Virus record (IMG/VR): IMGVR_UViG_3300013947_000019
Location: 195,864-259,863 of that record
Source: a virus
Lineage: Duplodnaviria; Caudoviricetes
Strand: one strand, 5' to 3'
DNA length: 64,000 bases
Of this stretch, positions 1 to 64,000 are shown piece after piece. Numbering within the stretch: position 1 is the first letter of the stretch; every line of letters begins with the position of its first letter. The notes under the pieces were generated by a model, which worked only from the letters and a program-made list of their open reading frames with translations, was not told the origin of the DNA and searched no databases. A program made the translations under genes and the position numbers.

Positions 1-501
1 CAGATAAGCATCCTTCAACAGATAGTCACAATCTCGTGCTGATTTACAACATTCAATAGCTCCCATCAGCCATTTCTGATTCGGTTTGAAGTCACCATTG
101 GTATAACCATTCTTACGAGGATATGGAGTCTTCTTAATTCTCATAGTGAGCTTCATATCATCCCACCACTGAGACTTATCATATGGTTCATTACCACCCT
201 TCTTGAACTCCTCAGAGTCAGTATCAAACATAGCGTTGACACCCTGATCAACTTTCTGCTCGACATGCTTTTTGATAGCATTCTCTAAGAGTTCAGTCTC
301 ACGAATGGTAAATCGGTAACCAGTAGCAAGTGTATCCGCAGGAATATAGGATTCATTCTTTACTTCTGCTTCCCACTCAGAGATATCTTCTTTAGCTTCT
401 TTGTGTGTATCATATTCAGCTAACTTTTCACCATTATCGGCGAACACTGCATAGTGACCATTATAACCATTTATATAACAACCTTCATATTTATCTTTCA
501 T
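1..501 (-). CDS. hypothetical protein, 5' part (runs off window start)
   Basis: ATG at 501 with GGAGG upstream; frame open to position 1 (MKDKYEGCYING...); not in ORF track. Confidence 0.75.
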   Translation of the reverse strand, partial: MKDKYEGCYINGYNGHYAVFADNGEKLAEYDTHKEAKEDISEWEAEVKNESYIPADTLATGYRFTIRETELLENAIKKHVEQKVDQGVNAMFDTDSEEFKKGGNEPYDKSQWWDDMKLTMRIKKTPYPRKNGYTNGDFKPNQKWLMGAIECCKSARDCDYLLKDAYL

Positions 502-527
502 ATGGAGTTTTCCTCCCTCTATGTTTT

Positions 528-2744
528 TTACCAGAGCATATTCACAAGAGTATCCATACTACCAATAGACTCATTGACAGCTTTCTTGGATTGCTGATCA
601 GCATATTTCTCAGCTTCTTGCATACCCTTGATAGATTCTTGTTCATATTTCTTAATTATCTCTGCAAGTTTTTCACATGCATCAATAACTTCTTTCTTAA
701 GCTGTTCATATGAATCTATTTGAACTTCTTTGACTTCATTTTCTTTAACGATACCAACTTTAACTTTCTTTACAAACTTACCTTTGTTCATACGTTTTTC
801 AAAGAAAACTTTAATCTTTTCGATAGCAGATTTGAACGTAGCAATAACTTTCTTAAAGAAATTAACTACTACACCAATAATCTTCTTTATCCATCCAACT
901 AAAGTATTCCATGCTTTAGATATTGCACCTTCAGTAAGAGAAATATTATTAATATTATATGATGTATCATCAAAACAATAAGTTTCTGATAATATATCTA
1001 ATTCATTGGTAGTTTCATCGAGAATAGAAAAAGTTCTATCAAAAGAAGAATCATCGACAGTCTCTGAAAATGTACTATTTACAGAATGCCGAATCTTGAC
1101 GCCTTTAGTATCAAGAATATCCTTAGCTAACTCATGGTTACCAGGATTACAAGAGATAATGTAAATATTCTTAAATCCTTCTTTGATCAGTTGACGAACA
1201 AGATCATTCATATCCGTATATGGACCACCATTAAGCGTTTTAATAGGTTGAACTTCCCAATAAGTCATATCTTTATGATCTTTTAAGAATTTATTCCATT
1301 TATCAAGAATTCTATTCTGTTCTTTCATCTGATCTAATTGAACATAAATACATTCTTTATAAATTCTAGTAACCTGTGCTTCAGTAGAATCATCTTTAGT
1401 AGCTTTATTAACCTTCTCAGTAAGATCATCCAACTTTTTAATATATCTATCAACAACGGGTTCAATTCGTTCTAGTTCATCTTTGATTTCAGCAACAGTC
1501 TTACTATCATTATTCTTTGCAGCTTTCTTTGCAATGTCAGTTAATTCACCTATACGTTTCTTAATATCAGTAAGATTCTGCATAGTGAATTTTAATTTCT
1601 TTTCATTTTTATATTGTTCAGCTGCTTCAAATGCTTTATTTGTATCATTAAGAGGTGTTAATACCTTAGTTAATGCTTGTTCTTTTTCGGCGAGTTCAGT
1701 AAGCTTACTAGTAGCTTTCATCTCATTCTCAGTAGTTGCATCAACAAGTTCATCGATTGCAGCTTCTGCTTCTTTTGCAGTCATATCCTTGAGAGAATTG
1801 CCACCATGACCAATAACAACAGCATCATATTGGAAAGCATACTGAAGCAAACGCTTAGCAGTTGTATCATTCTCAATAACACCTAAATCATAACTAGTAT
1901 AAAAAAGACAACCACCACCGATAGATCTAAAGTCATAATAATCGTCTTTCTTAAATTTAGTATCTTTAATTAAATCGATATCATTTTTAATATCCTTTAT
2001 TGCTTTTTGACGTTCTTCTTGATCATTGCTATCTAATGATTCAATATACATTTTAGCCATCATATCAGAATAACCAAGAGTAGCATAATTCTCTTGAACC
2101 ATTTTCTTAAGGATAGCAATCATTGTATTATTGTATTGAATCCTAGCATTAATAATATCTTTAATTTGATTAGGATCATCTGTGATACAGAATGCATTTT
2201 CAAGAATAGCTCTCTTACAATCAGAATCAGATAAATCGTACTCATCCTTCAAATCATCTAAAGCGTTTTCCATTCCACCAATTACACGTACAAGATTACC
2301 TACTTCTTTACCTTCTGTATCATAAGGTGTACCTGGAGCAATTTCACCTTTTTTCAACTTTTCTTCAAGTTCAGCGAATAACGCTTTAGCTTTGTCGAAC
2401 TGAAGTTCACATGCCTCATGATACGCTTTTACGATGTCTTTAGAAACAAGTATACGTTCATCTCTTGCTTTATCATATACTTCCAATTCATGTCGAATCA
2501 TTCCATCGATAATATCCATACCATCAATAGAATATTGTTTTTCGGTTCCTCCACTATTTAATATAGTCATGAGAGAAATGTTAGAAGTAATAAGTTTGAT
2601 ATCATCTTCAGATTTGCCACGACTTTTAAGTTTTGCTTTGATTTTATCTTGAAGGTCTTTTGGAAGCCTGCTAAAACTATTACCAATAGATCCACCATGT
2701 GTAATCTCTGCTTCATTTAAAACAGGAAAATCGGTTATATACAT
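528..2744 (-). CDS. putative virion head/internal protein
   Basis: Likely start MYITDF at 2744 (GGAGG at 2754-2758); coiled-coil rich; several hydrophobic-x-E-[SAGT] putative maturation sites (LNEA, LSET, LTEG, VNES). Confidence 0.55.
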   Translation of the reverse strand: MYITDFPVLNEAEITHGGSIGNSFSRLPKDLQDKIKAKLKSRGKSEDDIKLITSNISLMTILNSGGTEKQYSIDGMDIIDGMIRHELEVYDKARDERILVSKDIVKAYHEACELQFDKAKALFAELEEKLKKGEIAPGTPYDTEGKEVGNLVRVIGGMENALDDLKDEYDLSDSDCKRAILENAFCITDDPNQIKDIINARIQYNNTMIAILKKMVQENYATLGYSDMMAKMYIESLDSNDQEERQKAIKDIKNDIDLIKDTKFKKDDYYDFRSIGGGCLFYTSYDLGVIENDTTAKRLLQYAFQYDAVVIGHGGNSLKDMTAKEAEAAIDELVDATTENEMKATSKLTELAEKEQALTKVLTPLNDTNKAFEAAEQYKNEKKLKFTMQNLTDIKKRIGELTDIAKKAAKNNDSKTVAEIKDELERIEPVVDRYIKKLDDLTEKVNKATKDDSTEAQVTRIYKECIYVQLDQMKEQNRILDKWNKFLKDHKDMTYWEVQPIKTLNGGPYTDMNDLVRQLIKEGFKNIYIISCNPGNHELAKDILDTKGVKIRHSVNSTFSETVDDSSFDRTFSILDETTNELDILSETYCFDDTSYNINNISLTEGAISKAWNTLVGWIKKIIGVVVNFFKKVIATFKSAIEKIKVFFEKRMNKGKFVKKVKVGIVKENEVKEVQIDSYEQLKKEVIDACEKLAEIIKKYEQESIKGMQEAEKYADQQSKKAVNESIGSMDTLVNMLW

Positions 2745-2757
2745 AAAGCATAACCTC

Positions 2758-4683
2758 CTAGTTAATAATTGGTTCCGTAGAATCAATTGTCAAATTTACA
2801 TTCTTCTTATCATTCGGTCCAAGTTCTTTATTCTGTAATAAGTTTTGACCAACGTTTCCATTCACATCACTGCGGACATACCATGGAGCTTGATCAGGAC
2901 TAGGACCAGCATCACTGGTCCCCTGATCATCTACTACAGTATCACCCTCAGAGAGAACTCGAGTCATATGATCAATAATATTTTGATCTGCATATTCAGC
3001 ATAAGGATGGTCGACACTAATACTAAAAGTACAACCAAATTCCTTATACTTCTTATTCAACATCCGAGCATATTTAGCTCGATCAGATTCATCCACTTCT
3101 TTAATCATATCCATAGCCATCCGAATACTATCTTGATTCAGAATTGGATATTCCATTTTGTCGGGAAGTAGATAGATATTATCTATAACTTCTGGATCTA
3201 GTTGATTGATCACATAAGAATTGCACTTATCTTTATTCAGTAGGTCTCCACCAGCTTCATTAAGATCAGTATTCATCTTTTGTGAAACCATAGTAGAAGC
3301 AAAATTAATGATATTACGAGTAATTACTGCTTCATCCATCGGATTATCAGTTGGATTCCAACACAGATCATACAAGTATTGTCTATGATAAAAAGCTTCA
3401 GCAGAAGAATCATCACATTCAGATAATTCATCATACTCAGCCTGCACGTGATTGATCCAATCTGCTAAAACACCCATCCAATAATCATCTAAGTTATCTA
3501 TACTAAATTCAGGATTCAGTAAGATCATTCCCAGTACACTGTATAAGCTTAAGCAATATTCAATATGAATATTATCTTCCGCTTTACCTTCGTGATACCA
3601 GTTAGCTTGCTTTCTGAACCAAGGAATTACTTTATCTTCAAACTCCTCAGTAGTCAACTTATTAGGATGAGTTAACTGTTGTGTATAATCTTTACAAAGA
3701 GGAGGTCTGAGTCCATATAACTTCCATATTGTATCATTGGTAGCCAATCCACCAAGACAAGTTAACAGTCTGATAGAGAAGGCATTAGATTTTACATCTG
3801 GATAGAAATACTCTAAGAAAGAATACTCTTTCAGATTAGCAATAGCTTTACCAAGAGCAGGCTGGAAATTCAAAATATTTGCGGTACGTGCTGCAATCTG
3901 CAGGTTTCGAATCTGTCTCTCTTTCTCAGTACCTTTATTGAACTGCTCTTCAGAAACAACACCAGGAATATCTGCACTCAATGTAGCAAAACTTTCCTGT
4001 AATGATTTTGGAGCATATTCATATAAAGGATTACCCTTACCGATCTTAACATCCATATCAAACTCTTTGACTTTAGCAAAGATACGTTTTGCTAATTCTG
4101 CACGGTCTTTAGGATCTTTACAATGACCAAACATCCGAATAGCAAATTTCACATGTTTCTTATCATTGAGCGGATATTTTCTCAGTCTAGGTAAACCAAA
4201 TTCCGAATCATCAAGAGCATTGCGTTCTGCAGCTTTCATTGCAGATTCGTTATAATATGACTCATACATAGAAGTATAAGACTGATTAATATCACCAAAT
4301 ACTTCTTTAGGAGTATAATTCATCTGGTCAGTATCTGGATCAAGAAGATCTACCTGCTCAGTATCATCTTCATCGCTCAAAAGAGAAGGCTCATCTCCAT
4401 CTACTTTCCAAGTAGTTACATCATGAGACTTATATAACTTAGAGAAGGGAAGATCTACACTTTCCATCATTTGTGCTCTGACGATATCTGCACCAGTATA
4501 ATCCTGTGCATTTGGATCCATCAGCTTCTCTCCCTGATCATCATTATTCACAGTCTCTTCATTACCATCTACATCTGGATCAAGTAATGAACGATTCTGA
4601 ATAGGATCTTCGATATTAACCAGGATCTCTTTGCGGATACTGGCAACATCAGGAGTTGACATAGGAATATAATTCAGACTCAA
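2758..4683 (-). CDS. putative virion protein with two DUF6582-like modules
   Basis: Motifs LDDSEFGLPRLRKYPLNDKKHVKFAIRMF and IYLLPDKMEYPILNQDSIRMAM; many x-x-E-S/A sites. Confidence 0.5.
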   Translation of the reverse strand: MSLNYIPMSTPDVASIRKEILVNIEDPIQNRSLLDPDVDGNEETVNNDDQGEKLMDPNAQDYTGADIVRAQMMESVDLPFSKLYKSHDVTTWKVDGDEPSLLSDEDDTEQVDLLDPDTDQMNYTPKEVFGDINQSYTSMYESYYNESAMKAAERNALDDSEFGLPRLRKYPLNDKKHVKFAIRMFGHCKDPKDRAELAKRIFAKVKEFDMDVKIGKGNPLYEYAPKSLQESFATLSADIPGVVSEEQFNKGTEKERQIRNLQIAARTANILNFQPALGKAIANLKEYSFLEYFYPDVKSNAFSIRLLTCLGGLATNDTIWKLYGLRPPLCKDYTQQLTHPNKLTTEEFEDKVIPWFRKQANWYHEGKAEDNIHIEYCLSLYSVLGMILLNPEFSIDNLDDYWMGVLADWINHVQAEYDELSECDDSSAEAFYHRQYLYDLCWNPTDNPMDEAVITRNIINFASTMVSQKMNTDLNEAGGDLLNKDKCNSYVINQLDPEVIDNIYLLPDKMEYPILNQDSIRMAMDMIKEVDESDRAKYARMLNKKYKEFGCTFSISVDHPYAEYADQNIIDHMTRVLSEGDTVVDDQGTSDAGPSPDQAPWYVRSDVNGNVGQNLLQNKELGPNDKKNVNLTIDSTEPIIN

Positions 4684-5921
4684 GATTCTTCCCCTCCTTC
4701 CTTCATCTTCTTAGAAGTTTTAATGAAGTCCATTTTCTTATGATCATTATTCTTCATACCATCTTTATCAGTATAAAAGATACCAAACTTACTCATCATT
4801 TGAATAATATCCCAAATAGCATTTTTACTATCAGATAAAGCAAGTTTAATAACTGTGGTAAAGAAGTCCTTCATTACTTCTTTATCTCCAGCATATTTAA
4901 AGATAGTAATGTCTACATTTTGTAATGCAGGATCAGCTGGAGTTGTTTCTCTTAGATTCATAGAGGTAAAGTCATTCAGATAGATGCGTTGAAGCTTTTC
5001 TGTTTCAGAGATACCGACACATGCAACCTCTCCACCTTTTCGACCAACAATCAGATAAGCTTCTCCAGTCATAGGTTCATCATTATCTACAATTGGATCA
5101 TCAGTTTCATTGGCTTCTTTACATGCAGCTTCTGTAATAACATACTTCTTCGTACCTTTATCAGAAACAAACTTTGCCTTCGAATCATAATCTTCATCAA
5201 TAATTCGATATAGAAGTTCTACAAAAGGACCATAAGATTGATCCGTGATTTTAATGTAGTTATACTTTGCCTGCTTGCGCATAACTTCATCTTTCAGTGC
5301 AACTTTGTATTTTGTCTCTTTTACAAAAGCGGGATTCGTATTTGTATGACTACCACCATCTTTGATTTCAACAATTAAGTTATAATCAGGAAGATAATAG
5401 TCGGGATCATACTGCCGATTCGTTTTTGTAACAGGATCATAATATACAAAAGTCTCTGGAGAATTCTGAATCATATTAGAAGTGAAGTCCATAATCTTAT
5501 CACAGAACTGGAGGAAGTTTTTCTCCGGTTTAGATAAGTAATCGACATATCCACCATCTTTGAACTGATATTTACCAGCAGTAGGACGATGCTTCTGCAT
5601 TTCCTTCTGGTGTTCCATATCATTCAATAGAGTAGCTTTACCATATACTTTAATATGATTCTTTAATGCTGCATCACGGAGTTTCTGCCGACAAGCAGGA
5701 TCACCACACATCTTAAACGGTTTACCAAGTTTAGTAGACCAATCTGTAGGTTTACCACAAGCCATACATTTGCCATGTAATGTACCATGAGTAGAAAAAT
5801 ACAGAGCTTGTGGGGCATCCATACCTGACTGCTGTAATTCTGCACTATGAAGCTTATAAATGTGCTCCACAGCTAAAGCTTTCTTCGGGAAATATTTATG
5901 ACAATATGGACAATTTGCCAT
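4680..5921 (-). CDS. zinc-finger + PD-(D/E)xK nuclease (TnsA-like / T4 gp4 head-completion-like)
   Basis: N-terminal CPYC..H..H and CMAC..C..C; YDPDYYLPDYNLIVEIKD nuclease motif. Confidence 0.6.
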   Translation of the reverse strand: MANCPYCHKYFPKKALAVEHIYKLHSAELQQSGMDAPQALYFSTHGTLHGKCMACGKPTDWSTKLGKPFKMCGDPACRQKLRDAALKNHIKVYGKATLLNDMEHQKEMQKHRPTAGKYQFKDGGYVDYLSKPEKNFLQFCDKIMDFTSNMIQNSPETFVYYDPVTKTNRQYDPDYYLPDYNLIVEIKDGGSHTNTNPAFVKETKYKVALKDEVMRKQAKYNYIKITDQSYGPFVELLYRIIDEDYDSKAKFVSDKGTKKYVITEAACKEANETDDPIVDNDEPMTGEAYLIVGRKGGEVACVGISETEKLQRIYLNDFTSMNLRETTPADPALQNVDITIFKYAGDKEVMKDFFTTVIKLALSDSKNAIWDIIQMMSKFGIFYTDKDGMKNNDHKKMDFIKTSKKMKEGGEES

Positions 5922-5950
5922 GAATTTTCACCTCCTAACCGCCTTGTTTC

Positions 5951-5963
5951 TTATAATTTTGTT
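5951..5963 (-). promoter_or_regulatory. late-type promoter AACA-N4-TATAA
   Basis: Matches the motif recurring upstream of structural operons. Confidence 0.55.
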
Positions 5964-6000
5964 CACGATATCATTCTATACATTATATAATATAAAGACG

Positions 6001-6030
6001 AAAAAGCCCCAGGGAATTACCCCTGGGACT
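6001..6030. terminator. intrinsic terminator
   Basis: CCCAGGG-aattac-CCCTGGG hairpin with A tract on the left. Confidence 0.65.
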
Positions 6031-6039
6031 TATAATTTA

Positions 6040-6615
6040 TTAGTTTTTAGCTGTTACTTCGTAATTAGCTTTTGGATAATCAGAATTGTCAATACGAGCA
6101 GGATCCAAATTAACCCCATCTGAACTAATTACATTCTGAAACCCATCCATAGCTATCTGGTCAAGATCAGGTTTAGTCAGTTCAGCTGGATTATCTTTTT
6201 CATCAAGGAAACTTCGATCAATCGATTGATTAATTTTCCAGATTAGATCTGCTTTATCGTTTTTAATTTCATCTGTGTATTCAATATAAGTTTTACCAAC
6301 TTTAACATAGAGTTTACCCATCTCTCGTTTAATATCAGCATTTTCTTGATATAGATTAATAATCTCCTTCGTAAGAGCATCGATAGTATAGCATGCTTTA
6401 TTATATGCTTCTAATAGCTTATTATATTTATCATCACTCTGACAGGTAATACCAGATCCACCACCAGTACCAGGTGTATAAGATGTGGGGTTCTCTCCAC
6501 CTGATCCTCCACCGAACCATACCTTTTTCTGTTGACAAGGATACTTATCCTCAGGCGTAGATGTATCAGATGTCACAAACTGATTGGGTTTAAAAGCTTC
6601 ATCATAAGGGAACAT
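6040..6615 (-). CDS. hypothetical protein
   Basis: 191 aa, SD GGAGGAG, Gly-rich linker then coiled coil. Confidence 0.7.
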   Translation of the reverse strand: MFPYDEAFKPNQFVTSDTSTPEDKYPCQQKKVWFGGGSGGENPTSYTPGTGGGSGITCQSDDKYNKLLEAYNKACYTIDALTKEIINLYQENADIKREMGKLYVKVGKTYIEYTDEIKNDKADLIWKINQSIDRSFLDEKDNPAELTKPDLDQIAMDGFQNVISSDGVNLDPARIDNSDYPKANYEVTAKN

Positions 6616-6684
6616 AGTTTACTCCTCCTAAAAGTAATGGTTATATGTTTGTATATAAAATATTCATTAAAAAATGATTAGCAC

Positions 6685-6698
6685 CACATTTGTATAAT
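6685..6698 (+). promoter_or_regulatory. late-type promoter (CACA-tttg-TATAAT)
   Basis: Upstream of baseplate operon. Confidence 0.6.
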
Positions 6699-6737
6699 AA
6701 CGCTTAACTTTATATGTTAGGAAAGGAGGTCCAGAAA

Positions 6738-7118
6738 ATGGCTGGAACTTTCGATTTAACATTTCGAACTGATAGTGCAGGTAATATGGTAAAAGGAAGA
6801 CGTGGTGAATATGTCTGTAATATTGTACAGATGTTGTTTGCTATGGTTCCCGGTTCAGATCCATATGAACCTGAAAAAGGATTAGCAATTCAACAGCATC
6901 TTCATAAAGCATACATTGAACGAACAAGAGATGCTGGTTATGAATCTGAAATTCGTAAACAGTTTTTAAACTATACTGATCTACAACCTACTGAAGTATT
7001 AGCACTCTATGTGGATAAGTGTCTGTTTATTTATGCTGCTTTCCTACTGGATGGAAATATCTATCAAGTAGATGTTACCGCTGACGATACTGCACTGAGT
7101 GCTATTTTAAGACAATAA
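6738..7118 (+). CDS. baseplate wedge protein, gp25-like
   Basis: Start MAGTF after AAGGAGGT; LFAMVPGSDPYEPEKG resembles the gp25 'PGERPxxPxFG' motif. Confidence 0.5.
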   Translation: MAGTFDLTFRTDSAGNMVKGRRGEYVCNIVQMLFAMVPGSDPYEPEKGLAIQQHLHKAYIERTRDAGYESEIRKQFLNYTDLQPTEVLALYVDKCLFIYAAFLLDGNIYQVDVTADDTALSAILRQ

Positions 7119-7141
7119 AATAGAAAGGAACTGAAATAACA

Positions 7142-8833
7142 ATGGAGAATCAGAACCTGGATAAGATTATCCGAAATACTAATACACCAACTGAAAATAC
7201 ACCTAATACAGATCCCATGGCTGCAATCAGACAGGCAACTGGCCTGGACTTGAATATTAAGGATTTTGAAACTCAGCCTGCACAGAATGTTGATCCTGTT
7301 CCTGTTGCATATCCTGTAGACGAGAAGCCTCGTGTTACTGGTGGTATTGATGTGCTGACTCCTGAAGAGGCTGCTCAGCTCAGAGCTAATGGCAACTATC
7401 AGAAGATCGATGTAGACCGTGAAGCCATGCTGCAGCAGGAGCAGAAGCGTATTCAGAGAGAACAGCAGCAGCAGTCTGATATGAATGGTCTGTTAGATGA
7501 TGCTCTGAATGGTGAAGCTGCTCGTAATCAGAAATGGGAGAAGGCATTTGAAGAGAATCCTGAATTGAAGAAAGAACTCGTCAATAAGGAGAGTACTTCT
7601 GATACCGCTAATTATACTCCTGATATGAGTGATACTGATAAACACGTTGCTCCTATTGATCGTACTCCCATTAGAGGTTATAATGCAGAGGATGATATGA
7701 TTCCTTCTTATAGTGCTCCTACTGAATCTATTGTAGATACGCTGAAGAAGACTGATAAGGATGAAGATAATAAACCTACTGCTAATGCTTCTGAGAATGA
7801 GATGGCGGAGTATGTCAAGAATCTGACTACGATTGATTATACGGGTGCAGAAACTGAACTGGTTGATGTCTCTCGTGATCGCACTCCTATGGTTACTGAG
7901 ACTGCTCGTCCTTCCTATAAGAAGACTAACCCCATGGGTGACCAGGCATTCCTGAATGCTGTTGCTAAGTATAAGAAGGATAACTTCCGTGTAGTAAAGG
8001 CAGTTATGATCAACTCTGGTTTCGAGATTGGTGAAGTCGGTACTGGTCCTGTGGATCTGTATCAGCTGTATATGACGACTGATCAGAATACAACTGTTCT
8101 GGATTATCAGCTGGCTAAGATGACCACTGTGATTAAGAATGTAGTTTCTACGACTCCTGCGGTTGATCCTATGCAGTTAAAGAATGTACTACACTTTGCT
8201 GATTATCAGATGCTGGCTTATGCGCATGTGGCTGCTACTCTGAAAGAAGTTGAGATGCTGCATACTTGTAATAAGTGTGGTAAGGATTTCCATATTAAGG
8301 CCGCTTCTACTGATCTGATTCTGAATGCAGATGAGATGAGAGAAAAGGCTCAGCGTATTCATAATGCAACTTCCATTGAAGAGAATTCTCTGATGACGAA
8401 GGATGTTACGTATACGACTGAGAGTGGATTTGTGATTGTACTTGGTCATCCTTCTTATGCTGAGTATGCTGCTTATATGCGTGAGCTTCGTGACATTGTT
8501 GCCAATGGTGATACTGTAGTGAATAATCGCATTGAAGAGATGAATGAGATTCTTCCCTTCATTCGTAAGATTACTCTGCCTACTGGTGTTTATACTTCGA
8601 ATCTGTTCCAGCGCTTTACTGCTATTGGATTACTGTCTGATGATGACTTCAATGGCCTGAGCAAGGAAGTGACTAATCTGGCTAAGCAGATTATTATCCC
8701 GAAGTTTGGTGTAAAGAAAATCAAGTGCCCACACTGTGGTGAGGTAATCACAGATATTGCTTACGACGATCTGGATAATCTGCTTTTTTTCCATTTCACG
8801 GTAAACCGCTTATTGAAGTCAATCGACCAATAA
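7142..8833 (+). CDS. baseplate hub / tail assembly chaperone (T4 gp26-like)
   Basis: Two CxxC pairs (CNKC, CPHC) in the C-terminal half; disordered N-terminus; next to gp25-like gene. Confidence 0.5.
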   Translation: MENQNLDKIIRNTNTPTENTPNTDPMAAIRQATGLDLNIKDFETQPAQNVDPVPVAYPVDEKPRVTGGIDVLTPEEAAQLRANGNYQKIDVDREAMLQQEQKRIQREQQQQSDMNGLLDDALNGEAARNQKWEKAFEENPELKKELVNKESTSDTANYTPDMSDTDKHVAPIDRTPIRGYNAEDDMIPSYSAPTESIVDTLKKTDKDEDNKPTANASENEMAEYVKNLTTIDYTGAETELVDVSRDRTPMVTETARPSYKKTNPMGDQAFLNAVAKYKKDNFRVVKAVMINSGFEIGEVGTGPVDLYQLYMTTDQNTTVLDYQLAKMTTVIKNVVSTTPAVDPMQLKNVLHFADYQMLAYAHVAATLKEVEMLHTCNKCGKDFHIKAASTDLILNADEMREKAQRIHNATSIEENSLMTKDVTYTTESGFVIVLGHPSYAEYAAYMRELRDIVANGDTVVNNRIEEMNEILPFIRKITLPTGVYTSNLFQRFTAIGLLSDDDFNGLSKEVTNLAKQIIIPKFGVKKIKCPHCGEVITDIAYDDLDNLLFFHFTVNRLLKSIDQ

Positions 8834-9096
8834 TTAACAAATGGGTCAAAACTCTTCATGATGCTGCAAAAGATTATAAAGATATGATATATAATGCACA
8901 TAGCTTAATGAAAGACTTTTGGTCCTATAATGATCTGTATTGGATGCCATTGCGAGATTGCATTGAACAAGTTGAAGAGTTCATGCCTCGTATGAAAGAG
9001 ATCGCACGGCAACAAGAAGCAGAGCGTTTAAAGAGCGAGTTTACTGGACAGAAAAATGGAATGAGACCGATGAATAACTCCAGAAGGGGGTCGTAA
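8779..9096 (+). CDS. frameshift extension of the chaperone (includes ORF 8884-9096; T4 gp51-like)
   Basis: No SD before ATG 8884; DLYWMPLRDCIEQ resembles the gp51/GT-type 'MPxxE/D' motif. Confidence 0.5.
   Translation, partial: SAFFPFHGKPLIEVNRPIINKWVKTLHDAAKDYKDMIYNAHSLMKDFWSYNDLYWMPLRDCIEQVEEFMPRMKEIARQQEAERLKSEFTGQKNGMRPMNNSRRGS
8785..8791 (+). other. putative -1 ribosomal frameshift heptamer T TTT TTC
   Basis: The -1 frame opens right after TAA 8776-8778 and runs without a stop to 9096. Confidence 0.65.
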
Positions 9097-9100
9097 GTAA

Positions 9101-9484
9101 ATGAAAGCTTATAAGCTGAATATGACCCGACCAGAGTTTATGAATCGATTATTAACTCATTGTGATGACTCTTATGTAATAACAGAAGATGATCTGAAGA
9201 ATGCAGTTGGTACAAGTGGTGATATCCAGTATTGTGCATATACTGTGTTAATGGAGTTTAATCTTGGGAGAGATGAGATTCTGTTTATAAATAAAGATGA
9301 AGAGTCAGTCGTGGTCAAACTTCCAAGCAAGAGTCTGGCGAAAGAGATTAAAGCTGCTTGGAATAAAGAGTTAATGCGGATTGGTCTGATGATGTACCGG
9401 GTAAAGGTAAAGGCTGATGGACCATATGTGATAATCAGTGTTCATCTGGATCATGAGATCACAGACGCTTCTGAATTAGATTAA
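9101..9484 (+). CDS. hypothetical protein
   Basis: 127-aa ORF in operon. Confidence 0.7.
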   Translation: MKAYKLNMTRPEFMNRLLTHCDDSYVITEDDLKNAVGTSGDIQYCAYTVLMEFNLGRDEILFINKDEESVVVKLPSKSLAKEIKAAWNKELMRIGLMMYRVKVKADGPYVIISVHLDHEITDASELD

Positions 9485-9486
9485 TG

Positions 9487-9518
9487 AGAGCCCGGGTAAC
9501 TCCCGGGCTTCTCTTTTT
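9487..9518 (+). terminator. intrinsic terminator
   Basis: GCCCGGG-taact-CCCGGGC followed by T tract. Confidence 0.75.
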
Positions 9519-9524
9519 ATATTC

Positions 9525-9538
9525 GACATGAGTATAAT
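9525..9538 (+). promoter_or_regulatory. late-type promoter (GACA-tgag-TATAAT)
   Basis: Upstream of HNH and RNAP beta' genes. Confidence 0.6.
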
Positions 9539-9554
9539 AGAATGAGGTTATCAT

Positions 9555-10421
9555 ATGGAAATGACAAAATATAGATTTAGAGAAGGATATTATCCTACTC
9601 GTTTGCGAGATATTTGGAATTCGATGCATAATAGATGTAAAAATATTAAGTCAGCGAGTTATCCAAGATATGGTGGACGAGGAATTAAAGTTTGCGATGA
9701 GTGGTCTGATAAAAACACTGGTTTTTATAATTTTGTTAATTGGTCACTTGAAAACGGTTATGCTGAACAGTTATCTATCGATCGTATAGATAATGATAGT
9801 CCATATGCTCCATGGAATTGTCGATGGGCTACACCAAAAGAGCAGGCTAACAATACTGCAAAGAATGTACGTATTACATATAATGGAAAAACTCATACAG
9901 CTTCTGAATGGGCAGGAATTACTGGAATTAAACGAAAAACAATACTTAAACGATATCATTCTGGAAAATCATTAGATGAAGTATTTAAACCAGTTCAGAA
10001 AGAAAAGAGATATAATATTAATGGTAAAGAATATACAATACATGAACTTTCTAAACTTACAGGCATAAAAGTAAGAACTTTACGTTTTCGAATAAAAAAT
10101 GGAAAATTTGATAATATTATGGAACCAGCAGGGTCTAATCGTATAACTGATGTTAATATTACATATGAGGGGCTGACATTTAATGTAGCAGACTGGGCAA
10201 AACTTACTGGGTTACCACGAGACACACTATATAGTAGAATATATAATAAATTACCCACATCTGAAGTTTTATTGCGAAAAAGTGGTGAATTAAAATATAA
10301 GCCTAAAAACATAAAACCATTAAATACATATAAATTTCCAAATGGCAATTATGCTAAAGATGGACAATATTATGATTCTGATGGGTTTATTAAATTAATC
10401 CCAAAAAGAAAGAAGGGATAA
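9555..10421 (+). CDS. free-standing HNH homing endonuclease with C-terminal DNA-binding repeats
   Basis: RYGGRGIKVCDEW...SIDRIDNDSPYAPWNCRWAT motif; three I-T-Y/I-N-G...EWAxxTG HTH-like repeats. Confidence 0.85.
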   Translation: MEMTKYRFREGYYPTRLRDIWNSMHNRCKNIKSASYPRYGGRGIKVCDEWSDKNTGFYNFVNWSLENGYAEQLSIDRIDNDSPYAPWNCRWATPKEQANNTAKNVRITYNGKTHTASEWAGITGIKRKTILKRYHSGKSLDEVFKPVQKEKRYNINGKEYTIHELSKLTGIKVRTLRFRIKNGKFDNIMEPAGSNRITDVNITYEGLTFNVADWAKLTGLPRDTLYSRIYNKLPTSEVLLRKSGELKYKPKNIKPLNTYKFPNGNYAKDGQYYDSDGFIKLIPKRKKG

Positions 10422-10422
10422 A

Positions 10423-12752
10423 ATGGGATCTACTGGTTTACAGCTTGATCTGCTTGATATTGATAAGTTTATCCGTGTGAATGGACTACAGCCTGTGGGT
10501 AATCCAATTTTCTTAGATCGTAATATGCCTACTCGAGATGGTGTATTATCCTATGAAATTTTTGGTACTTCACAGGAAGAACGCAGAAATCGTTTTGCCT
10601 ATATTGATCTCCACCAGCATTATATGCATCCACTTGCTGCTACGAAGTTAAGTGGGTATGACCGTACACTTAGTAAGGTATTATTCAGTCAGTCTGCTTA
10701 TATTCTGAAAGATGGTGCACTAATTGAAGACTATGAAAATGGTAGATCTGGTCCTGAATTTCTGTATGAAATTTGGGGTAAAGTAAAAGTCAGAGATAAG
10801 GATACAATTACGACTAAAGAATTAGAGAAATTCTTTAAACAGGATCGTAATCAATTATTTATTACAAAGTGGTTGGTGATCCCTGCATTCTATCGTGATC
10901 TGAATATGACAGATGATGGTAGTGGTTTAAAGAAGAGTTCATCTACTTTAAATAGTATGTATTCTTCCATTATCTCTTATGTGCAGACATTGAATACATA
11001 TAGTGATATTTCTCATTATGCACGTTTGACACAATCTCGTGTACAGACATTACTCTGTGATCTGTATGAGAAACTGATGGTAGAAACAGTAAAGGGTAAA
11101 CCTTCTAAGTTTGGTATGCTTAAGAGAAGTTTACAAGCAAAGAATGTTAACTATTCTTCTCGCTTAGTATTATCTTCTCCTATTTTACAGAAGTCATCCT
11201 ATGAAGATGTACAAGTGAAATTTGGTTCTGCTACTATCCCGTTGGCTTATACAATTACTTCTTTCTTACCATTTGTTGTCTATCAAATGAAGCAGTTCTT
11301 TGATAGTAACTTTATTCAGGGTGGTAAAGTTCCTGTTATGAATAGAAGTACAAGAAAGATTGAATATACTTCTTTCAAGAACTCTTATGACGAGACAGAG
11401 ATTACGAAATTTATTAATCTATATCTGAATGATCCTGGCTCTCGTTTTAATCCGATGATCACTCCAGAAGATACCAATGGTAATACTCACCAAATGGTAA
11501 TTGTGGGACGATTTGGAAAAGAAAACACCACGATCTCTCGTGGTGCTACATTAACTGATATATTGTATATCTGTACAGTAGAAGCTACAAAAGATAAACA
11601 TGTGTTTGTTACTCGATATCCTTTGGATAACTATAATGGTCAATGGCCAGGTCGAGTAAATGTTTCTTCTACTATTAAAACTACTCCAGCATTAATTGGT
11701 AATACTTTCTATCCTTTCTATCCGGTATGTGAAGGAGATCCAATGAATGCTTTTGTAGATACGCTTCAGTTCAGTAATACAATGATTGATAAAATGGGTG
11801 CGGACTTAACTGTATCAAATGTCATGGTCCGTGCGGTGAGTAATCCCGTAAGAATAAACCAGTGAACGACTAACAATCGGTGTTGGTATAATTCATTATA
11901 TCAGCTAACGGTATCACCTAGAATAACCCAGGGGTAGGACTTCCACCCACCTACCTATACCAAACTGGCGAATGCGGTGACTAAGAGAACCTGACTCCCT
12001 GGATTATCTAGGGACATATGGAAATACCGTGCTTGGAAATATACAGGAATGTATGTGGATGAGTGTAGAGACTAATTGTAGGATTACGGTTGTGGCTGTA
12101 ATTCGAAGTGCTGGTTCCCTGAATGTATAAGACTCCAGGGTAAAGAGATAGTCCACATAGAAGTATATTACATACCAGTCCATGGATGAAATACTTAATA
12201 ACCGTTGTCCATGTAAAATCTACCTTAATTGCGGGAATCCCTTAGAGCTTACTATCGCTACAACGTGACCGAAAGGTGAGCGTGAATGCTGGCATTTATC
12301 AACGTTCGCGGGTTGAGTGGAGACCATAAAAAGTATAGTAAGATTGGGTAACCATAGGTTCAAGTCCTATAGACGCAGCTAAATCTCCTAAGTCAATATT
12401 GATATGGAGACTGTTCAGAGACTACGGGTAGACTCATATAAACATATGAGATTGTATAGTCCAATCAATAGTGAAAACTGTTATAATAAAGATTCTCTGA
12501 TATTTGATGATCTTTATTAATTAGTCGGACGGTGATACGTGTAGCCTCAGAGGGGTATTTACCAAGGAAGCTAATGCTGAGGCTGAGCAGAGAATTAACT
12601 CTGTAGCATATTTATTAGATGTTGAAGGTAAGTTTATGCGCAGTATTGGTAAAGATTTTAACTTATGCCTATATAACCTTACCAGAACATATGATAATAA
12701 AGTTGATTTCTTACAAGATATCAATAAAGAAAAACCTAAGTATGTAATTTAA
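10423..12752 (+). CDS. rpoC: RNA polymerase beta' subunit (catalytic piece, probably virion RNAP); spliced join(10423..11806,12186..12187,12528..12752), 536 aa
   Basis: DGVLSYEIFG, GKPSKFGMLKRSLQAKNVNYSSR and RYP motifs; splicing restores MGADYDGDTC (NADFDGD equivalent); exon 3 is open for 74 codons to TAA 12750. Confidence 0.85.
11807..12185 (+). mobile_element. group I intron 1 (no ORF)
   Basis: P1 GCGGACU/GGUCCGU with U-G at 11806; P3 AACCAG/CUGGUU; P7 GACUA/UAGUC (R GUAGAGACUA, S GAGAUAGUCC); terminal G at 12185. Confidence 0.85.
12188..12527 (+). mobile_element. group I intron 2 (no ORF)
   Basis: P1 CAUGGAU/GUCCAUG; P AAUUGCGGGAA, Q GACGCAGC, R GUUCAGAGACUA, S GUAUAGUCC; P3 UCUACC/GGUAGA; P10 ACCGUU/GACGGU; terminal G at 12527. 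Confidence 0.88.
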
Positions 12753-12757
12753 ATGAA

Positions 12758-12795
12758 AAGAAATCCCCTCCTTGATTGGAGGGGATTATTCTTTA
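12758..12795. terminator. bidirectional terminator
   Basis: AATCCCCTCC-ttgatt-GGAGGGGATT between convergent genes. Confidence 0.75.
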
Positions 12796-12803
12796 TTAAA
12801 AAA

Positions 12804-14081
12804 TTATTTATGAAGACGTATACAGATTATACCAGAACCACCATCTCCTCCTCCCCCACGCTGACCATCATTTCCACCAAATCCTCCGCCACCACTATTA
12901 GCAGTACCATTTTTATTATCATAATTACCACCACCACCTTCACCACCATTACCCCAAACGGAAGAAGAACCAACATTTACAACTCCTCCGCCTCCACCAC
13001 CGGCATATAATTTTCCAGAGGATTCACTAAACTCACGAGTGGTGGAACCTTGTCCAGTACCTATTGGGTACGTATTGATATTTGGTTTTGGATCACTTGC
13101 TTTACCATCACTTCCGTCACTACCACCATCTCCACCAATTTTAAAATATTCTGATGTTATTGATCTACCCATTCCTTGGCCTCCACCAGATCCACCATTA
13201 CCTCCACATATTAATAATTTAAGTGATGATACGGTTCCGCCAGGGTTTAATTTATTTGATATTTTTCCACCATTAGCAGTTAAACCAAATCCAATAGTAT
13301 CTTCACCATTCATTGGAGCACAATAAGTACTATTATTATAGTTATAAGAGCCAGCTTTACCGCCTGCACCTATTATAATATTATAATCACCTGGAATAAT
13401 TTCAATTGATTTTGATGTTTTAGTATATCCACCAGCTCCGCCTCCTCCGCCACCATACGATGAGCTACTGCTATACCAACCACCACAACCACCGCTACCA
13501 CCACCAACAAGAAATACATCAATACAATATTGTGCAGATATAGTTAATATTCCACTAGTAAGAAACTCGATAACACCATCACTGCGATAATTTGAATTAC
13601 CAGTATACGTATAACTAATCATATTAGCATTATAGAATTTATCAGTTTTGTTAATATTAATATAGTTAGTTATACTATTATCATTATTAGAATAAGTAAT
13701 ACTATATGTATAGCCCACCTCAACAGGAACTATTCGATATGTTTCATTATTTTCTAATATAAAAGTTTTATTAATGGAACCGCCACTATAATTAATAGTC
13801 CATCCAGGTAATGCAGATATACATAATAGTGCTATTCCAGTATCAGGCATAGAAGAAATATTACCAATATTATCAGCCATAGTTTGGAAAGTCGCATCAG
13901 ATGCAGTGCTAACACCCTTGTCAGTAATCGCACTAGCTATAAGCGACTTTCCATTACTGACAGATGTTTTTAAATCACTGATATCAGATGGATCATATGA
14001 TTGAATTATATTATTTATTCCTTTGTAAAAAAGGATACTTTTACCAACAGCAATCTGGCCGGATTTCAGAAAATCGGACAA
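12804..14081 (-). CDS. tail fibre / receptor-binding cassette 1 (Gly-rich C-terminal domain); no credible own start
   Basis: Shared module LKTSVSNGKSLIASAITDKGVSTASD; Gly-rich tip; TTG start lies in a terminator T tract. Confidence 0.65.
   Translation of the reverse strand: MSDFLKSGQIAVGKSILFYKGINNIIQSYDPSDISDLKTSVSNGKSLIASAITDKGVSTASDATFQTMADNIGNISSMPDTGIALLCISALPGWTINYSGGSINKTFILENNETYRIVPVEVGYTYSITYSNNDNSITNYININKTDKFYNANMISYTYTGNSNYRSDGVIEFLTSGILTISAQYCIDVFLVGGGSGGCGGWYSSSSSYGGGGGGAGGYTKTSKSIEIIPGDYNIIIGAGGKAGSYNYNNSTYCAPMNGEDTIGFGLTANGGKISNKLNPGGTVSSLKLLICGGNGGSGGGQGMGRSITSEYFKIGGDGGSDGSDGKASDPKPNINTYPIGTGQGSTTREFSESSGKLYAGGGGGGVVNVGSSSVWGNGGEGGGGNYDNKNGTANSGGGGFGGNDGQRGGGGDGGSGIICIRLHK
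14055..14079. repeat. 25-bp cassette-start site, copy 1
   Basis: CTGGCCGGATTTCAGAAAATCGGAC. Confidence 0.8.
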
Positions 14082-14120
14082 AAGAAGAACCCCACTCCAA
14101 ACTAAGGAGTGGGGATTTAT

Positions 14121-15728
14121 TTAAATATCTGTAACTACACCATCTTTAATGATAGCAGCATCTTGCTTATGAAAACCATCTGCAGCTTGATAATATACAT
14201 CATCAATACCATAATTTAGAGTAACCAGATCACTAGAGTACATATTGGTAATATGATTACCAGTTGTTGTAGGTTGACAAATAATAGTACCAGTATTATA
14301 GGTATTAGATTGGATAGTATATTTAGAAACTGCCATTTTATATCTACTAGAACTACTATCATAAGCACCTAATATATAAAAAATATTATCCTTTTGACAA
14401 TATCCAAAACTAAAATTCAATTTAATAAAAGGATATGTAATATTGGTATCAATAACATTTTTAATTACTGATGACGTACTAGTAGGAATATCATATACTA
14501 CGATATCAGTAAGATTACTTTTGTCTTCAGTATTAGCTGTTGTACCAATATAAAATACTTTACCATTAAAATTACATACCGCTATTGGACATTGTGCTAT
14601 AGTATATTCCTTAGGATATATAGTATAATCAGGAATAGTATAATTTTTATTAGTAATATCATACGTAAATAATAATTTCTCTTTAACGAAATAGTATAAA
14701 GTATTATTATAATAAACAAGTTTAGCTACTCTTGTATTATAAGAAAAACTATCTGAACTTAAACTTAGTGGATAATTCAAAATATCAACACTTATTAATT
14801 GTGTCATCCACATTGTTGAAGCCGTAGTATCGGTAGTTAATGTTGTCAAATCTAAAGAATATATACGAATTTGTTTAATTGATGTTGAATATTCATAAAT
14901 AGCACTTACATAAAGAATATTATTAATTACAGTACTAGCAATATAACGTAAAGAACCATTACTAAAACTAACTCGTGGATTACTATATTTTGGTAAACCA
15001 GTGTTAATATTTATATTTGTATATATAAGACTATTATCAGTAGCTGTATATTTAGCAAAGAATAGTGTATCATCATATATAAATGATGTATTAGAACTAA
15101 AATCTGCATTATAATATTTAGTCGTACTAGTGGTATCTATAGTAGCAGTATTGGTATCAGTATCTATACAATATAACCATGGTGCAGACCCATTACTGGT
15201 ATTACCAACTCGCCAACAATATAGTTTACCATCTGAGGATACGCCGGTAATATAGTTTGAATAACTGGATTCAACTGTTTTATCATATGTTATTGGTAGA
15301 CGTGATACAATACCATCTTCTAAATAATAATCTTCTTTAATTAAAATATTACTAACTTCACTTCTATTCCTTTTAATCCATAATCCATTCTGAGCAGTTG
15401 GTTGAGATATAGAACAGTAGATATTCATTTCACCCACTGTACCACTGGCTTGTGTATTAATATTACGGATATTAGTTGCCATATCATCAAAGCTATCTGT
15501 AGAAGCAGTGGACACACCCTTATCTGTAATAGCTTCTGATATAATTTCCTTACCATATTTTACTAACTCATTATTCATATCACTATAATCTCCTACGTCT
15601 GATTTAAGAGCATAGTTATCTGGATCAATTGTACGACTTGTTCCATCAGTTCCTTTATATAAAAGCTTTGTACTACCTGTCACAAGCTGGCCGGAACTCA
15701 GAAAATCCGACCATTTAGAAAAATACAT
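14121..15728 (-). CDS. tail fibre / receptor-binding cassette 2 (beta-propeller/Kelch-like)
   Basis: GKEIISEAITDKGVSTASTDSF module; SQPTAQNGLWIK; the ATG abuts the terminator stem. Confidence 0.65.
   Translation of the reverse strand: MYFSKWSDFLSSGQLVTGSTKLLYKGTDGTSRTIDPDNYALKSDVGDYSDMNNELVKYGKEIISEAITDKGVSTASTDSFDDMATNIRNINTQASGTVGEMNIYCSISQPTAQNGLWIKRNRSEVSNILIKEDYYLEDGIVSRLPITYDKTVESSYSNYITGVSSDGKLYCWRVGNTSNGSAPWLYCIDTDTNTATIDTTSTTKYYNADFSSNTSFIYDDTLFFAKYTATDNSLIYTNININTGLPKYSNPRVSFSNGSLRYIASTVINNILYVSAIYEYSTSIKQIRIYSLDLTTLTTDTTASTMWMTQLISVDILNYPLSLSSDSFSYNTRVAKLVYYNNTLYYFVKEKLLFTYDITNKNYTIPDYTIYPKEYTIAQCPIAVCNFNGKVFYIGTTANTEDKSNLTDIVVYDIPTSTSSVIKNVIDTNITYPFIKLNFSFGYCQKDNIFYILGAYDSSSSRYKMAVSKYTIQSNTYNTGTIICQPTTTGNHITNMYSSDLVTLNYGIDDVYYQAADGFHKQDAAIIKDGVVTDI
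15687..15711. repeat. 25-bp cassette-start site, copy 2
   Basis: CTGGCCGGAACTCAGAAAATCCGAC. Confidence 0.8.
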
Positions 15729-15758
15729 CTCCTCCCTTATTTGGGAGGAGATTAATCT

Positions 15759-16022
15759 TTATTTCTTTGTAAAACTATATGGATACTTACCTGAATGATC
15801 TTTAGTATAATCATTTGTATCAGGATCCAAAACATAAATATCATAGAACCAATACATTTTATCATTTACAGCTTTCTTTGCTGTATGGATGGAATACTTC
15901 TTAATTCCATCTTTTGTTACTTCTGCTTTATAACGCTTTTTACCATCAACCTTGACAAACTCAAAGCCTGGTTCAGCATCAGCAAGCATAGCCTGCATCT
16001 TCTTCACCGGGAATAAGAACAT
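15759..16022 (-). CDS. hypothetical protein
   Basis: 87 aa, SD AAAGGAG, late-type motif at 16061-16073. Confidence 0.7.
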   Translation of the reverse strand: MFLFPVKKMQAMLADAEPGFEFVKVDGKKRYKAEVTKDGIKKYSIHTAKKAVNDKMYWFYDIYVLDPDTNDYTKDHSGKYPYSFTKK

Positions 16023-16120
16023 ATCTCAATCTCCTTTCATTCAGTATTGGTACACTAACTCTATATAAATGTTCTACATAAATATAATACCCAGATATAT
16101 GAAGGGAGTGTTTATATAAT

Positions 16121-16360
16121 ATGAGTGCTAATGCCGAATTGGTCGAGATTGGGAATTGTCCTCCTGGTGCTCGTGGTAGTTTAACAGAAGATGCGATCAA
16201 ATGGATGAAAGATAACGGACATTGGCCTGAAGATGATCCTGGAACAGGTGGTACTGGAGGCGGAAGTGGCGAAGGTTCTGGTGGTAGTAACAGCAATCAT
16301 GTATGTGAACCCGATTATGAACTGAAGCATCCGAAAAAAAATTTCCCTTTTTGGATTTGA
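16121..16360 (+). CDS. hypothetical protein (Gly-rich linker)
   Basis: 79 aa, SD AAGGGAG, terminator downstream. Confidence 0.55.
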   Translation: MSANAELVEIGNCPPGARGSLTEDAIKWMKDNGHWPEDDPGTGGTGGGSGEGSGGSNSNHVCEPDYELKHPKKNFPFWI

Positions 16361-16407
16361 TTCAACCAATAGAAATCCCCACCCTATAATGGGTGGGGAC
16401 TATTTCT

Positions 16408-16641
16408 TTATTCTGAAACAGAATTTAACTTAGCAAGATATGCTTCTAAGCACTCCTCTGGAGTATCAAATTCTTTTTCTAGCATATCTTCGATAGTCAT
16501 AACTTTATTAATTTCAGTAATATAACCACGCTTTCCTATGCAAATAACATCATCATTTTCATAATGAAAATTCTTAATGGCTAAAGCAATTCTTTCATCA
16601 GAAGCAGTCTCTCCAACCTTAATAACATAGCCCATAAACAT
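16408..16641 (-). CDS. small protein following cassette 3 (possible fibre chaperone)
   Basis: SD GGGAGG; directly downstream of a fibre gene. Confidence 0.5.
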   Translation of the reverse strand: MFMGYVIKVGETASDERIALAIKNFHYENDDVICIGKRGYITEINKVMTIEDMLEKEFDTPEECLEAYLAKLNSVSE

Positions 16642-16655
16642 AATTCAATTCCTCC

Positions 16656-18161
16656 CTAAATATCTTTAATAATATTACCATTTTTAATGATTGCACCAGA
16701 TATTTTCTTAAATCCATCATTAGATTGATAATATATATCACTAATTCCAAGATTTAAACTAGCTGCAGAATCATTATATACCTCAGTGTTATCATATATT
16801 GTTGGCATACAATATACATTATTATTATCATATAAATGTGTGTCTAAATGATATTCAGTTATATATTTAACACCTGTATAGCTACTTTGGCTATTTACAT
16901 ATGCTCCACCACCAATATATAATACCCCATCTACATAACTATTTACAGCACCATATGCTTGACTTCTTGCTTGTGAACTTGGAAGTGTTAGATTAGAATA
17001 TGTATATATTTCAGTATTCAAATCAAATATACTAATTCGTTTAGCCTCGTTATAAAAAGCATTCGTGGTATCAGCAGAGCTCTTTGTTCCTATATTATAT
17101 ATATAATTAAATAATTTAAACCAACATACCGAACTATAACTGTATTTATCAGATAATGGTATTACTGGACTACAAAGTGTTATTATTTTTGATGATATAT
17201 CTATCTTTCCAAAAATGTAAATTGAATCTTTTAATAAATATATTTTATTATCATATATAAATAATGATGTTGGTGTTGTAGCATCTCGGCAATTTACACT
17301 AATAAAATTAGTATATGTATCACTGATTAAATCGTATTTATCAATCACTATTTTATTATTACTACTACCAGAACTATTATAAATATAATCTTTACTATAT
17401 ACAAAGTTGCCTTCTTTCCAAGTCCCTTGTATATCATTTCCTCTAGCAGTTGAAAATTGTTTAGTAGTATATGTATTTGTATTAGGATCCAATATAATAA
17501 AATCATTCTTATGATAATATGTATATTCATTATTACATACAGTAACATGCTGATATAACTTATTATCATATACAAAAGATGGATTATTATTGTTACCTAC
17601 TGTGCGAAAGTTTCCAGGTGAAATATTATTAACTGTAGTAATTATTTTTGTTTTTGTATCATATATAAATCCAGTATTTCTAGTAGTAAATCCATATGAA
17701 CTCCCTAGATATCCTGAATTTACATAAAATAATCCATTAATATAACCACCCCAACAACCCATACAATTCTCTGGTAATAGATTATTAATGGCTTCAATCG
17801 TTCCATCAGGAATATAATAATCAGGTTGAATATTGATCTTATTTACTTCAGCTGAATTCTTTTTAATCCATATACCATTTTGTATATTAGGTTGAGAGTC
17901 AGAACAAACAATATTCAAAATACCACCTATTTCAATTTTTCTGATATTATTACTCATAGTAGTAAAACTATCAGATGCAGCGGTTGGAACTCCCTTGTCA
18001 GTTACCGCTGCGGCAATTAAACTTTTGCCATTACTGACAGAGGATTTTAAATTATTTATTTCAGTATTAAGAGTATCTATACTATCTTGGCTAGCTAATT
18101 GTATTGTAGAACTATTAAGTCTCAGGAAACCCTTATTTAGGCCAGTACAGAGCTGGCCCAA
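16656..18161 (-). CDS. tail fibre / receptor-binding cassette 3 (Kelch-like); no credible own start
   Basis: LKSSVSNGKSLIAAAVTDKGVPTAASDSF; SQPNIQNGIWIK; C-terminus paralogous to cassette 2 (AIIKNG/AIIKDG). Confidence 0.65.
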   Translation of the reverse strand: MGQLCTGLNKGFLRLNSSTIQLASQDSIDTLNTEINNLKSSVSNGKSLIAAAVTDKGVPTAASDSFTTMSNNIRKIEIGGILNIVCSDSQPNIQNGIWIKKNSAEVNKINIQPDYYIPDGTIEAINNLLPENCMGCWGGYINGLFYVNSGYLGSSYGFTTRNTGFIYDTKTKIITTVNNISPGNFRTVGNNNNPSFVYDNKLYQHVTVCNNEYTYYHKNDFIILDPNTNTYTTKQFSTARGNDIQGTWKEGNFVYSKDYIYNSSGSSNNKIVIDKYDLISDTYTNFISVNCRDATTPTSLFIYDNKIYLLKDSIYIFGKIDISSKIITLCSPVIPLSDKYSYSSVCWFKLFNYIYNIGTKSSADTTNAFYNEAKRISIFDLNTEIYTYSNLTLPSSQARSQAYGAVNSYVDGVLYIGGGAYVNSQSSYTGVKYITEYHLDTHLYDNNNVYCMPTIYDNTEVYNDSAASLNLGISDIYYQSNDGFKKISGAIIKNGNIIKDI

Positions 18162-18177
18162 CTTCAGAAAATCCGGC
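18153..18177. repeat. 25-bp cassette-start site, copy 3
   Basis: CTGGCCCAACTTCAGAAAATCCGGC. Confidence 0.75.
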
Positions 18178-18236
18178 CTAGGGTAAAATATTAAAAAGAC
18201 AAAAATTCCCTCCCAATTAAGGGAGGGAATATATTT

Positions 18237-18317
18237 TTACTCTTTATTTGAAGATAACAGAGCAGCAGTAAAGAAACCTACAATACCACCGATAATCATA
18301 CCAATGATAAAATTCAT
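18237..18317 (-). CDS. 26-aa single-TM peptide
   Basis: MNFIIGMIIGGIVGFFTAALLSSNKE, starts right after the dps-like stop. Confidence 0.5.
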   Translation of the reverse strand: MNFIIGMIIGGIVGFFTAALLSSNKE

Positions 18318-18318
18318 A

Positions 18319-19011
18319 TTACTCATCCTCCATTGGTTCAATCATGGAAGGTTCAGCTTCACTATCTTCCATTTTCTCACCACCATTATCCAGAGGCTCA
18401 GCATCAGAATCATCTGTATCATATGCGACATCAGCATCAGTGGGCTGCTCTTCATTCAGAAGCTTATTTTCTACATTATGATCCTGAGCAATTACCGGAT
18501 TCTCTGCAGGAGGGATTACTTCTACGTCCTCAGTCTGACTATTAGCTTCAGCCGTAGCTTCAGGAGAACTAACTCCAACAGTACGACCAAGTTTATACAA
18601 ACCTTCAATACGGAACCACTTTGCATGACCCATGAAGATATCCTGTACATCTGTAGGAAGTGAAGCATCTACTGCAAGATGAGCAGCAAAATCATACAGT
18701 TCCTTAAACATCTTGTAAGTAGTATCATCTGCAATCTTACTGGTATAGTCCAGTTCCGGATTCATGATAGTAGCATTAACACCAGTATCCTTACCAAGAT
18801 GCATCAGAGTATTGCTGATATTCATAGGAATATGACCCATGGTAATCATAATCTCAGCAGTCTCATCCATCATCTTACTAATCTTCTCATAATACATAGC
18901 ATAACGAGGATGAACTACATCAAAATCATTGCCCTTCAGCTTCCAATGAATAACTCGCATATTGTTCTCTGTCAACGTTAACAGAGCATGATATGTTTCA
19001 AACGTAGCCAT
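18319..19011 (-). CDS. dps: Dps/ferritin-like protein with acidic C-terminal tail
   Basis: IHWKLKGNDFDVVH...YYE....MDETAE matches the Dps ferroxidase signature HWxxxGxxFxxxH...D..AE. Confidence 0.75.
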   Translation of the reverse strand: MATFETYHALLTLTENNMRVIHWKLKGNDFDVVHPRYAMYYEKISKMMDETAEIMITMGHIPMNISNTLMHLGKDTGVNATIMNPELDYTSKIADDTTYKMFKELYDFAAHLAVDASLPTDVQDIFMGHAKWFRIEGLYKLGRTVGVSSPEATAEANSQTEDVEVIPPAENPVIAQDHNVENKLLNEEQPTDADVAYDTDDSDAEPLDNGGEKMEDSEAEPSMIEPMEDE

Positions 19012-19197
19012 AATTTATATTCTCCTTTCAAATATAAAAGTCCTACATTATACCTATGTCAAACTTATTATTTTATACATAAAAAGAAGAATATAAAGGA
19101 GACCCGAGTATGTACCCGGGTCTCCATATATTACAGATATTCTACAACACTATATTGTTCTGAACACCCTTATTTAATAGGTTTAAACTATTAAATA

Positions 19198-20088
19198 TTA
19201 ATAGGCGTTACCAGTAACCTGCCAGGTAGGAGTACCAATCTCCTTATCTGTCATGTCCTTAAATCTCTTGTAATACTGCATACGCTGACCCAGCAGCTGC
19301 TTAGCCTTATAGACAACAGAAGCATTATTGGAGTCGGGCATATACACACCAGAGAACTGGACAGTCTTGGGCTCGGCAATATTGATATCACCATTGGTCC
19401 AATCCAGATCACTACGAGAAACGCTGGTAGCAATACAGGAGTTCCACAGAGAGATATCCTGAATACGCAGCATCGTCTGGTCAGTCTGGACAACCATAAT
19501 AGCGAACGTATAGTTCGGCAGAGAAGGATCCATCAGGGAACCATCAGCATTCAGTGCACCATGCAGCATAGTAGCCTTAACATTGGCATCGCTGATACCA
19601 TTGATATAGTACTCCAGAGCACGACGCAGGGGCTCACCACGAGTCTCCAAGCAGTTGATCTGGAACGTCGTAGCCTCGTAAGCAGAGGTCAGAGGAGCAG
19701 CATAGTTGCGCTCAGCAAAACCAGTGTTCACGTTGGTCGTGTTCAGCTCCAGGTCAGGCGTACCACTATAAGAAGTAGAGCCCAGCTCCAGCAGAGCCTT
19801 CAGGTTCTTGCAGTGCATCTGAGCAACAGCAACAGAATCAGAGTCATAACCAGAGATAACGTTACCATTAGCAATAGCCGTCATGAAGGCAGGCATACGC
19901 AGCACAAAGATGTGCGAATAGCCGGTGTAAGACGGATCAAGCTCACGCAGACGATCCTTGGAGAAGGACATCGTACCACGAATCAGCTGGGACTCGGCAT
20001 CATAGGGCATAGACTGAGAGATACGACTACCCAGACTCAGAGCACCATTATTATCCAGCGCATACAGCGGATTGGGATTCATTTCCAT
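19198..20088 (-). CDS. tail tube protein
   Basis: Immediately downstream of sheath; high-expression codon bias; size and beta-rich pattern. Confidence 0.65.
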   Translation of the reverse strand: MEMNPNPLYALDNNGALSLGSRISQSMPYDAESQLIRGTMSFSKDRLRELDPSYTGYSHIFVLRMPAFMTAIANGNVISGYDSDSVAVAQMHCKNLKALLELGSTSYSGTPDLELNTTNVNTGFAERNYAAPLTSAYEATTFQINCLETRGEPLRRALEYYINGISDANVKATMLHGALNADGSLMDPSLPNYTFAIMVVQTDQTMLRIQDISLWNSCIATSVSRSDLDWTNGDINIAEPKTVQFSGVYMPDSNNASVVYKAKQLLGQRMQYYKRFKDMTDKEIGTPTWQVTGNAY

Positions 20089-20105
20089 ATTCTTACACCT
20101 CCTTC

Positions 20106-22001
20106 TTACTCATCCGTCAGGACGATCTCGACATCAGTGTACTTGCTGATATCCTTCAGATCAACCGTGACCTTGATGATATTTCTAGACTTAGCGAAGC
20201 CAATCGTACCACTACGATACACCTCGACATCCAGAGAAGCACTGTAAGGTGCATACTTCTGATTAATGATGTCATTGACATTCTCGTTGAAGATACGGAC
20301 TTCCTCAGCCTCATTGAACTTAAAGTGCTGACGATGAACCAGAGCCACCAGATCATACAGCATGGAGGAGATCAGGAAAGCATTGTTCAGCTCCGTCTGA
20401 TCAGAGGTCAGAACAGTATTCATCTCCTGGTCAGCCAGATAAGCACCAGCCTCACTATCCTTCATAACCACATTGATGCGGCTCATATACAGAGACTGCA
20501 GGAACTGAGCATCATTGGCAGGATAAGTCATGGTATCCTCGATAAAGCCAGTCCAACGGCACAGAGCACCGGCAAACGGCTGGAAAGGATTACCCCACTT
20601 ATACATATGATCCAACACAGCAATCAGATCGAAGTAACCAGCAGGAACCGTGACAGTACGACGAACAAACTCGTTGAACATCATTGGGCTCTGGCACTTA
20701 GCAATCAGAGAAATGTTGGGCATATTCTCATAGTAATTGGACTGATGATCCACAATAGCAGATTCAAAGGTCTCATTACCAACCATCAGACGAGCAGTGG
20801 TCATACGATTGCGCAGCTTGACCAGGTTGACAATCTCCTTCTTCGTATCTTCATCATAACCCAGATCAGGGATATAGGTGACACGATAACGCAGAACAGA
20901 AGAAATGTCCTCCAGAATCTTACCAGCAAAGAAATCCTTGAACAGCTCGTCAGGAGTCTCATCACCATCAGAACCACCCTGCAGAGTGATAGCATTAGCA
21001 GCCTGCATATCCAGAGAATCCTCGTCAGTCACGAAGGCAAACTCATTAGCAGCAAACATGTCAACTGCAGCAAACGTCTTATTGGGATTAGCCTGAGTAC
21101 CAGCAATATACTCATCCAGAGTATACAGATACGGATTAATCAGGTCATAGACATCCTGGATAGACTCAGCGGTCATCATACGCAGAGTAGGATACTCAGC
21201 ATTGAACTGCGTCTCGATGAAGTAAGAATCATTATACTTCTTACCAGAATCGACATCCATACTCATATAACGAGAAGACTCGACAGAGTTGATACCATCA
21301 AACACCGTAGCAGTGTAATACACATTACCATCATACTCGGCAATCTTGGGAGCCAGGCTCATATAGACATTATTACCGAAGACAGAAGCGCCACGATACA
21401 TGACAGCCATGATGGGCATGCTCTGGTAACCACCCTCATCGGGAGTCGTAGAAACCAGGCTGTTCATCTTCTTATACAGATCAACCCACTTCTTGCAGTT
21501 AGCAACATACTGCAGCTCAAACTTGGCATGCAGAACGTCACGAACAACAGGCTTACCAGCCGTAGGAGAAGTAGTCAGCTGACCATTTTCATCATAGTAA
21601 TAGGGAGCACCCTTCATATCAGTATAAGGAACATCCTTCTCAACCTTATACTTCATCACTACCACTGCATTTGCAAAGGTAGCAGATGCACCACGGACGT
21701 TGATCGTATACACACCAACGTCAGCTCCGCTCGCCAGAGCGGCATAGATCGCATCGGCACCAAAGCCATTCTTCAGGCAGTTCGGGGTCCCATGCGCATT
21801 CAGATAACGATTAACTTCACCAGGATAATACAGCTCCAGGGAGTTGGTCGTACCAACAGGAACGTGAATAGGAATCAGGACATTAAAGTCCGGGGTTTCC
21901 TGCGTCGTGGTGGTAGTCTCATCTCGCAGGACCGTGTTATCGGTGATCTTGACAGTCATATTAGAAAATGAATAAGACTTGTCTTGATCTAATACGAGCA
22001 T
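20106..22001 (-). CDS. tail sheath protein
   Basis: ITLQGGSDG, QPFAG, LYMSRINVV and FKFNE motifs typical of contractile sheaths. Confidence 0.8.
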   Translation of the reverse strand: MLVLDQDKSYSFSNMTVKITDNTVLRDETTTTTQETPDFNVLIPIHVPVGTTNSLELYYPGEVNRYLNAHGTPNCLKNGFGADAIYAALASGADVGVYTINVRGASATFANAVVVMKYKVEKDVPYTDMKGAPYYYDENGQLTTSPTAGKPVVRDVLHAKFELQYVANCKKWVDLYKKMNSLVSTTPDEGGYQSMPIMAVMYRGASVFGNNVYMSLAPKIAEYDGNVYYTATVFDGINSVESSRYMSMDVDSGKKYNDSYFIETQFNAEYPTLRMMTAESIQDVYDLINPYLYTLDEYIAGTQANPNKTFAAVDMFAANEFAFVTDEDSLDMQAANAITLQGGSDGDETPDELFKDFFAGKILEDISSVLRYRVTYIPDLGYDEDTKKEIVNLVKLRNRMTTARLMVGNETFESAIVDHQSNYYENMPNISLIAKCQSPMMFNEFVRRTVTVPAGYFDLIAVLDHMYKWGNPFQPFAGALCRWTGFIEDTMTYPANDAQFLQSLYMSRINVVMKDSEAGAYLADQEMNTVLTSDQTELNNAFLISSMLYDLVALVHRQHFKFNEAEEVRIFNENVNDIINQKYAPYSASLDVEVYRSGTIGFAKSRNIIKVTVDLKDISKYTDVEIVLTDE

Positions 22002-22060
22002 AGAACTTTACCTCCTTTAGCTAAAGGTTTTTGATACAATTTTGCTGTAATATAATACCC

Positions 22061-22073
22061 TTATATTACTGTT
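22061..22073 (-). promoter_or_regulatory. late-type promoter (AACA-gtaa-TATAA)
   Basis: Upstream of sheath/tube operon. Confidence 0.6.
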
Positions 22074-22180
22074 TAGACTCTTCTTTAACCAATAAAAAGA
22101 AAAGAAACATCCCCTCCTTTTCAGGAGGGGAATATTTCATACTATGATACCTTACATCAACTATAATGACTATAATAATG

Positions 22181-22978
22181 TTATGTATTTTCTTTCTGAA
22201 TACGCTTATCACGTTCAGCAATTAGATCAGATACATCCATACCACGGACAATACGTTCCATAATTGTAGGATCATCCACAATACCATCTCTCTTACGATT
22301 AACAGAAGAGATCAGAGAAGTATTAATATCTTCATTAGAGAATGCCTGATAGGTAGAGCCAGCCATACCTTCCTGTCTCATGTTCAAAGAAGTAATATCA
22401 TCCATGTTTTCTGGACTACCCATACGAGCACGTTTCATAGATCCAGCCATACGATAACGTTCAGCAATCATCATCTCTTCTTCCTCAGAAGGAATCTTCA
22501 GCTTCAACTTATTCATACGCTGACAATCCTGTAACATTTCAGCAGCTTCATCAGGTAAAACATGATCCAACTTACCACCTTCAATACGACTCAGCATAAT
22601 CATAACATTGGCATTAGATTGAATCACATTCAAATTCTCAATAAATAAATCGTCTTGATAGAAAGTCAAAACGATACATCTACGAGAACGACCACCTTTA
22701 ATGAAAACAACATCTCGTACATCGATTTCAGTAGGTACAGAAGTAATAATGACTGGTAAACCAAGTGTATATACTTTAACGGAAGTTGGATTCGTCATCT
22801 CCTTCTCAGATTGAAAGAATCGCATATTACCAACACCAAAATATCTGACACGAGTACCAGCAACCTCATAGTAGTTCTGTCCTCGATAAGCTTTCTCGCC
22901 ATAATCAGCAGGAATATACACTTCCATACAGTAACAACCTACATAGGCATTGTTATCTTTAATGATAATATTTTTCAT
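22181..22978 (-). CDS. rpoC: RNA polymerase beta' C-terminal piece
   Basis: STYQAFSNEDINTSLISSV...TIMERIVRG resembles the beta' C-terminal S(F)xxxASFQETxxxL...ENVIxG region. Confidence 0.55.
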   Translation of the reverse strand: MKNIIIKDNNAYVGCYCMEVYIPADYGEKAYRGQNYYEVAGTRVRYFGVGNMRFFQSEKEMTNPTSVKVYTLGLPVIITSVPTEIDVRDVVFIKGGRSRRCIVLTFYQDDLFIENLNVIQSNANVMIMLSRIEGGKLDHVLPDEAAEMLQDCQRMNKLKLKIPSEEEEMMIAERYRMAGSMKRARMGSPENMDDITSLNMRQEGMAGSTYQAFSNEDINTSLISSVNRKRDGIVDDPTIMERIVRGMDVSDLIAERDKRIQKENT

Positions 22979-23262
22979 ACAATCACCTCACTATTTATAT
23001 AGGTGTTCCAAATACTGAGCTGATCAGCATAAATACAATATACACAAAAGATCAAACCGATGCAGGCTATCCAAAAAATGACAAGTGTGGCAAGTAGATT
23101 TATCATATACCATTTACGGGTATATACAAGCTCTATATAAGGAGTGGATACATGAAAGTACCCACTCCAAATAGTCAGAGCCCAGATCATACAAAGTACT
23201 AAAAATATTTGCACATAGATAAGAAGTGCAATACCCCCAATACTTAGAAGTCTGTAGATCAC
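22975..23262 (-). CDS. membrane protein (2 TM)
   Basis: Two hydrophobic segments; overlapping start/stop with neighbours. Confidence 0.6.
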   Translation of the reverse strand: MIYRLLSIGGIALLIYVQIFLVLCMIWALTIWSGYFHVSTPYIELVYTRKWYMINLLATLVIFWIACIGLIFCVYCIYADQLSIWNTYINSEVIV

Positions 23263-24905
23263 TTATTACCACCACCCGGCTTCTTTTTCTGAGCATTCTT
23301 CTCAGGAATATACCAGGTCTGCAGTGTATAACCAGTCAGATTATACATCATCTTCCAAATATCATTCATCAGATACAGATCAGCACCCATGCGATTGAAG
23401 ATAAAGAAATATGCATCCAGAATGATAGCATCATACTTAGTAGCATCATTACGAGTACACTTCTTCAGAATACGACCCATCATGATAACCATAAGCAGAG
23501 CATAAATCATATGAGTATCATTATCTTCATACCCAGGAATAGTGATCTTACTAATATCCTTTGTATTCTCATCAGTTGCATCTTCACGAGACTTAACCTT
23601 ATCAACAGCCTCATTATACTTACGAATTGCTACAGGAAATGCAACTAAATAATTGGCAAGAAGCTGATCCACTTTTCTTTCAGTGCCCTTGAAACCAGGG
23701 AAGGGAAGATTCTGCTTACAACGCTTGATAGATTCAATAGCACGTTCAGCTTCCATAGTCAGATACTTCATATCGATCTTCTTATTTACCTTAAATCGAT
23801 CAATCAGAATCTGCAGAAGTTCTTTGAAGAGATCCAGATTACAGACAGACATATAGACTTCCATCTTCTGATCACACTCATCAATCTCCTGCTGAATAAT
23901 TGCACGAGCTCGATTAATAAATCTGATATCAGCCTCAGTGCCATCCTCAGGAATAGGATAATCCTGCATCAGCTCTTCATATGCTTTCTTATAGTGATCA
24001 TAGATTACATACCGCTGAGCAAATTCATTATGTACACGGTTCGGCATCTTAATTTCCTTAGCCCAGATAGAAGTATCTTCAGGTACATAACGATATGTTT
24101 CAGCGACTAATTCGGAGATCTTCTTCTCATCCTTCAGCATCTCAGCAAACTCAACCTGGCACTGCATGAGTCTCTTCGATACCATCATGAGTTTATTCTC
24201 TTCTTCAATATACTCATTCAAATAATCAAACTCAGGACCAGTTGTAGTCAGATAAGCGATCGTAGCAATCAGACGATCTTTTGCTGCAGGGTTCCGAAGC
24301 TTCATCTCATTATTCGTGATATATACACTCCAGAAATCCTCAGGGAGAATTGCACAAATCTGATCCAGAGGCATCTTACGAAGATTCTTAGTCAACTCAT
24401 CTGCATTAAGTCGCTCCATCTGGAAATGATCCTGCAGAGCTGTCAATGCTTTAGTGTTCAGATCGATAATCTCATCATCAGTCAGAGAATTATTCTTATC
24501 GTTGGATACAGCAAGAGTACGGAAAGCTTCCAGGGTACGAGCACGAGCTTCTTCCTTGATATTATCCATATTCTTCTTAATATCACCAGAGTTGACAGTC
24601 TTGATCAACTTATCCATCTCATCTGATGCATCTTCTACTGAAACAGGAGTCATCTTCTTATCAAGAGATTTGATGTAATCTTTTGCTGGAATCTGAGTAG
24701 TATTACCATTAGCATCTACGTCATTGACAACCAGAATCGGCTTTTCTCCATACTTAGCTTCCAGTTCCTTCAGAGTTTCCTTTTCAGCATCAGTTAACTC
24801 TTCTTTTTCATTAACTCCAAAGTTATCAACATTTGCTTCTGCATCTTCAATTTTCTGTCCTTCTACCTGCTGCTGCAGATTGGTCAGTTCTTCCATAGTA
24901 GACAT
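23259..24905 (-). CDS. hypothetical protein
   Basis: 548-aa helical ORF, SD AAGGAG. Confidence 0.75.
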   Translation of the reverse strand: MSTMEELTNLQQQVEGQKIEDAEANVDNFGVNEKEELTDAEKETLKELEAKYGEKPILVVNDVDANGNTTQIPAKDYIKSLDKKMTPVSVEDASDEMDKLIKTVNSGDIKKNMDNIKEEARARTLEAFRTLAVSNDKNNSLTDDEIIDLNTKALTALQDHFQMERLNADELTKNLRKMPLDQICAILPEDFWSVYITNNEMKLRNPAAKDRLIATIAYLTTTGPEFDYLNEYIEEENKLMMVSKRLMQCQVEFAEMLKDEKKISELVAETYRYVPEDTSIWAKEIKMPNRVHNEFAQRYVIYDHYKKAYEELMQDYPIPEDGTEADIRFINRARAIIQQEIDECDQKMEVYMSVCNLDLFKELLQILIDRFKVNKKIDMKYLTMEAERAIESIKRCKQNLPFPGFKGTERKVDQLLANYLVAFPVAIRKYNEAVDKVKSREDATDENTKDISKITIPGYEDNDTHMIYALLMVIMMGRILKKCTRNDATKYDAIILDAYFFIFNRMGADLYLMNDIWKMMYNLTGYTLQTWYIPEKNAQKKKPGGGNK

Positions 24906-24927
24906 GTATTACTTCTCCTTTATGTAA

Positions 24928-25719
24928 TTAATCATCATCTTCTTCATCCAGATTCTCCTCCTCAGGTTCCGGTTCAATAGGAGGATTACGAAGCTCCATC
25001 AGATTATTCTCTTCCATGTAGGGAATGATCATATTATTCGTAATATCGATCTGAATCTTACAAATCGTCTGATCATATCGATCGGACTTTCTGAATAGAT
25101 TATAGATATTATTTACAACACCATGATCGATGATAATACCACGATCTAACAGATCCTTAATTACACTGAAATACATAGGAGACATACCAGATCTCTCTAC
25201 ACATTCAATGAACTTATCCAGTCGAAGTTCAGAATCAAAGATATCCTCAATAATAGCAGGAAGCTTTGTCATCAGGATATAGAACTCCTTCTTACCATAC
25301 TGCTCCTTCGGGTAATTAGGAAGTTTTGCATTCATATACTCTGCAGTCAGAACCTTACGATTCTTTGCATTATGAATATATTCTTTCAGGAATACGATAA
25401 TCAGATCCTGAATCTTACGAATAAAGAATTTATATACAGCATTGAAAGCACTGATAATATCTGCATCTTCATCATCACTGAAATCAAATGCGATAGCAGG
25501 ATACATATTTTCAATTTGCTCAAAAAGATCCAGACAGATCTCCTTTAATTCAGAAGTCTTAACAGAATTCTTTAACTTCTTAAAATAGTTTGAAGACCCA
25601 CCATCGAATGGGTTCTTGATCTGCTCACTGATAAATTCAATCTGTTCATCAACTGTAGTATTGGACATTAACAGCTCTCGGTTAATCGTATTCATAATGT
25701 CCTGTGGACTCATAGGCAT
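24928..25719 (-). CDS. hypothetical protein
   Basis: 263 aa, acidic tail. Confidence 0.75.
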   Translation of the reverse strand: MPMSPQDIMNTINRELLMSNTTVDEQIEFISEQIKNPFDGGSSNYFKKLKNSVKTSELKEICLDLFEQIENMYPAIAFDFSDDEDADIISAFNAVYKFFIRKIQDLIIVFLKEYIHNAKNRKVLTAEYMNAKLPNYPKEQYGKKEFYILMTKLPAIIEDIFDSELRLDKFIECVERSGMSPMYFSVIKDLLDRGIIIDHGVVNNIYNLFRKSDRYDQTICKIQIDITNNMIIPYMEENNLMELRNPPIEPEPEEENLDEEDDD

Positions 25720-25721
25720 AA

Positions 25722-26390
25722 TTATTCATCCTCCCCATCTTTCTTATTATTACAATACATATTATAAAAATTATTTTTCAGTTTTACAAGATCATTAATA
25801 CGATCTTGTAAATAAGTATAATCGTCAATAAATTTAGCTAAGACATCTTCAAGCCGATATGATGTTGTTCTTAAAGGAATCTTATACACATTATGACCAT
25901 AAAAGCTTGTATCAGTTACATCTCTTTTATCTAGATCAGTAATCCATTCGTCATAATGTGCTTTTACACCTTTAAGTGCTGCTTCATTTTTATCGGCTTC
26001 TTCAGGAATTAATGTACACGAAAGATCATACCGACTCTGAAGACGATCGATCCATTTATCTTTTAAATTAATAGAAGGGTATACAAATACGATAGGAATA
26101 TTATCTAATGTAAAATCACATTGTTTGCGAGTAATGATTTCTGTAATTACTGCAGGATGATTGGAAACAAATACATACTTACCATGCTTAGCAAGATGGT
26201 AAGCTACTGTAATATAGAATTTTTCCCAATCTTTACATTTTTCTACTTTATTAGTAGTAGGATTTGTTAGATTAAAACAAGAACTTTCTAGATCTACATA
26301 TTGAGCATATGCATTATTTTCAGATGATTTAGATGCTACACTAGATTTACCGATTCCCGGGAATCCAATGATAATCATACCGGTATCCAT
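25722..26390 (-). CDS. P-loop kinase-like protein
   Basis: IIIGFPGIGKS Walker A, YVDLESS. Confidence 0.7.
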   Translation of the reverse strand: MDTGMIIIGFPGIGKSSVASKSSENNAYAQYVDLESSCFNLTNPTTNKVEKCKDWEKFYITVAYHLAKHGKYVFVSNHPAVITEIITRKQCDFTLDNIPIVFVYPSINLKDKWIDRLQSRYDLSCTLIPEEADKNEAALKGVKAHYDEWITDLDKRDVTDTSFYGHNVYKIPLRTTSYRLEDVLAKFIDDYTYLQDRINDLVKLKNNFYNMYCNNKKDGEDE

Positions 26391-26474
26391 AATATACCTC
26401 CTATATCATATTCTTTATATTCAAGTTTTTCAAAACGTAGAAAAATAATAAATCTCCTCCAAAAAGAAGACCGA

Positions 26475-26488
26475 AACATTGATATAAT
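26475..26488 (+). promoter_or_regulatory. late-type promoter (AACA-ttga-TATAAT)
   Basis: Upstream of endolysin. Confidence 0.6.
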
Positions 26489-26539
26489 TAGTACAGAATT
26501 CATCTGTATATTTATTCAAAGAAATGGAGGAAATTTATT

Positions 26540-27328
26540 ATGGCTTTTAAGGTTTATCTGTCCCCTTCTAATCAGATTGGCAATAAGTATGCTTATGGTA
26601 ATACTTCTGAGGCCGATCAGTGTGAGCAGATTGCTGCATATTGTGCTACTGCTCTGAAGCGTTGTGGCATCCAGGTTATGGTTTCTGAGCGTAATCAGAC
26701 TATGGCTACTCGTGTAGCTAATTCCAAGACCTTTGGTGCTGATCTGCATGTTCCCATTCATACGAATGCCTATAATGGTGTCGTGATGGGTACGCGTGTC
26801 TTCTACTATAGCTCTACTTCCAAGGGCTTCAAGGCTGCTCAGGCTGTGTACAATGTCCTGGCTCCTCTGTCTCCTGGTAAGTCTGATGCTATGAAGCCGT
26901 ATCCTGCACTGTATGAGATCAAGAACAGTGATGCTCCTGCTGTGTATTGTGAGTGCGAGTTCCATGATGCAGTCGAGGGTGCTAAGTGGATCATTGCCAA
27001 TAAGCAGAATATTGCTGAGGCTATCTGCAAGGGTCTGTGCAACTATTTTGGTGTTACTTATGTTGCTCCTGTGACTCCGAAGCCCACTCCCACTACGACC
27101 TATGTAACTGTCAGCCTGCCCATGGTTCAGTCTGGTTCTCAGGATGATGCTACTCTGGCTGTTCAGCAGCTGCTAAATGCTAAGGGTTACAATTGTGGTA
27201 CCGCTGATGGCGAGTATGGTCCTAATACTGCTAATGGTATCAAGAAGTTCCAGACTGCTAAGAAGCTGTCTGCTGATGGTATTGTTGGTAAGGATACTTG
27301 GAATGCCATGCTTGGTGGTAAGAAGTAA
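26540..27328 (+). CDS. endolysin: N-acetylmuramoyl-L-alanine amidase + peptidoglycan-binding domain
   Basis: VYLSPS...E, PIHTNA, YCECEFHD (Amidase_3-like); C-terminal ADGEYGPNT...FQ...ADGIVGKDTW (PG_binding_1). Confidence 0.9.
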   Translation: MAFKVYLSPSNQIGNKYAYGNTSEADQCEQIAAYCATALKRCGIQVMVSERNQTMATRVANSKTFGADLHVPIHTNAYNGVVMGTRVFYYSSTSKGFKAAQAVYNVLAPLSPGKSDAMKPYPALYEIKNSDAPAVYCECEFHDAVEGAKWIIANKQNIAEAICKGLCNYFGVTYVAPVTPKPTPTTTYVTVSLPMVQSGSQDDATLAVQQLLNAKGYNCGTADGEYGPNTANGIKKFQTAKKLSADGIVGKDTWNAMLGGKK

Positions 27329-27378
27329 AAAGAATTCATAGAAGAATAATCCCCTCCCAACCCGGGAGGGGACTTCTT

Positions 27379-28722
27379 TTATGTCATTGTGCGATCCCTC
27401 TGAATAGTACCGAGATATTCAGTTGCTTTCCCTTCTCGGATTAAATTCATCACTTCATGATTCACATACAGTAGAACTGTATAGATTTTATCAAAGATTG
27501 GGTTAGTTAATGTCAATATACCCTCATTAGTTACAGTATAAGCAGCTTCAGACATAGAGCCATTTGGATATACTTTTACCATCATCAGATCAGATAGTTT
27601 ACCACCACGAGCAATAAACTCATCTAATTCTTTTTGGAATTTTGTATCATACTGATAAATCATATGAGAGAAGTCTAACGATGGATCATCTCCTTCATGG
27701 ACCACTACGTCAAACTTATTAGTAGCTTTATATCCATTGATTTCCAGAGGCCAATCCATATCAGCATATACAGGAGAGATTACAGAGATATCATCTGGAG
27801 TTTCAGGAATATACTCTTTTAATGGAGTATAGTATTTTTCAGGTACCGTCAGAATAAATTCAGAAGGCATATCTACATTCAGTGTAAATTCATCTGTAAT
27901 GCGAGCACCCCATTCAATTGCATTTGATGTCTCTGGACTATCCTTAGAAGGCAGATTAGGAACATCGAATCGAATATTCATCTCCAATAATAATTGGAAG
28001 ACTAACTGGTCTCGCATATTCACTACTTTCGTAATAGGATATCGAGAAATAGAATTCAAAAACTTTAAGAACTCTTCAGAACGATAATCATATCCATGAA
28101 TTTGTGCAATCAGCTGAATCTGCTTATCTGGCAAATATACAGGAATCGTTCTGGTGATCATAAACTTAGAATTATGACGAATATGCATCAGCATTTTATT
28201 ATACGTATTTAACTGACGATCCATGGTTTGTTCCATAATCAACACATTCATATTGAACTTATATCGATTACGTCTAAAACACCATCTGAACCGATCAGAT
28301 TCTGCTACATCTAATGCATAGATTAACTGAGCTCCGACATTCTCATTCTTTGGATCATACATATTATATCGACCCAACATATTCCAGTTGAAAATAGAAT
28401 CATCATCATTATCAACAGATTCAGGATCGATTACCATAAAAGGTTTTTCTTTCTTATAGATCTGCTTCATGAAAGATTTAAAATCTGAATAAGCAGATTG
28501 TGTTCTAATACGAACAAACTTAAAATAATTCTCTGGGAAAAAAGAAAGAATCCAATCATTAAAGACACCAACAATGTTAGCCATTGTCAGTGAGGTTCTC
28601 TGTGGAGTCTTATCATAGTAAATTGTAGAATCATCAGGTTCATCTACAATTGGATATAGGCGATGTAAATCACCATAGTCATCCTGCCAATTTTTATTGG
28701 GAGGACCTACATGTATTGACAT
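27379..28722 (-). CDS. putative virion structural protein
   Basis: 447 aa, late-type promoter at 28752-28765. Confidence 0.5.
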   Translation of the reverse strand: MSIHVGPPNKNWQDDYGDLHRLYPIVDEPDDSTIYYDKTPQRTSLTMANIVGVFNDWILSFFPENYFKFVRIRTQSAYSDFKSFMKQIYKKEKPFMVIDPESVDNDDDSIFNWNMLGRYNMYDPKNENVGAQLIYALDVAESDRFRWCFRRNRYKFNMNVLIMEQTMDRQLNTYNKMLMHIRHNSKFMITRTIPVYLPDKQIQLIAQIHGYDYRSEEFLKFLNSISRYPITKVVNMRDQLVFQLLLEMNIRFDVPNLPSKDSPETSNAIEWGARITDEFTLNVDMPSEFILTVPEKYYTPLKEYIPETPDDISVISPVYADMDWPLEINGYKATNKFDVVVHEGDDPSLDFSHMIYQYDTKFQKELDEFIARGGKLSDLMMVKVYPNGSMSEAAYTVTNEGILTLTNPIFDKIYTVLLYVNHEVMNLIREGKATEYLGTIQRDRTMT

Positions 28723-28807
28723 ATGGACACTCCTTTCGATAGAGGGTATCTATTATAGAAATGTCAAATTAACTACAAAAAAGAAAGGACCCGAAGGCCC
28801 AATCTTT

Positions 28808-29062
28808 TTATTTGTTCTTCCGAGCCTTGGGCACAGTAGTACCGCAGGGCACGATGAACATGATGACAGCGAACACAACCATCAGGAAACCGATGGTATT
28901 GCTCTCACCAGCAGCCAGGACGAACGTCAGCACAGCGCCAGCCAGCAGGATGATACCAACCAAACAGTTGATCAGCTTGGGGTTCCAGTAACGAACCTTA
29001 CCATCCTTAGTGAAACTCTTATAGCAGTCATCCTTGGTATAGATAGTCTTAGTGTTTTTCAT
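28808..29062 (-). CDS. small membrane protein
   Basis: Two TM helices; early-type promoter upstream. Confidence 0.65.
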   Translation of the reverse strand: MKNTKTIYTKDDCYKSFTKDGKVRYWNPKLINCLVGIILLAGAVLTFVLAAGESNTIGFLMVVFAVIMFIVPCGTTVPKARKNK

Positions 29063-29131
29063 TGTGATTTTCTCCTCTTATGTATATATTATTTTTATAG
29101 TTTTTATTGATACTTTTCTTTTGTATCACTA

Positions 29132-29145
29132 TTATAATATATATT
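29132..29145 (-). promoter_or_regulatory. early-type promoter (AATATATATTATAA)
   Basis: Same motif at 33073, 38727, 42361, 43921, 48055, 50787, 54431, 57549, 58306 and 61822. Confidence 0.6.
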
Positions 29146-29169
29146 CGAAGATACTCACAAAATCGGATT

Positions 29170-29634
29170 TTAAATAAAGTCTTTATAACCAAATTTTACT
29201 GTACATTTATTAGTATCAATATGATTATCCTTGATATGTTTTTTGAAACGTTTATTCATTTCTTTAACTGTTTCAATATTAGCATCAATTGGAACTGGAT
29301 ATACATAAATAATATTATCGTATATATCATATGCAACCATATGAGCAAATCGATTAATAAACATGAACCATTTAGCAGTTATAATATTAGCAAATACTGC
29401 AAAAATAGGTTCACTCTTATTACGTATATCATAAATATCTGAACGCATAGAATTAATCTGAATTTGAACTTCTTCATTATTCTGATGACGTTCACTACGT
29501 TCATGTTCAAGTGATACTTTTAATTTTTCTACATCATTCTTAATATCAGACGTTGCATCACGAATATTACTAATCTCATTTTCAGGAATTGTATATTTAG
29601 ATGATTCCGTACCACTCATAAACTTTACTGACAT
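29170..29634 (-). CDS. hypothetical protein
   Basis: 154-aa ORF. Confidence 0.6.
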   Translation of the reverse strand: MSVKFMSGTESSKYTIPENEISNIRDATSDIKNDVEKLKVSLEHERSERHQNNEEVQIQINSMRSDIYDIRNKSEPIFAVFANIITAKWFMFINRFAHMVAYDIYDNIIYVYPVPIDANIETVKEMNKRFKKHIKDNHIDTNKCTVKFGYKDFI

Positions 29635-29705
29635 AAAGTCTTACATCCCTTCTATAAAAATAAAACCCACACCCAGGAGATTATCCCAGGTGTGGATTGT
29701 ATATT

Positions 29706-30920
29706 TTAACCTTCGTAACCAACAGGCATATTCAAGAAGATACCATAACGCTTCTCCTTGATCTCCATGTCACGAACCTTCACACGATACGTTTCAAGCA
29801 TATCCAGCATCGTATTTACAAACTCAAGCTGGTGGAGATATGTCTTCTCATTGGGAAGCTTCAGCAACTTCTTCTCGATATCACCCTTCGTCTTGATCAA
29901 CTTGATTGTCATATTCTTGATCTTCATCAGAATGATTTCACGATCACCTTCGGAAGAAGCATAACGAATATCAGCAATAATCTTATCGATCTGATAACGA
30001 ACTTCTACTTCAGATTTCGGGTTTAACCAAGACTCAGTCATGACAACAGCATTTGCATTGGGATTCAGAGGAACATAATTTCTCTTGAAATCTCTCTTAC
30101 GAGAAACAAAACCAAGAGAGCTGATTGTAGCTTTACCAGCAAATACATTCTCCAAAGAAACCAGAGGGATACCAGTACGAATCATCGTATAATACCGACG
30201 GACAGTCTTATCCATACAAGCACGAATAATCGTTCTCATCGTACAATAATCATACTTCGTATCCTTCTCAATACGATCCTCAACTGTTTCCAGACTCATG
30301 GGAATCGTCTTATCTAGATAAGAGTCATATGCATCGGCAAGACCCATACCCTTCAGTACTTCATCGGTAGCAATAAAATCAGCATCCTCAATAGGAGCCT
30401 TAAAAGGTCTGCAGCAAATATCCAGGAAACCCATAAAACAGATTTCACTCAGAGAGATATCATTAAACAGATCCAGAATAATCTCATTATCAATCTCAGA
30501 AAGCACATTATTGTAAGCTCTCAGAAAACGCTCCTTAGCAGTACAAGACTGTACATTCTGCAGAATATCATGAATAATCAGAGCAGTTAATTCCTCAGCA
30601 GAATAGTTACGGAAACAACGTTCATGAATTTCAACAGTGTATCCAAATGGACAAACATTACTCAAATCGCCATCCATCAGATACTGTGCAAAATCCTTAT
30701 GATACAGAGGAAGAACAACAACATCAGGAATATTGAAGTTATCTGTATGATTAATATAAATTGCATCCAGAGAACTCTCATCAAAGAGCTGATTAATAAG
30801 TTCAATGACCTCACGACGAATCGTAATGTCATTACCCTTCTTGGTCATAAACGGCTCCATCTTCAGCAGGAGCTTAGTGATCGTATCCTTTAAAATCATG
30901 GGAGTATACTCTCCTTTCAT
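29706..30920 (-). CDS. putative head protein (degenerate zincin-like fold)
   Basis: EELTALIIHDILQ resembles HExxH without the catalytic residues; MTES site; late-type promoter 30928-30941. Confidence 0.45.
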   Translation of the reverse strand: MKGEYTPMILKDTITKLLLKMEPFMTKKGNDITIRREVIELINQLFDESSLDAIYINHTDNFNIPDVVVLPLYHKDFAQYLMDGDLSNVCPFGYTVEIHERCFRNYSAEELTALIIHDILQNVQSCTAKERFLRAYNNVLSEIDNEIILDLFNDISLSEICFMGFLDICCRPFKAPIEDADFIATDEVLKGMGLADAYDSYLDKTIPMSLETVEDRIEKDTKYDYCTMRTIIRACMDKTVRRYYTMIRTGIPLVSLENVFAGKATISSLGFVSRKRDFKRNYVPLNPNANAVVMTESWLNPKSEVEVRYQIDKIIADIRYASSEGDREIILMKIKNMTIKLIKTKGDIEKKLLKLPNEKTYLHQLEFVNTMLDMLETYRVKVRDMEIKEKRYGIFLNMPVGYEG

Positions 30921-30990
30921 TTATTCCATTATATGTATGTTTTCTGAATATACATATAAAAAATAACAGGGGGAATTAACCCCCTGTTAT

Positions 30991-31374
30991 TCAGGATACA
31001 TTTTCAATATCTACATCAACTTTTCCTATGGCTTCTTTATCTGCATATGAAATTGTGTCATAATAGTTAAAAATCTGTACACCAAGCTTATTCACCAGAT
31101 AATTGCGAATAATCTCATTATGGAACAATCTCCAATAATTATTCACATAAGTGGGAATGTGCATCTGATACGTTGTGACGGTTCTGGATTCAAGTGTATC
31201 ATAGTCTGTATTCATCAGACCAGATACAAATGATACTGCTCTTGCAGCTTTCATCTGATCACCAGGACTCATACGATTGAAGACAATCTCTGCAGTCATC
31301 TTGTATGAAGGAACTTTATCCTTCATCATCTTTGTTTTGGTAAGCCGTAATACAACCATTGATTTACCCTCCAA
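30991..31374 (-). CDS. hypothetical protein
   Basis: ORF in small-gene cluster. Confidence 0.6.
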   Translation of the reverse strand: MEGKSMVVLRLTKTKMMKDKVPSYKMTAEIVFNRMSPGDQMKAARAVSFVSGLMNTDYDTLESRTVTTYQMHIPTYVNNYWRLFHNEIIRNYLVNKLGVQIFNYYDTISYADKEAIGKVDVDIENVS

Positions 31375-31385
31375 TATAAATTTAT

Positions 31386-31715
31386 TTAAGGCCTAGTCCA
31401 TCTATGAATCTCAGACTTGGCGGGCCACTTGCAACGAATGATAATATTCCGATCCTCAAGATGATGTTCATCATCAGATGGATCACGAATCATATCAATA
31501 ACAGGAGCATTCCACTCTTTTAAAGTAGTATATTGTGCAACGATATTGGCTAGGTCTATTGGACGGCAATCAACAAAATACCCAAGATATTTTCCTTCAA
31601 GGTCGGTTATAGTGACCAAAGGAATTCTCTTATGCGCATGCTGACGATTCATATGATCTACACGAAGAAGATTAAGCACCTCATGAAGAACCATACCATC
31701 ATTTGTAGTACCCAT
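31386..31715 (-). CDS. hypothetical protein
   Basis: ORF in small-gene cluster. Confidence 0.6.
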   Translation of the reverse strand: MGTTNDGMVLHEVLNLLRVDHMNRQHAHKRIPLVTITDLEGKYLGYFVDCRPIDLANIVAQYTTLKEWNAPVIDMIRDPSDDEHHLEDRNIIIRCKWPAKSEIHRWTRP

Positions 31716-31719
31716 AATC

Positions 31720-32088
31720 TTACACCTTTCTGAAATTATAAATTCTTTTAGTAATATTTACTTCATCAATACCAAGCTTAATAAGAATATTATGACCAAG
31801 CATAGTATTCATTTTATCCCAAGCATGAGATTCACCAAGCTTAAAGTTATGAAAGATAATATTACCAGGTTCACAGTCTCGACTACTTTCACATTTGAAC
31901 AGTTCACAAATAGAATGTTCCGCAAAAGAAATTACTGCAGTATTCTTTGGATCAAGATCATCTTCTCCTTCATAATGAAGCACGAAGGAATATCGAATTT
32001 CATCATTTTTGTTGCTTCTGGTAATAGTCGCTTTGATAGCATCAAATCGACTCAACCCATCATAGGTAAATTCACCGCATTTAAGCAT
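31720..32088 (-). CDS. hypothetical protein
   Basis: ORF with SD. Confidence 0.6.
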   Translation of the reverse strand: MLKCGEFTYDGLSRFDAIKATITRSNKNDEIRYSFVLHYEGEDDLDPKNTAVISFAEHSICELFKCESSRDCEPGNIIFHNFKLGESHAWDKMNTMLGHNILIKLGIDEVNITKRIYNFRKV

Positions 32089-32491
32089 GATTACTTTCTC
32101 CTATATAATGATTCCAGTCATCCAGATTAAAAAGCATCTGTAAACTATCATTATAGATGGGTTTACAAACATCTTCTGCTGGAGATTCATATTCTTTACG
32201 AATCCACGTGTATTCAGTCTTATCCTCAATGTAAGACTTCATCCAACGTAAATGAGACCGGAATTTTCTATATCCGGCCTCTGTAAAGAACGATATTGTA
32301 TTTCTCTTATTAGCCAGGAATATATCACTAGAAGGCGCAGGTAACTTATCTTCAAAGATAGCTACCCACTTTAAATAAATATACTCATCCCTATCCATAT
32401 CTATAAAAGATGTAGGATGTGAGAGAATACCTTCCGTTACATAGCTATCATCAAAAGGAATATTGCCTACTTCAAACCTTCTAAGTATCAT
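32081..32491 (-). CDS. hypothetical protein
   Basis: ORF with SD AAGGAG. Confidence 0.6.
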   Translation of the reverse strand: MILRRFEVGNIPFDDSYVTEGILSHPTSFIDMDRDEYIYLKWVAIFEDKLPAPSSDIFLANKRNTISFFTEAGYRKFRSHLRWMKSYIEDKTEYTWIRKEYESPAEDVCKPIYNDSLQMLFNLDDWNHYIGESNHA

Positions 32492-32502
32492 ATAAATCTC
32501 CT

Positions 32503-33012
32503 TTATTCTTCAGCTTCTAGAGGGAGCATGAGTCCTTGTGCAATACGGTCTTTCAACAAGAACATTGTTCTCCAGAAGGGTGCTACATTAAGCATACCTC
32601 CACCGACTTCAGCTCTACCAAGAAGAGCATAATAACCAGGAAGAGGATTACCATGCATATGTGCTTTCTTTTCAATATGCAGAGAAGAAGCCAATGGATG
32701 ACCAGCTCTTTTCAGTTCATCCAATGTACGTTTATAGATAGGATAACTATTTTTCCTGAAATTAGCTACTCGGTACAGATGAGACTTCTCATCATAGTCT
32801 CTGTCCTTGAGACTGATACTATTCTTAACACCTCTTGCCATAATCTTTTCATGATGATCTTTTGCTTTCTGTTTAGCCAATTCCATAGCATCTACCTCAT
32901 CTGTACTCTTTGAAGTACTGCAGCGTGTATTGATATTCTTAATCACTTCATCAAATACACTCTTCTCTTTCTCAGGACGATTCACACGAAACGTTCTCCC
33001 CTGAATACCCAT
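32503..33012 (-). CDS. hypothetical protein
   Basis: ORF with SD AAGGAGG. Confidence 0.65.
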   Translation of the reverse strand: MGIQGRTFRVNRPEKEKSVFDEVIKNINTRCSTSKSTDEVDAMELAKQKAKDHHEKIMARGVKNSISLKDRDYDEKSHLYRVANFRKNSYPIYKRTLDELKRAGHPLASSLHIEKKAHMHGNPLPGYYALLGRAEVGGGMLNVAPFWRTMFLLKDRIAQGLMLPLEAEE

Positions 33013-33182
33013 TGTTAATTTCCTCCTTTAGTAAATTTGTCCTTTGTAAAAATGTTTTCTAGCATATCATTTTTATAATATATACGTGAAAAATCCCCAC
33101 CCAAAAGAGGGTGGGGATTTGAAGTTTAGGTAATGATTATTTCCAAGTCAAGCACGAGAGATGAAGTACTTAACAGTTGGAA

Positions 33183-34856
33183 TTACACGCGCTTAATGAA
33201 GCGAGCGCCAGAATCCTTCATGATGGGCAGCTCGGTAATCGTGCAGACAGTGCTCACCGGCTCGAACACGACGGGCAGGTTACGCTCACTGTACACGATA
33301 GCGGGCATACGGGTGTTATCAGCACGACGCAGCTGATCGGTCAGGAAGGAGCTATACTTGAAGTAGTTATAGGTCTTAACCTGGCTGTTCTTGAAGTTGT
33401 TGGGAATCAGCAGGATCTGCAGCTTGTCATCGGGCATGAACTGAGAGCTGATGAAGTAGAAGGTAGCGGTGGAGGTCTTGCAGCCGATGCTGTAGTTGAT
33501 CACACCAGAACCCTTGGACTCCTCAGTCAGAGCCTTATCCATGGAATAATCGGTATCCAGGATACGCATGATGTAGGGAGAAACACCAACACGGAAGTGG
33601 CAGTCAGTGATGTTCCAATCGTTCTTCATCTTCATGGCGCACTGATCCAGGAAGGGAACGAACTCACGCTTCAGCCACTCCAGGTTGCCGTAAGCAAAGT
33701 TAGCAGGAGCCTCGAAGCTGAACTCAGCATCGAACTTATGACCGGCATCCAGACCCTTCTTCAGACGCTGATCCTCCATGCGAGAGCTGATCACAGTGAT
33801 GTTCTCGGTCATGGCAGCGATGATATCAGTGTTAGCAAAATGCTGAATGCTGTTGCTGATATCGGTACGAGTTTCCTGAGGCAGGCTGACCTCGATATGA
33901 GGACGAGTCGGGACCAGGAACTGCTGGAAGTTGTTCTTGAAAGCAGTGTAGATGGGGTGAGTATGCTCAGCATGAGAAACGGTAGCATAGAAGTACACCT
34001 TGGTGATCTCACTATCGGCATGCAGATAGGACAGCACGGAACGATCGAAATCGAACTTAGCATCCATATTCACGGTCTTCACGGTACCATCAGCCTTCTT
34101 GCACTCAAAGGAGCAAGCCAGAGTGTTGGTCTTACCATCGAAGTAAGGAGTAGCACCCTTGGACATGGTGATGTTCTTCTCCTCGATGACCTCACCATCA
34201 ACAGTAGCCTCGATCTTGGCAACACGGACATCACGGTTCACACGGAACAGGGGGTTCGTGCCAGTGGTAAAGACAGCCAGGTTCTGGCAACCAGCACCAG
34301 GAACCAGACCATTGGTCAGGGTCTCAACCTCGATCTCAGTCTTGTCGACGAAGGGGATCTCAGCATTGGGGGACAGAGCATCGATCAGATCTTCCTCGTG
34401 CTCATCGGAAGGAGCCTTAACGGTAGGAATGACCTCTTCGATCTCAACGATCTGCTTCTCCAGAGTGCGGGTGTCATACAGACGATGCAGGACAGCCTCA
34501 TAAGGAGTACGCATGGTGGTAGCAATAGAAGCAGTCAGGGTAACCAGGCTGGGCATAACAGCGGACTCGTTCATGGAACCGCTATTCCACTCGTTCATGT
34601 TGTTCATGAACATCTGAGCAGCGGACTCAGCGTCCTCCTGCAGCATGGTATCGAACTGCTGATCACCGAACAGCTTGGAATAATGCTCATTCATGGTACG
34701 AGCGATCATATCAGCAGTGTTCTTGATCTCCATGGGGCTCATCTGAACACCACTAACACTCTCATTGCAAATGGCATCGGTGCCACTCTGCAGACTAGCA
34801 ACAATATCTCTAATGTCGTGGCTCTTATCATTCATGCCACCAAACAGCTTGGACAT
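33183..34856 (-). CDS. major capsid protein precursor
   Basis: 557 aa, strongest codon bias in the window (long antisense ORF); N-terminal propeptide with CNES/MNES sites; among head genes. Confidence 0.75.
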   Translation of the reverse strand: MSKLFGGMNDKSHDIRDIVASLQSGTDAICNESVSGVQMSPMEIKNTADMIARTMNEHYSKLFGDQQFDTMLQEDAESAAQMFMNNMNEWNSGSMNESAVMPSLVTLTASIATTMRTPYEAVLHRLYDTRTLEKQIVEIEEVIPTVKAPSDEHEEDLIDALSPNAEIPFVDKTEIEVETLTNGLVPGAGCQNLAVFTTGTNPLFRVNRDVRVAKIEATVDGEVIEEKNITMSKGATPYFDGKTNTLACSFECKKADGTVKTVNMDAKFDFDRSVLSYLHADSEITKVYFYATVSHAEHTHPIYTAFKNNFQQFLVPTRPHIEVSLPQETRTDISNSIQHFANTDIIAAMTENITVISSRMEDQRLKKGLDAGHKFDAEFSFEAPANFAYGNLEWLKREFVPFLDQCAMKMKNDWNITDCHFRVGVSPYIMRILDTDYSMDKALTEESKGSGVINYSIGCKTSTATFYFISSQFMPDDKLQILLIPNNFKNSQVKTYNYFKYSSFLTDQLRRADNTRMPAIVYSERNLPVVFEPVSTVCTITELPIMKDSGARFIKRV

Positions 34857-35022
34857 ATTGTGTGCCTCCTTTCAAATATAAAAATTTTTGTTTTTGAAAA
34901 TACGAATGTTATATATGCTACTCGTCCAGGTAGCTATGAGAACTTGTTAATAGTTACACGCATTCTACTAACAAAAACCTCATTATAAAGATGTTGGTAT
35001 TTCTTTTTTAAAAATGATGGGT

Positions 35023-35886
35023 TTAGGAGAAATCGGGTTCCAAATCTTCATCGGAAAGATCATCCTCCGTATCCTCACTCTCTTCTTCCTGATCCTCAAT
35101 AGATTTCTCCACATCGATCTTGTCATCATCCTTCTCTTTAGGTTTCTTGGATGACTTTTTAGAGGAAGAAGATTTATTGGGTTCATTCTTAAATCCGTCT
35201 TTATTTTCTTTGGTGAAGTTCAACAGATCATTCAACTGCTTTGTGAAGATTAAATACGCTTGCAGATTCTCTTCATAGTTACTATAAGAGAATTTATATG
35301 TCAGATAATCAGTCACAACACTAAGTAAATAATCAAGTTTATTATTTACATAGTCACGAACAGAAGCATCCACTACAGCTTCATTCTGATCAATCAGATT
35401 TTTAGCTGATGTAACAGAAGCTCGTAAATCTTTATAATCATTATAAAGCTTACGCTTAGCCATCAGTCGATCCAACTTAGAGAGCTCCAGAATATTGATG
35501 TGGACATTCTGCTCAACACCGTCAGTATCATCCATCCCATCATCATCAGGATCCGGTAATCCATCAGGATTCTCTCCAGAATCATCAGAACCGCCATCAG
35601 GATCCATATTAAAATCATCATCAGCAGAATCATTGGCATCATCCTTATTCTGATCAGATTCATCTTTCTTCTCATCCGAGTTATTCTCGTCATCCTTGTT
35701 GGGCTCATCATTGTTTTGATCATCATCCTTCGGAGTTTCATCATTGTTATCCTCCGGGGCATTATTATCATCAGCTTCTGGTTCAGGAGTATTGGTGGAA
35801 TCATCATCCGCAAACGGATCTTCCATACCAGTATCCTTATCTTTAGTGGCTTCTAACAGAGCCATTAACTGATAGTTATTCAACAT
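35023..35886 (-). CDS. acidic head/scaffold-like protein
   Basis: Long D/N/E-rich disordered segment, LLEA site, upstream of MCP. Confidence 0.5.
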   Translation of the reverse strand: MLNNYQLMALLEATKDKDTGMEDPFADDDSTNTPEPEADDNNAPEDNNDETPKDDDQNNDEPNKDDENNSDEKKDESDQNKDDANDSADDDFNMDPDGGSDDSGENPDGLPDPDDDGMDDTDGVEQNVHINILELSKLDRLMAKRKLYNDYKDLRASVTSAKNLIDQNEAVVDASVRDYVNNKLDYLLSVVTDYLTYKFSYSNYEENLQAYLIFTKQLNDLLNFTKENKDGFKNEPNKSSSSKKSSKKPKEKDDDKIDVEKSIEDQEEESEDTEDDLSDEDLEPDFS

Positions 35887-35889
35887 GGA

Positions 35890-37077
35890 TCAATCGACCC
35901 CCAATCTATTTTGACTTCTGGAACCTTCATACGGAAGTTTCGTAATACGTCTGTATTCACGTTGGATCTTCTGACGAAGACGAATCAGTTCAATCTTAGC
36001 TTTATCATCACCATTACGTTCAGCAATAGAAATCTTCTCTTCGATGATTTCTAACTCATCCTTCAGCTGACCAACCAGAATATTTCTATCTTTCTTATCG
36101 GTCTCACGATCAATAACAATAGAAACGATATAGGTAATAACAGCAGCTGCAGGACCAATGTTGGGAATAATATACAGAAGACCAGAACGGAGCAGACGCT
36201 TGATTTCATGATTAATACGAAGAGCTTCACCAACCATCTCAGCATGCTTACGATTTCGACGCTGATTACGAAGATCATTTACCTTCTTAGTAATCTTCTC
36301 TTCGAACCAATTCTCTGCTTTCTTACGAGCAAAGTTTGCTTCTTTAGCTTTCTCTACTGCCTTATTGACAATACCTTCATTAAGAGCTTCTCCAGCAGTG
36401 GCTTCAGATAAGAACTTCTGAGTCATCTCACTAATCTGCTCTTCTGCATGGAACATGTCATCAATAATAGACTGAGCATCTTCAGGAAGAGTACGTACTT
36501 CATAGATATACTCAATATCATCTGCATTATGAGTAGATTGAATCTCACGTTTGGTCAGACTATTCATATAAAAATAATAACTCTGAAGAGTAGATAGTAC
36601 AGTCATGACAAACTTGGTAGAATCTACCTGAGAGGTCTGTGCTTCAATACTATATTTAATAGAACCGAAACGAACAATCAGATTATCTAAGAATGCTTTT
36701 ACATTAGAAATATACTGAAGACGATTCACCTTCATGGTAGAAAGTTCAGAGTCCACCATATTCATAATTGTTTTAAACATTCCTTCATATACGCCGGGTT
36801 TATAAATACCCATATAAAGTGTCAGATTATTTACAAATTTTGGATCGTTCCAAAGAATATTGTAAACCTGAATAAAATTCTCTACTTTAATATCATCAAT
36901 CTTAACCTGATTCATAAAGAACCCAGAGAAGAAAAGAAAACATGCGTCCTCTGATTTAAACTTTGTCAGGGCGCAGGTATTTAAGGCTTTCTTATAATCA
37001 GCAACCAGAGGTGCTGGATCAAATACAACAGTCTTCGCAACAGCCTCTTGCAAGAAATAGTTATTCTTATTCAACAA
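35890..37077 (-). CDS. putative head protein
   Basis: TTG start with SD GGAGGT; LQEA/LSEA/LNEG sites; late-type promoter 37105-37117. Confidence 0.55.
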   Translation of the reverse strand: MLNKNNYFLQEAVAKTVVFDPAPLVADYKKALNTCALTKFKSEDACFLFFSGFFMNQVKIDDIKVENFIQVYNILWNDPKFVNNLTLYMGIYKPGVYEGMFKTIMNMVDSELSTMKVNRLQYISNVKAFLDNLIVRFGSIKYSIEAQTSQVDSTKFVMTVLSTLQSYYFYMNSLTKREIQSTHNADDIEYIYEVRTLPEDAQSIIDDMFHAEEQISEMTQKFLSEATAGEALNEGIVNKAVEKAKEANFARKKAENWFEEKITKKVNDLRNQRRNRKHAEMVGEALRINHEIKRLLRSGLLYIIPNIGPAAAVITYIVSIVIDRETDKKDRNILVGQLKDELEIIEEKISIAERNGDDKAKIELIRLRQKIQREYRRITKLPYEGSRSQNRLGVD

Positions 37078-37170
37078 GGCTATTCACCTCCTATTATATA
37101 CTCTTTATAGATTTGTCAAACTTATAATTGAGTAATATAAGAAAAAGAAAAATATAAAATAATAGTGGGT

Positions 37171-37198
37171 TGGGAGGGGCTCCGAAGAACCCCTCCCA
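37171..37198 (-). terminator. terminator closing the RAMP + array transcript
   Basis: TGGGAGGGG...CCCCTCCCA hairpin, A-rich flank at 37140-37163 (U tract on minus strand). Confidence 0.65.
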
Positions 37199-37209
37199 CT
37201 GTGATAGTG

Positions 37210-37684
37210 GTTGCCGTTACTAATCGAGACAGAACTGTCCATTGCCGATGGTTGACTGATCGCTTCTGCGCATTACCGTGCTTTTACCGTACACATTGTG
37301 ACCATACCATACCGTCACAAGATCGGACATATCTGCACTCCACCAAGGCGATGCGATACTATTCTGTACAGTACCTCTGCAGGATCGAGCATCACTTTAG
37401 CTTACCTCGACACTACATCTCTCAACCGTACCAAGCCATTACCAGACCAGACCACGCGGCACAGTACTTCATGGCACCACACCATGACTGGACCAGACCA
37501 AATGGCACTGGACGTCACTTCACCTCGACCTGACCAAACGGAACTGTACCATTACACCACAAAACCGAATGGTACAATACATTACCAAGGCTCTACAATA
37601 CGTGTCCTGACCCTACGTTACCATAACACTACCCTACCGAACCTGACTTTACCGTCACTGCACAAAATGGCACCATACCATTAC
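37210..37684 (-). repeat. pentamer-periodic non-coding array (14 units of 31/36/41 nt); candidate guide-RNA array
   Basis: Hexamer punctuation (e.g. ATTACC on +) at 37210, 37241, 37272, 37308, 37339, 37370, 37401, 37437, 37478, 37519, 37550, 37581, 37617, 37648 and 37679, separated by 5-7 NNNAC pentamers. Confidence 0.85.
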
Positions 37685-37730
37685 TTTAATCGGATTATTT
37701 TATATCAGCCGACTCTGATATTTAGTATGG

Positions 37731-38660
37731 TTACTTAACGCGGGAACGAGTGGAGCTGATATCACTATTGCCAACATACTCAGCCTGCTCATTCTTCTCA
37801 TTCTCCAGTGCAAACTGATAGTTGGCCTCCCACTCCTTCTGAAGCATCTCCAGCTTCTTCGGGCTCAGGTTACCCGCAACGGGTGTACCATTCTCATCCA
37901 GGATCTGATACATAAACCGACCATAACCGGCGTTTCTCCACTGAAGCAGGCCGACGTAGTAGCCATAGTTCAGCCACTCCACCAGCAGATCCAGATACTT
38001 ATCATTGGGGAAGCTCACAGTAATATCAAAGTGAGCGCCAGCCATGATCTGCTCAGAATTGGCCAGAGCAACACGCGGGCCCTGTGCAGTCTCAGCACGG
38101 AGCGGGCGCTGCAGAGAATGGAACCGATTGTCCGGGCCCCATTCGATCTCAGCATACTTGTCAATGATATTGACATCCTGATCGATACGGGACAGATATG
38201 CAGTCATCGCAGAAGACTTGGAGTCGCTGCGATTGCGGCAGGCCTTGGCAGCGGCTTTAAAGAAACCTTTCATCTGATAACCCATCATCACAGGCTCACC
38301 AGTGATCGGATTGCGCGGGAACACGGTCATTGCCTTCAGTTCTTCAGTGGGAACACCATCAGGATTCTCGGGAACAAAGGTCAGCTCCTGTTCCACATCC
38401 ATGGAAGTCTCAGTACGCACGACCTTCTTTTTACCATAACTGTTGCTGATGAAGTCACTCACCAGCTGCTTATTGTTGGACCAGGTACCGAGGATATCGG
38501 TGATGAAGTAGATACGAACCCGCATCTGATTCATCATGAACTCTTCATCTTCCAGGAAGTGAGGGTTCTTGGGAACCATGAACTTACCACCCATAGTGGA
38601 GTTACCAAGCTTCTCGCTCTTCACAGCGATCTTTTCCTCAGCTGTCTTCTTAGTAGCCAT
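37731..38660 (-). CDS. stand-alone RAMP / Cas7-like RNA-binding protein
   Basis: N-terminal strand VRIYFITDILGT, GEPVMMGYQMKGFFK helix, RVALANSEQI, Gly-rich loop GYYVGLLQWRNAGYGRF. Confidence 0.75.
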   Translation of the reverse strand: MATKKTAEEKIAVKSEKLGNSTMGGKFMVPKNPHFLEDEEFMMNQMRVRIYFITDILGTWSNNKQLVSDFISNSYGKKKVVRTETSMDVEQELTFVPENPDGVPTEELKAMTVFPRNPITGEPVMMGYQMKGFFKAAAKACRNRSDSKSSAMTAYLSRIDQDVNIIDKYAEIEWGPDNRFHSLQRPLRAETAQGPRVALANSEQIMAGAHFDITVSFPNDKYLDLLVEWLNYGYYVGLLQWRNAGYGRFMYQILDENGTPVAGNLSPKKLEMLQKEWEANYQFALENEKNEQAEYVGNSDISSTRSRVK

Positions 38661-38726
38661 TTTAAAGTCCTCCTAAATATTTATTAATTTATTTATTTTG
38701 ATAGGTATGCTACTTTCCTATCATTC

Positions 38727-38740
38727 TTATAGTATATATC
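38727..38740 (-). promoter_or_regulatory. early-type promoter for the RAMP gene (GATATATACTATAA)
   Basis: Motif match ~70 nt upstream of ATG, downstream of terminator 38765-38790. Confidence 0.6.
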
Positions 38741-38798
38741 TCTATATACATATAAAATCAGAAAACCCCAGGGATTTTACTCCCTGGGGAATTTTTTA

Positions 38799-40064
38799 TT
38801 AGAACTCGATCTTGAGTTCCGTCAGACCAAGAGTATCGATATATTTCTCGATCTTCGCAAGGATCTCATTCTTAGTACCCTTGATATGGGCACTACCATG
38901 AACATCAAACATAACAGCATTCAGTTCAGAAAGACCATTAAGTTTGAAGCTCTCCAAAAGAGCCATTTGGATCTTCGCAGAAGGAGAATATGTATCTTCA
39001 TGAACTTCTTCCACAGGAGCAGATTCCTGAACAGGATCTTCTACCTTTTCGATATATCCGAAAAGCTCATGCATGGGCTTTTCACCATATCGACTGCCGA
39101 GAATATTGCAGATCTCCTTCCGATAAGGTTCCGGAATATTGTCAATATCAATTGCCAATACAGCAACTTCCGGATTCTTGAATCCATCAGGAACTTTACC
39201 TTCCTGATAGAACTTGATTCGAAGAGTGTAATTCTCTTCATCAAGATATGCAGTCTTAATGCCATTCTTGGTAAGCTCTTCCTGGAACAAAAGAGCCTTA
39301 CGCGGTTGACCAAGATACCACTCTACGAACTTAGCGCGGTTCATGATCAGATGTGTCTTGGTGGGATTTGTGTGCAGGTCTCGTGTAGACCTATAATTAA
39401 TATGATTCAGGATAATTGCGGTATCTTTCTGAACCATATTATAGTTGCGAACAATATGCGCTTTATTCAAAGCAACATACCTGGCAAGCGCCTTATAGAA
39501 CTTATTGGGAGTCGCCTGCTCCTTCTGTGCATCGGTAAGCTTAACTCTTATATTCGGCGTTTTCATTTCAGCCTCCTTAATGATATTGGGGTCTTCTGTC
39601 TTCTTGGTATCTGGAATCTGGTCGAGAATCCATTTCTGGAAACTTTTATCTGCTTTTTCAGGATCATTGATCCATCTCAAAGGACGATTGATCCTAAGTT
39701 TGCTGAATTCTTTTTGAATATCAGCTGCAGTGATGTTTCCTTCAAGAAGGTTGAACATATCTGCAATGCTATTATGATATCCACCAATATCATATAAATA
39801 CTGCAGATATGTAGCTTGATATTTTTCATCAAGCTTTTTATAATCACCCCAAGTCATCATCTTTTTGAGGTTTACACTGAACACCTCAGAACACTTCGCT
39901 TCCCACTCTTTCTTAGTGAGATTATCAGAAGGAAGCTTACATGTTCTACCTCCACCTTTCTTTCGGGCATGATCCCCTCTGCCAATACGCTTTCTTTCGG
40001 CACAGTCAGCTTTAAACTCCTTCTCAAAATTGATAGTGCCTAATTTAGCTGCAGCATTACCCAT
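38799..40064 (-). CDS. hypothetical protein
   Basis: 421 aa, SD AAAGGA. Confidence 0.75.
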   Translation of the reverse strand: MGNAAAKLGTINFEKEFKADCAERKRIGRGDHARKKGGGRTCKLPSDNLTKKEWEAKCSEVFSVNLKKMMTWGDYKKLDEKYQATYLQYLYDIGGYHNSIADMFNLLEGNITAADIQKEFSKLRINRPLRWINDPEKADKSFQKWILDQIPDTKKTEDPNIIKEAEMKTPNIRVKLTDAQKEQATPNKFYKALARYVALNKAHIVRNYNMVQKDTAIILNHINYRSTRDLHTNPTKTHLIMNRAKFVEWYLGQPRKALLFQEELTKNGIKTAYLDEENYTLRIKFYQEGKVPDGFKNPEVAVLAIDIDNIPEPYRKEICNILGSRYGEKPMHELFGYIEKVEDPVQESAPVEEVHEDTYSPSAKIQMALLESFKLNGLSELNAVMFDVHGSAHIKGTKNEILAKIEKYIDTLGLTELKIEF

Positions 40065-40115
40065 AGTTCATTCCTTTCTGAGGTCTTATCTTTTGTGCCT
40101 CTTTGAAGTATATTT

Positions 40116-40595
40116 TTATTTCAGAAGGTCTTCCAGTGTCTTCTGGTTATTCTTGATCTTCTGATCAATCTGATCATTATCGAACGAGTCAGATTGAGTC
40201 ATCTTTTCGAGCTGCTCCTGAAGCTCTGCCATACGTGCCTTATGATTACGCTCGAACTGTTCACGAGCCGTAATCACATCATTCATGGCGGACTTGAATG
40301 ATTCATTGAACTTCTTCTTCAACCGACTATTCAACTCAGCAAGATTTTCTTCCTGCTGATGTTCGAGCTTCTTATAATAATACACCCGAACAACAGGAGC
40401 TACTTCAGGATCAGTGAAATAGTTCCGAACCGGAGTCTGACACTCCGGACAGTTGGAAGAGATATGATCAAAAGACAGATCATACTCTTCATACTGATGA
40501 TCCAGGTCAACCTTGAACTGGCACTGACATACGGGGCAGGTGAATGTAGTATACTTCTTGAGATGATTCATATCACCATTCTTGATGATTTCCAT
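40116..40595 (-). CDS. zinc-ribbon + coiled-coil protein
   Basis: CPVC...CPEC. Confidence 0.7.
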   Translation of the reverse strand: MEIIKNGDMNHLKKYTTFTCPVCQCQFKVDLDHQYEEYDLSFDHISSNCPECQTPVRNYFTDPEVAPVVRVYYYKKLEHQQEENLAELNSRLKKKFNESFKSAMNDVITAREQFERNHKARMAELQEQLEKMTQSDSFDNDQIDQKIKNNQKTLEDLLK

Positions 40596-40610
40596 AATAT
40601 TGACTCCTTT

Positions 40611-41105
40611 TTAATTGATTATTTTTCTTTCGGATAGAAGCTGAAGTCTGCAACGCTCAATCAGAGCATTGACAAACTCTTTGCTTGGAACAGCAATGTC
40701 TGAAATATTCAGATTCTCAAAGAAAGAATCATCCATCCTTTCAAAGATAATCCTGTAAGTAAACTGATGAATCATATTACCAGTTCTCCAATTCACGATT
40801 ACTCGATCATGATTACGGATCTGATACCAGATCCTTTCAGTTTCAGTAAGATATCTGCATTTGCCGCTTGCGGTAGATAGGTAATACAAAGCGGCGAGAA
40901 AATTGGTAATTTCCACATTGCTGATATATTTTTCAGCATTGACGAGTTTCTCCATAGCAGGAGAAACTTTCTTCTGATAGAAATCCTTACTACGGGAAGC
41001 AGTGGTATAAAGCCACGTTGCAGTACTATTGATTGCAGTATTGTATGCAATCTTAAACAGATCAGTATTTGTGACCTGAACACTTAATGTTTTTGCATTT
41101 TTCAT
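40611..41105 (-). CDS. hypothetical protein
   Basis: ORF in early cluster. Confidence 0.65.
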   Translation of the reverse strand: MKNAKTLSVQVTNTDLFKIAYNTAINSTATWLYTTASRSKDFYQKKVSPAMEKLVNAEKYISNVEITNFLAALYYLSTASGKCRYLTETERIWYQIRNHDRVIVNWRTGNMIHQFTYRIIFERMDDSFFENLNISDIAVPSKEFVNALIERCRLQLLSERKIIN

Positions 41106-41680
41106 TAATATCCTTCTTTCTCGATTTGCTTAAAATACTTGGAATCTTCCATCAGAAGTTCCTCACGAGTTTTAAGCTTATAGTTTTTGGGATCCGGAAT
41201 AATTTTTAAAGCATTGATATCATAATCACACGGTGTGATATAATTGATATCAAGATAGATGGTTCTTCTGCACCGCCTATCAGGATAGACTAATATGATA
41301 TTACCAACTTTATAATCGGCATGTCCCATAATAAGTTTGAATCCTACAATACGATAATTCATTTCAGATTCTCTCATGTATCCATTATTTTGAATGAATA
41401 CATATTCTCTCATTTCAGGGATATTCCTGATCCGATTGAACAACCTTGCATATGCAAAGTCGATAGGAGTAAGTTCAGTTACATCAGTGATACGCTTAAT
41501 AAACTCGTTATAACCAAATGAATTAAGCATATTCACTGCAGCTGTATAATACGCGCTAATCCAATCAGCTTTAGATTGATAATCTTTTCTTTTGGGAAGA
41601 TTATCACGGATCATTCTATATCTTGTATACAGATCAGCATATTCCTTGCGCTGTTCTTCCATGAATTTAGTATAAGTCAT
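41105..41680 (-). CDS. hypothetical protein
   Basis: ORF in early cluster. Confidence 0.65.
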   Translation of the reverse strand: MTYTKFMEEQRKEYADLYTRYRMIRDNLPKRKDYQSKADWISAYYTAAVNMLNSFGYNEFIKRITDVTELTPIDFAYARLFNRIRNIPEMREYVFIQNNGYMRESEMNYRIVGFKLIMGHADYKVGNIILVYPDRRCRRTIYLDINYITPCDYDINALKIIPDPKNYKLKTREELLMEDSKYFKQIEKEGY

Positions 41681-41698
41681 TATATTATACCACCTTTC

Positions 41699-41938
41699 TT
41701 ACATCATTGCGAGATCGGCTGTCAGCATATCTATCTCAGTTTGTGTATTCATAATAGCACTTCTAAGAGAAACACAGATGTTGTTTCTTTCGATACTTGA
41801 AATACCAGAACAAAGACCAGTTCCATGGATAGCATCATTGAGTTCTTTCTTATACTGCTCATGCAGATTCTTTGCAGCATTCAGAGAACTCTGATACATA
41901 GCTTTGATTACTTCGTTCATAATAAATTCCTTTCCCAC
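41699..41938 (-). CDS. hypothetical protein
   Basis: Probable start at MNEVI after AAAGGA. Confidence 0.55.
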   Translation of the reverse strand: MGKEFIMNEVIKAMYQSSLNAAKNLHEQYKKELNDAIHGTGLCSGISSIERNNICVSLRSAIMNTQTEIDMLTADLAMM

Positions 41939-41948
41939 TTAAGAGTTT

Positions 41949-42275
41949 TTATTTGTCATAGTGTCTAGCGATGTCGCGGTAGATTTCTTGTATAGTAAGA
42001 TCGATATCAAGTAAAGTCATACCACACAATAGCATATCAGATACAGCATCATCAATAATATTCTTAAATTTAATAGCCTCTTCTCTGAGATCAGTTGCTG
42101 CATCGATATGTTTAATTTCCATTGCAACGACTTTATCTACTTCCATTTCAGTGATCAGCAGAATCATTTCTTTAGTATTATCTACGCTGCACTGTTCATC
42201 ACTCTTAGATGGTATGGTAAAGGACTTGAATAGTGTTTCGATATCTGTCTCGCTCATATAGATACCATAGTTCAT
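41949..42275 (-). CDS. hypothetical protein
   Basis: First gene after early promoter 42361. Confidence 0.6.
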   Translation of the reverse strand: MNYGIYMSETDIETLFKSFTIPSKSDEQCSVDNTKEMILLITEMEVDKVVAMEIKHIDAATDLREEAIKFKNIIDDAVSDMLLCGMTLLDIDLTIQEIYRDIARHYDK

Positions 42276-42360
42276 AATAAATTCCTTTCCAGTTGGTTTT
42301 AGTTTGTTACCAACCTAGCAAAAATAGATTTGATAAGTCTTATTTATATTGCTTATCACA

Positions 42361-42419
42361 ATTATAATATATATTTCAAATAAGTTGTATAACCAGATTT
42401 AGGACAACATTACTATAAT
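42361..42419. promoter_or_regulatory. divergent early (-) and late (+) promoters
   Basis: ATTATAATATATATT at 42361-42375; AACA-ttac-TATAAT at 42406-42419. Confidence 0.6.
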
Positions 42420-42458
42420 GAATTCTATTCTTATACTCTTATAAAGGAGTGATCATAC

Positions 42459-43334
42459 ATGGCATTTAAACCTGATTACTATATCTTAAACCAGACTCTG
42501 GTGGATCCCGATGTCGCTATGAAGCATCGGGAAATTATTTCTGAATCTGCTATTGATAGTCCAAGTGGATGTAAATTATTCACTGTTACTTTTAAACAGG
42601 TTCTACAGGATTTTGGTGTTCGTAACTGGAATGGTCGTAACTATTCCGATAAGATCGTTATGAATGCTCTGAATTCCAATCCTCTGATTCAGCATGATCT
42701 TAAGATGAAGACTTGGACTGGCGAATATGGTCATCCCCTGATTGAGAAAGGTATGAATGAACTTGCTCGTCAGATGACGATCTTCCCTCCCAATGCTTGT
42801 TGGACTATTAATAAGTATTGGCAGGAAGGTAATCTGTTGATGGGTGAATGTACCACTCTGGCTGGTGGTTATGGAGATATGGTCCGTGATCGTATTCTTA
42901 CTAACTATCCGGCTATGGCTTCTTCTCGTGCTATTGGTGGTACGGATAAGAGTGGTAATGTTCTGCCTGGATATACTCCTATTACTTTTGACTGTGTGAT
43001 TCGTCCCTCACACAAAGTTGCATATCAAGTTAAAGGATCTGAAACTATTAATGAGTTCCCGATTACCACGCCCACTAAGAATACAATGAGTGAAGCTGCT
43101 GTTATGATCAATCCTGAAAATAGTGAAGCTCTGAAACAGTTCTTATTGGATGAATCTGCTACTCGTGCTCAGATCTGTACTGTATGTGAGGCCCTGGGTC
43201 TCAATGCTGATTCTATGGTCATTGAAGAGAATGCCGTTAAGATCAGCAGAATGAATGAAGACGGTTCTATGGAGACATTGATTATGCCTCTACAGAAGCT
43301 TGTCAATGCATCTTATTATAACCTCTTCAAATAA
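42459..43334 (+). CDS. prohead core protease (T4 gp21-like)
   Basis: NWNGRNY, GEYGHP (catalytic His), ASSRAIG (catalytic Ser), ITFDCVIRPSH. Confidence 0.85.
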   Translation: MAFKPDYYILNQTLVDPDVAMKHREIISESAIDSPSGCKLFTVTFKQVLQDFGVRNWNGRNYSDKIVMNALNSNPLIQHDLKMKTWTGEYGHPLIEKGMNELARQMTIFPPNACWTINKYWQEGNLLMGECTTLAGGYGDMVRDRILTNYPAMASSRAIGGTDKSGNVLPGYTPITFDCVIRPSHKVAYQVKGSETINEFPITTPTKNTMSEAAVMINPENSEALKQFLLDESATRAQICTVCEALGLNADSMVIEENAVKISRMNEDGSMETLIMPLQKLVNASYYNLFK

Positions 43335-43375
43335 AAAAGAAAAGACCCCGGGAAAATCCCGGGGTCCATCTTTCT

Positions 43376-43603
43376 TTACTCTTCTTCCTCGTCGTCCCAC
43401 TCATCGTCATCATCGTCATCTTCCTCGATCTTGGCGATGATCTCTTCGATCAGTTCATTAACGATGATCTTATCACCATTCATCAGAGTGATAATGGTGA
43501 AATTAGTGCGCTCTTCCATGAGCGCGATGTTGTTAACAGGAACTGCGACCACCCAAGTCTTATCATCTTCCTTGGTGGTCAGGGTAATAAACTGCGTGAA
43601 CAT
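43376..43603 (-). CDS. small acidic protein
   Basis: 75 aa, D/E tail, SD AAGGAGG. Confidence 0.65.
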   Translation of the reverse strand: MFTQFITLTTKEDDKTWVVAVPVNNIALMEERTNFTIITLMNGDKIIVNELIEEIIAKIEEDDDDDDEWDDEEEE

Positions 43604-43624
43604 ATTGATTTCCTCCTTAAGATA

Positions 43625-43819
43625 TTAACATACCCGGGTAGCAGTAATCTGCTTCCCGTATTTGTTCATGACATACTCCATATCGGGATCATATCCGACA
43701 TAGATGGGGTCCTGCGCAAGAATTGCCTGGCTGTGACAAAGGTGAGCAAAATTGGATAACCAATCCAAATTCTGTTCGTTGATGGGACGTGCTCCTTTCA
43801 CGTTCGCGGTTGTCATCAT
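43625..43819 (-). CDS. hypothetical protein
   Basis: 64 aa after early promoter. Confidence 0.5.
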   Translation of the reverse strand: MMTTANVKGARPINEQNLDWLSNFAHLCHSQAILAQDPIYVGYDPDMEYVMNKYGKQITATRVC

Positions 43820-43920
43820 TTGTGCTTCCTTTCCAATGTTCCGTTTTATTCTTGGGTGGAACTCCCCTTTATGTATACAAACGTCTTATATGAAACTGAT
43901 AATCATTGCGTTTGTATCAC

Positions 43921-43979
43921 TATTATAATATATATTTGAATTATCTACTATAATCGGATTATTGAAACATCACTATAAT
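43921..43979. promoter_or_regulatory. divergent early (-) and late (+) promoters
   Basis: TATTATAATATATATT at 43921; AACA-tcac-TATAAT at 43966-43979. Confidence 0.6.
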
Positions 43980-44014
43980 AGACATATTCTCTGATTTAAA
44001 AGGAGGTTTATCAT

Positions 44015-44788
44015 ATGGATGTAAATAACTTCTATAAAGAAGTTTTCGAGCGTACACTTGGACTGGATGTTCTTGGTCTTGAGAATACATATCAAGAATT
44101 AGTCAGATTGGTAGAAAGCAAAACATTGATTACTTTCAGTCAATATATTCCTGCATTGTATAAATTTAAATTGGATATTTCTAATCCAATGAATGTTGTT
44201 CCTGATGAAATTGGTACCTATGGTGTTGAATTCTATATGGAAGATCCAGTACTGGAAAAATTCCATCTTCCTATTTTGGGTGTAGAAAAGGTAGAATATA
44301 ATGGCGATGGTAAAGTTGATCCATACGATCCTAACTCTACTGCTTACTACTCCTCTGTTATTGCTTCTCGTAATAACTTAACGTTAGATGCTGTATTAAT
44401 GGGAAGTGAATACACATACAATAGAACTTTGACAGATTTTGCTATGCCTTGGAAGAAGTATCATGAATATCGTGGTGGGAATATTCTGTACTTAAAGAAC
44501 TATGCATATGAATCTGATGTAGAAGTTACTGTAAAGACGCAGTATCCAAATTTGACTTCTATTCCAGAAGAGTACAGAGAGATCTTTATTAAACTTGCGG
44601 TATTTGATATTCGTATCTATCTTTGGAACTGGTTACGTTATATGGAGAATATTGTAACTCCTTCTGGTAATTTGGATTTGAAGTTCGATTGGTCTTCTGC
44701 TGAAACTGACAGAGAAGATTATATTCGTGAATTGAGAACAAAATCCTTCTATGATCGTATTGGTCCTCGATTCTTCCAAGTTGTATAA
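44015..44788 (+). CDS. putative neck / head-tail connector protein
   Basis: Late promoter; C-terminal EIFIKLAVFDIRIYLW...G.LDL pattern reminiscent of gp13-like neck proteins. Confidence 0.4.
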   Translation: MDVNNFYKEVFERTLGLDVLGLENTYQELVRLVESKTLITFSQYIPALYKFKLDISNPMNVVPDEIGTYGVEFYMEDPVLEKFHLPILGVEKVEYNGDGKVDPYDPNSTAYYSSVIASRNNLTLDAVLMGSEYTYNRTLTDFAMPWKKYHEYRGGNILYLKNYAYESDVEVTVKTQYPNLTSIPEEYREIFIKLAVFDIRIYLWNWLRYMENIVTPSGNLDLKFDWSSAETDREDYIRELRTKSFYDRIGPRFFQVV

Positions 44789-44966
44789 AAAAAAAAAAGG
44801 AAATCCCCGGGAATTACCCCGGGGATTTTTTCTTGCCTTATTCATCCTCGTTGTAATGATACAACAGCACAATGATACCAAGTATCAGTACTGTATATAT
44901 TATTTCAACCATAGGATTTCCTTTCATTTATATAATGTAGTCGCTCGACCTACAGTATATAAATGT

Positions 44967-45323
44967 TCACTCTTTTGTAATTTCTCCAGTACCTGGATAG
45001 ATAATATCTATCGTAGGAGAATTATCTTTGTACCGAATGTTGAATTCCGGTGACTTCTTATAGTAGTGATTCATTCCAGCAAAGCTGAGAAGGAACCATC
45101 CAATTGGCAGAAGTATCCACCACCAGCTCAACAGCAATACACCGAAAAGCTTACAGAAGATAAACAAAATAGCAGTATTGAATGCTACTTTGCTTTGAAT
45201 CATCCAGGTGAATACGCCTTTGTGATAAATTTCATACTCATTGATATTCATTGAATACATCCTCCTCATCAGTAATTTGACTGGCCTGGTATGCCAGGAT
45301 TTCAGGGGTAATACGAGACCCAT
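44967..45323 (-). CDS. membrane protein
   Basis: LSWWWILLPIG; true start probably at MYSMNI (~45260). Confidence 0.55.
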   Translation of the reverse strand: MGLVLPLKSWHTRPVKLLMRRMYSMNINEYEIYHKGVFTWMIQSKVAFNTAILFIFCKLFGVLLLSWWWILLPIGWFLLSFAGMNHYYKKSPEFNIRYKDNSPTIDIIYPGTGEITKE

Positions 45324-45585
45324 AATTTCTGGTTGTATTCTTATCAGTCTCTCGCATAATTTTATTAAATATTCTCTGCTCTCTTGTTAAATTGAGATAC
45401 ATAACAATAAAACAGATCAGAAGAGAAATTGCCCAGAGAACAATTACAATACTGGGAAGCAATACAAAGATCAGCTTCCATGTAATTGCTTTTGTGATAG
45501 CCAGGATTGCGAAGACAACTTGTGTGATCACAAGCGCGATGAATAATGTCATTCCAATGGGAGTAATTTTGAGTGTGAATTTCAT
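45238..45585 (-). CDS. membrane protein (paralogue-like, ITWKLIFVLLPS)
   Basis: Two TM helices. Confidence 0.6.
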   Translation of the reverse strand: MKFTLKITPIGMTLFIALVITQVVFAILAITKAITWKLIFVLLPSIVIVLWAISLLICFIVMYLNLTREQRIFNKIMRETDKNTTRNYGSRITPEILAYQASQITDEEDVFNEYQ

Positions 45586-45680
45586 ATTGCTTCCTCCATG
45601 TTTATTTCATTAGTTTTGTTTGTGTGGTATTCAATTTTAAAAGAGAAGGCCTGGATTTTACTCCAGGCCTATATCTCTTA

Positions 45681-46580
45681 TTACTTTTTCTTCTCCATCC
45701 GGTAGATACTATTCATACCAGTAGAAGTGGGTTTCAGAACAATGAATCCTTCCTCATCTCTGTATTGACCATCAGTATCTTTCTTAAGATTTTTCTTACT
45801 TAATTGATCATCGATAAAAGATACAAATCTTTCTGCACCTTTAGGCGTAATAGATTTAACAACTTTAGTAGAACCATAGCTAGTAACAGAGATGTTTACA
45901 TTTATCAAATTCTGATTCAGTGATTTCTGTGTAGGCATATTCTTACGAGGACCAGTTGAGATAAGATATCCAGCATCTCTGAGGATATTATATAGACGAT
46001 TAAGCCCAATATTATATCCATTAGAACTCAGAATATTGGAGAACTCACCAAAGCTAAAGTTAGTATCACTATTAGCAATAAACTTAGACAGAATAGACTT
46101 CTTGCGTAAATCACTATTCTCAAACTGAAGACCTTTTATCATATTCTCATCCGTCATAATCTTCTTAGATACAAGCTTGATGAACTGATCAGGATCTTCC
46201 TGAATACGTTCTCTATCTAACTCTGGAGAAAAGGTCTTGTTATAGTGAATAGATGGCATAACAACTTCAAGAATCCAATCACTGAATTCTTTTGCCTTTG
46301 GCATACGAGAGTTTATAACTAACTTATTAAGTGCACCATATGTAATAAGAGTCATCTTACCTACATAATTAGAATTGGGCTTAGTTGGTCCCATTACTAA
46401 TAATGATTTCGACTTATCGACAAATTTAGTAACAGCATTAGTAGGATTCTTGTATTCAAGAACTTTGCATACATCAATAGCTGGAAACCAAATGTCATTA
46501 TTAATTTTAGTACATCTGATCACTTTTCCAATTTCATAATAATCAAAGTTTTCAAAGTCGGAATTATTTAAGCGTAACAT
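45681..46580 (-). CDS. Bro-N / antirepressor (ANT/KilA-C) DNA-binding protein
   Basis: WFPAIDVCKVLEY...SRMPKAKEFSDWILEVVMPSI; IGLNRLYNILRDAGYL...NMPTQ...ITPKG. Confidence 0.85.
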   Translation of the reverse strand: MLRLNNSDFENFDYYEIGKVIRCTKINNDIWFPAIDVCKVLEYKNPTNAVTKFVDKSKSLLVMGPTKPNSNYVGKMTLITYGALNKLVINSRMPKAKEFSDWILEVVMPSIHYNKTFSPELDRERIQEDPDQFIKLVSKKIMTDENMIKGLQFENSDLRKKSILSKFIANSDTNFSFGEFSNILSSNGYNIGLNRLYNILRDAGYLISTGPRKNMPTQKSLNQNLINVNISVTSYGSTKVVKSITPKGAERFVSFIDDQLSKKNLKKDTDGQYRDEEGFIVLKPTSTGMNSIYRMEKKK

Positions 46581-46716
46581 ATTTTAATACCTCCATAATT
46601 TAATATAAAATCGAACACCCGCTTTGAGTGTTCGGTTTTCATTTTTTGTACTAGAATATTTTAAAACTTAGATAATATAAAGACCATTACCTCAGTAAAG
46701 GTAATGATTTATTCGT

Positions 46717-46923
46717 TTAATTATAGCTCTTTATATAATCTTTCAGTTTCATGATGTACTTTAGCTGAATCCTCTGGACTATTAAATTAATGCTATCAGA
46801 AAGCAAATTAGCAACTTCGATACCAACAAACCATGGTTCATCATTGATATATACCGCACGAATGTCACAGTTTAAGTCTTTATGATGAAAATTTTTGAAT
46901 GACGTATTATTAATATTTAACAT
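46717..46923 (-). pseudogene. truncated Bro-N paralogue
   Basis: IRAVYINDEPWFVGIEVANLL then diverges and stops; 5' end similar to the adjacent Bro gene. Confidence 0.55.
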
Positions 46924-47021
46924 TTTAAATTCCTCCTAATTTTTTAAACGTAGTTAGCCGATGGCTAACTACGTTTATAAATTTTCAAAAGCTTAGGGAG
47001 GTGAAACACCTCCTCGAGAAT

Positions 47022-47498
47022 TTATTTTATCTTTTTATATATTTGCTGAATCTCTTCAGATATTTTATGTGGTTTATTATGGTATTTTTCAAGAGCAATA
47101 ATTATACTTATGCCTAATGCAATATCTGTATTTTCAGTTGTAGCATAGCTAGTGCTAAAATCTTTATCATAAGATATACCCAAAGAAGAAATATATTTAC
47201 CAAACTTTCCAAAATTAAGTTTAAATAATTCAGTATTTGGAACTCTTCTATCAGCAAAAGTTTTGTGTAAATCTTTTTCTAATTCTCTATAGTTTGAACA
47301 CCTTTCAGATAACCAAATTTTCCCTAATGGATAATTTCCATAATTTGCAGCATTATTAGATAACATTGTATATCGTTTATATGGCTTAGCAGTGCATCCT
47401 ATTTTTACTAAACCATTATGATAATCAATACAATATATAAACCCTGAATTTTTAACATATTTAAATTTCTTAAGTTGCGAATATGTGTATATCTTCAT
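47022..47498 (-). CDS. GIY-YIG-like (T5orf172) domain protein
   Basis: GFIYCI...VKIGCT...LEKDLHKTF...TELF. Confidence 0.7.
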   Translation of the reverse strand: MKIYTYSQLKKFKYVKNSGFIYCIDYHNGLVKIGCTAKPYKRYTMLSNNAANYGNYPLGKIWLSERCSNYRELEKDLHKTFADRRVPNTELFKLNFGKFGKYISSLGISYDKDFSTSYATTENTDIALGISIIIALEKYHNKPHKISEEIQQIYKKIK

Positions 47499-47509
47499 TG
47501 AACATTCTC

Positions 47510-47821
47510 CTAAGTGTTAATAAACTTCCAAAGATAATTATTAGCACGCCCATCTAATAATTTTTTAATATCATCAATATGTATATACCGATATTTACTA
47601 GTATGTAAATTCTTACTCCGATGAATCATATAATAAATAGGATAACTAAAATTATGTTTTTTATCATTAGGAAAATTTCTAAAAGATGGAAATATATTAA
47701 GATTGACTAAATCTTGAAATCTAATATAAATTTCATCATTAATATAACACCATCTTACTTTCTTATCATTTACATGAATTATATGTAGTAATATAGGCTC
47801 AGTAAGTAAATTATTTTTCAT
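47510..47821 (-). CDS. hypothetical protein (degenerate Bro-like)
   Basis: AT-rich; VRWCYINDEIYIRFQDL resembles the Bro-N start. Confidence 0.4.
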   Translation of the reverse strand: MKNNLLTEPILLHIIHVNDKKVRWCYINDEIYIRFQDLVNLNIFPSFRNFPNDKKHNFSYPIYYMIHRSKNLHTSKYRYIHIDDIKKLLDGRANNYLWKFINT

Positions 47822-48143
47822 TTTATATCTCCTATTAACGTATACTTTTTAAAATTATACGGTTAATAATTTTTCAAATCAAAACCCCTCATATGCGGAG
47901 CGCATACGAGGTTTAATAATTTTAGATAATATCACAGCTCCTCTCACTTAAACTTTAATTAAGTTTATTTATAGTAGAAGGTATTAAAATACTTCTAATC
48001 ATCTCATCAAAATAATATAAATTTAAAACTATCCTCCTCTACATTATATTCTATATATAATATATATTTCAAATAGTTTCATTTATCGGAAGAAAAAAAA
48101 AAGAAAAGACCCGGGAGTTACCCGGGTCAATTCTTCTTTATAA

Positions 48144-50036
48144 TTACTTATCCTTCTTTTTCTTAGTAGCAGGAGGTTTAACAACAGTCCTGCGAAGGAT
48201 AATAAATCCGTCCTCATCTCGAGGAAGCTCTTCCACATCTTTACGCTGTTCAGGTGTACGAGGCTTCAAGATCATAAAACCCTTTGGATCTCTCTGTGTA
48301 CCAACCTGTTTCGGCATAATATGCAGTCCATCATCTAATGCATATAAACCATACTGCCAAGGATACTTATTGAATTCAGCCTGAAGCTCCTGAGAAGTCA
48401 ACTTCTTACGAAGCTGGATAAATCCATCTTCACCACGGGAGCATTCCATCTCAACAATATCCTTACGAGACTGCACATAGTTATCCTCCGCAATCTTATC
48501 AACTGCACCAAGGATCATCTTATCATATACATTCGGTTCAGATTTATCTGCATCAAAATAACCATTGTTATCAAACTGCACATTAGCGCACAGATAACCA
48601 GTCAATCCAGGATCGGAAGAAGAACACACATTCGGATCATATCTACCAAGATGAGAAGGATAGATATCACGATACCTCATAGAGGTCTTCTTCTTACCGC
48701 CATTCAATCCAGTCGGACCCTTCAGCGTATAACGAGAGAGTTCAATTGCATCAAAGTCATTATACCGTTCAAAACGGAACATAGAAGACTGACTGGATTT
48801 ACCCGCAACAGAATGAGATGCACGAAAGACAATATCCTCAGAGATAGAATTAAAAAGCCGCATATATCGTTCCATAGAAGGATTGTCCGTATTCAACAGA
48901 CTATTCACATTCTTGGTGATATACGTATCCAGGAAGAATGCCTGGGTTTCATTGGCTCTTAATCGTTTTGTCCGTAGATCATTAGAGTCCTTCTTCAGAA
49001 GTTCTTCATAGTTTGTCAACATCCACCGCATAATGGTGAACGTATTCTTCTTCTGATACTTCTTCAGACAAAGTCTCTTCTTGGTATATGGATCCATAAT
49101 CTTCTTAAAGGAGATCAGTACCCGCTCACCTTTATCTACAGAACGTTTCTTAGAGAACACTTCAGACAACCGTTCCAGCCAATAGTCTCGATTATATGCA
49201 TCCTTGATCGTAATCTTATTCTTATCAGAATACATACAATCAAAGATCGTACCGATGAACTTTCCTACAAAGTCATGCATCCGCATTGCTTTTTCATGAA
49301 CTTCAAGATACAACTTGTTATTCACTTTCAGATACAGATAATTATCCGGATCGATCACTTCCGGAACAACAGCCATGACCTTTTCCAGACAGAACATCTC
49401 CAAAGTACTCTCTAATCCATACCGTGCCAGGAAATACAGCAACGGATTGGTCACCTTGGTGAACAGATCCAACTGGAAGATAGGAATATGATACTGTTCA
49501 TCATCATCGACAAACTTGACCTTCATCGGTTTTGTGAAGAGCTTAATGGGATACAAAGTCGTCTTAAAGTTCAGGATATTCTCCTGTTTCTTCTTTCCTG
49601 CCTTAACGAAGGTAGAGTTATCCACGATCTGAATCAAAGGAAGAACCTTCTTACCACCACGGATAAACCATCTACCATCGATCAGTTTAGGAATCTTGAT
49701 ACGACGAGTTACATGATTGGTTTGACCTTTCACAGATATAGTGAAATTTACAATCAGTAAATCATAAATAGATTCACCAGAACTGACGAGTCTCTCCAAT
49801 CTCTTATTATTCTTGATCTTCGGATCGCGCTTATTCTTTTTATTAATATTTGTATGAATCTTAGTCTGATCTGTGATATACTCATATGAATCGAGCGTTA
49901 CCCCAGGAAGAACCTCAAGATTCTTAAAAGTATCGATAAAATAATCAACCAAAGGCTTATCGAAACTCCGCTCGAAAAGTCCAGGGTTGATCTTCTTCCG
50001 ATTTTTCTCACAATACTCTGCAAGAAACTCTTTCAT
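48144..50036 (-). CDS. rpoB: RNA polymerase beta subunit, N-terminal piece (probably non-virion RNAP)
   Basis: DGRWFIRGGKKV (beta GxFIINGxERV) and YRDIYPSHLGRYDPNVCSSSDPGLTGYL (VRDVHPTHYGRxCP..T.E..G). Confidence 0.85.
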   Translation of the reverse strand: MKEFLAEYCEKNRKKINPGLFERSFDKPLVDYFIDTFKNLEVLPGVTLDSYEYITDQTKIHTNINKKNKRDPKIKNNKRLERLVSSGESIYDLLIVNFTISVKGQTNHVTRRIKIPKLIDGRWFIRGGKKVLPLIQIVDNSTFVKAGKKKQENILNFKTTLYPIKLFTKPMKVKFVDDDEQYHIPIFQLDLFTKVTNPLLYFLARYGLESTLEMFCLEKVMAVVPEVIDPDNYLYLKVNNKLYLEVHEKAMRMHDFVGKFIGTIFDCMYSDKNKITIKDAYNRDYWLERLSEVFSKKRSVDKGERVLISFKKIMDPYTKKRLCLKKYQKKNTFTIMRWMLTNYEELLKKDSNDLRTKRLRANETQAFFLDTYITKNVNSLLNTDNPSMERYMRLFNSISEDIVFRASHSVAGKSSQSSMFRFERYNDFDAIELSRYTLKGPTGLNGGKKKTSMRYRDIYPSHLGRYDPNVCSSSDPGLTGYLCANVQFDNNGYFDADKSEPNVYDKMILGAVDKIAEDNYVQSRKDIVEMECSRGEDGFIQLRKKLTSQELQAEFNKYPWQYGLYALDDGLHIMPKQVGTQRDPKGFMILKPRTPEQRKDVEELPRDEDGFIILRRTVVKPPATKKKKDK

Positions 50037-50053
50037 GGAGTTTCCTCCTTTGC

Positions 50054-50755
50054 TCAGATTTCGAGTTCCGGTGTAGTTAATCCTCTAGTTTTTTGCATGA
50101 TTGTATCATAACAATTTGCAATTGATTCAAGCATTATATGATCCTTCGGAAAGATCTCATATATATCTACCATCAATGGGATCATTTCAGTAGGTATATT
50201 CATTCCAAACGGTTCACGTTCAGAATGATGTATCACTGTAACCCGATCTGTTATAATTTGACATTGAAGTGCAATCGCATCTGCAAAATCACTGGAACTA
50301 ACTGATTGATTTTTATCATGATAAATATAAACATTTGCTTCTGTATCACAAGTATTCATACGATCATGATATCTACAGCTTTTGCCAGGAATATAGTTAT
50401 TGATCGGAATTAGCTTCGTAAACCCATCTATATCATGGATTGACGCAACATTACTTACCGACAATGCTTTTTCAATCTCATTCCAGACTAGATACTCATC
50501 GTCAGTTACAATGTGCCGAATTTTGAATTTATCAATGTTATTAGCCAGAACAAACTTGGCCTCAGCTTCTTCTGTCTTAACCTTGCGGGGATTTCCATTA
50601 GGGATAAAATCAATCACATTATAATCATAATTCCGATCTAGATATCCGATACTCGTGAGATCAGGTCCCGTTGCAACATCGAATCTGATACGTCTCCGAG
50701 TACCGAATATATTTCCAATACTGATGGGATTGAAAATAAAATCCAATTTAGTCAT
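50054..50755 (-). CDS. hypothetical protein
   Basis: 233 aa, SD AAGGAGG, early promoter 50787. Confidence 0.7.
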   Translation of the reverse strand: MTKLDFIFNPISIGNIFGTRRRIRFDVATGPDLTSIGYLDRNYDYNVIDFIPNGNPRKVKTEEAEAKFVLANNIDKFKIRHIVTDDEYLVWNEIEKALSVSNVASIHDIDGFTKLIPINNYIPGKSCRYHDRMNTCDTEANVYIYHDKNQSVSSSDFADAIALQCQIITDRVTVIHHSEREPFGMNIPTEMIPLMVDIYEIFPKDHIMLESIANCYDTIMQKTRGLTTPELEI

Positions 50756-50976
50756 ATCTATGCCTCCTTTCTTTATTTATTTCAAGTATATAGTATATAC
50801 TCAAAAATACTTTACATAGAAGGGATCCCACCGGATCCCAACCTGGTAATATAACCAAGTCAAGACCCGGTGGGTTTACGGCTCGCATCCTTATAACTTC
50901 GTTGAGTTATTTATTAACTAACTTTCGTTACCTTACGACGCTTGCCTTCCTCAAGACTTATCGGCGTAAAGTCCTA

Positions 50977-51636
50977 CTAGTCAGCCTCCGCAGCAGTGGC
51001 AGCAGCCTCATCATCCTTCAGGATCTGCTTGAAGACCTTATCAGGAGTGAAGGTGACCTTGATATCATCATCGTCATACTCAAAGTTGTACTTACCATGA
51101 GGGAACCCATTGTTGATCTCCAGAGAGAAGATCTTACCATCCATCTGCTTCTCACGACCGATACCAACCAGAACCAGAGCATACTCATTCAGGAAGTACT
51201 CAGCCTCATTATCAGTCAGCTTGACACCCTTATTCTGATCAGCCTTAGCCTTATTCTCGGGAGCCTCAGGATCGAACATACCATAGCCAACCCAATCCTT
51301 AAACAGCTTCATGTACTCCTCATCGAAACTGTCCTGATTGATCGTCTCGGAACGCTCAGCGGGATCCATGTTGGGAGTGTTCAGGCACTTCAGGAAAGCC
51401 TTAGAGGGCTCCCAAGTAGGAGTAACGTTACCAGCCTCGCCCTTAGTCACAAACTCTGCACGGAAGATACCCCAAGGCAGAGACAGCTCGGCAGAACCAT
51501 TACGCTTCAGCTGACGACGCATAACCTCCGCGATAGAACGAGTGATACCTTCCTCAAAACGAGCAGCCAGAGGGGGAGTGAAGTTCTCGAAGTTGTTGTG
51601 CTCCTGCGCCACGAAAGCCTTGATAGAAATTTCCAT
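50977..51636 (-). CDS. tandem HU/IHF-like DNA-binding protein
   Basis: True start MEISIK at 51636 (SD GGAGGA); two modules LPWGIF...PTWEPSKAFLKCLN and PHGKY...VTFTPDKVFKQILK; strong codon bias. Confidence 0.55.
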   Translation of the reverse strand: MEISIKAFVAQEHNNFENFTPPLAARFEEGITRSIAEVMRRQLKRNGSAELSLPWGIFRAEFVTKGEAGNVTPTWEPSKAFLKCLNTPNMDPAERSETINQDSFDEEYMKLFKDWVGYGMFDPEAPENKAKADQNKGVKLTDNEAEYFLNEYALVLVGIGREKQMDGKIFSLEINNGFPHGKYNFEYDDDDIKVTFTPDKVFKQILKDDEAAATAAEAD

Positions 51637-51739
51637 TTTAAAATCCTCCTTAAAATATTTACTGTTCATATTTTGTATACATCTTACCCTAGATGTTATA
51701 CACAGGTATAAATTTGTTTTTGAGATTTTCGAAAAGTAA

Positions 51740-52125
51740 TTTGGAGATGCACCCAAGCATCTCCAATCTCTCTTCCAATCTCCAGTATTGATTCTCATAT
51801 GAGAATTCAAAATCCAGCAACCTCAATCTCCTGGCTCGCCCTAAGCGTCTTTCCACTGAACCAACCCACGAAGTTTGGCATCAGTTTCGCACCTAACCTA
51901 CCTCTTTCGTCATCAGTACTACAGCACTACCCATAATACCCAACTACTTATAGGCATAGGCTCTTCTCAAAAGCTCCATTCAACTGAGATCACCTTCCAC
52001 ACCACTTAACGGATCTGTCACTTGGCCCACATCCAGCTACACGCTGGAACCATGTCCCCTCTCCCAAGGGACATGGCCTACAGCGGGGCCTAGTAAACGC
52101 AACAAACTCGCCAAATGGCGCAACC
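51740..52125. ncRNA. candidate structured non-coding RNA (probably minus strand)
   Basis: GC-enriched intergenic stretch without a credible ORF; multiple stems (TTGGAGATGC/GCATCTCCAA, CCATGTCCC/GGGACATGG, CCAGC/GCTGG). Confidence 0.4.
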
Positions 52126-52164
52126 TTATTTTATTGTTACTGACTTTTCATTTTAAAATGAGAC

Positions 52165-54408
52165 TCATTTATACTGATGAATGAAATCAGACTCAAGGAA
52201 AATGGGGAGATTCTTTTTCTTAGCTACATCCATTTTAGAAGATGTTCTATCCATACTAGATGTGATTAAGATATTGAACGATTTTCCTTCAGTAACTTCG
52301 AATCCTCTCTTCTTAATGATTGCTAAAGTTTCATCAGTTAGTTTGCCACCAGTGTACCCAACACGAAGTTTCTTTTCCCAACTAGTTGTCACTTTCGTAA
52401 TCATCTTATTCAAGAGAATCCAGGATCTCTTAAATCCTTCTCCATAGATTGCATGACGTAACCAAGGAGCTTGATCTTTACCAACAGCTGCTGCACATGC
52501 TTCATATAGATTATGATCATAGAGATCCCAGGAATCAGGTTCTACAAATTTACAAAGATCACACTTCTGGAGAAGTATCTTGGCTTTCTGAACCCCCACA
52601 CCGGGAAGACCCATAGCGCCAAGTATTTCATAATCTGTATGCTCACTGATTCCTTTGCGTAGTAGATCTGGGAACTTTGCTGTGGCGGCAGTTTGGCACC
52701 CAAATCGATCGAAACTATCCTTTGTTAGATAGAGTACATCTGCAAGACATTTACATTTGCACTTATCTACCAGCATCTCTGAGAATGCATCACTATACCC
52801 AACGAGACCCATCTCTTCAAAGAAGTGAGTAAAGATCCCAGCGATATTATCTCGACATTCTGGGTTATCACAGAACAGTTTCTTATTCCGAATCTGCAGC
52901 TCCCTACCACATGTCGGACAAATGGTTGGAAGAGGCAGCCTGGAACCGGAACCTTCCTTTACTAGGCTTATAGCGGGGATTACATCACCAACTCGGTGCA
53001 CTGATACTTGTGAACCAATTCGCAAAGGAAGGTCTTTGTAGAGATTCGCACTAAGAATCGGTACATGATCATATCGTACTCCATCTAAGAATACAGGATG
53101 TTCCATCTCGACCTGAATTGTGCGATATCCCTTTTTACCGCTATCGAGGGTAATTCCACGGACTGTGGCGATAGCAGTAGCTGGATCAAACTTAAGACCG
53201 AGTTGATATTTGTTAGTTCTACCTTCTCGTCCTAAGCTATCCTGATAGTCATCATCTAAGACCGTGATTACCATACCATCGATAGCATATGAGATATATT
53301 CACGTTTCTTAGAGAACTCTTCCATCTTCTCTGTAATTTGTTTTAACAGAGATTTCAAATCACCATGAATGATCTGTCGTTTAATCATATCATCTGGTAC
53401 TCTTCCAAAATTCTGGATATAAGACATTCGATCTTTATATGACATATCCAAACCATCTGTTTCAATTGGATAGAAACTCAGATAACTGATCAATTCAGGA
53501 TCTTCCATTGTAGACAGTCGATGAGTAATACCAGCTGCTGCATGACGGCAACTGACATAAGGTCTCTCAAGACCCAGATACTCAGATGCTTTGATTCGGT
53601 TCGGCTCCGTTACGAATGCTTCATATTGGATACCAAAGTCGATCTTTGATTTTTCCTGTCCAATTTTAATCCCATCCAAACCAAGCACGGATACTGATTC
53701 CTCTGTATCACCACGAGTTTGAACACGTACCAACCTCTTCCCTTCAATCGTACCATTAATTGATACCCCATCAATCTTTGGCGCAATCATCAGATCTAAA
53801 CTTGCTTCAGAAGACAGACCCAGAGTATTGAAAGTTCTGATTAAGAATCCTTCTACTGTATCTGTCTCCTTTACTCCTTCGGGGATTGGATCAGATAACT
53901 TGATCGCATATGCTTTATCCATATTATTATGAAGTTTATTATATGTGATCTTTGTTTTCTGTAAGAATTTAGATCCTTTTGGAATAATGCCAGTTGGTTC
54001 GATTCTTCCACTCTTCAGATACTTTGCCAGTATCCCATCATAGAGAATATTGTCAATAAACTCTCGGTCAGAATATTCATAATAACTCTTACCAATGATG
54101 ATTAGTTTACGAATATTATCATAGATAACATCTGGGCAAATTCGAGGCGAAAGGGATAAAAAGATATTCCCAAGCTCCCGGATGAGTATACCATCAGCCT
54201 TGTCTACCTTTGGATACTTGCCATCCCGAATCTTATCGTGGTAATGGCTAAGCACCTTGGTACAAGGACTCATGATATACTCATAATATTTACCATCTGT
54301 TGTAACCAACAGATGTGTGTCCCTCGGAAGAGGAACCGTTCTTTTCTTTAGTAGAATAAATCCATCCTGATCATATTCTGATGGATCAAAAGTTACAGGT
54401 CTGATCAT
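52165..54408 (-). CDS. ligA: NAD-dependent DNA ligase
   Basis: YY..SD...YD domain Ia, PKIDG adenylation motif, IDGMVI, RVGDVIP OB, CPTC..C..C Zn finger, HhH, BRCT; start 54408 with AGGAGG. Confidence 0.9.
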   Translation of the reverse strand: MIRPVTFDPSEYDQDGFILLKKRTVPLPRDTHLLVTTDGKYYEYIMSPCTKVLSHYHDKIRDGKYPKVDKADGILIRELGNIFLSLSPRICPDVIYDNIRKLIIIGKSYYEYSDREFIDNILYDGILAKYLKSGRIEPTGIIPKGSKFLQKTKITYNKLHNNMDKAYAIKLSDPIPEGVKETDTVEGFLIRTFNTLGLSSEASLDLMIAPKIDGVSINGTIEGKRLVRVQTRGDTEESVSVLGLDGIKIGQEKSKIDFGIQYEAFVTEPNRIKASEYLGLERPYVSCRHAAAGITHRLSTMEDPELISYLSFYPIETDGLDMSYKDRMSYIQNFGRVPDDMIKRQIIHGDLKSLLKQITEKMEEFSKKREYISYAIDGMVITVLDDDYQDSLGREGRTNKYQLGLKFDPATAIATVRGITLDSGKKGYRTIQVEMEHPVFLDGVRYDHVPILSANLYKDLPLRIGSQVSVHRVGDVIPAISLVKEGSGSRLPLPTICPTCGRELQIRNKKLFCDNPECRDNIAGIFTHFFEEMGLVGYSDAFSEMLVDKCKCKCLADVLYLTKDSFDRFGCQTAATAKFPDLLRKGISEHTDYEILGAMGLPGVGVQKAKILLQKCDLCKFVEPDSWDLYDHNLYEACAAAVGKDQAPWLRHAIYGEGFKRSWILLNKMITKVTTSWEKKLRVGYTGGKLTDETLAIIKKRGFEVTEGKSFNILITSSMDRTSSKMDVAKKKNLPIFLESDFIHQYK

Positions 54409-54498
54409 TATATACCTCCTTTCTATCACTTATATAGTATATATCTCAAATTCTTTTGCTCGAAAGAGGGTCCTGGATTTACCAGGACCCACTCTCTA

Positions 54499-56538
54499 TT
54501 AATCAGTGAAGTACTCTCCTTCCGGAGCTTCTTCAATATCCATTTCAATCTTTGCACCAAGCACATTGTTGTATGCAGAGATCGCTTCCATATTCTTCTT
54601 ACCGCCGATATCCAATTCTTCCATAGAGGGCATCTCAGCTTCCTCATCCGGATCCATCAGATAATCTCTTTCTGCCATTCGCATCTTGGCTTCCCAAGAA
54701 GTAGAATTCTCAGTCATAAATGCAGCAATACCGGCAGGATGGTTCACCATTGCCAGTAACACTTCAATCTCATACTCACCAATACGAACAGGAACATCAG
54801 AGAATGGTTCAAATCCTTTCTTCTTCAGATTGGACTTTGCCGGTAAAGTAGTCAATGGATTCACCGGACCTCTAGATCTTGCAGAATACTTATCAGTCGG
54901 ATCCTGCTTCAGTCTCATATAGAAGCGCTTTGCACATAATACTCGGCGCATCGACTTTCTTCCATCTGGGAAGATGATATGCTGGTAATTTGCAGGGAAT
55001 TCTTTATAGGCTTCACCAATCTGGAACATGTCAGCATTATCAATTGGATCCTGAACAATGAAGATACCTTCACGTTCAATCTGTTTACAAATCTTCGCTT
55101 TCTTATCATCACTCAAAGATTTGAAATACGATTTAAATGAATCAGCTTCATCAGAATTCAAATATTTCATCAAGCGATATACAATACGGCCTTTCTGGTC
55201 TACATCATTCGTCATCTTCATCATACTTACAGCCGTATGACCTAGCTCATTAATAGAATGTTCATTCAACTGTGCCTGATTCAGTCGACCAACGATACCC
55301 AAAGTTGCCACGACCAGATCAATTGGTGTACCATCTTCCATATGCCAGCTCTTCTCAGGAGGATAAATTGCACTAATAACACCTTTATCACCATATCGAC
55401 CAACGAGTTTAGAACCAACACTCAGTTTCTCCTCATCCATCAGTCGTACAATGATCTGCATATTACCATAGATATTCTCATTACTGTCAGAGAAACATAC
55501 AGAGGAGTCTACAAATCGATGTGCTTCTTCACAGATAATTGTAAACTCATCACTATACGTATATCCTCCCTCATAAGCATGATCGACAATATCAATCATA
55601 TACTTATACAGAGACTTATAATACTTCTGCTGCGCTTCGAACATCTCTTTCAGCATTCTGTTTGCACCAGAGTCATTGATATCCTTCAACTCTTTATTAT
55701 ACAGAATATCAATATCGATCACACGACCAGCACCATACCGACGAACATCACCACGTTCGATATTCTTTAGCCGTTTACTCTTTAATGCATATGGGGCTTT
55801 GCTGTTATCCACTCTGCGCACAACAGCCAGGATGCCCTTCTTCGTCTTCTCTCCTACCTGAGGGATTCCCTGATAATGATCATCATCCCCATACCAGTTG
55901 ATCAGTACCTCATTATCCGGATTCAATGCTACTACCTGTGTGGTGGCTCGATATGCATCCATCTTATTATCTGCACCATTCATCACAATAATACCATCTT
56001 CCAGATCCTGTGCACTGACCATATAAACTACATTCAGGTTCTTACCAAAACAATAGTTCATATTCTTATCAAAACTGGCGGATTTGATAATATATTCACC
56101 TTCAGGAACTTCATCTCCAACTTCCAATGCATCCATCAGAGAATTGTTATATTTGGTACAGAAACCTTCAGAGTGTTCCTCTACTTCATTTCGCTTCCAA
56201 GCATGATAATGATGTTTCTCTTCATCATACCCTACTAAGACGTAGTTATATTTATTCTTAACGAACTTAGCTACGATCTTATAGTTGCCATCCGTCTTAT
56301 GGTTCATACTAGAATAAGATGCCAATACATTCTCAAACCCAGTAGGTACAAGAGGTGCCTCGGCGTCTTTGATATTAATCATATCTGGGACTTGATGACA
56401 TACCATGACTAGTCGACTACTATTAACATGAGACTCCTGTGTCATCAGTGATCCAGCAGAAAGCCGATCAGTTGGGTAAGTTAATTCATCATAACGCTTC
56501 AATACCTGTCGCTCTTTTACTGACATATGCTTTGCCAT
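54499..56538 (-). CDS. rpoB: RNA polymerase beta subunit, C-terminal piece (probably non-virion RNAP)
   Basis: GKNLNVVYM..LEDGII, VGSKLVGRYGDKGVIS, DGTPIDLV, RIGEYE. Confidence 0.9.
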   Translation of the reverse strand: MAKHMSVKERQVLKRYDELTYPTDRLSAGSLMTQESHVNSSRLVMVCHQVPDMINIKDAEAPLVPTGFENVLASYSSMNHKTDGNYKIVAKFVKNKYNYVLVGYDEEKHHYHAWKRNEVEEHSEGFCTKYNNSLMDALEVGDEVPEGEYIIKSASFDKNMNYCFGKNLNVVYMVSAQDLEDGIIVMNGADNKMDAYRATTQVVALNPDNEVLINWYGDDDHYQGIPQVGEKTKKGILAVVRRVDNSKAPYALKSKRLKNIERGDVRRYGAGRVIDIDILYNKELKDINDSGANRMLKEMFEAQQKYYKSLYKYMIDIVDHAYEGGYTYSDEFTIICEEAHRFVDSSVCFSDSNENIYGNMQIIVRLMDEEKLSVGSKLVGRYGDKGVISAIYPPEKSWHMEDGTPIDLVVATLGIVGRLNQAQLNEHSINELGHTAVSMMKMTNDVDQKGRIVYRLMKYLNSDEADSFKSYFKSLSDDKKAKICKQIEREGIFIVQDPIDNADMFQIGEAYKEFPANYQHIIFPDGRKSMRRVLCAKRFYMRLKQDPTDKYSARSRGPVNPLTTLPAKSNLKKKGFEPFSDVPVRIGEYEIEVLLAMVNHPAGIAAFMTENSTSWEAKMRMAERDYLMDPDEEAEMPSMEELDIGGKKNMEAISAYNNVLGAKIEMDIEEAPEGEYFTD

Positions 56539-56597
56539 ATATCATTCCTCCTTTTAGATATTGGGAGGGACCATGAAGATCCCTCCCTTGATATCCA

Positions 56598-57431
56598 CTA
56601 TTCTTCAGGAATATGTATGATTGGAATCAGATGAATAAACCCATCTTTATCTACATACGTATCCTTTGGAACACCATGCTTACGTGCAACTTCTGGATGC
56701 AATTTATACAACTTAAGCTCAGGATGCATAGCTGCATAAACTATTGCACTATCAGACCATCCGTGACTTTGCTTAGAACTGATAGTTGCTCGTGCCCATC
56801 CAGCATAATCTTCAAGCTCTGAATGAACCCACCATCTTGACCCATCATAGAATCTTCTGGTATTTCTACGATTCATAGCTTGATCTTTATAAGTTACAAA
56901 TCGACAATTATCAGGACTGTATCCTTTATCATTATCAATTCGATCAAGAGTAGGCCAAGTGCGTTGAGGGGCACCTGGAGCCGGATCTACATAGCCAGCT
57001 TCTTTAGTGGCCCAATTATAGAAGTTCACTAGCCCCGGATTTCCTGGTACACCTGGAGTATACCATTCATCACAAACCTTGATACCTCTACCTCCCCAAT
57101 CTGGATATCTCTTATTATTTGGATTAAAACATCGATCACAGATATTCTTATGAATTCTGCTTAATCTTGTCCGTCTTAATCCATGTGTCTTCTGTAAGTT
57201 ACCAGCACGTTCAGAACGATAGCAACCACAGCTAATCATACGATTATTTTTGATTGCACTGGTTAACGTACTGGTACTTACAACCTTATGATTTCCACAC
57301 TCACAATTGCAGTACCAGTAGATTTCCCATCTACCACTACCATTCATCTCACGATGATCCATATGATCAACCGTAAGTCGACCGACTTTGATGCCGGTCA
57401 TATCTTTTCCTTTGCCAATGTTGTTACTCAT
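56598..57431 (-). CDS. free-standing HNH homing endonuclease
   Basis: CNCECG...SCGC, WGGRGIKVCDEW, TLDRIDNDKGYSPDNCRF. Confidence 0.85.
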   Translation of the reverse strand: MSNNIGKGKDMTGIKVGRLTVDHMDHREMNGSGRWEIYWYCNCECGNHKVVSTSTLTSAIKNNRMISCGCYRSERAGNLQKTHGLRRTRLSRIHKNICDRCFNPNNKRYPDWGGRGIKVCDEWYTPGVPGNPGLVNFYNWATKEAGYVDPAPGAPQRTWPTLDRIDNDKGYSPDNCRFVTYKDQAMNRRNTRRFYDGSRWWVHSELEDYAGWARATISSKQSHGWSDSAIVYAAMHPELKLYKLHPEVARKHGVPKDTYVDKDGFIHLIPIIHIPEE

Positions 57432-57568
57432 TACATAGTTTACTCCTTTTGTTGATAATAGATTTTTCTGAAGATAAGCGGGAGTTTGTTATTGTTGTTT
57501 TGGTATAATTTCATATTAGTAGATAGACACTCCTTCATATACTTCACTTATATAGTATATAGATGAAA

Positions 57569-58279
57569 TTATTTTGTGTAAACATCACCATTCTTATCTA
57601 CATACTCAGTACGTCCATTCGACTTCGGTTCTAATACAATAAATCCTTCATCATTAACTTGATTTGTCATAGATTTATATTTCTTAGCCATACGAAATGC
57701 TTTTGGATAGTACTGTTTCATATAGGAAGCATATTGTTGCTGCAGATCTTCAATCAAATCACCAACTCGTTGATTACGTGGAGCATACTTGTAATTATTT
57801 GTAAATACCATAGAATGATACCATAGTAGATCAAGCACAATATGTTCTACTGGATCAGTAAACTGATAGTTAGCTTTGATAAACTGATACGTTGCTCTGC
57901 CAGCACCTTGCATCATAGAATCAAAGTCTTTATCTGTATTTGTAGAGAAATCCATATGCTGTGTCTGAAGTAATGCATGCAGCATATAAAATAAAGCAGT
58001 CATACGAAATACTGCAGGAGTTTGCAGATACATTTTACATCGACGACAAAGGAGTAAAATATCAGCAATATAGATTTCACACCGAAATACAGAAATTGTA
58101 AGAGAATTCTTTAAACGAATAGAAGCTGTCCAATCATGATCTTTGGATTCCGTTCGATGAACCAAATAGGTGATTGCAGGTAGTTCACCTGACATGATGG
58201 AATATGCATATGGTTCAATTAAATCTTCAAAAAGTTCCAAACACATATCAGCCGCTTGGTCAAGTGAAAATGTCTTCAT
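57569..58279 (-). CDS. hypothetical protein with C-terminal NDEGFIVL motif
   Basis: 236 aa, early promoter 58306. Confidence 0.7.
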   Translation of the reverse strand: MKTFSLDQAADMCLELFEDLIEPYAYSIMSGELPAITYLVHRTESKDHDWTASIRLKNSLTISVFRCEIYIADILLLCRRCKMYLQTPAVFRMTALFYMLHALLQTQHMDFSTNTDKDFDSMMQGAGRATYQFIKANYQFTDPVEHIVLDLLWYHSMVFTNNYKYAPRNQRVGDLIEDLQQQYASYMKQYYPKAFRMAKKYKSMTNQVNDEGFIVLEPKSNGRTEYVDKNGDVYTK

Positions 58280-58393
58280 ATTATAATAACTCCTTTCATT
58301 ATATGTATAATATATAGACAGACTATGACCTTGCGGAATAGATAGAGAGAAGCCCAGGAAAATACCTGGGCTTTCTTTATTCTCTATTGTATA

Positions 58394-59803
58394 TTAGTCA
58401 TTCATAAGAGATGAAAAGATATCATCCATATCCATTTTATCATTTCTGAAAAGAGAATCATCATTATGAATGTCATCTCTTAACTCTTTAGCGAGCTCCT
58501 CATTCTTTTTCTGAGCAATATCGGGATTATCGAGAAGTTTTTCACAATTATCACGAAGTTGATCATAGAAAGCACTAAACAGCTCTGGATTAGATGCAAA
58601 CACTTCAGAGTAATTCTTGAATGTGAACAGTTTATCAGGGTGCTTATCAATATAATAATAGTTACCCTTCTTAGCTAACTCACCAATTTCTTTTGCATAC
58701 CATAAATTGGAAAGTAATTGATCATAACCATTGGTATTAGTAAATACCAATTGACAACTATTCTTTCGTGAATTAGACTTACATTTTGCCCAGGTGGCAA
58801 TTGCAATATGACCTTTAACATCTTCACCAAGGTTAACTGCACTTGAAGATACTGAATTGACTGCTTTGATAACATCCAAACGAAGAATAGAAGATGAAAG
58901 ATATAATGCTCTCTCACCGCCCGCAATTGTCTCACCGGCCCGTAACATGATTGCTTGCTTTACAGGTATACCCATAATTGCAGGCATCTTATTGATGTGG
59001 TTAATCGAGAAGATAATGATATTATACTTCTTAGCATAATTCACCATCTGACTATACAGAGCAGAAATCACCTTAGCTCTTTGTGCACCAGCAGGACCCT
59101 TAGTTGCATCATTATAGATATCCTGGAGTCCACCTTTCTTAGCATCAATCTTAGTAGGATCATCAACAGACTCAATCAGAAGCTGCGTCATAGAGTCAAT
59201 AATCATTACAGTAGGAGGATACTCAAGAATAGGTTTACCAAAGATATCAAGCATCGGACAAATAGCAGGATTCATATACTGAACCTTATATTTGATATGC
59301 TTCTCCAACAGGTTCATAAATTCACTATCAGTTGTGATCTGATTAATCATAACTCGTTCTTGAACTTGCTTATTAGTATAATGAGTCAACTTTTTAACAT
59401 AATCCATTGGCAAAGTTTTCTCAGTATCAACAATCTGAATAAAAGGTTTTGCCTGCTGGATAATCTCTTTCATTTTGGGAGGAGTATTCGCATCAATATA
59501 TTTCTGCTGATATAAAGGTGAAAAGAATGGCTCAATGATAGCAGCAGCCATCGCAATAGCCAAAGAAGTCTTACCACCCTGAGACTTAGAAATAATTGTA
59601 TTCACAGAACCAGAAGTAATACCTACATTATGGTAAGTATAAACAGGCTCTTCATCATCATTATATACATTTACATAACTACCACAACCATAATCCAAAT
59701 ACATAAATCCAGTAGGATGCTGAGGCATGGTAGTTGAATACATAAATGGGTTATCTTTCTTATTACCACCGGCTTCATCAAGGAACTGTTTAAAGTCCAT
59801 CAT
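58394..59803 (-). CDS. RecA/UvsX-like recombinase
   Basis: PTGFMYLD, Walker A SKSQGGKT, IVDTE, IIDSM Walker B, INH, AGGERALYLSS. Confidence 0.8.
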   Translation of the reverse strand: MMDFKQFLDEAGGNKKDNPFMYSTTMPQHPTGFMYLDYGCGSYVNVYNDDEEPVYTYHNVGITSGSVNTIISKSQGGKTSLAIAMAAAIIEPFFSPLYQQKYIDANTPPKMKEIIQQAKPFIQIVDTEKTLPMDYVKKLTHYTNKQVQERVMINQITTDSEFMNLLEKHIKYKVQYMNPAICPMLDIFGKPILEYPPTVMIIDSMTQLLIESVDDPTKIDAKKGGLQDIYNDATKGPAGAQRAKVISALYSQMVNYAKKYNIIIFSINHINKMPAIMGIPVKQAIMLRAGETIAGGERALYLSSSILRLDVIKAVNSVSSSAVNLGEDVKGHIAIATWAKCKSNSRKNSCQLVFTNTNGYDQLLSNLWYAKEIGELAKKGNYYYIDKHPDKLFTFKNYSEVFASNPELFSAFYDQLRDNCEKLLDNPDIAQKKNEELAKELRDDIHNDDSLFRNDKMDMDDIFSSLMND

Positions 59804-59894
59804 ATCGGATTTCCTCCTAAATTAATATCCTTGTATACTAATGTATGCAGGAGTGTAAAAAAAGAAAGGGAGGATTTCTCCTCCCCTTCTCCAA

Positions 59895-60809
59895 TTATTT
59901 TACCTCATCGGTAATCCGTTTCTCCCACTGTCTTGGAAGATTGGATACCATTCTCCGATACAACCTTCTTCTGATCTCAACAGTTTCTTCATACGTATAT
60001 CCACATATAATGTAATTTGAAAACATATCCAAAGATGAGATTTCACGAGGGAGTGACTCATTGTCAATTGTTGTTTCAAATGCAGTATATGGGAACCAGA
60101 AGATGGTCAGAAGTTCATATGGCATAGACGGATTATTGAGGTATTGAAGCACATCGGATCTGCTCCATGCGGGATTCACGATAGCTCCATTAGGTCGACT
60201 TAGCATAAACCGAGTCGAGGGATGCAGATACTGAACAACTCCACCATTCAAACCACCCCGTGTACAATGCATTACGAAAGATTCACGTTTTGCAATCTGT
60301 CCAGGAGTATTATCATAGTAGGGAGGATATGTATTCCGATGAACTTTACCATTCTCCAGATTGATATTAATTGAGTATGTAGGACTCAATGGATTATCAA
60401 TTGCAGCAACAGAAAGTTTAATTGTCGGATCCCATCCAGGTGTCCAGTATAGTTCAGGAAATGCTCTAGCAAGACATAGGATAATATTTCCATTATCTTT
60501 GAAATAACGGAAGAAGTTTACCAGAACATTTTGTGTCAATCCGAGGTATTCTTCATTGTTATCAATCTGATAAGTAAGTAAGTAGCTCGGACGATCAGGG
60601 CTTACTGCATCAGGGGAGAGGATATAAGTATCCTCTCCCACAATGGCAGCAAGACTGAAATTCTTGGTGTGAATTTCTTCTTCGGACTCGACGTTGATGA
60701 ACCCAATACGCACACCATTCTTAAGCTGAATATAGTACATAACGGGTACAGGAACACCATCCAACATGGAGTTTAATTCCCTGATCTCATGCGGTTCGGT
60801 GAAGATCAT
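59895..60809 (-). CDS. hypothetical protein
   Basis: 304 aa, SD GGAGG. Confidence 0.7.
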   Translation of the reverse strand: MIFTEPHEIRELNSMLDGVPVPVMYYIQLKNGVRIGFINVESEEEIHTKNFSLAAIVGEDTYILSPDAVSPDRPSYLLTYQIDNNEEYLGLTQNVLVNFFRYFKDNGNIILCLARAFPELYWTPGWDPTIKLSVAAIDNPLSPTYSININLENGKVHRNTYPPYYDNTPGQIAKRESFVMHCTRGGLNGGVVQYLHPSTRFMLSRPNGAIVNPAWSRSDVLQYLNNPSMPYELLTIFWFPYTAFETTIDNESLPREISSLDMFSNYIICGYTYEETVEIRRRLYRRMVSNLPRQWEKRITDEVK

Positions 60810-60827
60810 AAAGAACTAAACCTCCTT

Positions 60828-61751
60828 TTACTTCTTGGTAACATCCTTATCCTTTACTTTCTTAGCCTTCAAATCCTTGAAAGCCTTCTTGAAGCCGATA
60901 TCCATATGCTTCAGTTCCTTGATGATCGGCTTGGATGCCTTATAGAAGTCACCACCAGTCAGACGGAAGTTATTGGACTTATTCTTCTTATAAGCCCGAG
61001 CATATCCCAGAATGATCGGAGCACGCTTCTTCTTCTTCAGCTTCATCATATAGGTATACAGTGCGGCGATCATATCAGAATTGTTGGAGTCGACAGTCAT
61101 TGCCGCGCCAACTGCCTGATCAAACCGAGAGATATCCATGTCCTTGACAGAGGGATATGCATCGTACATCTTTTTCAGAAGCTTGATCTTCTTCTTGTCG
61201 GACTTAATGGACCGATTGAACGTCTTGTGAATAAACCGCATATTATTCACAGGATCACCATAGATCTGAATAGCCAGATCACGAGTATAATGCTCTTCGA
61301 CCTTCAGCTTCTTTGCAAGCTGATATACATCCCAATACAGGATGATAAAGGTCTTGCTCAGCATACGATTGCGCTCTTCAAACTCCTGCGTCTGCTGAGC
61401 ATATTGATTCGTTGCGGACTTCTTATAGGCATCAGCCAGGATATTCCGCAGAGACTCAATCTGATCATCGGTCAGATCAGTCTTCAACTTGCCCTTTTTA
61501 CTGATCTTACAATGATCCTTCACGTACTCCTTGAACCACAGGGCAGTGGACAAGTTTGCAAATGCATTAGAGATATACGTGGGATACTTACCGCGATGCT
61601 CACGGTTTGCAGTGATCTGATCAAGGATCACTTCGATCTCATCATCGAAAATCTTAAAGATTTCCGACTGATCCATCAGGTCTACCTTATCTGGCTGCTT
61701 GAACTTCATTGCAGCCCGATTGTTAAACCCATCGTTGCCTTTTTTGCTCAT
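60828..61751 (-). CDS. basic hypothetical protein
   Basis: Lys-rich, 307 aa, early promoter 61822. Confidence 0.7.
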   Translation of the reverse strand: MSKKGNDGFNNRAAMKFKQPDKVDLMDQSEIFKIFDDEIEVILDQITANREHRGKYPTYISNAFANLSTALWFKEYVKDHCKISKKGKLKTDLTDDQIESLRNILADAYKKSATNQYAQQTQEFEERNRMLSKTFIILYWDVYQLAKKLKVEEHYTRDLAIQIYGDPVNNMRFIHKTFNRSIKSDKKKIKLLKKMYDAYPSVKDMDISRFDQAVGAAMTVDSNNSDMIAALYTYMMKLKKKKRAPIILGYARAYKKNKSNNFRLTGGDFYKASKPIIKELKHMDIGFKKAFKDLKAKKVKDKDVTKK

Positions 61752-61847
61752 AGTATTATTTCCTCCTTAGTAGATTTAAAATAGGACCGGAGTTATTAAA
61801 TAACCCCGATCCTATCTTCGCTTATATAATATATATCTCAAAAACTT

Positions 61848-63092
61848 TTATTCGATATCGTTGAGAACATCTGCGACATCTTCGGTAACCTTATCAGTTT
61901 TCTCGATAGGAGTAAAACTATCCTCATCGACCTGAATATACCCAGAGGTACCAATATCAGAAGTATAATCAGGCTCGTCTCCATTGATCGTCTTAGTATA
62001 TACGTTGAACAGATATACCAGCAGATTCAACAGGAATGTGCGCAGAGTCTTACCAAAATTCTCCTTGCGAGTCTTGGAGATAGAAGACTCCTCCAGCATA
62101 CACATATCAATGATATCACCAATCTTGAAAGAACAAGCAACATGGATATTCTTAGGATCCTTCAGAGCACCATGATACATGATATAAGTGATATCAACAT
62201 CACGCAGATTAATCTCAGTATCCACAGCATCACTATACTGAATATGGATCTTAGATGCACCAAGAACCAGATTGATCATATTTGTAGAAACACCAGACTG
62301 GCCCAGATACATTGTCATCATGGACAGGAAAGGAGTCTCAAAATACTCTACAAACTTAGAGATCTTTTTCTCAGTAGCCTTCGTGTCAGGAAGAGTATCC
62401 AGAGTAACATTGGTTTTCTCCATGAACTCCTTGATGTCATCTGTCATCATGGATCTGAATGCTTCATAGAAACGATATGGAACAGGACGATCAGAAGAAC
62501 CAAGGAAAGCCATAGGAATCTTATTCTGAATGATATTAGACATCGTCTCCACGACAACCTTACGAATCAGAATAATCTGCTCCACAAATGCATTCGGAGT
62601 ATACAGATCAAACTGCATATAGGAATTCTTGGGAAGCTTAGCCAGATCAGGAATAGAAATCTGTGCATACTGCAGACTAGTCAGATACTTAGAAGAATCC
62701 TTGTCATTCTTCATAAAAGTAATAGCAGCGGTTGCAATAGAATAGATTGTATAGTTATCCCAGATGCCAACATACTTCATCTTCGCAGACTCAATACTAT
62801 CCAGAATATCATTGGTGATGTACTGGCAAATAGCAGACATCATCATACGATCGACCAGATCAACATGCTCACCCATGATTGCTTCCAGATCAATATGATG
62901 TTTGAAGAAAGTCTCAATATCCATATTCTTCTCCAAAATCTTCAGAACAGGAATATTTGCAGACTTAAACTGATTCATGAAGATACGATTAACCTCTGTA
63001 ACTACCTTCTTAGTAGAAGCAGAAATCTTATCGGAAGACAGATCAATCATCTTCACCTTGCTCTTATCAAAAGGAACTGCTTTAGTAGCCAT
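61848..63092 (-). CDS. hypothetical protein
   Basis: 414 aa, SD AAGGAG. Confidence 0.75.
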   Translation of the reverse strand: MATKAVPFDKSKVKMIDLSSDKISASTKKVVTEVNRIFMNQFKSANIPVLKILEKNMDIETFFKHHIDLEAIMGEHVDLVDRMMMSAICQYITNDILDSIESAKMKYVGIWDNYTIYSIATAAITFMKNDKDSSKYLTSLQYAQISIPDLAKLPKNSYMQFDLYTPNAFVEQIILIRKVVVETMSNIIQNKIPMAFLGSSDRPVPYRFYEAFRSMMTDDIKEFMEKTNVTLDTLPDTKATEKKISKFVEYFETPFLSMMTMYLGQSGVSTNMINLVLGASKIHIQYSDAVDTEINLRDVDITYIMYHGALKDPKNIHVACSFKIGDIIDMCMLEESSISKTRKENFGKTLRTFLLNLLVYLFNVYTKTINGDEPDYTSDIGTSGYIQVDEDSFTPIEKTDKVTEDVADVLNDIE

Positions 63093-63186
63093 AGTAGATT
63101 ACTCCTTTATATAGTAAGTTTATATAAAAGTTCACTGAATAGAAAAAGAAAACCCGGGGATATTTCACCCCGGGTTATTTCTTTCT

Positions 63187-64000
63187 TTAGTCCTTGAAGA
63201 AATTCAGAGCAGACATATCCATGTCACTCGGAGCAATCTTCTTGGAAACTTTACCCAACGGGTTACCCATATCAGCCATAATATCGCCGATAGAAGATCC
63301 AGACTTCTTGACATTATTCATGATCTCATCATACCGCTGCTTCATCAGCCACAGACGATCGCCAGGTTCATCAACACCAGTCATGACAATCCCAACATAG
63401 GGATCTTCGGCAATTTCCAGATGGAAATACCGAACTGCAGCATTACCATACTTTGCAGCCAACTGACTCAGAGTCGTATCAGCATTCCGCACAAAGTCCT
63501 CAGGGCCTTTCAGGAACAAACCGATGCCGTCAACCCCCAAGGGAGCAGGCATAGAAGACTGCGTGATCATTGTATCAATGAAATCATCAAGAGTCTGACC
63601 AACTACAGGACGGCCCTGCTTACCATACACACAGATACGACCACCGATATGCTTCAACAGCATATACATGTCTCGGTTATCGATAGCACTGATATTGGTA
63701 GGACCGAACATAGCACCAGACAGAATTTTGATAGCCTGTGCGGCTTCGTCATTGATCTTCTTATGTACCAGCAATTTAGCAGGATTAGAAGGATCGTTAT
63801 TATCCAGAATGATATAGGGGCATTCTGTCTTCTCAATCTCAGACTGCCACTGCAGAGCATTGAACTGAGCAGTAGCATCCTCAGAAAGAGCAGGATATAC
63901 ACCCATGATAATCACAGGAACATCCATATTATCATTCAGGAACTTAGCGATCATCGGAGATACACCGCCACCAGTACCACCATCAGCAGTAGTGGTAACA
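63187..64000 (-). CDS. phuZ: tubulin/FtsZ-family protein, PhuZ-like (start lies beyond window end)
   Basis: Frame extends past 63954: TTADGGTGGGVSP tubulin signature; IILDN; SAIDNRD (T7-loop-like). Confidence 0.8.
   Translation of the reverse strand, partial: VTTTADGGTGGGVSPMIAKFLNDNMDVPVIIMGVYPALSEDATAQFNALQWQSEIEKTECPYIILDNNDPSNPAKLLVHKKINDEAAQAIKILSGAMFGPTNISAIDNRDMYMLLKHIGGRICVYGKQGRPVVGQTLDDFIDTMITQSSMPAPLGVDGIGLFLKGPEDFVRNADTTLSQLAAKYGNAAVRYFHLEIAEDPYVGIVMTGVDEPGDRLWLMKQRYDEIMNNVKKSGSSIGDIMADMGNPLGKVSKKIAPSDMDMSALNFFKD

Follow-up and report, generated by a model that had tools for sequence, protein, structure and literature searches.

The window, i.e., the whole stretch of 64,000 nt analysed here, belongs to an IMG/VR virus record of 259,863 bp that was judged complete and represents a gut jumbo phage. 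Its forward strand carries a gene in three coding pieces separated by two predicted introns (Table 1). The exon 1 ORF matches AR9 g145, annotated as 'virion RNAP subunit, beta' N-terminus', and its counterparts in phages LPJP1 and BpSp (tblastn, E 1e-61 to 1e-73). Exon 1 had no match in the PDB by single-sequence phmmer or in Pfam, and a family profile was needed at this level: the profile of ten family members matches both the beta' subunit of the AR9 nvRNAP (7S00/7S01, E 5e-17) and bacterial beta' subunits. By homology, the split gene is identified as coding for the N-terminal piece of a multisubunit RNA polymerase (RNAP) beta' subunit, of the AR9 g145-like virion type. No second copy of the RNAP beta' gene was found in the genome, and the gene is thus single-copy.

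Table 1. Exons, predicted introns and helices of the split RNAP gene (positions counted from the first letter of the window; hyphens within sequences mark splice junctions).
Feature	Position	Strand	Description	Basis
Exon 1, virion-type RNAP beta' N-terminal subunit gene	10423..11806	+	ends ...ATG GGT GCG GAC T; U11806 is the 5' splice-site U	ORF, tblastn, family profile
Intron 1, predicted group I, ORF-less, IA-like layout	11807..12185	+	379 nt, ends at G12185	covariation, homologues
Intron 1 guide	11821..11832	+	P10 strand GUCAU (11821-25), P1 strand GGUCCGU (11826-32)	
Intron 1 predicted core	11857..12153	+		RNAalifold and hand model
Intron 1 P3	11857-63/12110-16	+	AACCAGU/GCUGGUU, covaries	
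Intron 1 P4	11908-14/12024-30	+		hand model
Intron 1 P6	12031-64	+		hand model
Intron 1 P7	12070-74/12149-53	+		hand model
Intron 1 P7.x	12081-12104	+		hand model
Intron 1 P8	12117-21/12136-40	+	J8/7 is GUAAAGAGA	hand model
Micro-exon	12186..12187	+	AU, second and third base of the Tyr codon U-AU	homologue alignment
Intron 2, predicted group I, ORF-less	12188..12527	+	340 nt, ends at G12527	RF00028 alignment, paralogues
Intron 2 P1, P1(2)	12181-87/12207-13	+	CAUGGAU/GUCCAUG	
Intron 2 guide	12202..12213	+	P10 strand CCGUU (12202-06), P1 strand GUCCAUG (12207-13)	
Intron 2 predicted core	12219..12482	+		Rfam alignment
Intron 2 P3	12219-24/12427-32	+		Rfam alignment
Intron 2 P4	12229-33/12374-78	+		Rfam alignment
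Intron 2 P6	12384-88/12406-10	+		Rfam alignment
Intron 2 P7	12420-24/12457-61	+		Rfam alignment
Intron 2 P8	12433-39/12444-50	+		Rfam alignment
Intron 2 P9	12467-71/12478-82	+		Rfam alignment
Exon 3	12528..12752	+	GAC GGT GAT ACG..., DGDTCSLRGVFTKEANAE..., 74 aa and stop codon	translation; LPJP1/BpSp alignment

The beta' metal-binding loop, (N)ADxDGD, is interrupted in this gene and is restored only once both splices are done. Two intronless homologues bridge the gap: Listeria phage LPJP1 has ALGADYDGDTLS and Bacillus phage BpSp has ALGGDYDGDTVS (wider stretches ALGADYDGDTLSIRGVFS and ALGGDYDGDTVSLRGVFS, respectively), with the motif in the forms GADYDGD and GGDYDGD. Compared with these homologues, exactly one residue, the tyrosine, is missing between GAD and DGD, so that T and AT must together rebuild one codon. 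As read from this alignment, retention of AU alone yields GAC UAU GAC GGU GAU (D-Y-D-G-D) and a protein of 536 aa, and in the two-intron model the mature junction would be GCGGACU-AU-GACGGUGAU. The first-pass annotation of this DNA had proposed a retained 2-nt exon AT, a split Tyr codon and a rebuilt GADYDGD, and had expected ADYDGD in intronless homologues; the alignment agrees on all these points. A reading of the sequence also confirmed the positions that it gave for the end of exon 1 (11806), the micro-exon (12186-87), the start of exon 3 (12528), the intron 1 P10 strand (11821-25) and both strands of the intron 2 P1 (12181-87 and 12207-13), with G12185 and G12527 preceding the exons. Its remark that the ORF track mis-ends the gene at 11865 is likewise correct: the mechanical ORF 10423..11865 runs into intron 1 and meets a TGA stop at 11863-65. 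In a hand check, removal of a single intron restored the frame for no combination of a 5'-site U with a 3'-terminal G; use of G12524 as a 3' site would insert a serine and leave no P10, and use of G12184 breaks the frame. A search of IMG/VR by DNA pattern for a close intron-free allele returned only unrelated polymerases with MGADFDGD.

Homologues of intron 1 occupy the motif site in a series of natural alleles (L006-L009, L011, L012, L014, L016, and L020). Allele L009, whose polymerase is 86% identical to that of the window, has intron 1 alone and without an ORF (GAC T-...AAAATCG-AT GAT GGT GAT), and L008 (95%) combines a solitary intron 1 with an antisense GIY-YIG gene (GAC T-...CAAAG-TC GAC GGT GAT, encoding DFDGD). 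The intron 1 homologues of L014 (48%) and L007 (62%) are inserted one base upstream, at GAT-TAC and GAT-TAT, respectively. The succession of intron 1, AU and intron 2 is found in L006 (95%) and L020 (63%), both of which keep the micro-exon context ...GTCCATGG-AT-GAA...; in L020, which reads ...CATTTA-GATGG at this point, the G before exon 3 is missing. The intron-1-only alleles read G-AT GAT GG (L009) and G-AT GAC GG (L011), where AU is ordinary exon sequence. In four further samples from one study, contigs span the whole tandem arrangement colinearly; these contigs are DNA-like and colinear only, with no intron-free form or joints among them. Of the sequencing runs listed for this stretch, none was of RNA. 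The comparison of alleles identifies intron 1, which also occurs alone, as an old and widespread resident of the site in this clade and intron 2 as a later arrival 2 nt downstream. The newcomer was probably brought in as a cassette that also comprised an antisense GIY-YIG endonuclease gene and a remodelled tail of intron 1, and the window allele would since have lost the endonuclease gene. In related gut jumbo phages, up to three introns (two group I and one group II) lie within 12 nt of the catalytic motif.

Rfam at its gathering threshold gave no match in the whole window. The covariance-model check proposed in the first-pass annotation had a divided outcome: two full-length RF00028 matches lie side by side, at 11862-12174 for intron 1 (E 0.13 in a local E-value search) and at 12187-12483 for intron 2 (E 3e-4), but they score 16.8 and 25.6 bits, both under the RF00028 gathering cut-off of 50 bits. 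The L006 copy of intron 2 reaches 31.5 bits, also below the cut-off. RF00028 is weak on phage IA introns. Intron 1 is filed as a group I intron on its structural features, despite the sub-threshold score. Its relatives were gathered from IMG/VR and metagenomes, and RNAalifold found compensatory changes in 31 of 90 pairs of their consensus. A hand model running from P1 to P8 with the P3/P7 pseudoknot, which also includes P2 and a large P5 extension, was scored on six sequences: standard pairs fill 95.3% of the cells, and 32 pairs are changed on both sides, P3 and P7 included (controls with slid partners: 30-38% paired, 0-4 doubly changed pairs). The helix order P7, P7.x, P3', P8 is typical of phage-type IA introns (cf. 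Twort and td), and an unusual feature is a pair of additional hairpins separating P3 from P4. Some candidate pairings of intron 1 were rejected, namely the P3 of the Rfam alignment (AUCAG/CUGAC), which clashes with a covarying hairpin; the first GACUA (11979-83) as P7, which sits in the P5 extension; and a pairing of the guide with the intron's own tail (UCAUGG/CCAUGG), which is possible on paper and has a pair probability of about 0.

Intron 2 is assigned to group I by its predicted conserved core, P3-P9, which is less thoroughly tested than that of intron 1. It can be aligned end to end with its L006 copy, with the first DNA polymerase intron of its own genome, and with the intron by which nrd, a ribonucleotide reductase gene, is split in Enterococcus phage phiEF17H; in IMG/VR, 22 stretches of this family were recovered by a pattern search. 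The DNA polymerase gene of the same genome holds a second tandem intron pair, with a 9-nt exon, which is not interlocked. In the window, L006 and L020, every listed core pair of intron 2 is of a standard type, P8 of L020 carrying double changes; two strain SNPs, at 12440 and 12443, lie within the P8 loop, and the family alignment contains compensatory hairpins. RNAalifold on four intron 2 relatives gave a poor consensus, and alignment offsets made the pair counts of distant family members unusable, so that only close alleles and P1/P7 were used. The view that these are two separate group I introns, as annotated at the outset, is upheld by covariation, by the paralogues, and by the natural alleles with intron 1 only.

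Each intron has a guide complementary over 12 nt to the sequences around its splice junction: that of intron 1, GUCAUGGUCCGU, to GCGGACU-AUGAC, and that of intron 2, CCGUUGUCCAUG, to CAUGGAU-GACGG. With G-U pairs allowed, runs of this kind were matched in 2 of 20000 shuffles of the first 40 nt of intron 1 (p about 1e-4) and in 1 of 20000 for intron 2 (p about 5e-5). The P1 of intron 1 (GCGGACU/GGUCCGU) is closed by the wobble U11806-G11826; for intron 2, the wobble at the 5' site is U12187-G12207, omega-G is G12527, and P10 is formed by GACGG/CCGUU. The guide of intron 1 covaries with its 3' exon (GUCAA/UCGAC in L008, GUCGU/AUGAU in L009, and GUUAU/AUGAU in L020). In L006, exon 3 has changed from GAC to GAU (GAUGG) and the intron 2 guide from CCGUU to CCAUU, a compensatory change of P10. 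Taken together, the arrangement is very probably one of two introns around a 2-nt exon.

Because the 5' exon of intron 2 consists only of AU, its P1, here P1(2), would be formed with CAUGG of the intron 1 tail. The 5' strand of this 7-bp helix (-9.0 kcal/mol) is made of C12181-G12185 of intron 1, the terminal G included, followed by A12186-U12187, and G12184 and G12185 pair with C12210 and C12209, respectively. The partner strand GUCCAUG sits directly before UAAAAUC-P3; at the equivalent place, the DNA polymerase paralogue has GUCGAUG, which pairs and covaries with its own ordinary exon, UAUCGAU (CG to UG, GC to CG), and other members of the intron 2 family combine GUCCAC with GUGGAU. The P10 register of intron 2 that is set by the L006 covariation is contiguous with the P1(2) heptamer. 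The annotated use of the last five bases of intron 1 by this helix thus gains support from the paralogue covariation and from the compensatory P10 change of L006. The window, L006 and L020 share one and the same intron 1 tail, GUCCAUGG; the L020 polymerase is only 63% and its intron 2 only 77% identical to those of the window, yet the tail is unchanged. The tails of alleles without a group I intron 2 are unrelated (UCAAAG, AAAUCG, UUAAUG, and ACAUCG). P1(2) does not covary across the three tandem alleles, in all of which the helix is identical, and this identity may stem from cassette transfer rather than from constraint. Local folding gives the P1(2) hairpin as the structure of lowest energy, at a pair probability of 0.68; in longer precursor folds, which are unreliable, the value is 0.10-0.38. 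Overall, P1(2) is likely to be built on the tail of intron 1.

The first-pass annotation had derived an obligatory order, intron 2 before intron 1, from both P1 and P10. The P1 part of the argument stands, in that intron 2 needs the tail of intron 1: judged from the pairing, intron 2 would have to complete both of its steps while this tail is still joined to AU. The P10 part was overstated. It held that AUGAC, the partner of the intron 1 P10 strand, exists only after removal of intron 2; however, AUGA is present already in the precursor, because intron 2 starts with GAAAU. In all three tandem alleles, the P10 of intron 1 can thus form four of its five pairs before any splicing (-2.0 kcal/mol, vs. 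5 bp and -5.4 kcal/mol with AUGAC after intron 2 removal), and therefore P10 enforces no order. A stronger reason lies in P1(2) itself, since the terminal G of intron 1 is among its paired bases (G12185-C12209). In our model, only this putative lock would keep intron 1 from finishing first.

According to the proposed mechanism, cleavage after U11806, the first step of intron 1, could take place at any time. The P1(2) hairpin would form once it is transcribed, for which 28 nt more of transcription suffices, and would present the AU-G site to intron 2 while withholding the terminal G from intron 1. Intron 2 would then splice and join ...CAUGGAU to GACGG, giving an exon 1-intron 1-AU-exon 3 intermediate with the predicted junction CCAUGGAU-GACGG. 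The tail being freed, intron 1 would dock its terminal G, complete its P10 to 5 bp (AUGAC/GUCAU), and join exon 1 with AU-exon 3. If intron 1 were completed before intron 2, the resulting exon 1-AU-intron 2 form, with an expected junction GCGGACUAU-GAAAUAC, would leave intron 2 stranded with a P1 of 2 bp. The self-splicing activity of both introns, the order of their splicing and the lock on the terminal G are inferred. On the observed anatomy, homology, complementarity and covariation, two introns around a 2-nt exon, with intron 2 removed before intron 1 through the P1(2) lock, is the explanation that we favour as a whole and consider reasonably probable; as to the order alone, we lean, with slightly more reserve, towards its being effectively obligatory.

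The same anatomy might also operate with no fixed order, both pathways giving mRNA, which we regard as rather unlikely. Intron 1 could then go first by means of the 4-bp P10 available in the precursor, and intron 2 would follow with a shifted guide, GUUGUCC, or with a protein cofactor; both intermediates were found in the placozoan case discussed below (PMC5436844). After removal of intron 1, the shifted guide of the window (12204-10) can indeed pair with GGACUAU in six of seven positions, with one U-U mismatch and a U-G pair at the site. However, the wobble G of this alternative P1 is A in L006 and L020, the base being one that covaries with the exon for P10, and the canonical P1 register is the one that agrees with the paralogues. 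Moreover, the most stable duplex with exon 1 in a transcript lacking intron 1 is out of register and non-productive, the best productive pairing being AU+GACGG (run of 7, p 0.09).

It is extremely improbable that the 721-nt insert acts as a single composite element, a side-by-side 'zombie' twintron excised from 11807 to 12527 in one reaction, since with U11806 joined to G12528 the message would read GAC UGA..., so that the frame shifts and stops at once in an essential gene present in a single copy; in addition, the intron 1 guide has no direct match to exon 3, and intron-1-only alleles keep AU as exon. Precedents for such a unit are the tandem group IA modules spliced as one in Ophiostoma cox3-640 (PMC12308204) and the exon skipping in Twort orf142, as described in PMC10136302. 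A true twintron, with one intron within the other, does not fit, as two needed exon bases lie between the introns and each has a complete core of its own. Decay of the gene, the ORF-less and sub-threshold introns no longer splicing, would be in line with the low Rfam scores, with the loss of the homing endonuclease gene from the window allele, and with the missing G before exon 3 of L020; we hold it to be very improbable, given that the exons stay in frame across relatives of 48-95% identity, compensatory changes keep the helices, the genome has no second gene copy, and the tandem arrangement recurs in the four further samples.

The two-intron arrangement with its 2-nt exon has relatives among known systems. 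In placozoan mitochondrial cox1 (Osigus et al., 2017, PMC5436844), two group IB introns enclose a 1-nt micro-exon; as in the phage, this exon completes one codon of a conserved residue and is explained by a second intron inserted beside a resident one. The placozoan system is, however, organellar and animal, with an exon of 1 nt; its guide pairings went unanalysed in that study, which recovered intermediates of either order (PMC5436844). In the phage, the P1(2) pairing with the upstream tail and its terminal G is explicit and comparatively supported. PMC10136302 describes three group I introns with a 23-nt exon in orf142 of Staphylococcus phage Twort and tandem group I introns with a 34-nt exon in the Coxiella 23S rRNA. 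Twort orf142, in that description, shares with our locus the tandem phage-type (IA) group I introns in one phage gene and the interaction between neighbouring ribozymes; the Twort and Coxiella exons, as presented there, hold P1 and P10 entirely, and the phenomenon is exon skipping (PMC10136302). In contrast, the AU exon of the phage cannot hold P1, and its skipping would destroy the frame. According to PMC12308204, which cites Mayers (2021), two group II introns flank a 1-nt exon at fungal mitochondrial rnl-576/577; there, too, self-splicing introns stand next to each other around a minimal exon, and removal in tandem was proposed for them, but they differ in being group II introns, in EBS/IBS recognition, and in residing in an rRNA gene. 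The AR9/PBS1 gene g145, encoding the N-terminal part of the virion RNAP beta' subunit, contains two introns, one of group II and one of group I (Lavysh, 2016, as cited in PMC12350094).

In its annotation, the AR9 g145 virion RNAP subunit is joined from three pieces. This gene is orthologous to the one studied here and also has a group I intron inside the DYDGD motif (GAC TAC GAT-GGT GAT); however, the AR9 introns are about 180 nt apart, each has an endonuclease gene, and there is neither a micro-exon nor a shared helix. In nested twintrons, the internal intron must be removed first. The likeness to the phage pair is that removal order is dictated by RNA structure, as we infer for the phage; the difference is that in a nested twintron the inner intron interrupts the outer one and disrupts its folding, whereas the phage pair has separate, intact cores and shares only a terminal helix. 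To our knowledge, the micro-exon is the first of such a size in a phage or virus, organellar 1-nt micro-exons being already known, and the predicted interlock can be read directly from the sequence and the comparative data.

It is customary to regard group I introns as acting independently of one another. At this locus, any P1 helix is longer than the intervening exon, so that one ribozyme would have to read the tail of the other, and the locus would thus offer a compact natural system (about 750 nt, no encoded proteins) for the coordination of neighbouring ribozymes. At the level of annotation, gene callers truncate an essential polymerase subunit at 11865. The site in the catalytic motif is an extreme intron hot spot in related gut jumbo phages. 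We propose, tentatively and with some doubt, that a fixed two-ribozyme cascade operates in the gene of the window and that the tail, AU, intron 2 and the antisense GIY-YIG gene spread between phages as a composite mobile cassette. If the interlock is true, it would constitute an RNA-encoded splicing hierarchy between two autonomous ribozymes, and the virion RNAP of this phage would be made only through their cascade.

The genome that carries the window contains a second tandem intron pair, located in the DNA polymerase gene and arranged as ATC GAT/intron A/ACAGATTCT/intron B/AAC TTT, in which intron A is a paralogue of intron 2 of the RNA polymerase gene. The whole P1 of intron B (AGAUUCU with GGAAUCU) fits in the 9-nt exon, so that introns A and B are not interlocked. 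Coordinates of this pair and of the other features are listed in the table.

In relatives whose polymerases share 49-62% identity with that of the window, the same motif is interrupted by an ORF-less group II intron within the third Asp codon (GGA G/AY). All Rfam matches to these introns exceed the threshold (RF02004, 54.6-99.9 bits; RF00029, 45.5-67 bits), and the L007 intron starts with UUGACG as opposed to GUGYG. In two of these loci, L007 and L011, just 9-10 nt separate a group I intron from the group II intron, the layouts being GAT/group I/TATGACGGAG/group II/AC ACT and GAC T/group I/ATGACGGAG/group II/AT ACG, respectively. Since the intervening exon is shorter than the usual IBS1 plus IBS2 target, the group I intron and its group II neighbour may be interdependent in a manner resembling introns 1 and 2 of the window.

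Coordinates of introns, structural elements and open reading frames in the window and related loci
Feature	Location	Strand	Remark
Tandem intron pair, DNA polymerase gene	G000:C1 (genome of the window), about 136160-135480	-	about 59.7 kb before the window
Hairpin in P5 extension of intron 2	window 12351-12372
Polymerase motif region with ORF-less group II intron	L007 4381-6020 (also in L010); L011 4894-6160; L013 2869-3350		Rfam matches
GIY-YIG homing endonuclease gene	L006 4742-5467	-	Pfam PF01541
GIY-YIG homing endonuclease gene	L020 about 9200-9950	-	Pfam PF01541
GIY-YIG homing endonuclease gene	L008 about 5240-5975	-	Pfam PF01541
GIY-YIG homing endonuclease gene	L007 4736-5434	-	Pfam PF01541
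GIY-YIG homing endonuclease gene	L016 about 650-1385	-	Pfam PF01541
Further ORF-sized insertion, intron 1	L011 about 4975-5375; L012 about 4830-5235; L020 about 8560-8935
Free-standing ORF, 288 aa	window 9555-10421	+	directly upstream of split gene

In the third tandem allele, L020, the end of intron 2 (...CATTTA) abuts GAT GGT GAT (10295-10310), and thus the base preceding exon 3 is A, not G; shifting the intron end to the next G would break the frame. This A could be an assembly slip, intron 2 of L020 could have a non-G terminal base, or the allele could be dead.

The hairpin in the P5 extension of intron 2 has a loop, GGUUCAAGUCC, that resembles a tRNA T-arm, and compensatory changes preserve the pairing of its stem across the intron 2 family. 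Because the self-complementary CAUG is present at three sites of the window, namely the intron 1 guide (11823-26), the intron 1 tail (12181-84) and the intron 2 guide (12210-13), several alternative pairings are possible on paper; the predicted occupancy of the intron 1 guide with the intron 1 tail is about 0 by folding.

The free-standing ORF gave repeated weak HTH-type matches in Pfam (MerR/HTH_17, below cut-off), its N-terminal region resembles by eye an HNH/AP2-type homing endonuclease, and its product might be a candidate trans mobiliser of the ORF-less introns. In intron 1 of L011, L012 and L020, the further insertion is placed where the second extra hairpin (corresponding to window 11882-11905) has its loop and, like the GIY-YIG genes, apparently runs antisense to the intron. 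The GIY-YIG genes are encoded antisense to intron 1, within its 3' part; no such endonuclease gene is present in the window allele. They form two lineages, L006 and L020 versus L008, L016 and L007, the latter belonging, in L008 and L007, to alleles without group I intron 2 and, in L016, to a contig that ends before that point. This distribution, with the L006/L020 lineage confined to alleles that also have intron 2, suggests that the endonuclease gene, the intron 1 tail, the AU micro-exon and intron 2 move jointly as one cassette.

Follow-up and report, generated by a model that had tools for sequence, protein, structure and literature searches.

Short dyad elements dispersed through a gut jumbo phage genome are likely crossover sites of a tail-fibre shufflon

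The window analysed here is a 64,000-nucleotide stretch (positions 195,864 to 259,863) of a gut jumbo phage genome of 259,863 bp, IMG/VR record IMGVR_UViG_3300013947_000019. Its minus strand carries three tail-fibre cassettes, each with a short site at its start and an intrinsic terminator ahead of it. The features are listed below in window coordinates, with the sizes predicted for fusion to a constant fibre head that lies elsewhere in the genome.

12762..12787, minus strand: terminator closing cassette D5 and hence the end of the array
12804..14069, minus strand: cassette D5, headless fibre C-terminus with a T-D-K-G-V module and a glycine-rich tip; predicted fusion product of ~480 aa
14055..14080, minus strand: putative silent recombination site s5, 11 nt, central CT at 14069-14068, 11 nt; dyad match 7/11
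14090..14114, minus strand: intrinsic terminator ahead of D5, taken as insulating it from upstream transcription
14121..15701, minus strand: cassette D6, headless fibre C-terminus with a Kelch-like propeller tip (low-confidence prediction); predicted fusion product of ~585 aa
15687..15712, minus strand: putative silent recombination site s6, central CT at 15701-15700; dyad match 7/11
15727..15752, minus strand: intrinsic terminator ahead of D6, taken as insulating it
16408..16641, minus strand: 77-aa open reading frame (ORF) with its own SD sequence, 12 nt 3' of the D7 stop and ahead of the next terminator
16656..18167, minus strand: cassette D7, headless fibre C-terminus; predicted fusion product of ~562 aa
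18153..18178, minus strand: putative silent recombination site s7, central CT at 18167-18166
18205..18230, minus strand: intrinsic terminator ahead of D7, taken as insulating it

The glycine-rich tip of D5 matches PF21722 (E = 1e-16), and the CTG leucine codon within its site keeps the frame of Leu60 in the constant head. D6 can be aligned over its full length, starting at the L-x-S-G-Q junction and running to the final residue, with P0003, a protein of another gut phage that has the constant head fused (44% identity, E = 1e-122). A low-confidence model (mean pLDDT 55) predicts that the D6 tip is a Kelch-like six-bladed propeller, with a Kelch propeller match at E = 3e-12. Residues 1 to 85 of D7 are 84% identical to the post-junction part of the currently expressed fibre. 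The 77-aa ORF, which has no match in Pfam or PHROG, likely travels with D7.

A sequence-only reading of the window had described the cassettes as very AT-rich, sharing a T-D-K-G-V module and ending in one Gly-rich and two propeller-like tips. The composition held (GC is 0.26 to 0.27 within the two long cassettes), as did the shared module, by alignment, and the Gly-rich tip; the propellers rest on the low-confidence D6 model and on the 30% identity of D7 to D6. The same reading placed each site just downstream of an intrinsic terminator, with no promoter motif and no properly spaced SD and ATG, and these claims also held. The distance from terminator to site is 10 to 27 nt at all three window sites on the minus strand, and terminator-like sites in the region number 15, compared to 2.0 expected. 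No AR9-type late-promoter motif was found within 110 nt upstream of s5, s6, or s7, and it is for this motif and distance that the absence of a promoter is confirmed. The candidate starts are noncanonical or misplaced, being either a TTG adjoining or inside the site or an ATG against the terminator stem; the only SD-like sequence ahead of D6 is in the 3' arm of its terminator and directly abuts an ATG. We infer that the cassettes are silent until fused, but silence itself has not been shown.

The sites at 14055, 15687, and 18153 proved to have the sequences, common orientation, and reading frame originally reported. Their sense strand is the minus strand, on which all three encode F-L-x-x-G-Q in frame with the ORF downstream, and the three matches in the window compare with 0.02 expected by chance. 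Each site has an 11-2-11 layout, i.e., two imperfect inverted half-sites around an asymmetric 2-bp CT core, and shifting the dyad axis abolishes the symmetry. The claim of dyad symmetry held only in part: a perfect dyad is a property of the composite that had been drawn up, and the real sites are weaker, with 6 to 8 of 11 positions matching around the central CT, compared to 0 to 5 in chance hits to the same loose pattern.

A search of the whole genome, which the sequence-only reading had proposed, corrected its count of three sites to eight good silent copies and a decayed ninth. All eight are on one strand and none is on the other (the eighth was found by nhmmer, E = 2e-4). The silent sites are spread over 66 kb, the sites spanning genome positions 148419-214040, and every silent site is preceded by a terminator. 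The core CTGA is invariant across all of them. Two sites have an in-frame TGA in the left half and two others stand before complete genes, and therefore the site is conserved as DNA and not as protein. The cassettes fall into two classes. The majority are fibre C-termini without a head, whose frame runs L-x-x-G-Q starting at the central CT; the others carry a full fibre gene, equipped with its own ribosome-binding site and lying 3' of a short dead-end reading frame, and among them is the gene targeted by a diversity-generating retroelement (DGR). Complete-gene cassettes would get nothing but a promoter from a switch, which is a caveat on the earlier inference that the cassettes are fused to a constant head.

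Two further features lie outside the window:

genome 174254-175462, plus strand: expressed-looking fibre gene, the single expression locus, with a ribosome-binding site, an ATG, and a constant 60-residue N-terminus
genome 162491-163705: serine recombinase gene, 404 aa, matching PF00239 at residues 19-161 (E = 6e-31 to 3e-29)

The fibre gene, which looks expressed from its SD and ATG, bears out the prediction that a constant fibre N-terminus would be found outside the window and that a site would occur within such a gene in the opposite orientation. This expression site is at genome position 174431, in frame and 21.4 kb before the window, and it is inverted relative to all eight silent sites of this genome. 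The constant part, which presumably anchors the fibre to the virion, stops at the Leu codon within the site. The expression site has the CT core and right half in common with the silent sites, and its left half is under coding constraint. In this genome an A replaces the otherwise invariant G right after the CT, which could make it a poor substrate. There is exactly one expression site per genome.

A serine or tyrosine recombinase had also been suggested as worth seeking elsewhere in the genome, and a serine recombinase was found, in one copy in both this genome and its relative G001. Its residues 1-225 show invertase architecture, aligning to the full-length gamma-delta, Tn3, and Sin recombinases including their DNA-binding helices, and are followed by a conserved but unassigned 180-residue C-terminal extension. 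Foldseek aligned ~200 columns to full-length resolvases, with three helices at 177-220 (model mean pLDDT 58.6), and among solved proteins Sin/Bin3, gamma-delta, and Gin are the closest. Across 12 homologues the R-V-S motif does not vary. The protein is kept across the phage family, including contigs of 240 to 245 kb, and has ~1,800 homologues in the protein collection. A distance of 11 kb separates the gene from the expression site, and the gene belongs to a 19-kb segment that would undergo inversion. The search for a tyrosine recombinase was negative: PF00589 was unmatched in this genome and in G001 and was matched in all 14 control genomes. We infer that the serine recombinase is the catalyst; it is tied to the sites by co-occurrence only, and its activity has not been shown.

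Nine related assemblies show the constant head fused to at least five cassette types, with the junction exactly at the central CT of the site, and one of the joined types is a homologue of the middle cassette, D6. The arrangements are as follows:

The genome holding the window: constant head and a cassette with D7-like first 85 residues
G001 and L097: constant head, dead end, and DGR target gene
L083, L084, L085, and L094: constant head and the cassette type of silent site s1
L086 and L106: constant head and the D4/D6 type
L087: constant head and a Gly-rich tip

Many database proteins likewise have the constant head fused to cassette homologues precisely at the site. Upstream and downstream flanks are swapped between genomes. 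G001 is ~85% identical to the genome studied here, and the cassette expressed here sits there behind the upstream flank of a different site; the DGR target gene occupies a silent position here and is expressed in G001. The two genomes share 10 synteny blocks, some of them inverted, and 6 of the 18 internal block ends are within 30 nt of a site core, compared to ~0.04 expected by our own estimate. The site s7 is itself a breakpoint, with its core 3 nt away. The 11.4-kb contig L094 consists of a 4.5-kb backbone segment, a cassette, a site, and 6 kb of the neighbouring segment in inverted orientation, which is the predicted product of recombination between the expression site and s1 (a 19-kb inversion); L085 has the same junction. 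These fusions and breakpoints largely support the proposal that site-specific recombination joins the cassettes to the constant head, and every checkable prediction of the sequence-only reading held. Reassortment of cassettes at the sites over evolution is thus shown, but switching within one population is inferred, without read-level evidence, and it is possible that assemblies from mixed metagenome populations are chimeras of different isomers.

We consider it likely, with a probability of roughly 0.78, that the 25-bp elements are the crossover sites of a dispersed tail-fibre shufflon, a switch operated by multiple recombination. The analysis shows the sites with their orientation and frame, the expression locus, the head-cassette joins, the permutation of flanks, and one contig spanning a predicted inversion product. 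In the proposed mechanism, the expression locus would supply transcription, the SD, the ATG, and the constant 60-residue N-terminus. The expression site would recombine with an inverted silent site at the central CT (that the exchange falls exactly on this dinucleotide is an inference), and the intervening 6 to 40 kb would flip. A new cassette would thereby land behind the constant head, the old one would be parked behind a terminator, and the receptor-binding tip of the virion would change. Several silent sites lie directly 3' of the expression site in G001 and L087 in direct orientation, so that recombination there would delete and not invert.

An unlikely but not negligible alternative is that there is no dedicated system, the sites being short conserved linkers at which homologous recombination (general or phage-encoded, involving co-infecting relatives or paralogous copies) shuffles fibre modules during evolution, with the arrangement fixed in each phage. 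In its favour, G002 and this genome are ~99% identical to either side of s1, yet G002 has a different cassette between the site and the common terminator, a single-cassette replacement that is therefore not explicable by a single inversion. The cassettes are also mosaic, with N-modules and C-terminal ends in common; a terminator with its left half-site is present as a duplicate at two loci; and half-sites do not always cosegregate with their flanks between this genome and G001, which gene conversion or homologous exchange would also fit. Against it, 24 bp is short for homologous exchange, yet breaks end a few nucleotides from the core, and the core and dyad symmetry persist where the site is noncoding, before complete genes. 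Furthermore, each genome has a single expression site, to which all eight silent sites are inverted here, the flank exchange is reciprocal and not duplicative, and a serine recombinase with no other evident role is conserved.

Two other explanations seem very unlikely. One is an integron-like main mode, in which excision of cassettes between direct sites yields circles that re-insert at the expression site or at other positions, with inversion secondary. It would suit the direct terminator-site-cassette arrays, which occur behind the expression site of G001 and L087 as well as in the window as s7, s6, and s5, and also the cassette-level replacement in G002. However, essential-looking genes separate most silent sites, so that deletion between them would be lethal; the replaced s1 cassette has no site at its 3' end; and the inverted blocks and the L094 junction require inversion. 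The other takes the element for a 5' regulatory signal (a promoter, an operator hairpin, or an unusual translation start) of fibre genes that are expressed independently from starts near the site. The element indeed always has a terminator on one side and a fibre gene on the other, four sites are followed by a GTG at a distance of 4 nt, and two sites fall in the 5' leader of ordinary genes. But the GTG is not kept in relatives, there is no SD, changes in the arms are not consistently compensatory, and the same element occurs in frame in the middle of the expressed fibre gene, exactly where many database proteins have the head fused to cassette homologues.

The proposed dispersed shufflon has its closest known counterpart in the Min multiple-inversion system of the P1-related plasmid prophage p15B, one of the described fibre switches along with Gin (Mu), Cin (P1), and Pin (e14) (PMC6109161, PMC9881135). 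It shares with them a serine recombinase of the resolvase/invertase type, meeting the active-site criterion (PF00239, invariant R-V-S motif); short, imperfectly dyad-symmetric crossover sites with an asymmetric central dinucleotide and inverted partners; one constant fibre N-terminus in frame with several alternative C-termini lacking expression signals of their own; and a changed receptor-binding tip as the outcome. The sites of those systems are packed in a segment of ~3 to 4 kb beside the invertase gene, and their invertases comprise a catalytic domain, a G-R-P arm, a C-terminal helix-turn-helix, and nothing else. Here, the compact segment is missing, the sites being scattered over 66 kb among unrelated genes and the inversions predicted to flip 6 to 40 kb including the recombinase gene. 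Nor is the recombinase a small protein, at 404 aa with its extension compared to ~190 aa. There are 8 to 10 sites compared to 2 to 6, with no relation in sequence to those of the known systems; a promoter is all that some cassettes, being whole genes, would acquire; and the host is probably Gram positive.

The R64 shufflon (Rci, sfx sites; cited via the reference list of PMC11850598) similarly has many sites, nested inversions, and a constant N-terminus with variable C-termini. Its sfx sites are asymmetric, with only the core and one arm well conserved, and one arm is likewise diverged here, in the left half of the expression site. However, Rci is a tyrosine recombinase, a criterion not met here, the R64 segments are contiguous, and the protein varied is the pilus adhesin PilV instead of a phage fibre. 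The Rin shufflon of Bifidobacterium prophages (PMC6109161) is also found in gut phages, joins a constant receptor-binding-protein N-terminus to several variable C-terminal genes with a short repeat ahead of each, and was likewise inferred largely by genome comparison; it differs in having a tyrosine invertase, 11-bp asymmetric sites, and a compact locus flanked by the invertase gene. An integron, which has an IntI tyrosine recombinase, attI, and contiguous cassettes each ending in a structured attC, was rejected as a match: a tyrosine recombinase was not found, and the cassettes are scattered, each with its site at the 5' end.

Until now, descriptions of programmed fibre switches have concerned compact loci of a few kilobases in temperate enterobacterial phages and Bifidobacterium prophages. 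Here, the same logic apparently extends over a quarter of a jumbo phage chromosome, with 8 to 10 cassettes interleaved with essential genes. If the switching is active, a giant phage of lytic type would tolerate large programmed inversions, which would help to explain the wide spread of this phage family in human gut metagenomes and would offer a natural modular scaffold for studies of host-range determinants. There is also a warning, in that an assembled genome of such a phage may represent an arbitrary isomer or a chimeric one, and that contig ends tend to fall at the sites. A bolder reading, against which we lean slightly, is that the phage routinely flips up to 40 kb (~15% of the chromosome, with replication and virion genes and the recombinase gene), so that one infection lineage would yield progeny with any of at least nine receptor-binding tips, one of them hypermutated by the DGR and turned on and off by the same recombination, in a two-tier, genome-wide generator of host range, to which the direct-repeat arrays may add excision and re-insertion of cassettes.

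The switch apparently also governs expression of the DGR-diversified fibre, the DGR target gene being itself one switchable cassette, so that two systems would be stacked, with the switching again inferred. As with DGRs of the BPP-1 Mtd type, a phage receptor-binding protein is diversified, but the DGR mechanism, unlike that of the shufflon, is mutagenic retrohoming. The DGR in this genome is a true one, with an RVT_1 match (E = 2e-11) and a weak bAvd match, and its VR and TR, compared over 93 nt, differ by 15 mismatches, all 15 at TR adenines.

The constant fiber N-terminus that the sequence-only reading had inferred to lie outside the window, along with a site in opposite orientation in an expressed-looking gene, was found at an expression site located by synteny with a relative. 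The gene holding this site has an ATG preceded by an SD and is not separated by a terminator from the upstream plus-strand genes. Its first 60 residues, the constant head, end in a Leu codon, after which come the right half of the site and then the cassette body, the first 85 residues of which are 84% identical to D7, the cassette opened by the window site at 18153. All silent sites carry their Leu codon in this same frame, and exchange at the central CT would therefore give in-frame fusions. We read this arrangement as a dispersed tail-fiber switch, in which recombination at the site would join cassettes to one constant head.

Sites and associated elements; genome coordinates refer to the whole 259,863-bp record
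Genome 174431 (+), in gene 174254-175462 (+): expression site, the sole site-like sequence on the strand opposite to the silent sites
Genome 148419, 155141, 180398, 182456 and 185795, all on one strand with the window sites: silent sites, each downstream of a terminator
Window 14055, 15687 and 18153 (sense strand minus): silent sites s5, s6 and s7, opening fiber cassettes D5, D6 and D7, each downstream of a terminator
Genome 179730-179753: decayed ninth site, core CTAG, right half degenerate
Genome 144893-148368 (L076:893-4368), outside the window: complete diversity-generating retroelement (DGR) with reverse transcriptase, Avd-like gene, TR and VR

Seven copies of the site were recovered by a genome-wide scan and an eighth by a profile search. 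When the silent sites are aligned on the central CT, 6 to 8 of 11 positions agree between the left half and the reverse-complemented right half, compared to 0 to 5 in chance matches to a relaxed form of the pattern, and shifting the axis abolishes the signal. Neither the four central bases, CTGA, nor the outer GGCC in the right half varies among silent sites. An in-frame TGA occurs in the left half of two sites only, and the sites at 148419 and 182456 are not fused to the next gene, each being followed by a short dead-end frame and then by a complete fiber gene with a good SD and its own ATG; these two observations show that conservation acts on the DNA rather than on a protein N-terminus. The decayed ninth site directly follows the stop codon of a cassette and lacks a terminator, and a complete fiber-like gene lies beyond it. 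The record, of which the window covers bases 195864-259863, is rated complete by CheckV, and its two ends (window 63900-64000 and genome 1-100) are contiguous in the related phage G001, where they map to overlapping positions (~98 nt), indicating that the linear record represents a genome that is permuted or closed into a circle.

Within the window, the three site positions claimed earlier held (three matches, 0.02 expected by chance), as did the absence of a properly spaced SD and ATG from all three cassette ORFs and the T-D-K-G-V module common to the cassettes (alignment A1). A minus-strand intrinsic terminator lies 10 to 27 nt upstream of each site, and from each site a long ORF runs in the F-L-x-x-G-Q frame; its candidate starts are a TTG that adjoins or falls within the site, or an ATG touching the terminator stem. 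The D5 tip is a glycine-rich domain (PF21722). D7 aligns to D6 with 30% identity, and neither of their tips has a significant Pfam match; a fold search predicts, with low confidence, a Kelch-like propeller for the D6 tip. Between D7 and s6 are two small ORFs, at window 16121-16360 (+) and 15759-16022 (-), one of them encoded on the opposite strand and Gly/Ser-rich in its middle; no family match was found for either.

We compared this genome with G001 (256,437 bp, ~85% identical), with G002 (a 25-kb fragment, ~99%) and with several gut-metagenome contigs; an initial pattern scan of viral contigs had returned mostly chance hits, with G001 and G002 the only true relatives. Across assemblies the constant head is 74 to 94% identical in protein sequence and is joined to different cassettes at the same point.

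Cassettes following the constant head in relatives
G001 and contig L097: a dead end, then the DGR target gene
Contigs L083, L084, L085 and L094: the type found behind silent site 155141 here
Contigs L086 and L106: the type of D6 and its paralogue at 185795
Contig L087 and related proteins: glycine-rich tips

P0003, a constant head fused to a cassette in another gut phage, aligns with D6 from the junction to the final residue. In G001 and L097 the DGR target occupies the expression site; here it is a silent cassette. TR (146453-146545) and VR (147325-147417) differ at 15 of 93 nt, always at TR adenines. Orthologous downstream flanks follow different upstream flanks in this genome and in G001, a permutation and not a duplication. 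Synteny between the two resolves into 10 blocks, some inverted, and 6 of the 18 internal block ends lie no more than 30 nt from a site core, against ~0.04 expected by our own estimate. L094 carries on a single 11.4-kb piece a backbone segment, cassette, site, constant head and the neighboring 19-kb segment inverted, which is the product expected from recombination of the expression site with the site at 155141; L085 has the same junction. Three G001 sites are in direct orientation to its expression site, in a region inverted relative to this genome, an outcome that nested inversions would give. Reassortment between genomes is thus shown; in the absence of read data, switching within a population and the silence of the cassettes remain inferences.

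The sequence-only reading had seen no site-specific recombinase in the window. Genome-wide, a serine recombinase was found, the resolvase catalytic domain occurring in one gene each in this genome and G001, and no tyrosine recombinase was detected in either. Residues 1 to 225 of the 404-residue protein resemble a complete small serine recombinase, with the catalytic serine, long helix, G-R-P-K arm and three helices, and are followed by a conserved 180-residue extension. The protein abounds in gut metagenomes and is encoded on large contigs of the phage family; that it is the catalyst at the sites is inferred.

The expression site itself departs from the family. Its left half has diverged, consistent with its coding constraint, and at 174431-174445 it has an A in place of the G that otherwise follows the central CT, the sole such case among true family sites in the compared genomes, which might make it a weakened or locked substrate. 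An AR9-type late motif (PMC5312081) is enriched upstream of genes (43, versus 16 in an antisense control) and absent upstream of all silent sites, but only a near match occurs at the expression gene, so that a promoter is not established.

The main rival to the switch is that homologous exchange or gene conversion produced all of the reassortment. In its favor, in G002 one replaced cassette occupies the interval from the site to a terminator that it shares with this genome, the backbones being otherwise ~99% identical; the cassettes are themselves mosaic, and half-sites are sometimes separated from their own flanks. In addition, identical copies of one terminator, T-run and left half-site (genome 148444-148510 and 185820-185885) precede two different sites, a duplication that conservative recombination alone would not produce. 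Such exchange evidently also acts on these loci; as the source of all reassortment we consider it unlikely, but it remains a rival.

Other readings of the site itself were dropped. An RNA hairpin or operator, or an N4-type hairpin promoter, had rested on an apparent compensatory pair in one G001 site that proved inconsistent, the same right arm occurring with a noncomplementary left arm, and fusion at the DNA level makes RNA models unnecessary. The pyrimidine tract and TAG before four sites suggested a splice acceptor; the tract is the terminator T-run, and the upstream hairpins are unrelated in sequence. Recoded stop codons were set aside because the TAG is out of frame and the in-frame TGA is confined to two left halves, and independent GTG starts because the GTG is not kept in relatives.

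The proposed dispersed switch follows the same logic as Min, Gin and Cin (PMC6109161, PMC9881135), but it has more sites, spread across 66 kb, a longer recombinase, and far larger segments to be flipped; for some cassettes the only gain would be a promoter, and one of those cassettes is a verified DGR target. No published account of such a dispersed phage fiber switch was found in the literature searched.

Where a cassette is a complete gene, its SD is located within the 3' arm of a small conserved stem-loop immediately past the site. This stem-loop may serve translational control; the two copies in this genome lack it or have only a weak one.

Stem-loops bearing an SD
G001 225287-225320 (L069)
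G002 12790-12819 (L071)
G001 12070-12099 (L058)

In relatives, an endolysin (CHAP and PG_binding_1) is encoded 2 to 3 kb upstream of the expression locus (L083:11-1246, L087:1-576) and, together with the strong SD sequences, suggests a Gram-positive gut host.

What the first reader, a model, noticed from the sequence alone, without database searches (positions are those of the whole stretch)
37171..38740. Stand-alone RAMP/Cas7-like gene with a 5-nt-periodic non-coding array: candidate non-CRISPR RNA-guided system
Seen: a compact minus-strand unit of early promoter (38727), 309-aa gene, small hairpin (37702-37721), ~475-nt array and terminator (37171-37198). The array has 14 units, each 6+5n nt long (31,31,36,31,31,31,36,41,41,31,31,36,31,31). 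Each unit is a hexamer (ATTACC-like on +; GGTAAT-like on the sense strand) plus 5-7 pentamers. By my count 51 of 77 pentamers end in AC and 67 of 77 end in C on +, so the RNA reads roughly (N/G)GU-NN-(N/G)GU-NN. Conserved and variable bases alternate within each unit, unlike CRISPR repeat-spacer arrays. Known: the C-terminal Gly-rich loop (GLLQWRNAGYGRF) and the PxxxGxxxKG helix are RAMP/Cas7 hallmarks, and Cas7 polymerises on RNA with a fixed nucleotide step. No cas1, cas3, cas5, cas6 or cas10 is in the window. Inference: one subunit binds each pentamer and the variable dinucleotides encode a gapped target, plausibly in competing phages or host genes. The early promoter and capsid-like codon bias suggest early, high expression. 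From memory this resembles recently reported viral GGY/NN-repeat 'VIPR' loci; I cannot verify that here.
Basis: partly seen in the sequence, partly recalled or inferred. Interest (0 to 1): 0.96.

Follow-up and report, generated by a model that had tools for sequence, protein, structure and literature searches.

The report
Phage VIPR system, punctuated guide array
A 260-kb gut-type jumbo phage carries a VIPR system, the CRISPR-related RNA-guided DNA-silencing device first described in 2026 preprints; it is a further example of a known kind (one Cas7-like protein plus about 13 short five-base-repeat guides), and its targets were not found.

Summary
On the minus strand a 309-aa gene (37731-38660) is followed by a leader hairpin, a ~480-nt array and a GC hairpin. 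The array has strong 5-nt periodicity (lag-5 identity 0.44 against 0.26±0.02 in simulations), and its register moves by +1 nt every 26-46 nt.

The protein folds as a minimal Cas7-type RAMP (best match Csm3, Z 12). It belongs to a family of at least 1,876 proteins. In 77 of 80 genomic homologue loci the gene adjoins a period-5 array.

The system is already published as VIPR (bioRxiv 10.64898/2026.04.26.720920, .720927), including 'staggered' arrays and YNNNG repeats. This scan has also reported VIPR loci on other DNA (30 earlier findings in at least 24 genomes).

Local details:
- Only G-Y is fixed inside a block. The canonical GGY marks the first pentamer of each block.
- The modal block has 6 pentamers.
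- No vap gene, cas gene or CRISPR array was found.
- The array has diverged much faster than its flanks in a related phage.

No target was found above chance.

Verdict: a real feature and a new member of a known kind.

The parts
38766..38789 (-). Terminator-like hairpin of the upstream gene. It marks the upstream limit of the cassette.
   Evidence: 9-bp stem with 7 GC pairs, followed by a T run.
38661..38765 (-). Promoter and 5' UTR region of vipr, with the AGGAGG Shine-Dalgarno at 38674-38669. The promoter itself is not identified with confidence.
   Evidence: Sequence read directly. Only a weak sigma-70-like match at 38687-38659. The upstream 140 nt are poorly conserved against L005 (57%).
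37731..38660 (-). vipr gene, 309 aa: a minimal Cas7-like RAMP. Residues about 43-264 form the RRM core, the thumb-like beta-hairpin (181-205) and the G-loop (237-249). The clade adds a Lys-rich N-terminal tail (1-42) and a long C-terminal helix (267-302).
   Evidence: AlphaFold2 model with pLDDT 82.6 and pTM 0.76. VIA-align top match Csm3 9g9a_D (Z 12.0, 158 aligned residues, rmsd 3.5), and all 50 listed matches are CRISPR RAMPs. Foldseek against PDB gives Csm3 and type VII Cas7 at E about 1e-7. The BFVD top hit is a phage 'Cas system-associated RAMP superfamily protein' (37% identity, TM 0.82). The family profile matches the SUSP1 Vipr family end to end but weakly (E 3e-4, probability 40%).
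37682..37730 (-). Array leader: a hairpin at 37721-37702, then the box ATTAAAGTAATG (37690-37679) that runs into the first pentamer.
   Evidence: The hairpin and the 12-nt box are conserved in all four phages of the clade, while the array content differs.
37249..37681 (-). vrRNA array of 13 clear blocks, each 5n+1 nt long (n = 5-9). Each block is one spacer nucleotide (A-rich), a first pentamer R-Y-G-G-Y, then pentamers N-N-n-G-Y.
   Evidence: Segmentation and logos. Significance against simulations. No Rfam family or ribozyme match. The fold is only mildly more stable than shuffles (z -2.3).
37199..37248 (-). Degenerate array tail or trailer, partly conserved in the closest relative.
37172..37197 (-). 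GC-rich hairpin (GGGAGGGG-loop-CCCCTCCC), the probable terminator of the vipr-array transcript. A T-rich stretch follows after about 14 nt.
   Evidence: Invariant in the four related phages. The consensus scan does not call it, because the T run is not adjacent.

Best explanation
This is a VIPR (Viral Interference Programmable Repeat) system of the 'staggered array' kind.

Proposed mechanism:
1. The phage makes a Cas7-like Vipr protein, probably in large amounts.
2. It also makes one ~500-nt transcript that carries about 13 guide blocks.
3. One protomer binds each pentamer. It holds the constant G-Y with the G-loop (W241, R242) and the thumb, and it exposes the variable bases.
4. Each block starts with a canonical GGY pentamer that probably sets the register. 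The single extra nucleotide between blocks breaks the 5-nt register, so each block would carry its own short filament. The modal block has six protomers, which is one helical turn in the published SUSP1 filament.
5. The exposed bases pair with double-stranded DNA of a competing mobile element through the published gapped code, in which two paired bases alternate with one skipped base. This silences transcription.

Shown here: the fold, the array anatomy, the link between family and array, the viral context and the fast divergence of the array.

Taken from the literature: RNP formation, DNA binding and silencing.

Inferred: the register-setting role of the first pentamer, one filament per block, and processing at the junctions.
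For: - Literature: VIPR is defined as a minimal stand-alone RAMP plus GGY/NN pentamer RNAs in phages. It obeys a 1-nt skip rule and comes in seven types, including staggered arrays and YNNNG repeats.
- Fold: the model is a Cas7-type RAMP.
- G-loop: it aligns with the SUSP1 Vipr G-loop and keeps W and R (SUSP1 W178 and R179, which contact G2 and Y3). The two SUSP1 residues that contact G1 (H17, D177) are T59 and Q240 here, in step with the loss of G1 conservation in the array.
- Array: it is periodic far beyond chance.
- Family link: 77 of 80 genomic homologue loci, and 9 of 9 other loci checked, have a period-5 array next to the gene.
- Punctuation: 89% of register shifts across 81 arrays are +1 nt, and the modal block is 6 pentamers. 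The junction logo x-R-N-G-G-Y is shared across the family.
- Divergence: in L005 the array interior is 61% identical with 156 gap columns, while flanking genes are 84-88% identical and Vipr is 97% identical at the protein level.
- Expression: GC3 resembles that of the major head protein.
- No self-targets under any code tried, as the paper reports for its own loci.
Against: - No target was found, so the guide function is not demonstrated for this locus.
- Sequence similarity to the experimentally validated SUSP1 Vipr is weak (hhalign probability 40%).
- No Vipr structure appeared among the PDB matches, so the structural comparison is with CRISPR RAMPs only.
- No vap accessory gene is recognisable. 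The neighbours have no informative family matches and look like backbone genes conserved in synteny.
- Blocks of 5-9 pentamers are shorter than the 9-16 repeats of characterised vrRNAs. The paper did not confirm staggered arrays by RNA sequencing.
Confidence: 0.9

Rival explanations
1. It is a VIPR relative with a different code. Because position 3 of interior pentamers is as variable as positions 1-2, each protomer would expose three bases and read three contiguous target bases with no skipped base. A 31-nt block would then specify about 17-18 contiguous bp.
For: - Interior pentamers are N-N-n-G-Y, with G at only 35% of position 3.
- Both SUSP1 residues that contact G1 are replaced.
- Twelve specified bases per 6-pentamer block is marginal specificity for a bacterial genome.
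- The one block shared by two phages matches 18 of 18 contiguous bases, in codon register, in an Mre11/SbcD-like gene of another phage lineage.
Against: - That match equals the chance expectation of about 1-2 independent lineages, and no other block hits the same contigs.
- Among hits to the two gapped patterns, the skipped bases match position 3 at 19 of 84 and 26 of 168, which is chance level.
- Triplets show no significant lack of stop codons and no coupling of position 3 to positions 1-2.
- No out-of-register overlaps were found between blocks of different arrays.
Confidence: 0.07
2. It is a remnant or minimal CRISPR-Cas module, for example a solo Cas7 of type III, IV or VII, and the adjacent repeat region has nothing to do with guiding.
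For: The closest solved folds are Csm3, Cmr4, type VII Cas7 and Csf2. Weak sequence matches fall on the Cas7 and Csm4 G-loops.
Against: - No CRISPR-like repeat, Cas1 match or other RAMP was found in the complete 260-kb record.
- The pentamer array travels with the gene in 77 of 80 homologue loci.
- The protein is well conserved while the array diverges faster than its flanks.
Confidence: 0.02
3. The array acts at the DNA level or as a translated element (iterons, a packaging or recombination site, or a repetitive peptide) and not as guide RNA.
For: Long antisense ORFs of 122 and 146 aa run through the array. Gene callers placed small ORFs inside the arrays of relatives.
Against: - A 5-nt period with +1 shifts cannot keep a reading frame.
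- The ORFs lie on the strand opposite to the operon.
- The strand asymmetry, leader and terminator fit one transcript together with vipr.
- The content is hypervariable while only the G-Y scaffold is kept.
Confidence: 0.01

Closest known systems
VIPR systems with 'staggered' vrRNA arrays and alternative YNNNG repeats (bioRxiv 10.64898/2026.04.26.720920, text and legends of figs S17-S18; non-canonical pentamers also in 10.64898/2026.10.21.760802)
   Same: A stand-alone minimal RAMP in a phage. A long array of back-to-back pentamer guides without tails or ribozymes. Only part of the GGY triplet is conserved. No CRISPR array or cas genes.
   Different: I could read only the legend, which speaks of '1 nt overlapping positions'; here I see one extra nucleotide between blocks. 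The paper says staggered arrays were not among those confirmed by RNA sequencing. No vap gene is evident here. The VIPR type (I-VII) of this family could not be assigned because the supplementary data are not held.
Type II VIPR of Escherichia phage SUSP1 (Vipr at KT454805 28474-29061, vap1, four vrRNAs)
   Same: A RAMP with a G-loop ...G-x-W-R-x-x-x-G-R-F, one protomer per pentamer, and a phage-encoded system aimed at competing elements.
   Different: SUSP1 vrRNAs are discrete ~100-nt RNAs with 12-15 near-perfect GGY repeats, a 5' hairpin and a structured 3' tail. Here there are 5-9 repeats per block, no tail and only G-Y fixed. Vipr is 195 aa in SUSP1 and 309 aa here, with extra N- and C-terminal segments. 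Protein similarity is detectable only by profile comparison (E 3e-4). SUSP1 has vap1 and this locus has none.
Cas7 backbone subunits of class 1 CRISPR-Cas (Csm3, Cmr4, type VII Cas7, Csf2)
   Same: The RRM core, G-loop and thumb hairpin, and polymerisation along a guide RNA with a fixed nucleotide step.
   Different: The step is 5 nt, not 6. There are no repeat-spacer array, no Cas6, Cas5 or large subunit, and no adaptation genes. The guide is interleaved with constant bases and is not contiguous.
TIGR-Tas systems (tandem interspaced guide RNA arrays, period 18 nt; named in 10.64898/2026.10.21.760802)
   Same: Phage-associated, compact, non-CRISPR tandem guide arrays.
   Different: Different period and array logic. 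The effector of that paper's TIGR example is FpTasA, which the paper treats as a fold distinct from Vipr; here the protein is a RAMP.

Membership tests
VIPR | Vipr protein: a minimal RAMP (RRM core, glycine-rich loop, thumb) without a second RRM | tested here: met
   Model pLDDT 82.6. Csm3 match at Z 12.0 over residues 40-257, and all top matches are RAMPs. Foldseek E about 1e-7. G-loop at 237-249 and beta-hairpin at 181-205.
VIPR | Sequence homology to an experimentally validated Vipr (SUSP1 family) | tested here: inconclusive
   Profile-profile comparison: 191 aligned columns, full length, E 3e-4, but probability only 40%. BLASTP is not significant.
VIPR | Adjacent non-coding tandem pentamers of YNNGG type or a related consensus (YNNNG, NNNGG), at least 4 units | tested here: met
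   90 pentamers: 81% G-Y, 37% canonical GGY, z about 8 for lag-5 identity.
VIPR | Gene and array travel together across homologues | tested here: met
   77 of 80 genome loci. Also L001, L003, L005, L006, L007, L008, L010, L011, and weakly L012.
VIPR | Viral or proviral context, with no CRISPR array and no cas operon | tested here: met
   An IMG/VR virus record with 100% CheckV completeness. Major head protein three genes away. No Cas1 match, Pfam RAMPs match or CRISPR-like repeat.
VIPR | vap accessory gene next to vipr (typical, not universal) | tested here: inconclusive
   The neighbours (421, 395 and 287 aa) have no informative Pfam or PHROG match. They are syntenic in relatives even when a Bro-N/ANT gene is inserted between them.
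VIPR | vrRNAs are expressed and co-purify with Vipr | not testable with these tools
   Needs RNA sequencing and pull-down.
VIPR | Guides match natural targets by the 1-nt skip rule | tested here: inconclusive
   No hit above chance in the phage's own genome or in IMG/VR. Only exact-match scans of the three longest patterns were possible.
VIPR type II (SUSP1-like) | Discrete vrRNAs of 9-16 GGY/NN repeats capped by a conserved structured 3' tail | tested here: not met
   Blocks of 5-9 pentamers abut one another with one nucleotide between them. There is no tail or hairpin between blocks.
CRISPR-Cas (class 1) | Repeat-spacer array and cas1/cas2 or other effector subunits | tested here: not met

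The most novel reading that the evidence does not exclude
In this large gut-phage Vipr family the guides would be one-turn mini-filaments. A canonical GGY start pentamer sets the register, a single spacer nucleotide ends it, and six protomers per block is the norm. The relaxed N-N-n-G-Y repeat would let a third base per protomer take part in recognition, giving a denser code than the published two-in-three rule. The block shared by two related phages would then target an Mre11/SbcD-like nuclease gene of a competing phage.
Probability: 0.1. Interest if true: 0.6.

Novelty: new member of a known kind. Interest (0 to 1): 0.3.

Why it matters
It adds a complete, well-delimited VIPR cassette from a 260-kb jumbo phage, in a form without a recognisable vap gene, to a class that is only months old.

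It also documents, across 81 arrays of one family, a regular grammar that the preprints mention only briefly. Blocks are 5n+1 nt long, a canonical GGY occurs only at the block start, G-Y is fixed elsewhere, and the modal block has six pentamers.

That grammar gives concrete predictions. It predicts the sizes of the processed RNAs and the filament length, and it raises the question whether the third variable base is read. It may also help annotation pipelines that now call spurious ORFs inside such arrays.

It does not change the picture of what VIPR is.

Tried and rejected
- Pfam and PHROGs on the protein gave nothing useful. The only hit was a sub-threshold Csn2 match.
- PDB searches by sequence found only weak G-loop matches to Cas7 and Csm4. 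No entry described as Vipr appeared.
- Nucleotide search of the phage collection found no match. IMG/VR holds no close relative apart from the window's own record.
- Self-targeting was tested under four codes (NN, NNx, NNN, NNNx) for 77 blocks from four related arrays. None differed from block-shuffled controls.
- IMG/VR exact scans:
  - The 9-pentamer block gave 0 hits.
  - The same block without its first pentamer gave 12 hits, and the 8-pentamer block gave 24. These lie in unrelated ORFs and equal the chance expectation. Their preference for the codon frame is what a GAN/GCN-rich pattern gives in coding DNA.
  - The shared block read as 18 contiguous bases hit one phage lineage (5 contigs), in frame in an Mre11/SbcD-like ORF. 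About 1-2 lineages are expected by chance, no other block converges on those contigs, and that phage shares no genes with this one. I keep it only as a lead.
- Tests for a triplet code (stop-codon depletion, mutual information, overlaps between arrays) were all negative or inconclusive.
- Rfam found no ribozyme or known RNA in the array.
- A search among 'relatives' is not available for virus records.
- Four other high-GC3 ORFs of the genome have no PHROG match.

Full report
**What is there.** The minus strand between 38789 and 37172 holds one compact unit.
- A terminator-like hairpin of the upstream gene lies at 38789-38766.
- A short untranslated region follows, with an AGGAGG ribosome-binding site.
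- A 309-aa ORF runs from 38660 to 37731.
- A 7-bp hairpin lies at 37721-37702.
- A conserved 12-nt box, ATTAAAGTAATG, leads directly into a G/T-rich array of about 480 nt.
- A GC-rich hairpin lies at 37197-37172.
- The next gene has its own TTGACA / TATAAT-like promoter and Shine-Dalgarno, conserved in four related phages.

**The periodicity is real.**
- Lag-5 self-identity of the array is 0.443. In 500 first-order Markov simulations it is 0.263 +/- 0.021, with a maximum of 0.319.
- A dynamic-programming chain of NNGGT-like pentamers scores 125.5, against 18.7 +/- 6.8 in the simulations.
- The chain needs a +1-nt register shift every 26-46 nt. This gives 13 clear blocks of 5n+1 nt (26, 31, 36, 36, 26, 41, 46, 31, 31, 31, 31, 31, 36) and a degenerate tail.
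Its base counts agree with mine: G at position 4 in 81 of 90 pentamers and GT in 63 of 90.

**Anatomy of a block.** I pooled 77 blocks from this phage and three relatives.
- The first pentamer of a block is R-Y-G-G-Y, with G at position 3 in 95%.
- In later pentamers position 3 is almost free (G 35%, A 23%, T 24%, C 18%). Only G (85%) and Y (T 74%, C 16%) at positions 4-5 are kept.
- The extra junction nucleotide is A-rich.
- The junction logo recurs in 643 junctions of more distant family members, which use G-C where this clade uses G-T.
- In 81 arrays, with shifts of 1-4 nt penalised equally, 920 of 1,039 shifts were +1.
- Block size peaks at 6 pentamers. The counts for 5, 6, 7 and 8 pentamers are 217, 261, 148 and 79.

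**The protein.**
- Pfam and PHROGs give nothing useful.
- The AlphaFold2 model, built on 45 homologues, has pLDDT 82.6 and pTM 0.76.
- An exhaustive structural comparison puts Csm3 first (9g9a_D: Z 12.0, 158 residues, rmsd 3.5). Every one of the 50 listed matches is a CRISPR RAMP: Cmr4, gRAMP, type VII Cas7, Csf2, Cas5 or Cas6. Foldseek agrees.
- In BFVD the best match is a gut-phage protein annotated 'Cas system-associated RAMP superfamily protein' (37% identity, TM 0.82).
- The RAMP core spans residues about 43-264. This clade adds a basic N-terminal tail and a long C-terminal helix.
- The family is large. It holds 1,876 proteins at E <= 0.001, and most are about 200 aa. Invariant motifs are YQxKGFFK, QRPLRAxTxQGxR and GxxQWRNxGxGxF.

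**Comparison with the literature.** Three 2026 preprints from one laboratory describe VIPR systems.
- A stand-alone ancestral RAMP (Vipr) polymerises one protomer per pentamer on vrRNAs of alternating GGY/NN.
- It flips out GGY and presents NN to double-stranded DNA, skipping every third target base. This silences competing phages and satellites.
- The papers list seven types. They also list arrays that are 'staggered' or interspersed with hammerhead ribozymes, and alternative NNNGG, YNNNG and NNNNG repeats.
- A fourth preprint recovers 99 VIPR-like period-5 clusters, 21 of them with non-canonical motifs.

I located the validated SUSP1 locus at KT454805 27.5-29.5 kb. Its Vipr has H17 and the G-loop GDWRPRFGRF, and its vrRNAs are discrete, tailed and almost perfectly GGY. 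Profiles of the two families align over their full length, but weakly (E 3e-4, probability 40%). In that alignment W241 and R242 correspond to SUSP1 W178 and R179, which hold G2 and Y3. The two SUSP1 residues that read G1, H17 and D177, are T59 and Q240 here. That fits the loss of G1 conservation in the array. This last point is an inference from a low-confidence alignment.

**Link between gene and array.**
- In the three phages of the same clade the gene is followed by arrays of about 600, 600 and 1,220 nt with the same grammar (L005 with a 97% identical protein; L001 and L003 at about 70%).
- In six more distant loci the only strong period-5 segment abuts the gene.
- Among 80 homologue loci from the species-representative genome collection, 66 have such a segment just downstream and 11 just upstream. 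Only three have none.
- Those loci are mostly animal-gut Clostridia MAGs (Oscillospiraceae, Lachnospiraceae, Ruminococcus), with some Bacteroidota and Coriobacteriia.

**Evolution of the array.** Between this phage and L005 the vipr gene is 88% identical in DNA (97% in protein) and the two downstream genes are 84-87% identical. The leader and terminator are conserved. The array interior is only 61% identical over aligned columns, with 156 gap columns, and the block number differs. One block is clearly shared and a neighbouring pair is partly shared. Guide content therefore diverges faster than its surroundings, by both point changes and gain or loss of blocks.

**Genome context.**
- The window is the last 64 kb of a 259,863-bp virus record with 36.9% G+C, rated 100% complete by CheckV.
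- The cassette sits in the head-gene cluster, three genes upstream of the major head protein (33183-34856, PHROG 20655, E 1.6e-20).
- The vipr gene has 50% G+C and GC3 of 0.61, fifth of 214 long ORFs. The head protein has GC3 of 0.65 and the median is 0.32. High expression would be needed, because the array offers about 90 protomer-binding sites per transcript.
- There is one vipr gene and one array. There is no Cas1 match, no Pfam RAMPs match and no CRISPR-like repeat.
- No neighbour looks like a vap gene.

**Targets.**
- None of the 77 blocks matches the phage's own genome better than block-shuffled controls under four codes. The paper reports the same absence of self-targeting for its loci.
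- Exact scans of IMG/VR with the longest blocks gave 0, 12 and 24 hits. This is the number expected by chance, and the hits lie in unrelated ORFs.
- Read as 18 contiguous bases, the block shared with L005 matches one phage lineage exactly. The match is in codon register (K-R-G-N-I-Q) in a 346-aa metallophosphoesterase that I read as Mre11/SbcD-like from its motifs. That reading was not checked with a family search.
- About one such lineage is expected by chance, and nothing else converges on it. I report it only as a lead.
- Statistical tests for a triplet code were negative or inconclusive.

**Verdict.** The locus is a VIPR system of the staggered-array, relaxed-repeat (YNNNG-like) kind, with no recognisable vap gene, in a jumbo phage. 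That kind is already published, and this scan has already reported 30 VIPR findings in at least 24 other genomes. It is therefore a new member of a known kind.

Three things are worth keeping. The first is the family-wide block grammar. The second is the match between the G-loop substitutions and the relaxed repeat. The third is the open question whether the third variable base is read.

Noticed in passing
window 33183-34856 (-): A 557-aa major head protein (PHROG 20655, E 1.6e-20) with GC3 of 0.65. In this 37% G+C phage a small set of genes, including vipr, has GC3 near 0.6 against a median of 0.32. This is probably an expression-linked codon bias and not recent transfer.
   Followed up: partly
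window 35023-35886 (-) and 35890-37077 (-): Two genes lie between the array and the head protein: a 287-aa very acidic Asp/Glu/Asn-rich protein (scaffold-like) and a 395-aa protein. Neither has an informative family match. Their order is conserved in L001, L003 and L005.
   Followed up: partly
window 37085-37130 (-): A TTGACA ... TATAAT-like promoter and an AGGAGG Shine-Dalgarno precede the 395-aa gene. Both are nearly invariant in four related phages, which suggests a host with sigma-70-type promoters and strong Shine-Dalgarno use (Bacillota-like).
   Followed up: no
L049 2521-2538 (also L050-L053): An exact 18-nt match to the concatenated variable triplets of the block at window 37589. It lies in codon register in a 346-aa ORF that looks Mre11/SbcD-like from its motifs (L049 2071-3111, minus), in an unrelated IMG/VR phage lineage. 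The match is at chance expectation.
   Followed up: partly
window 37165-37738 (+); L008 2753-2944; L010 4124-4339 and 4505-4627: Pentamer arrays produce long stop-free stretches. ORF lists and public gene calls place spurious 40-146-aa 'genes' inside them.
   Followed up: partly
L059 and L061 (JAGCAN010000001.1); L054 and L060 (MAG CAMJPQ01): One Oscillospiraceae contig carries two family members about 48 kb apart, and one Clostridia MAG carries two on different contigs. One host bin can therefore hold several VIPR elements.
   Followed up: no
L001 2935-3843: In one relative a Bro-N/ANT (anti-repressor-like) gene is inserted directly upstream of vipr. It is absent from the window, L003 and L005.
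   Followed up: no
L012 about 2270-2345: By eye, a tRNA-like sequence lies just upstream of a distant family member whose period-5 segment is short and weak (3576-3800). No tRNA scan was run.
   Followed up: no
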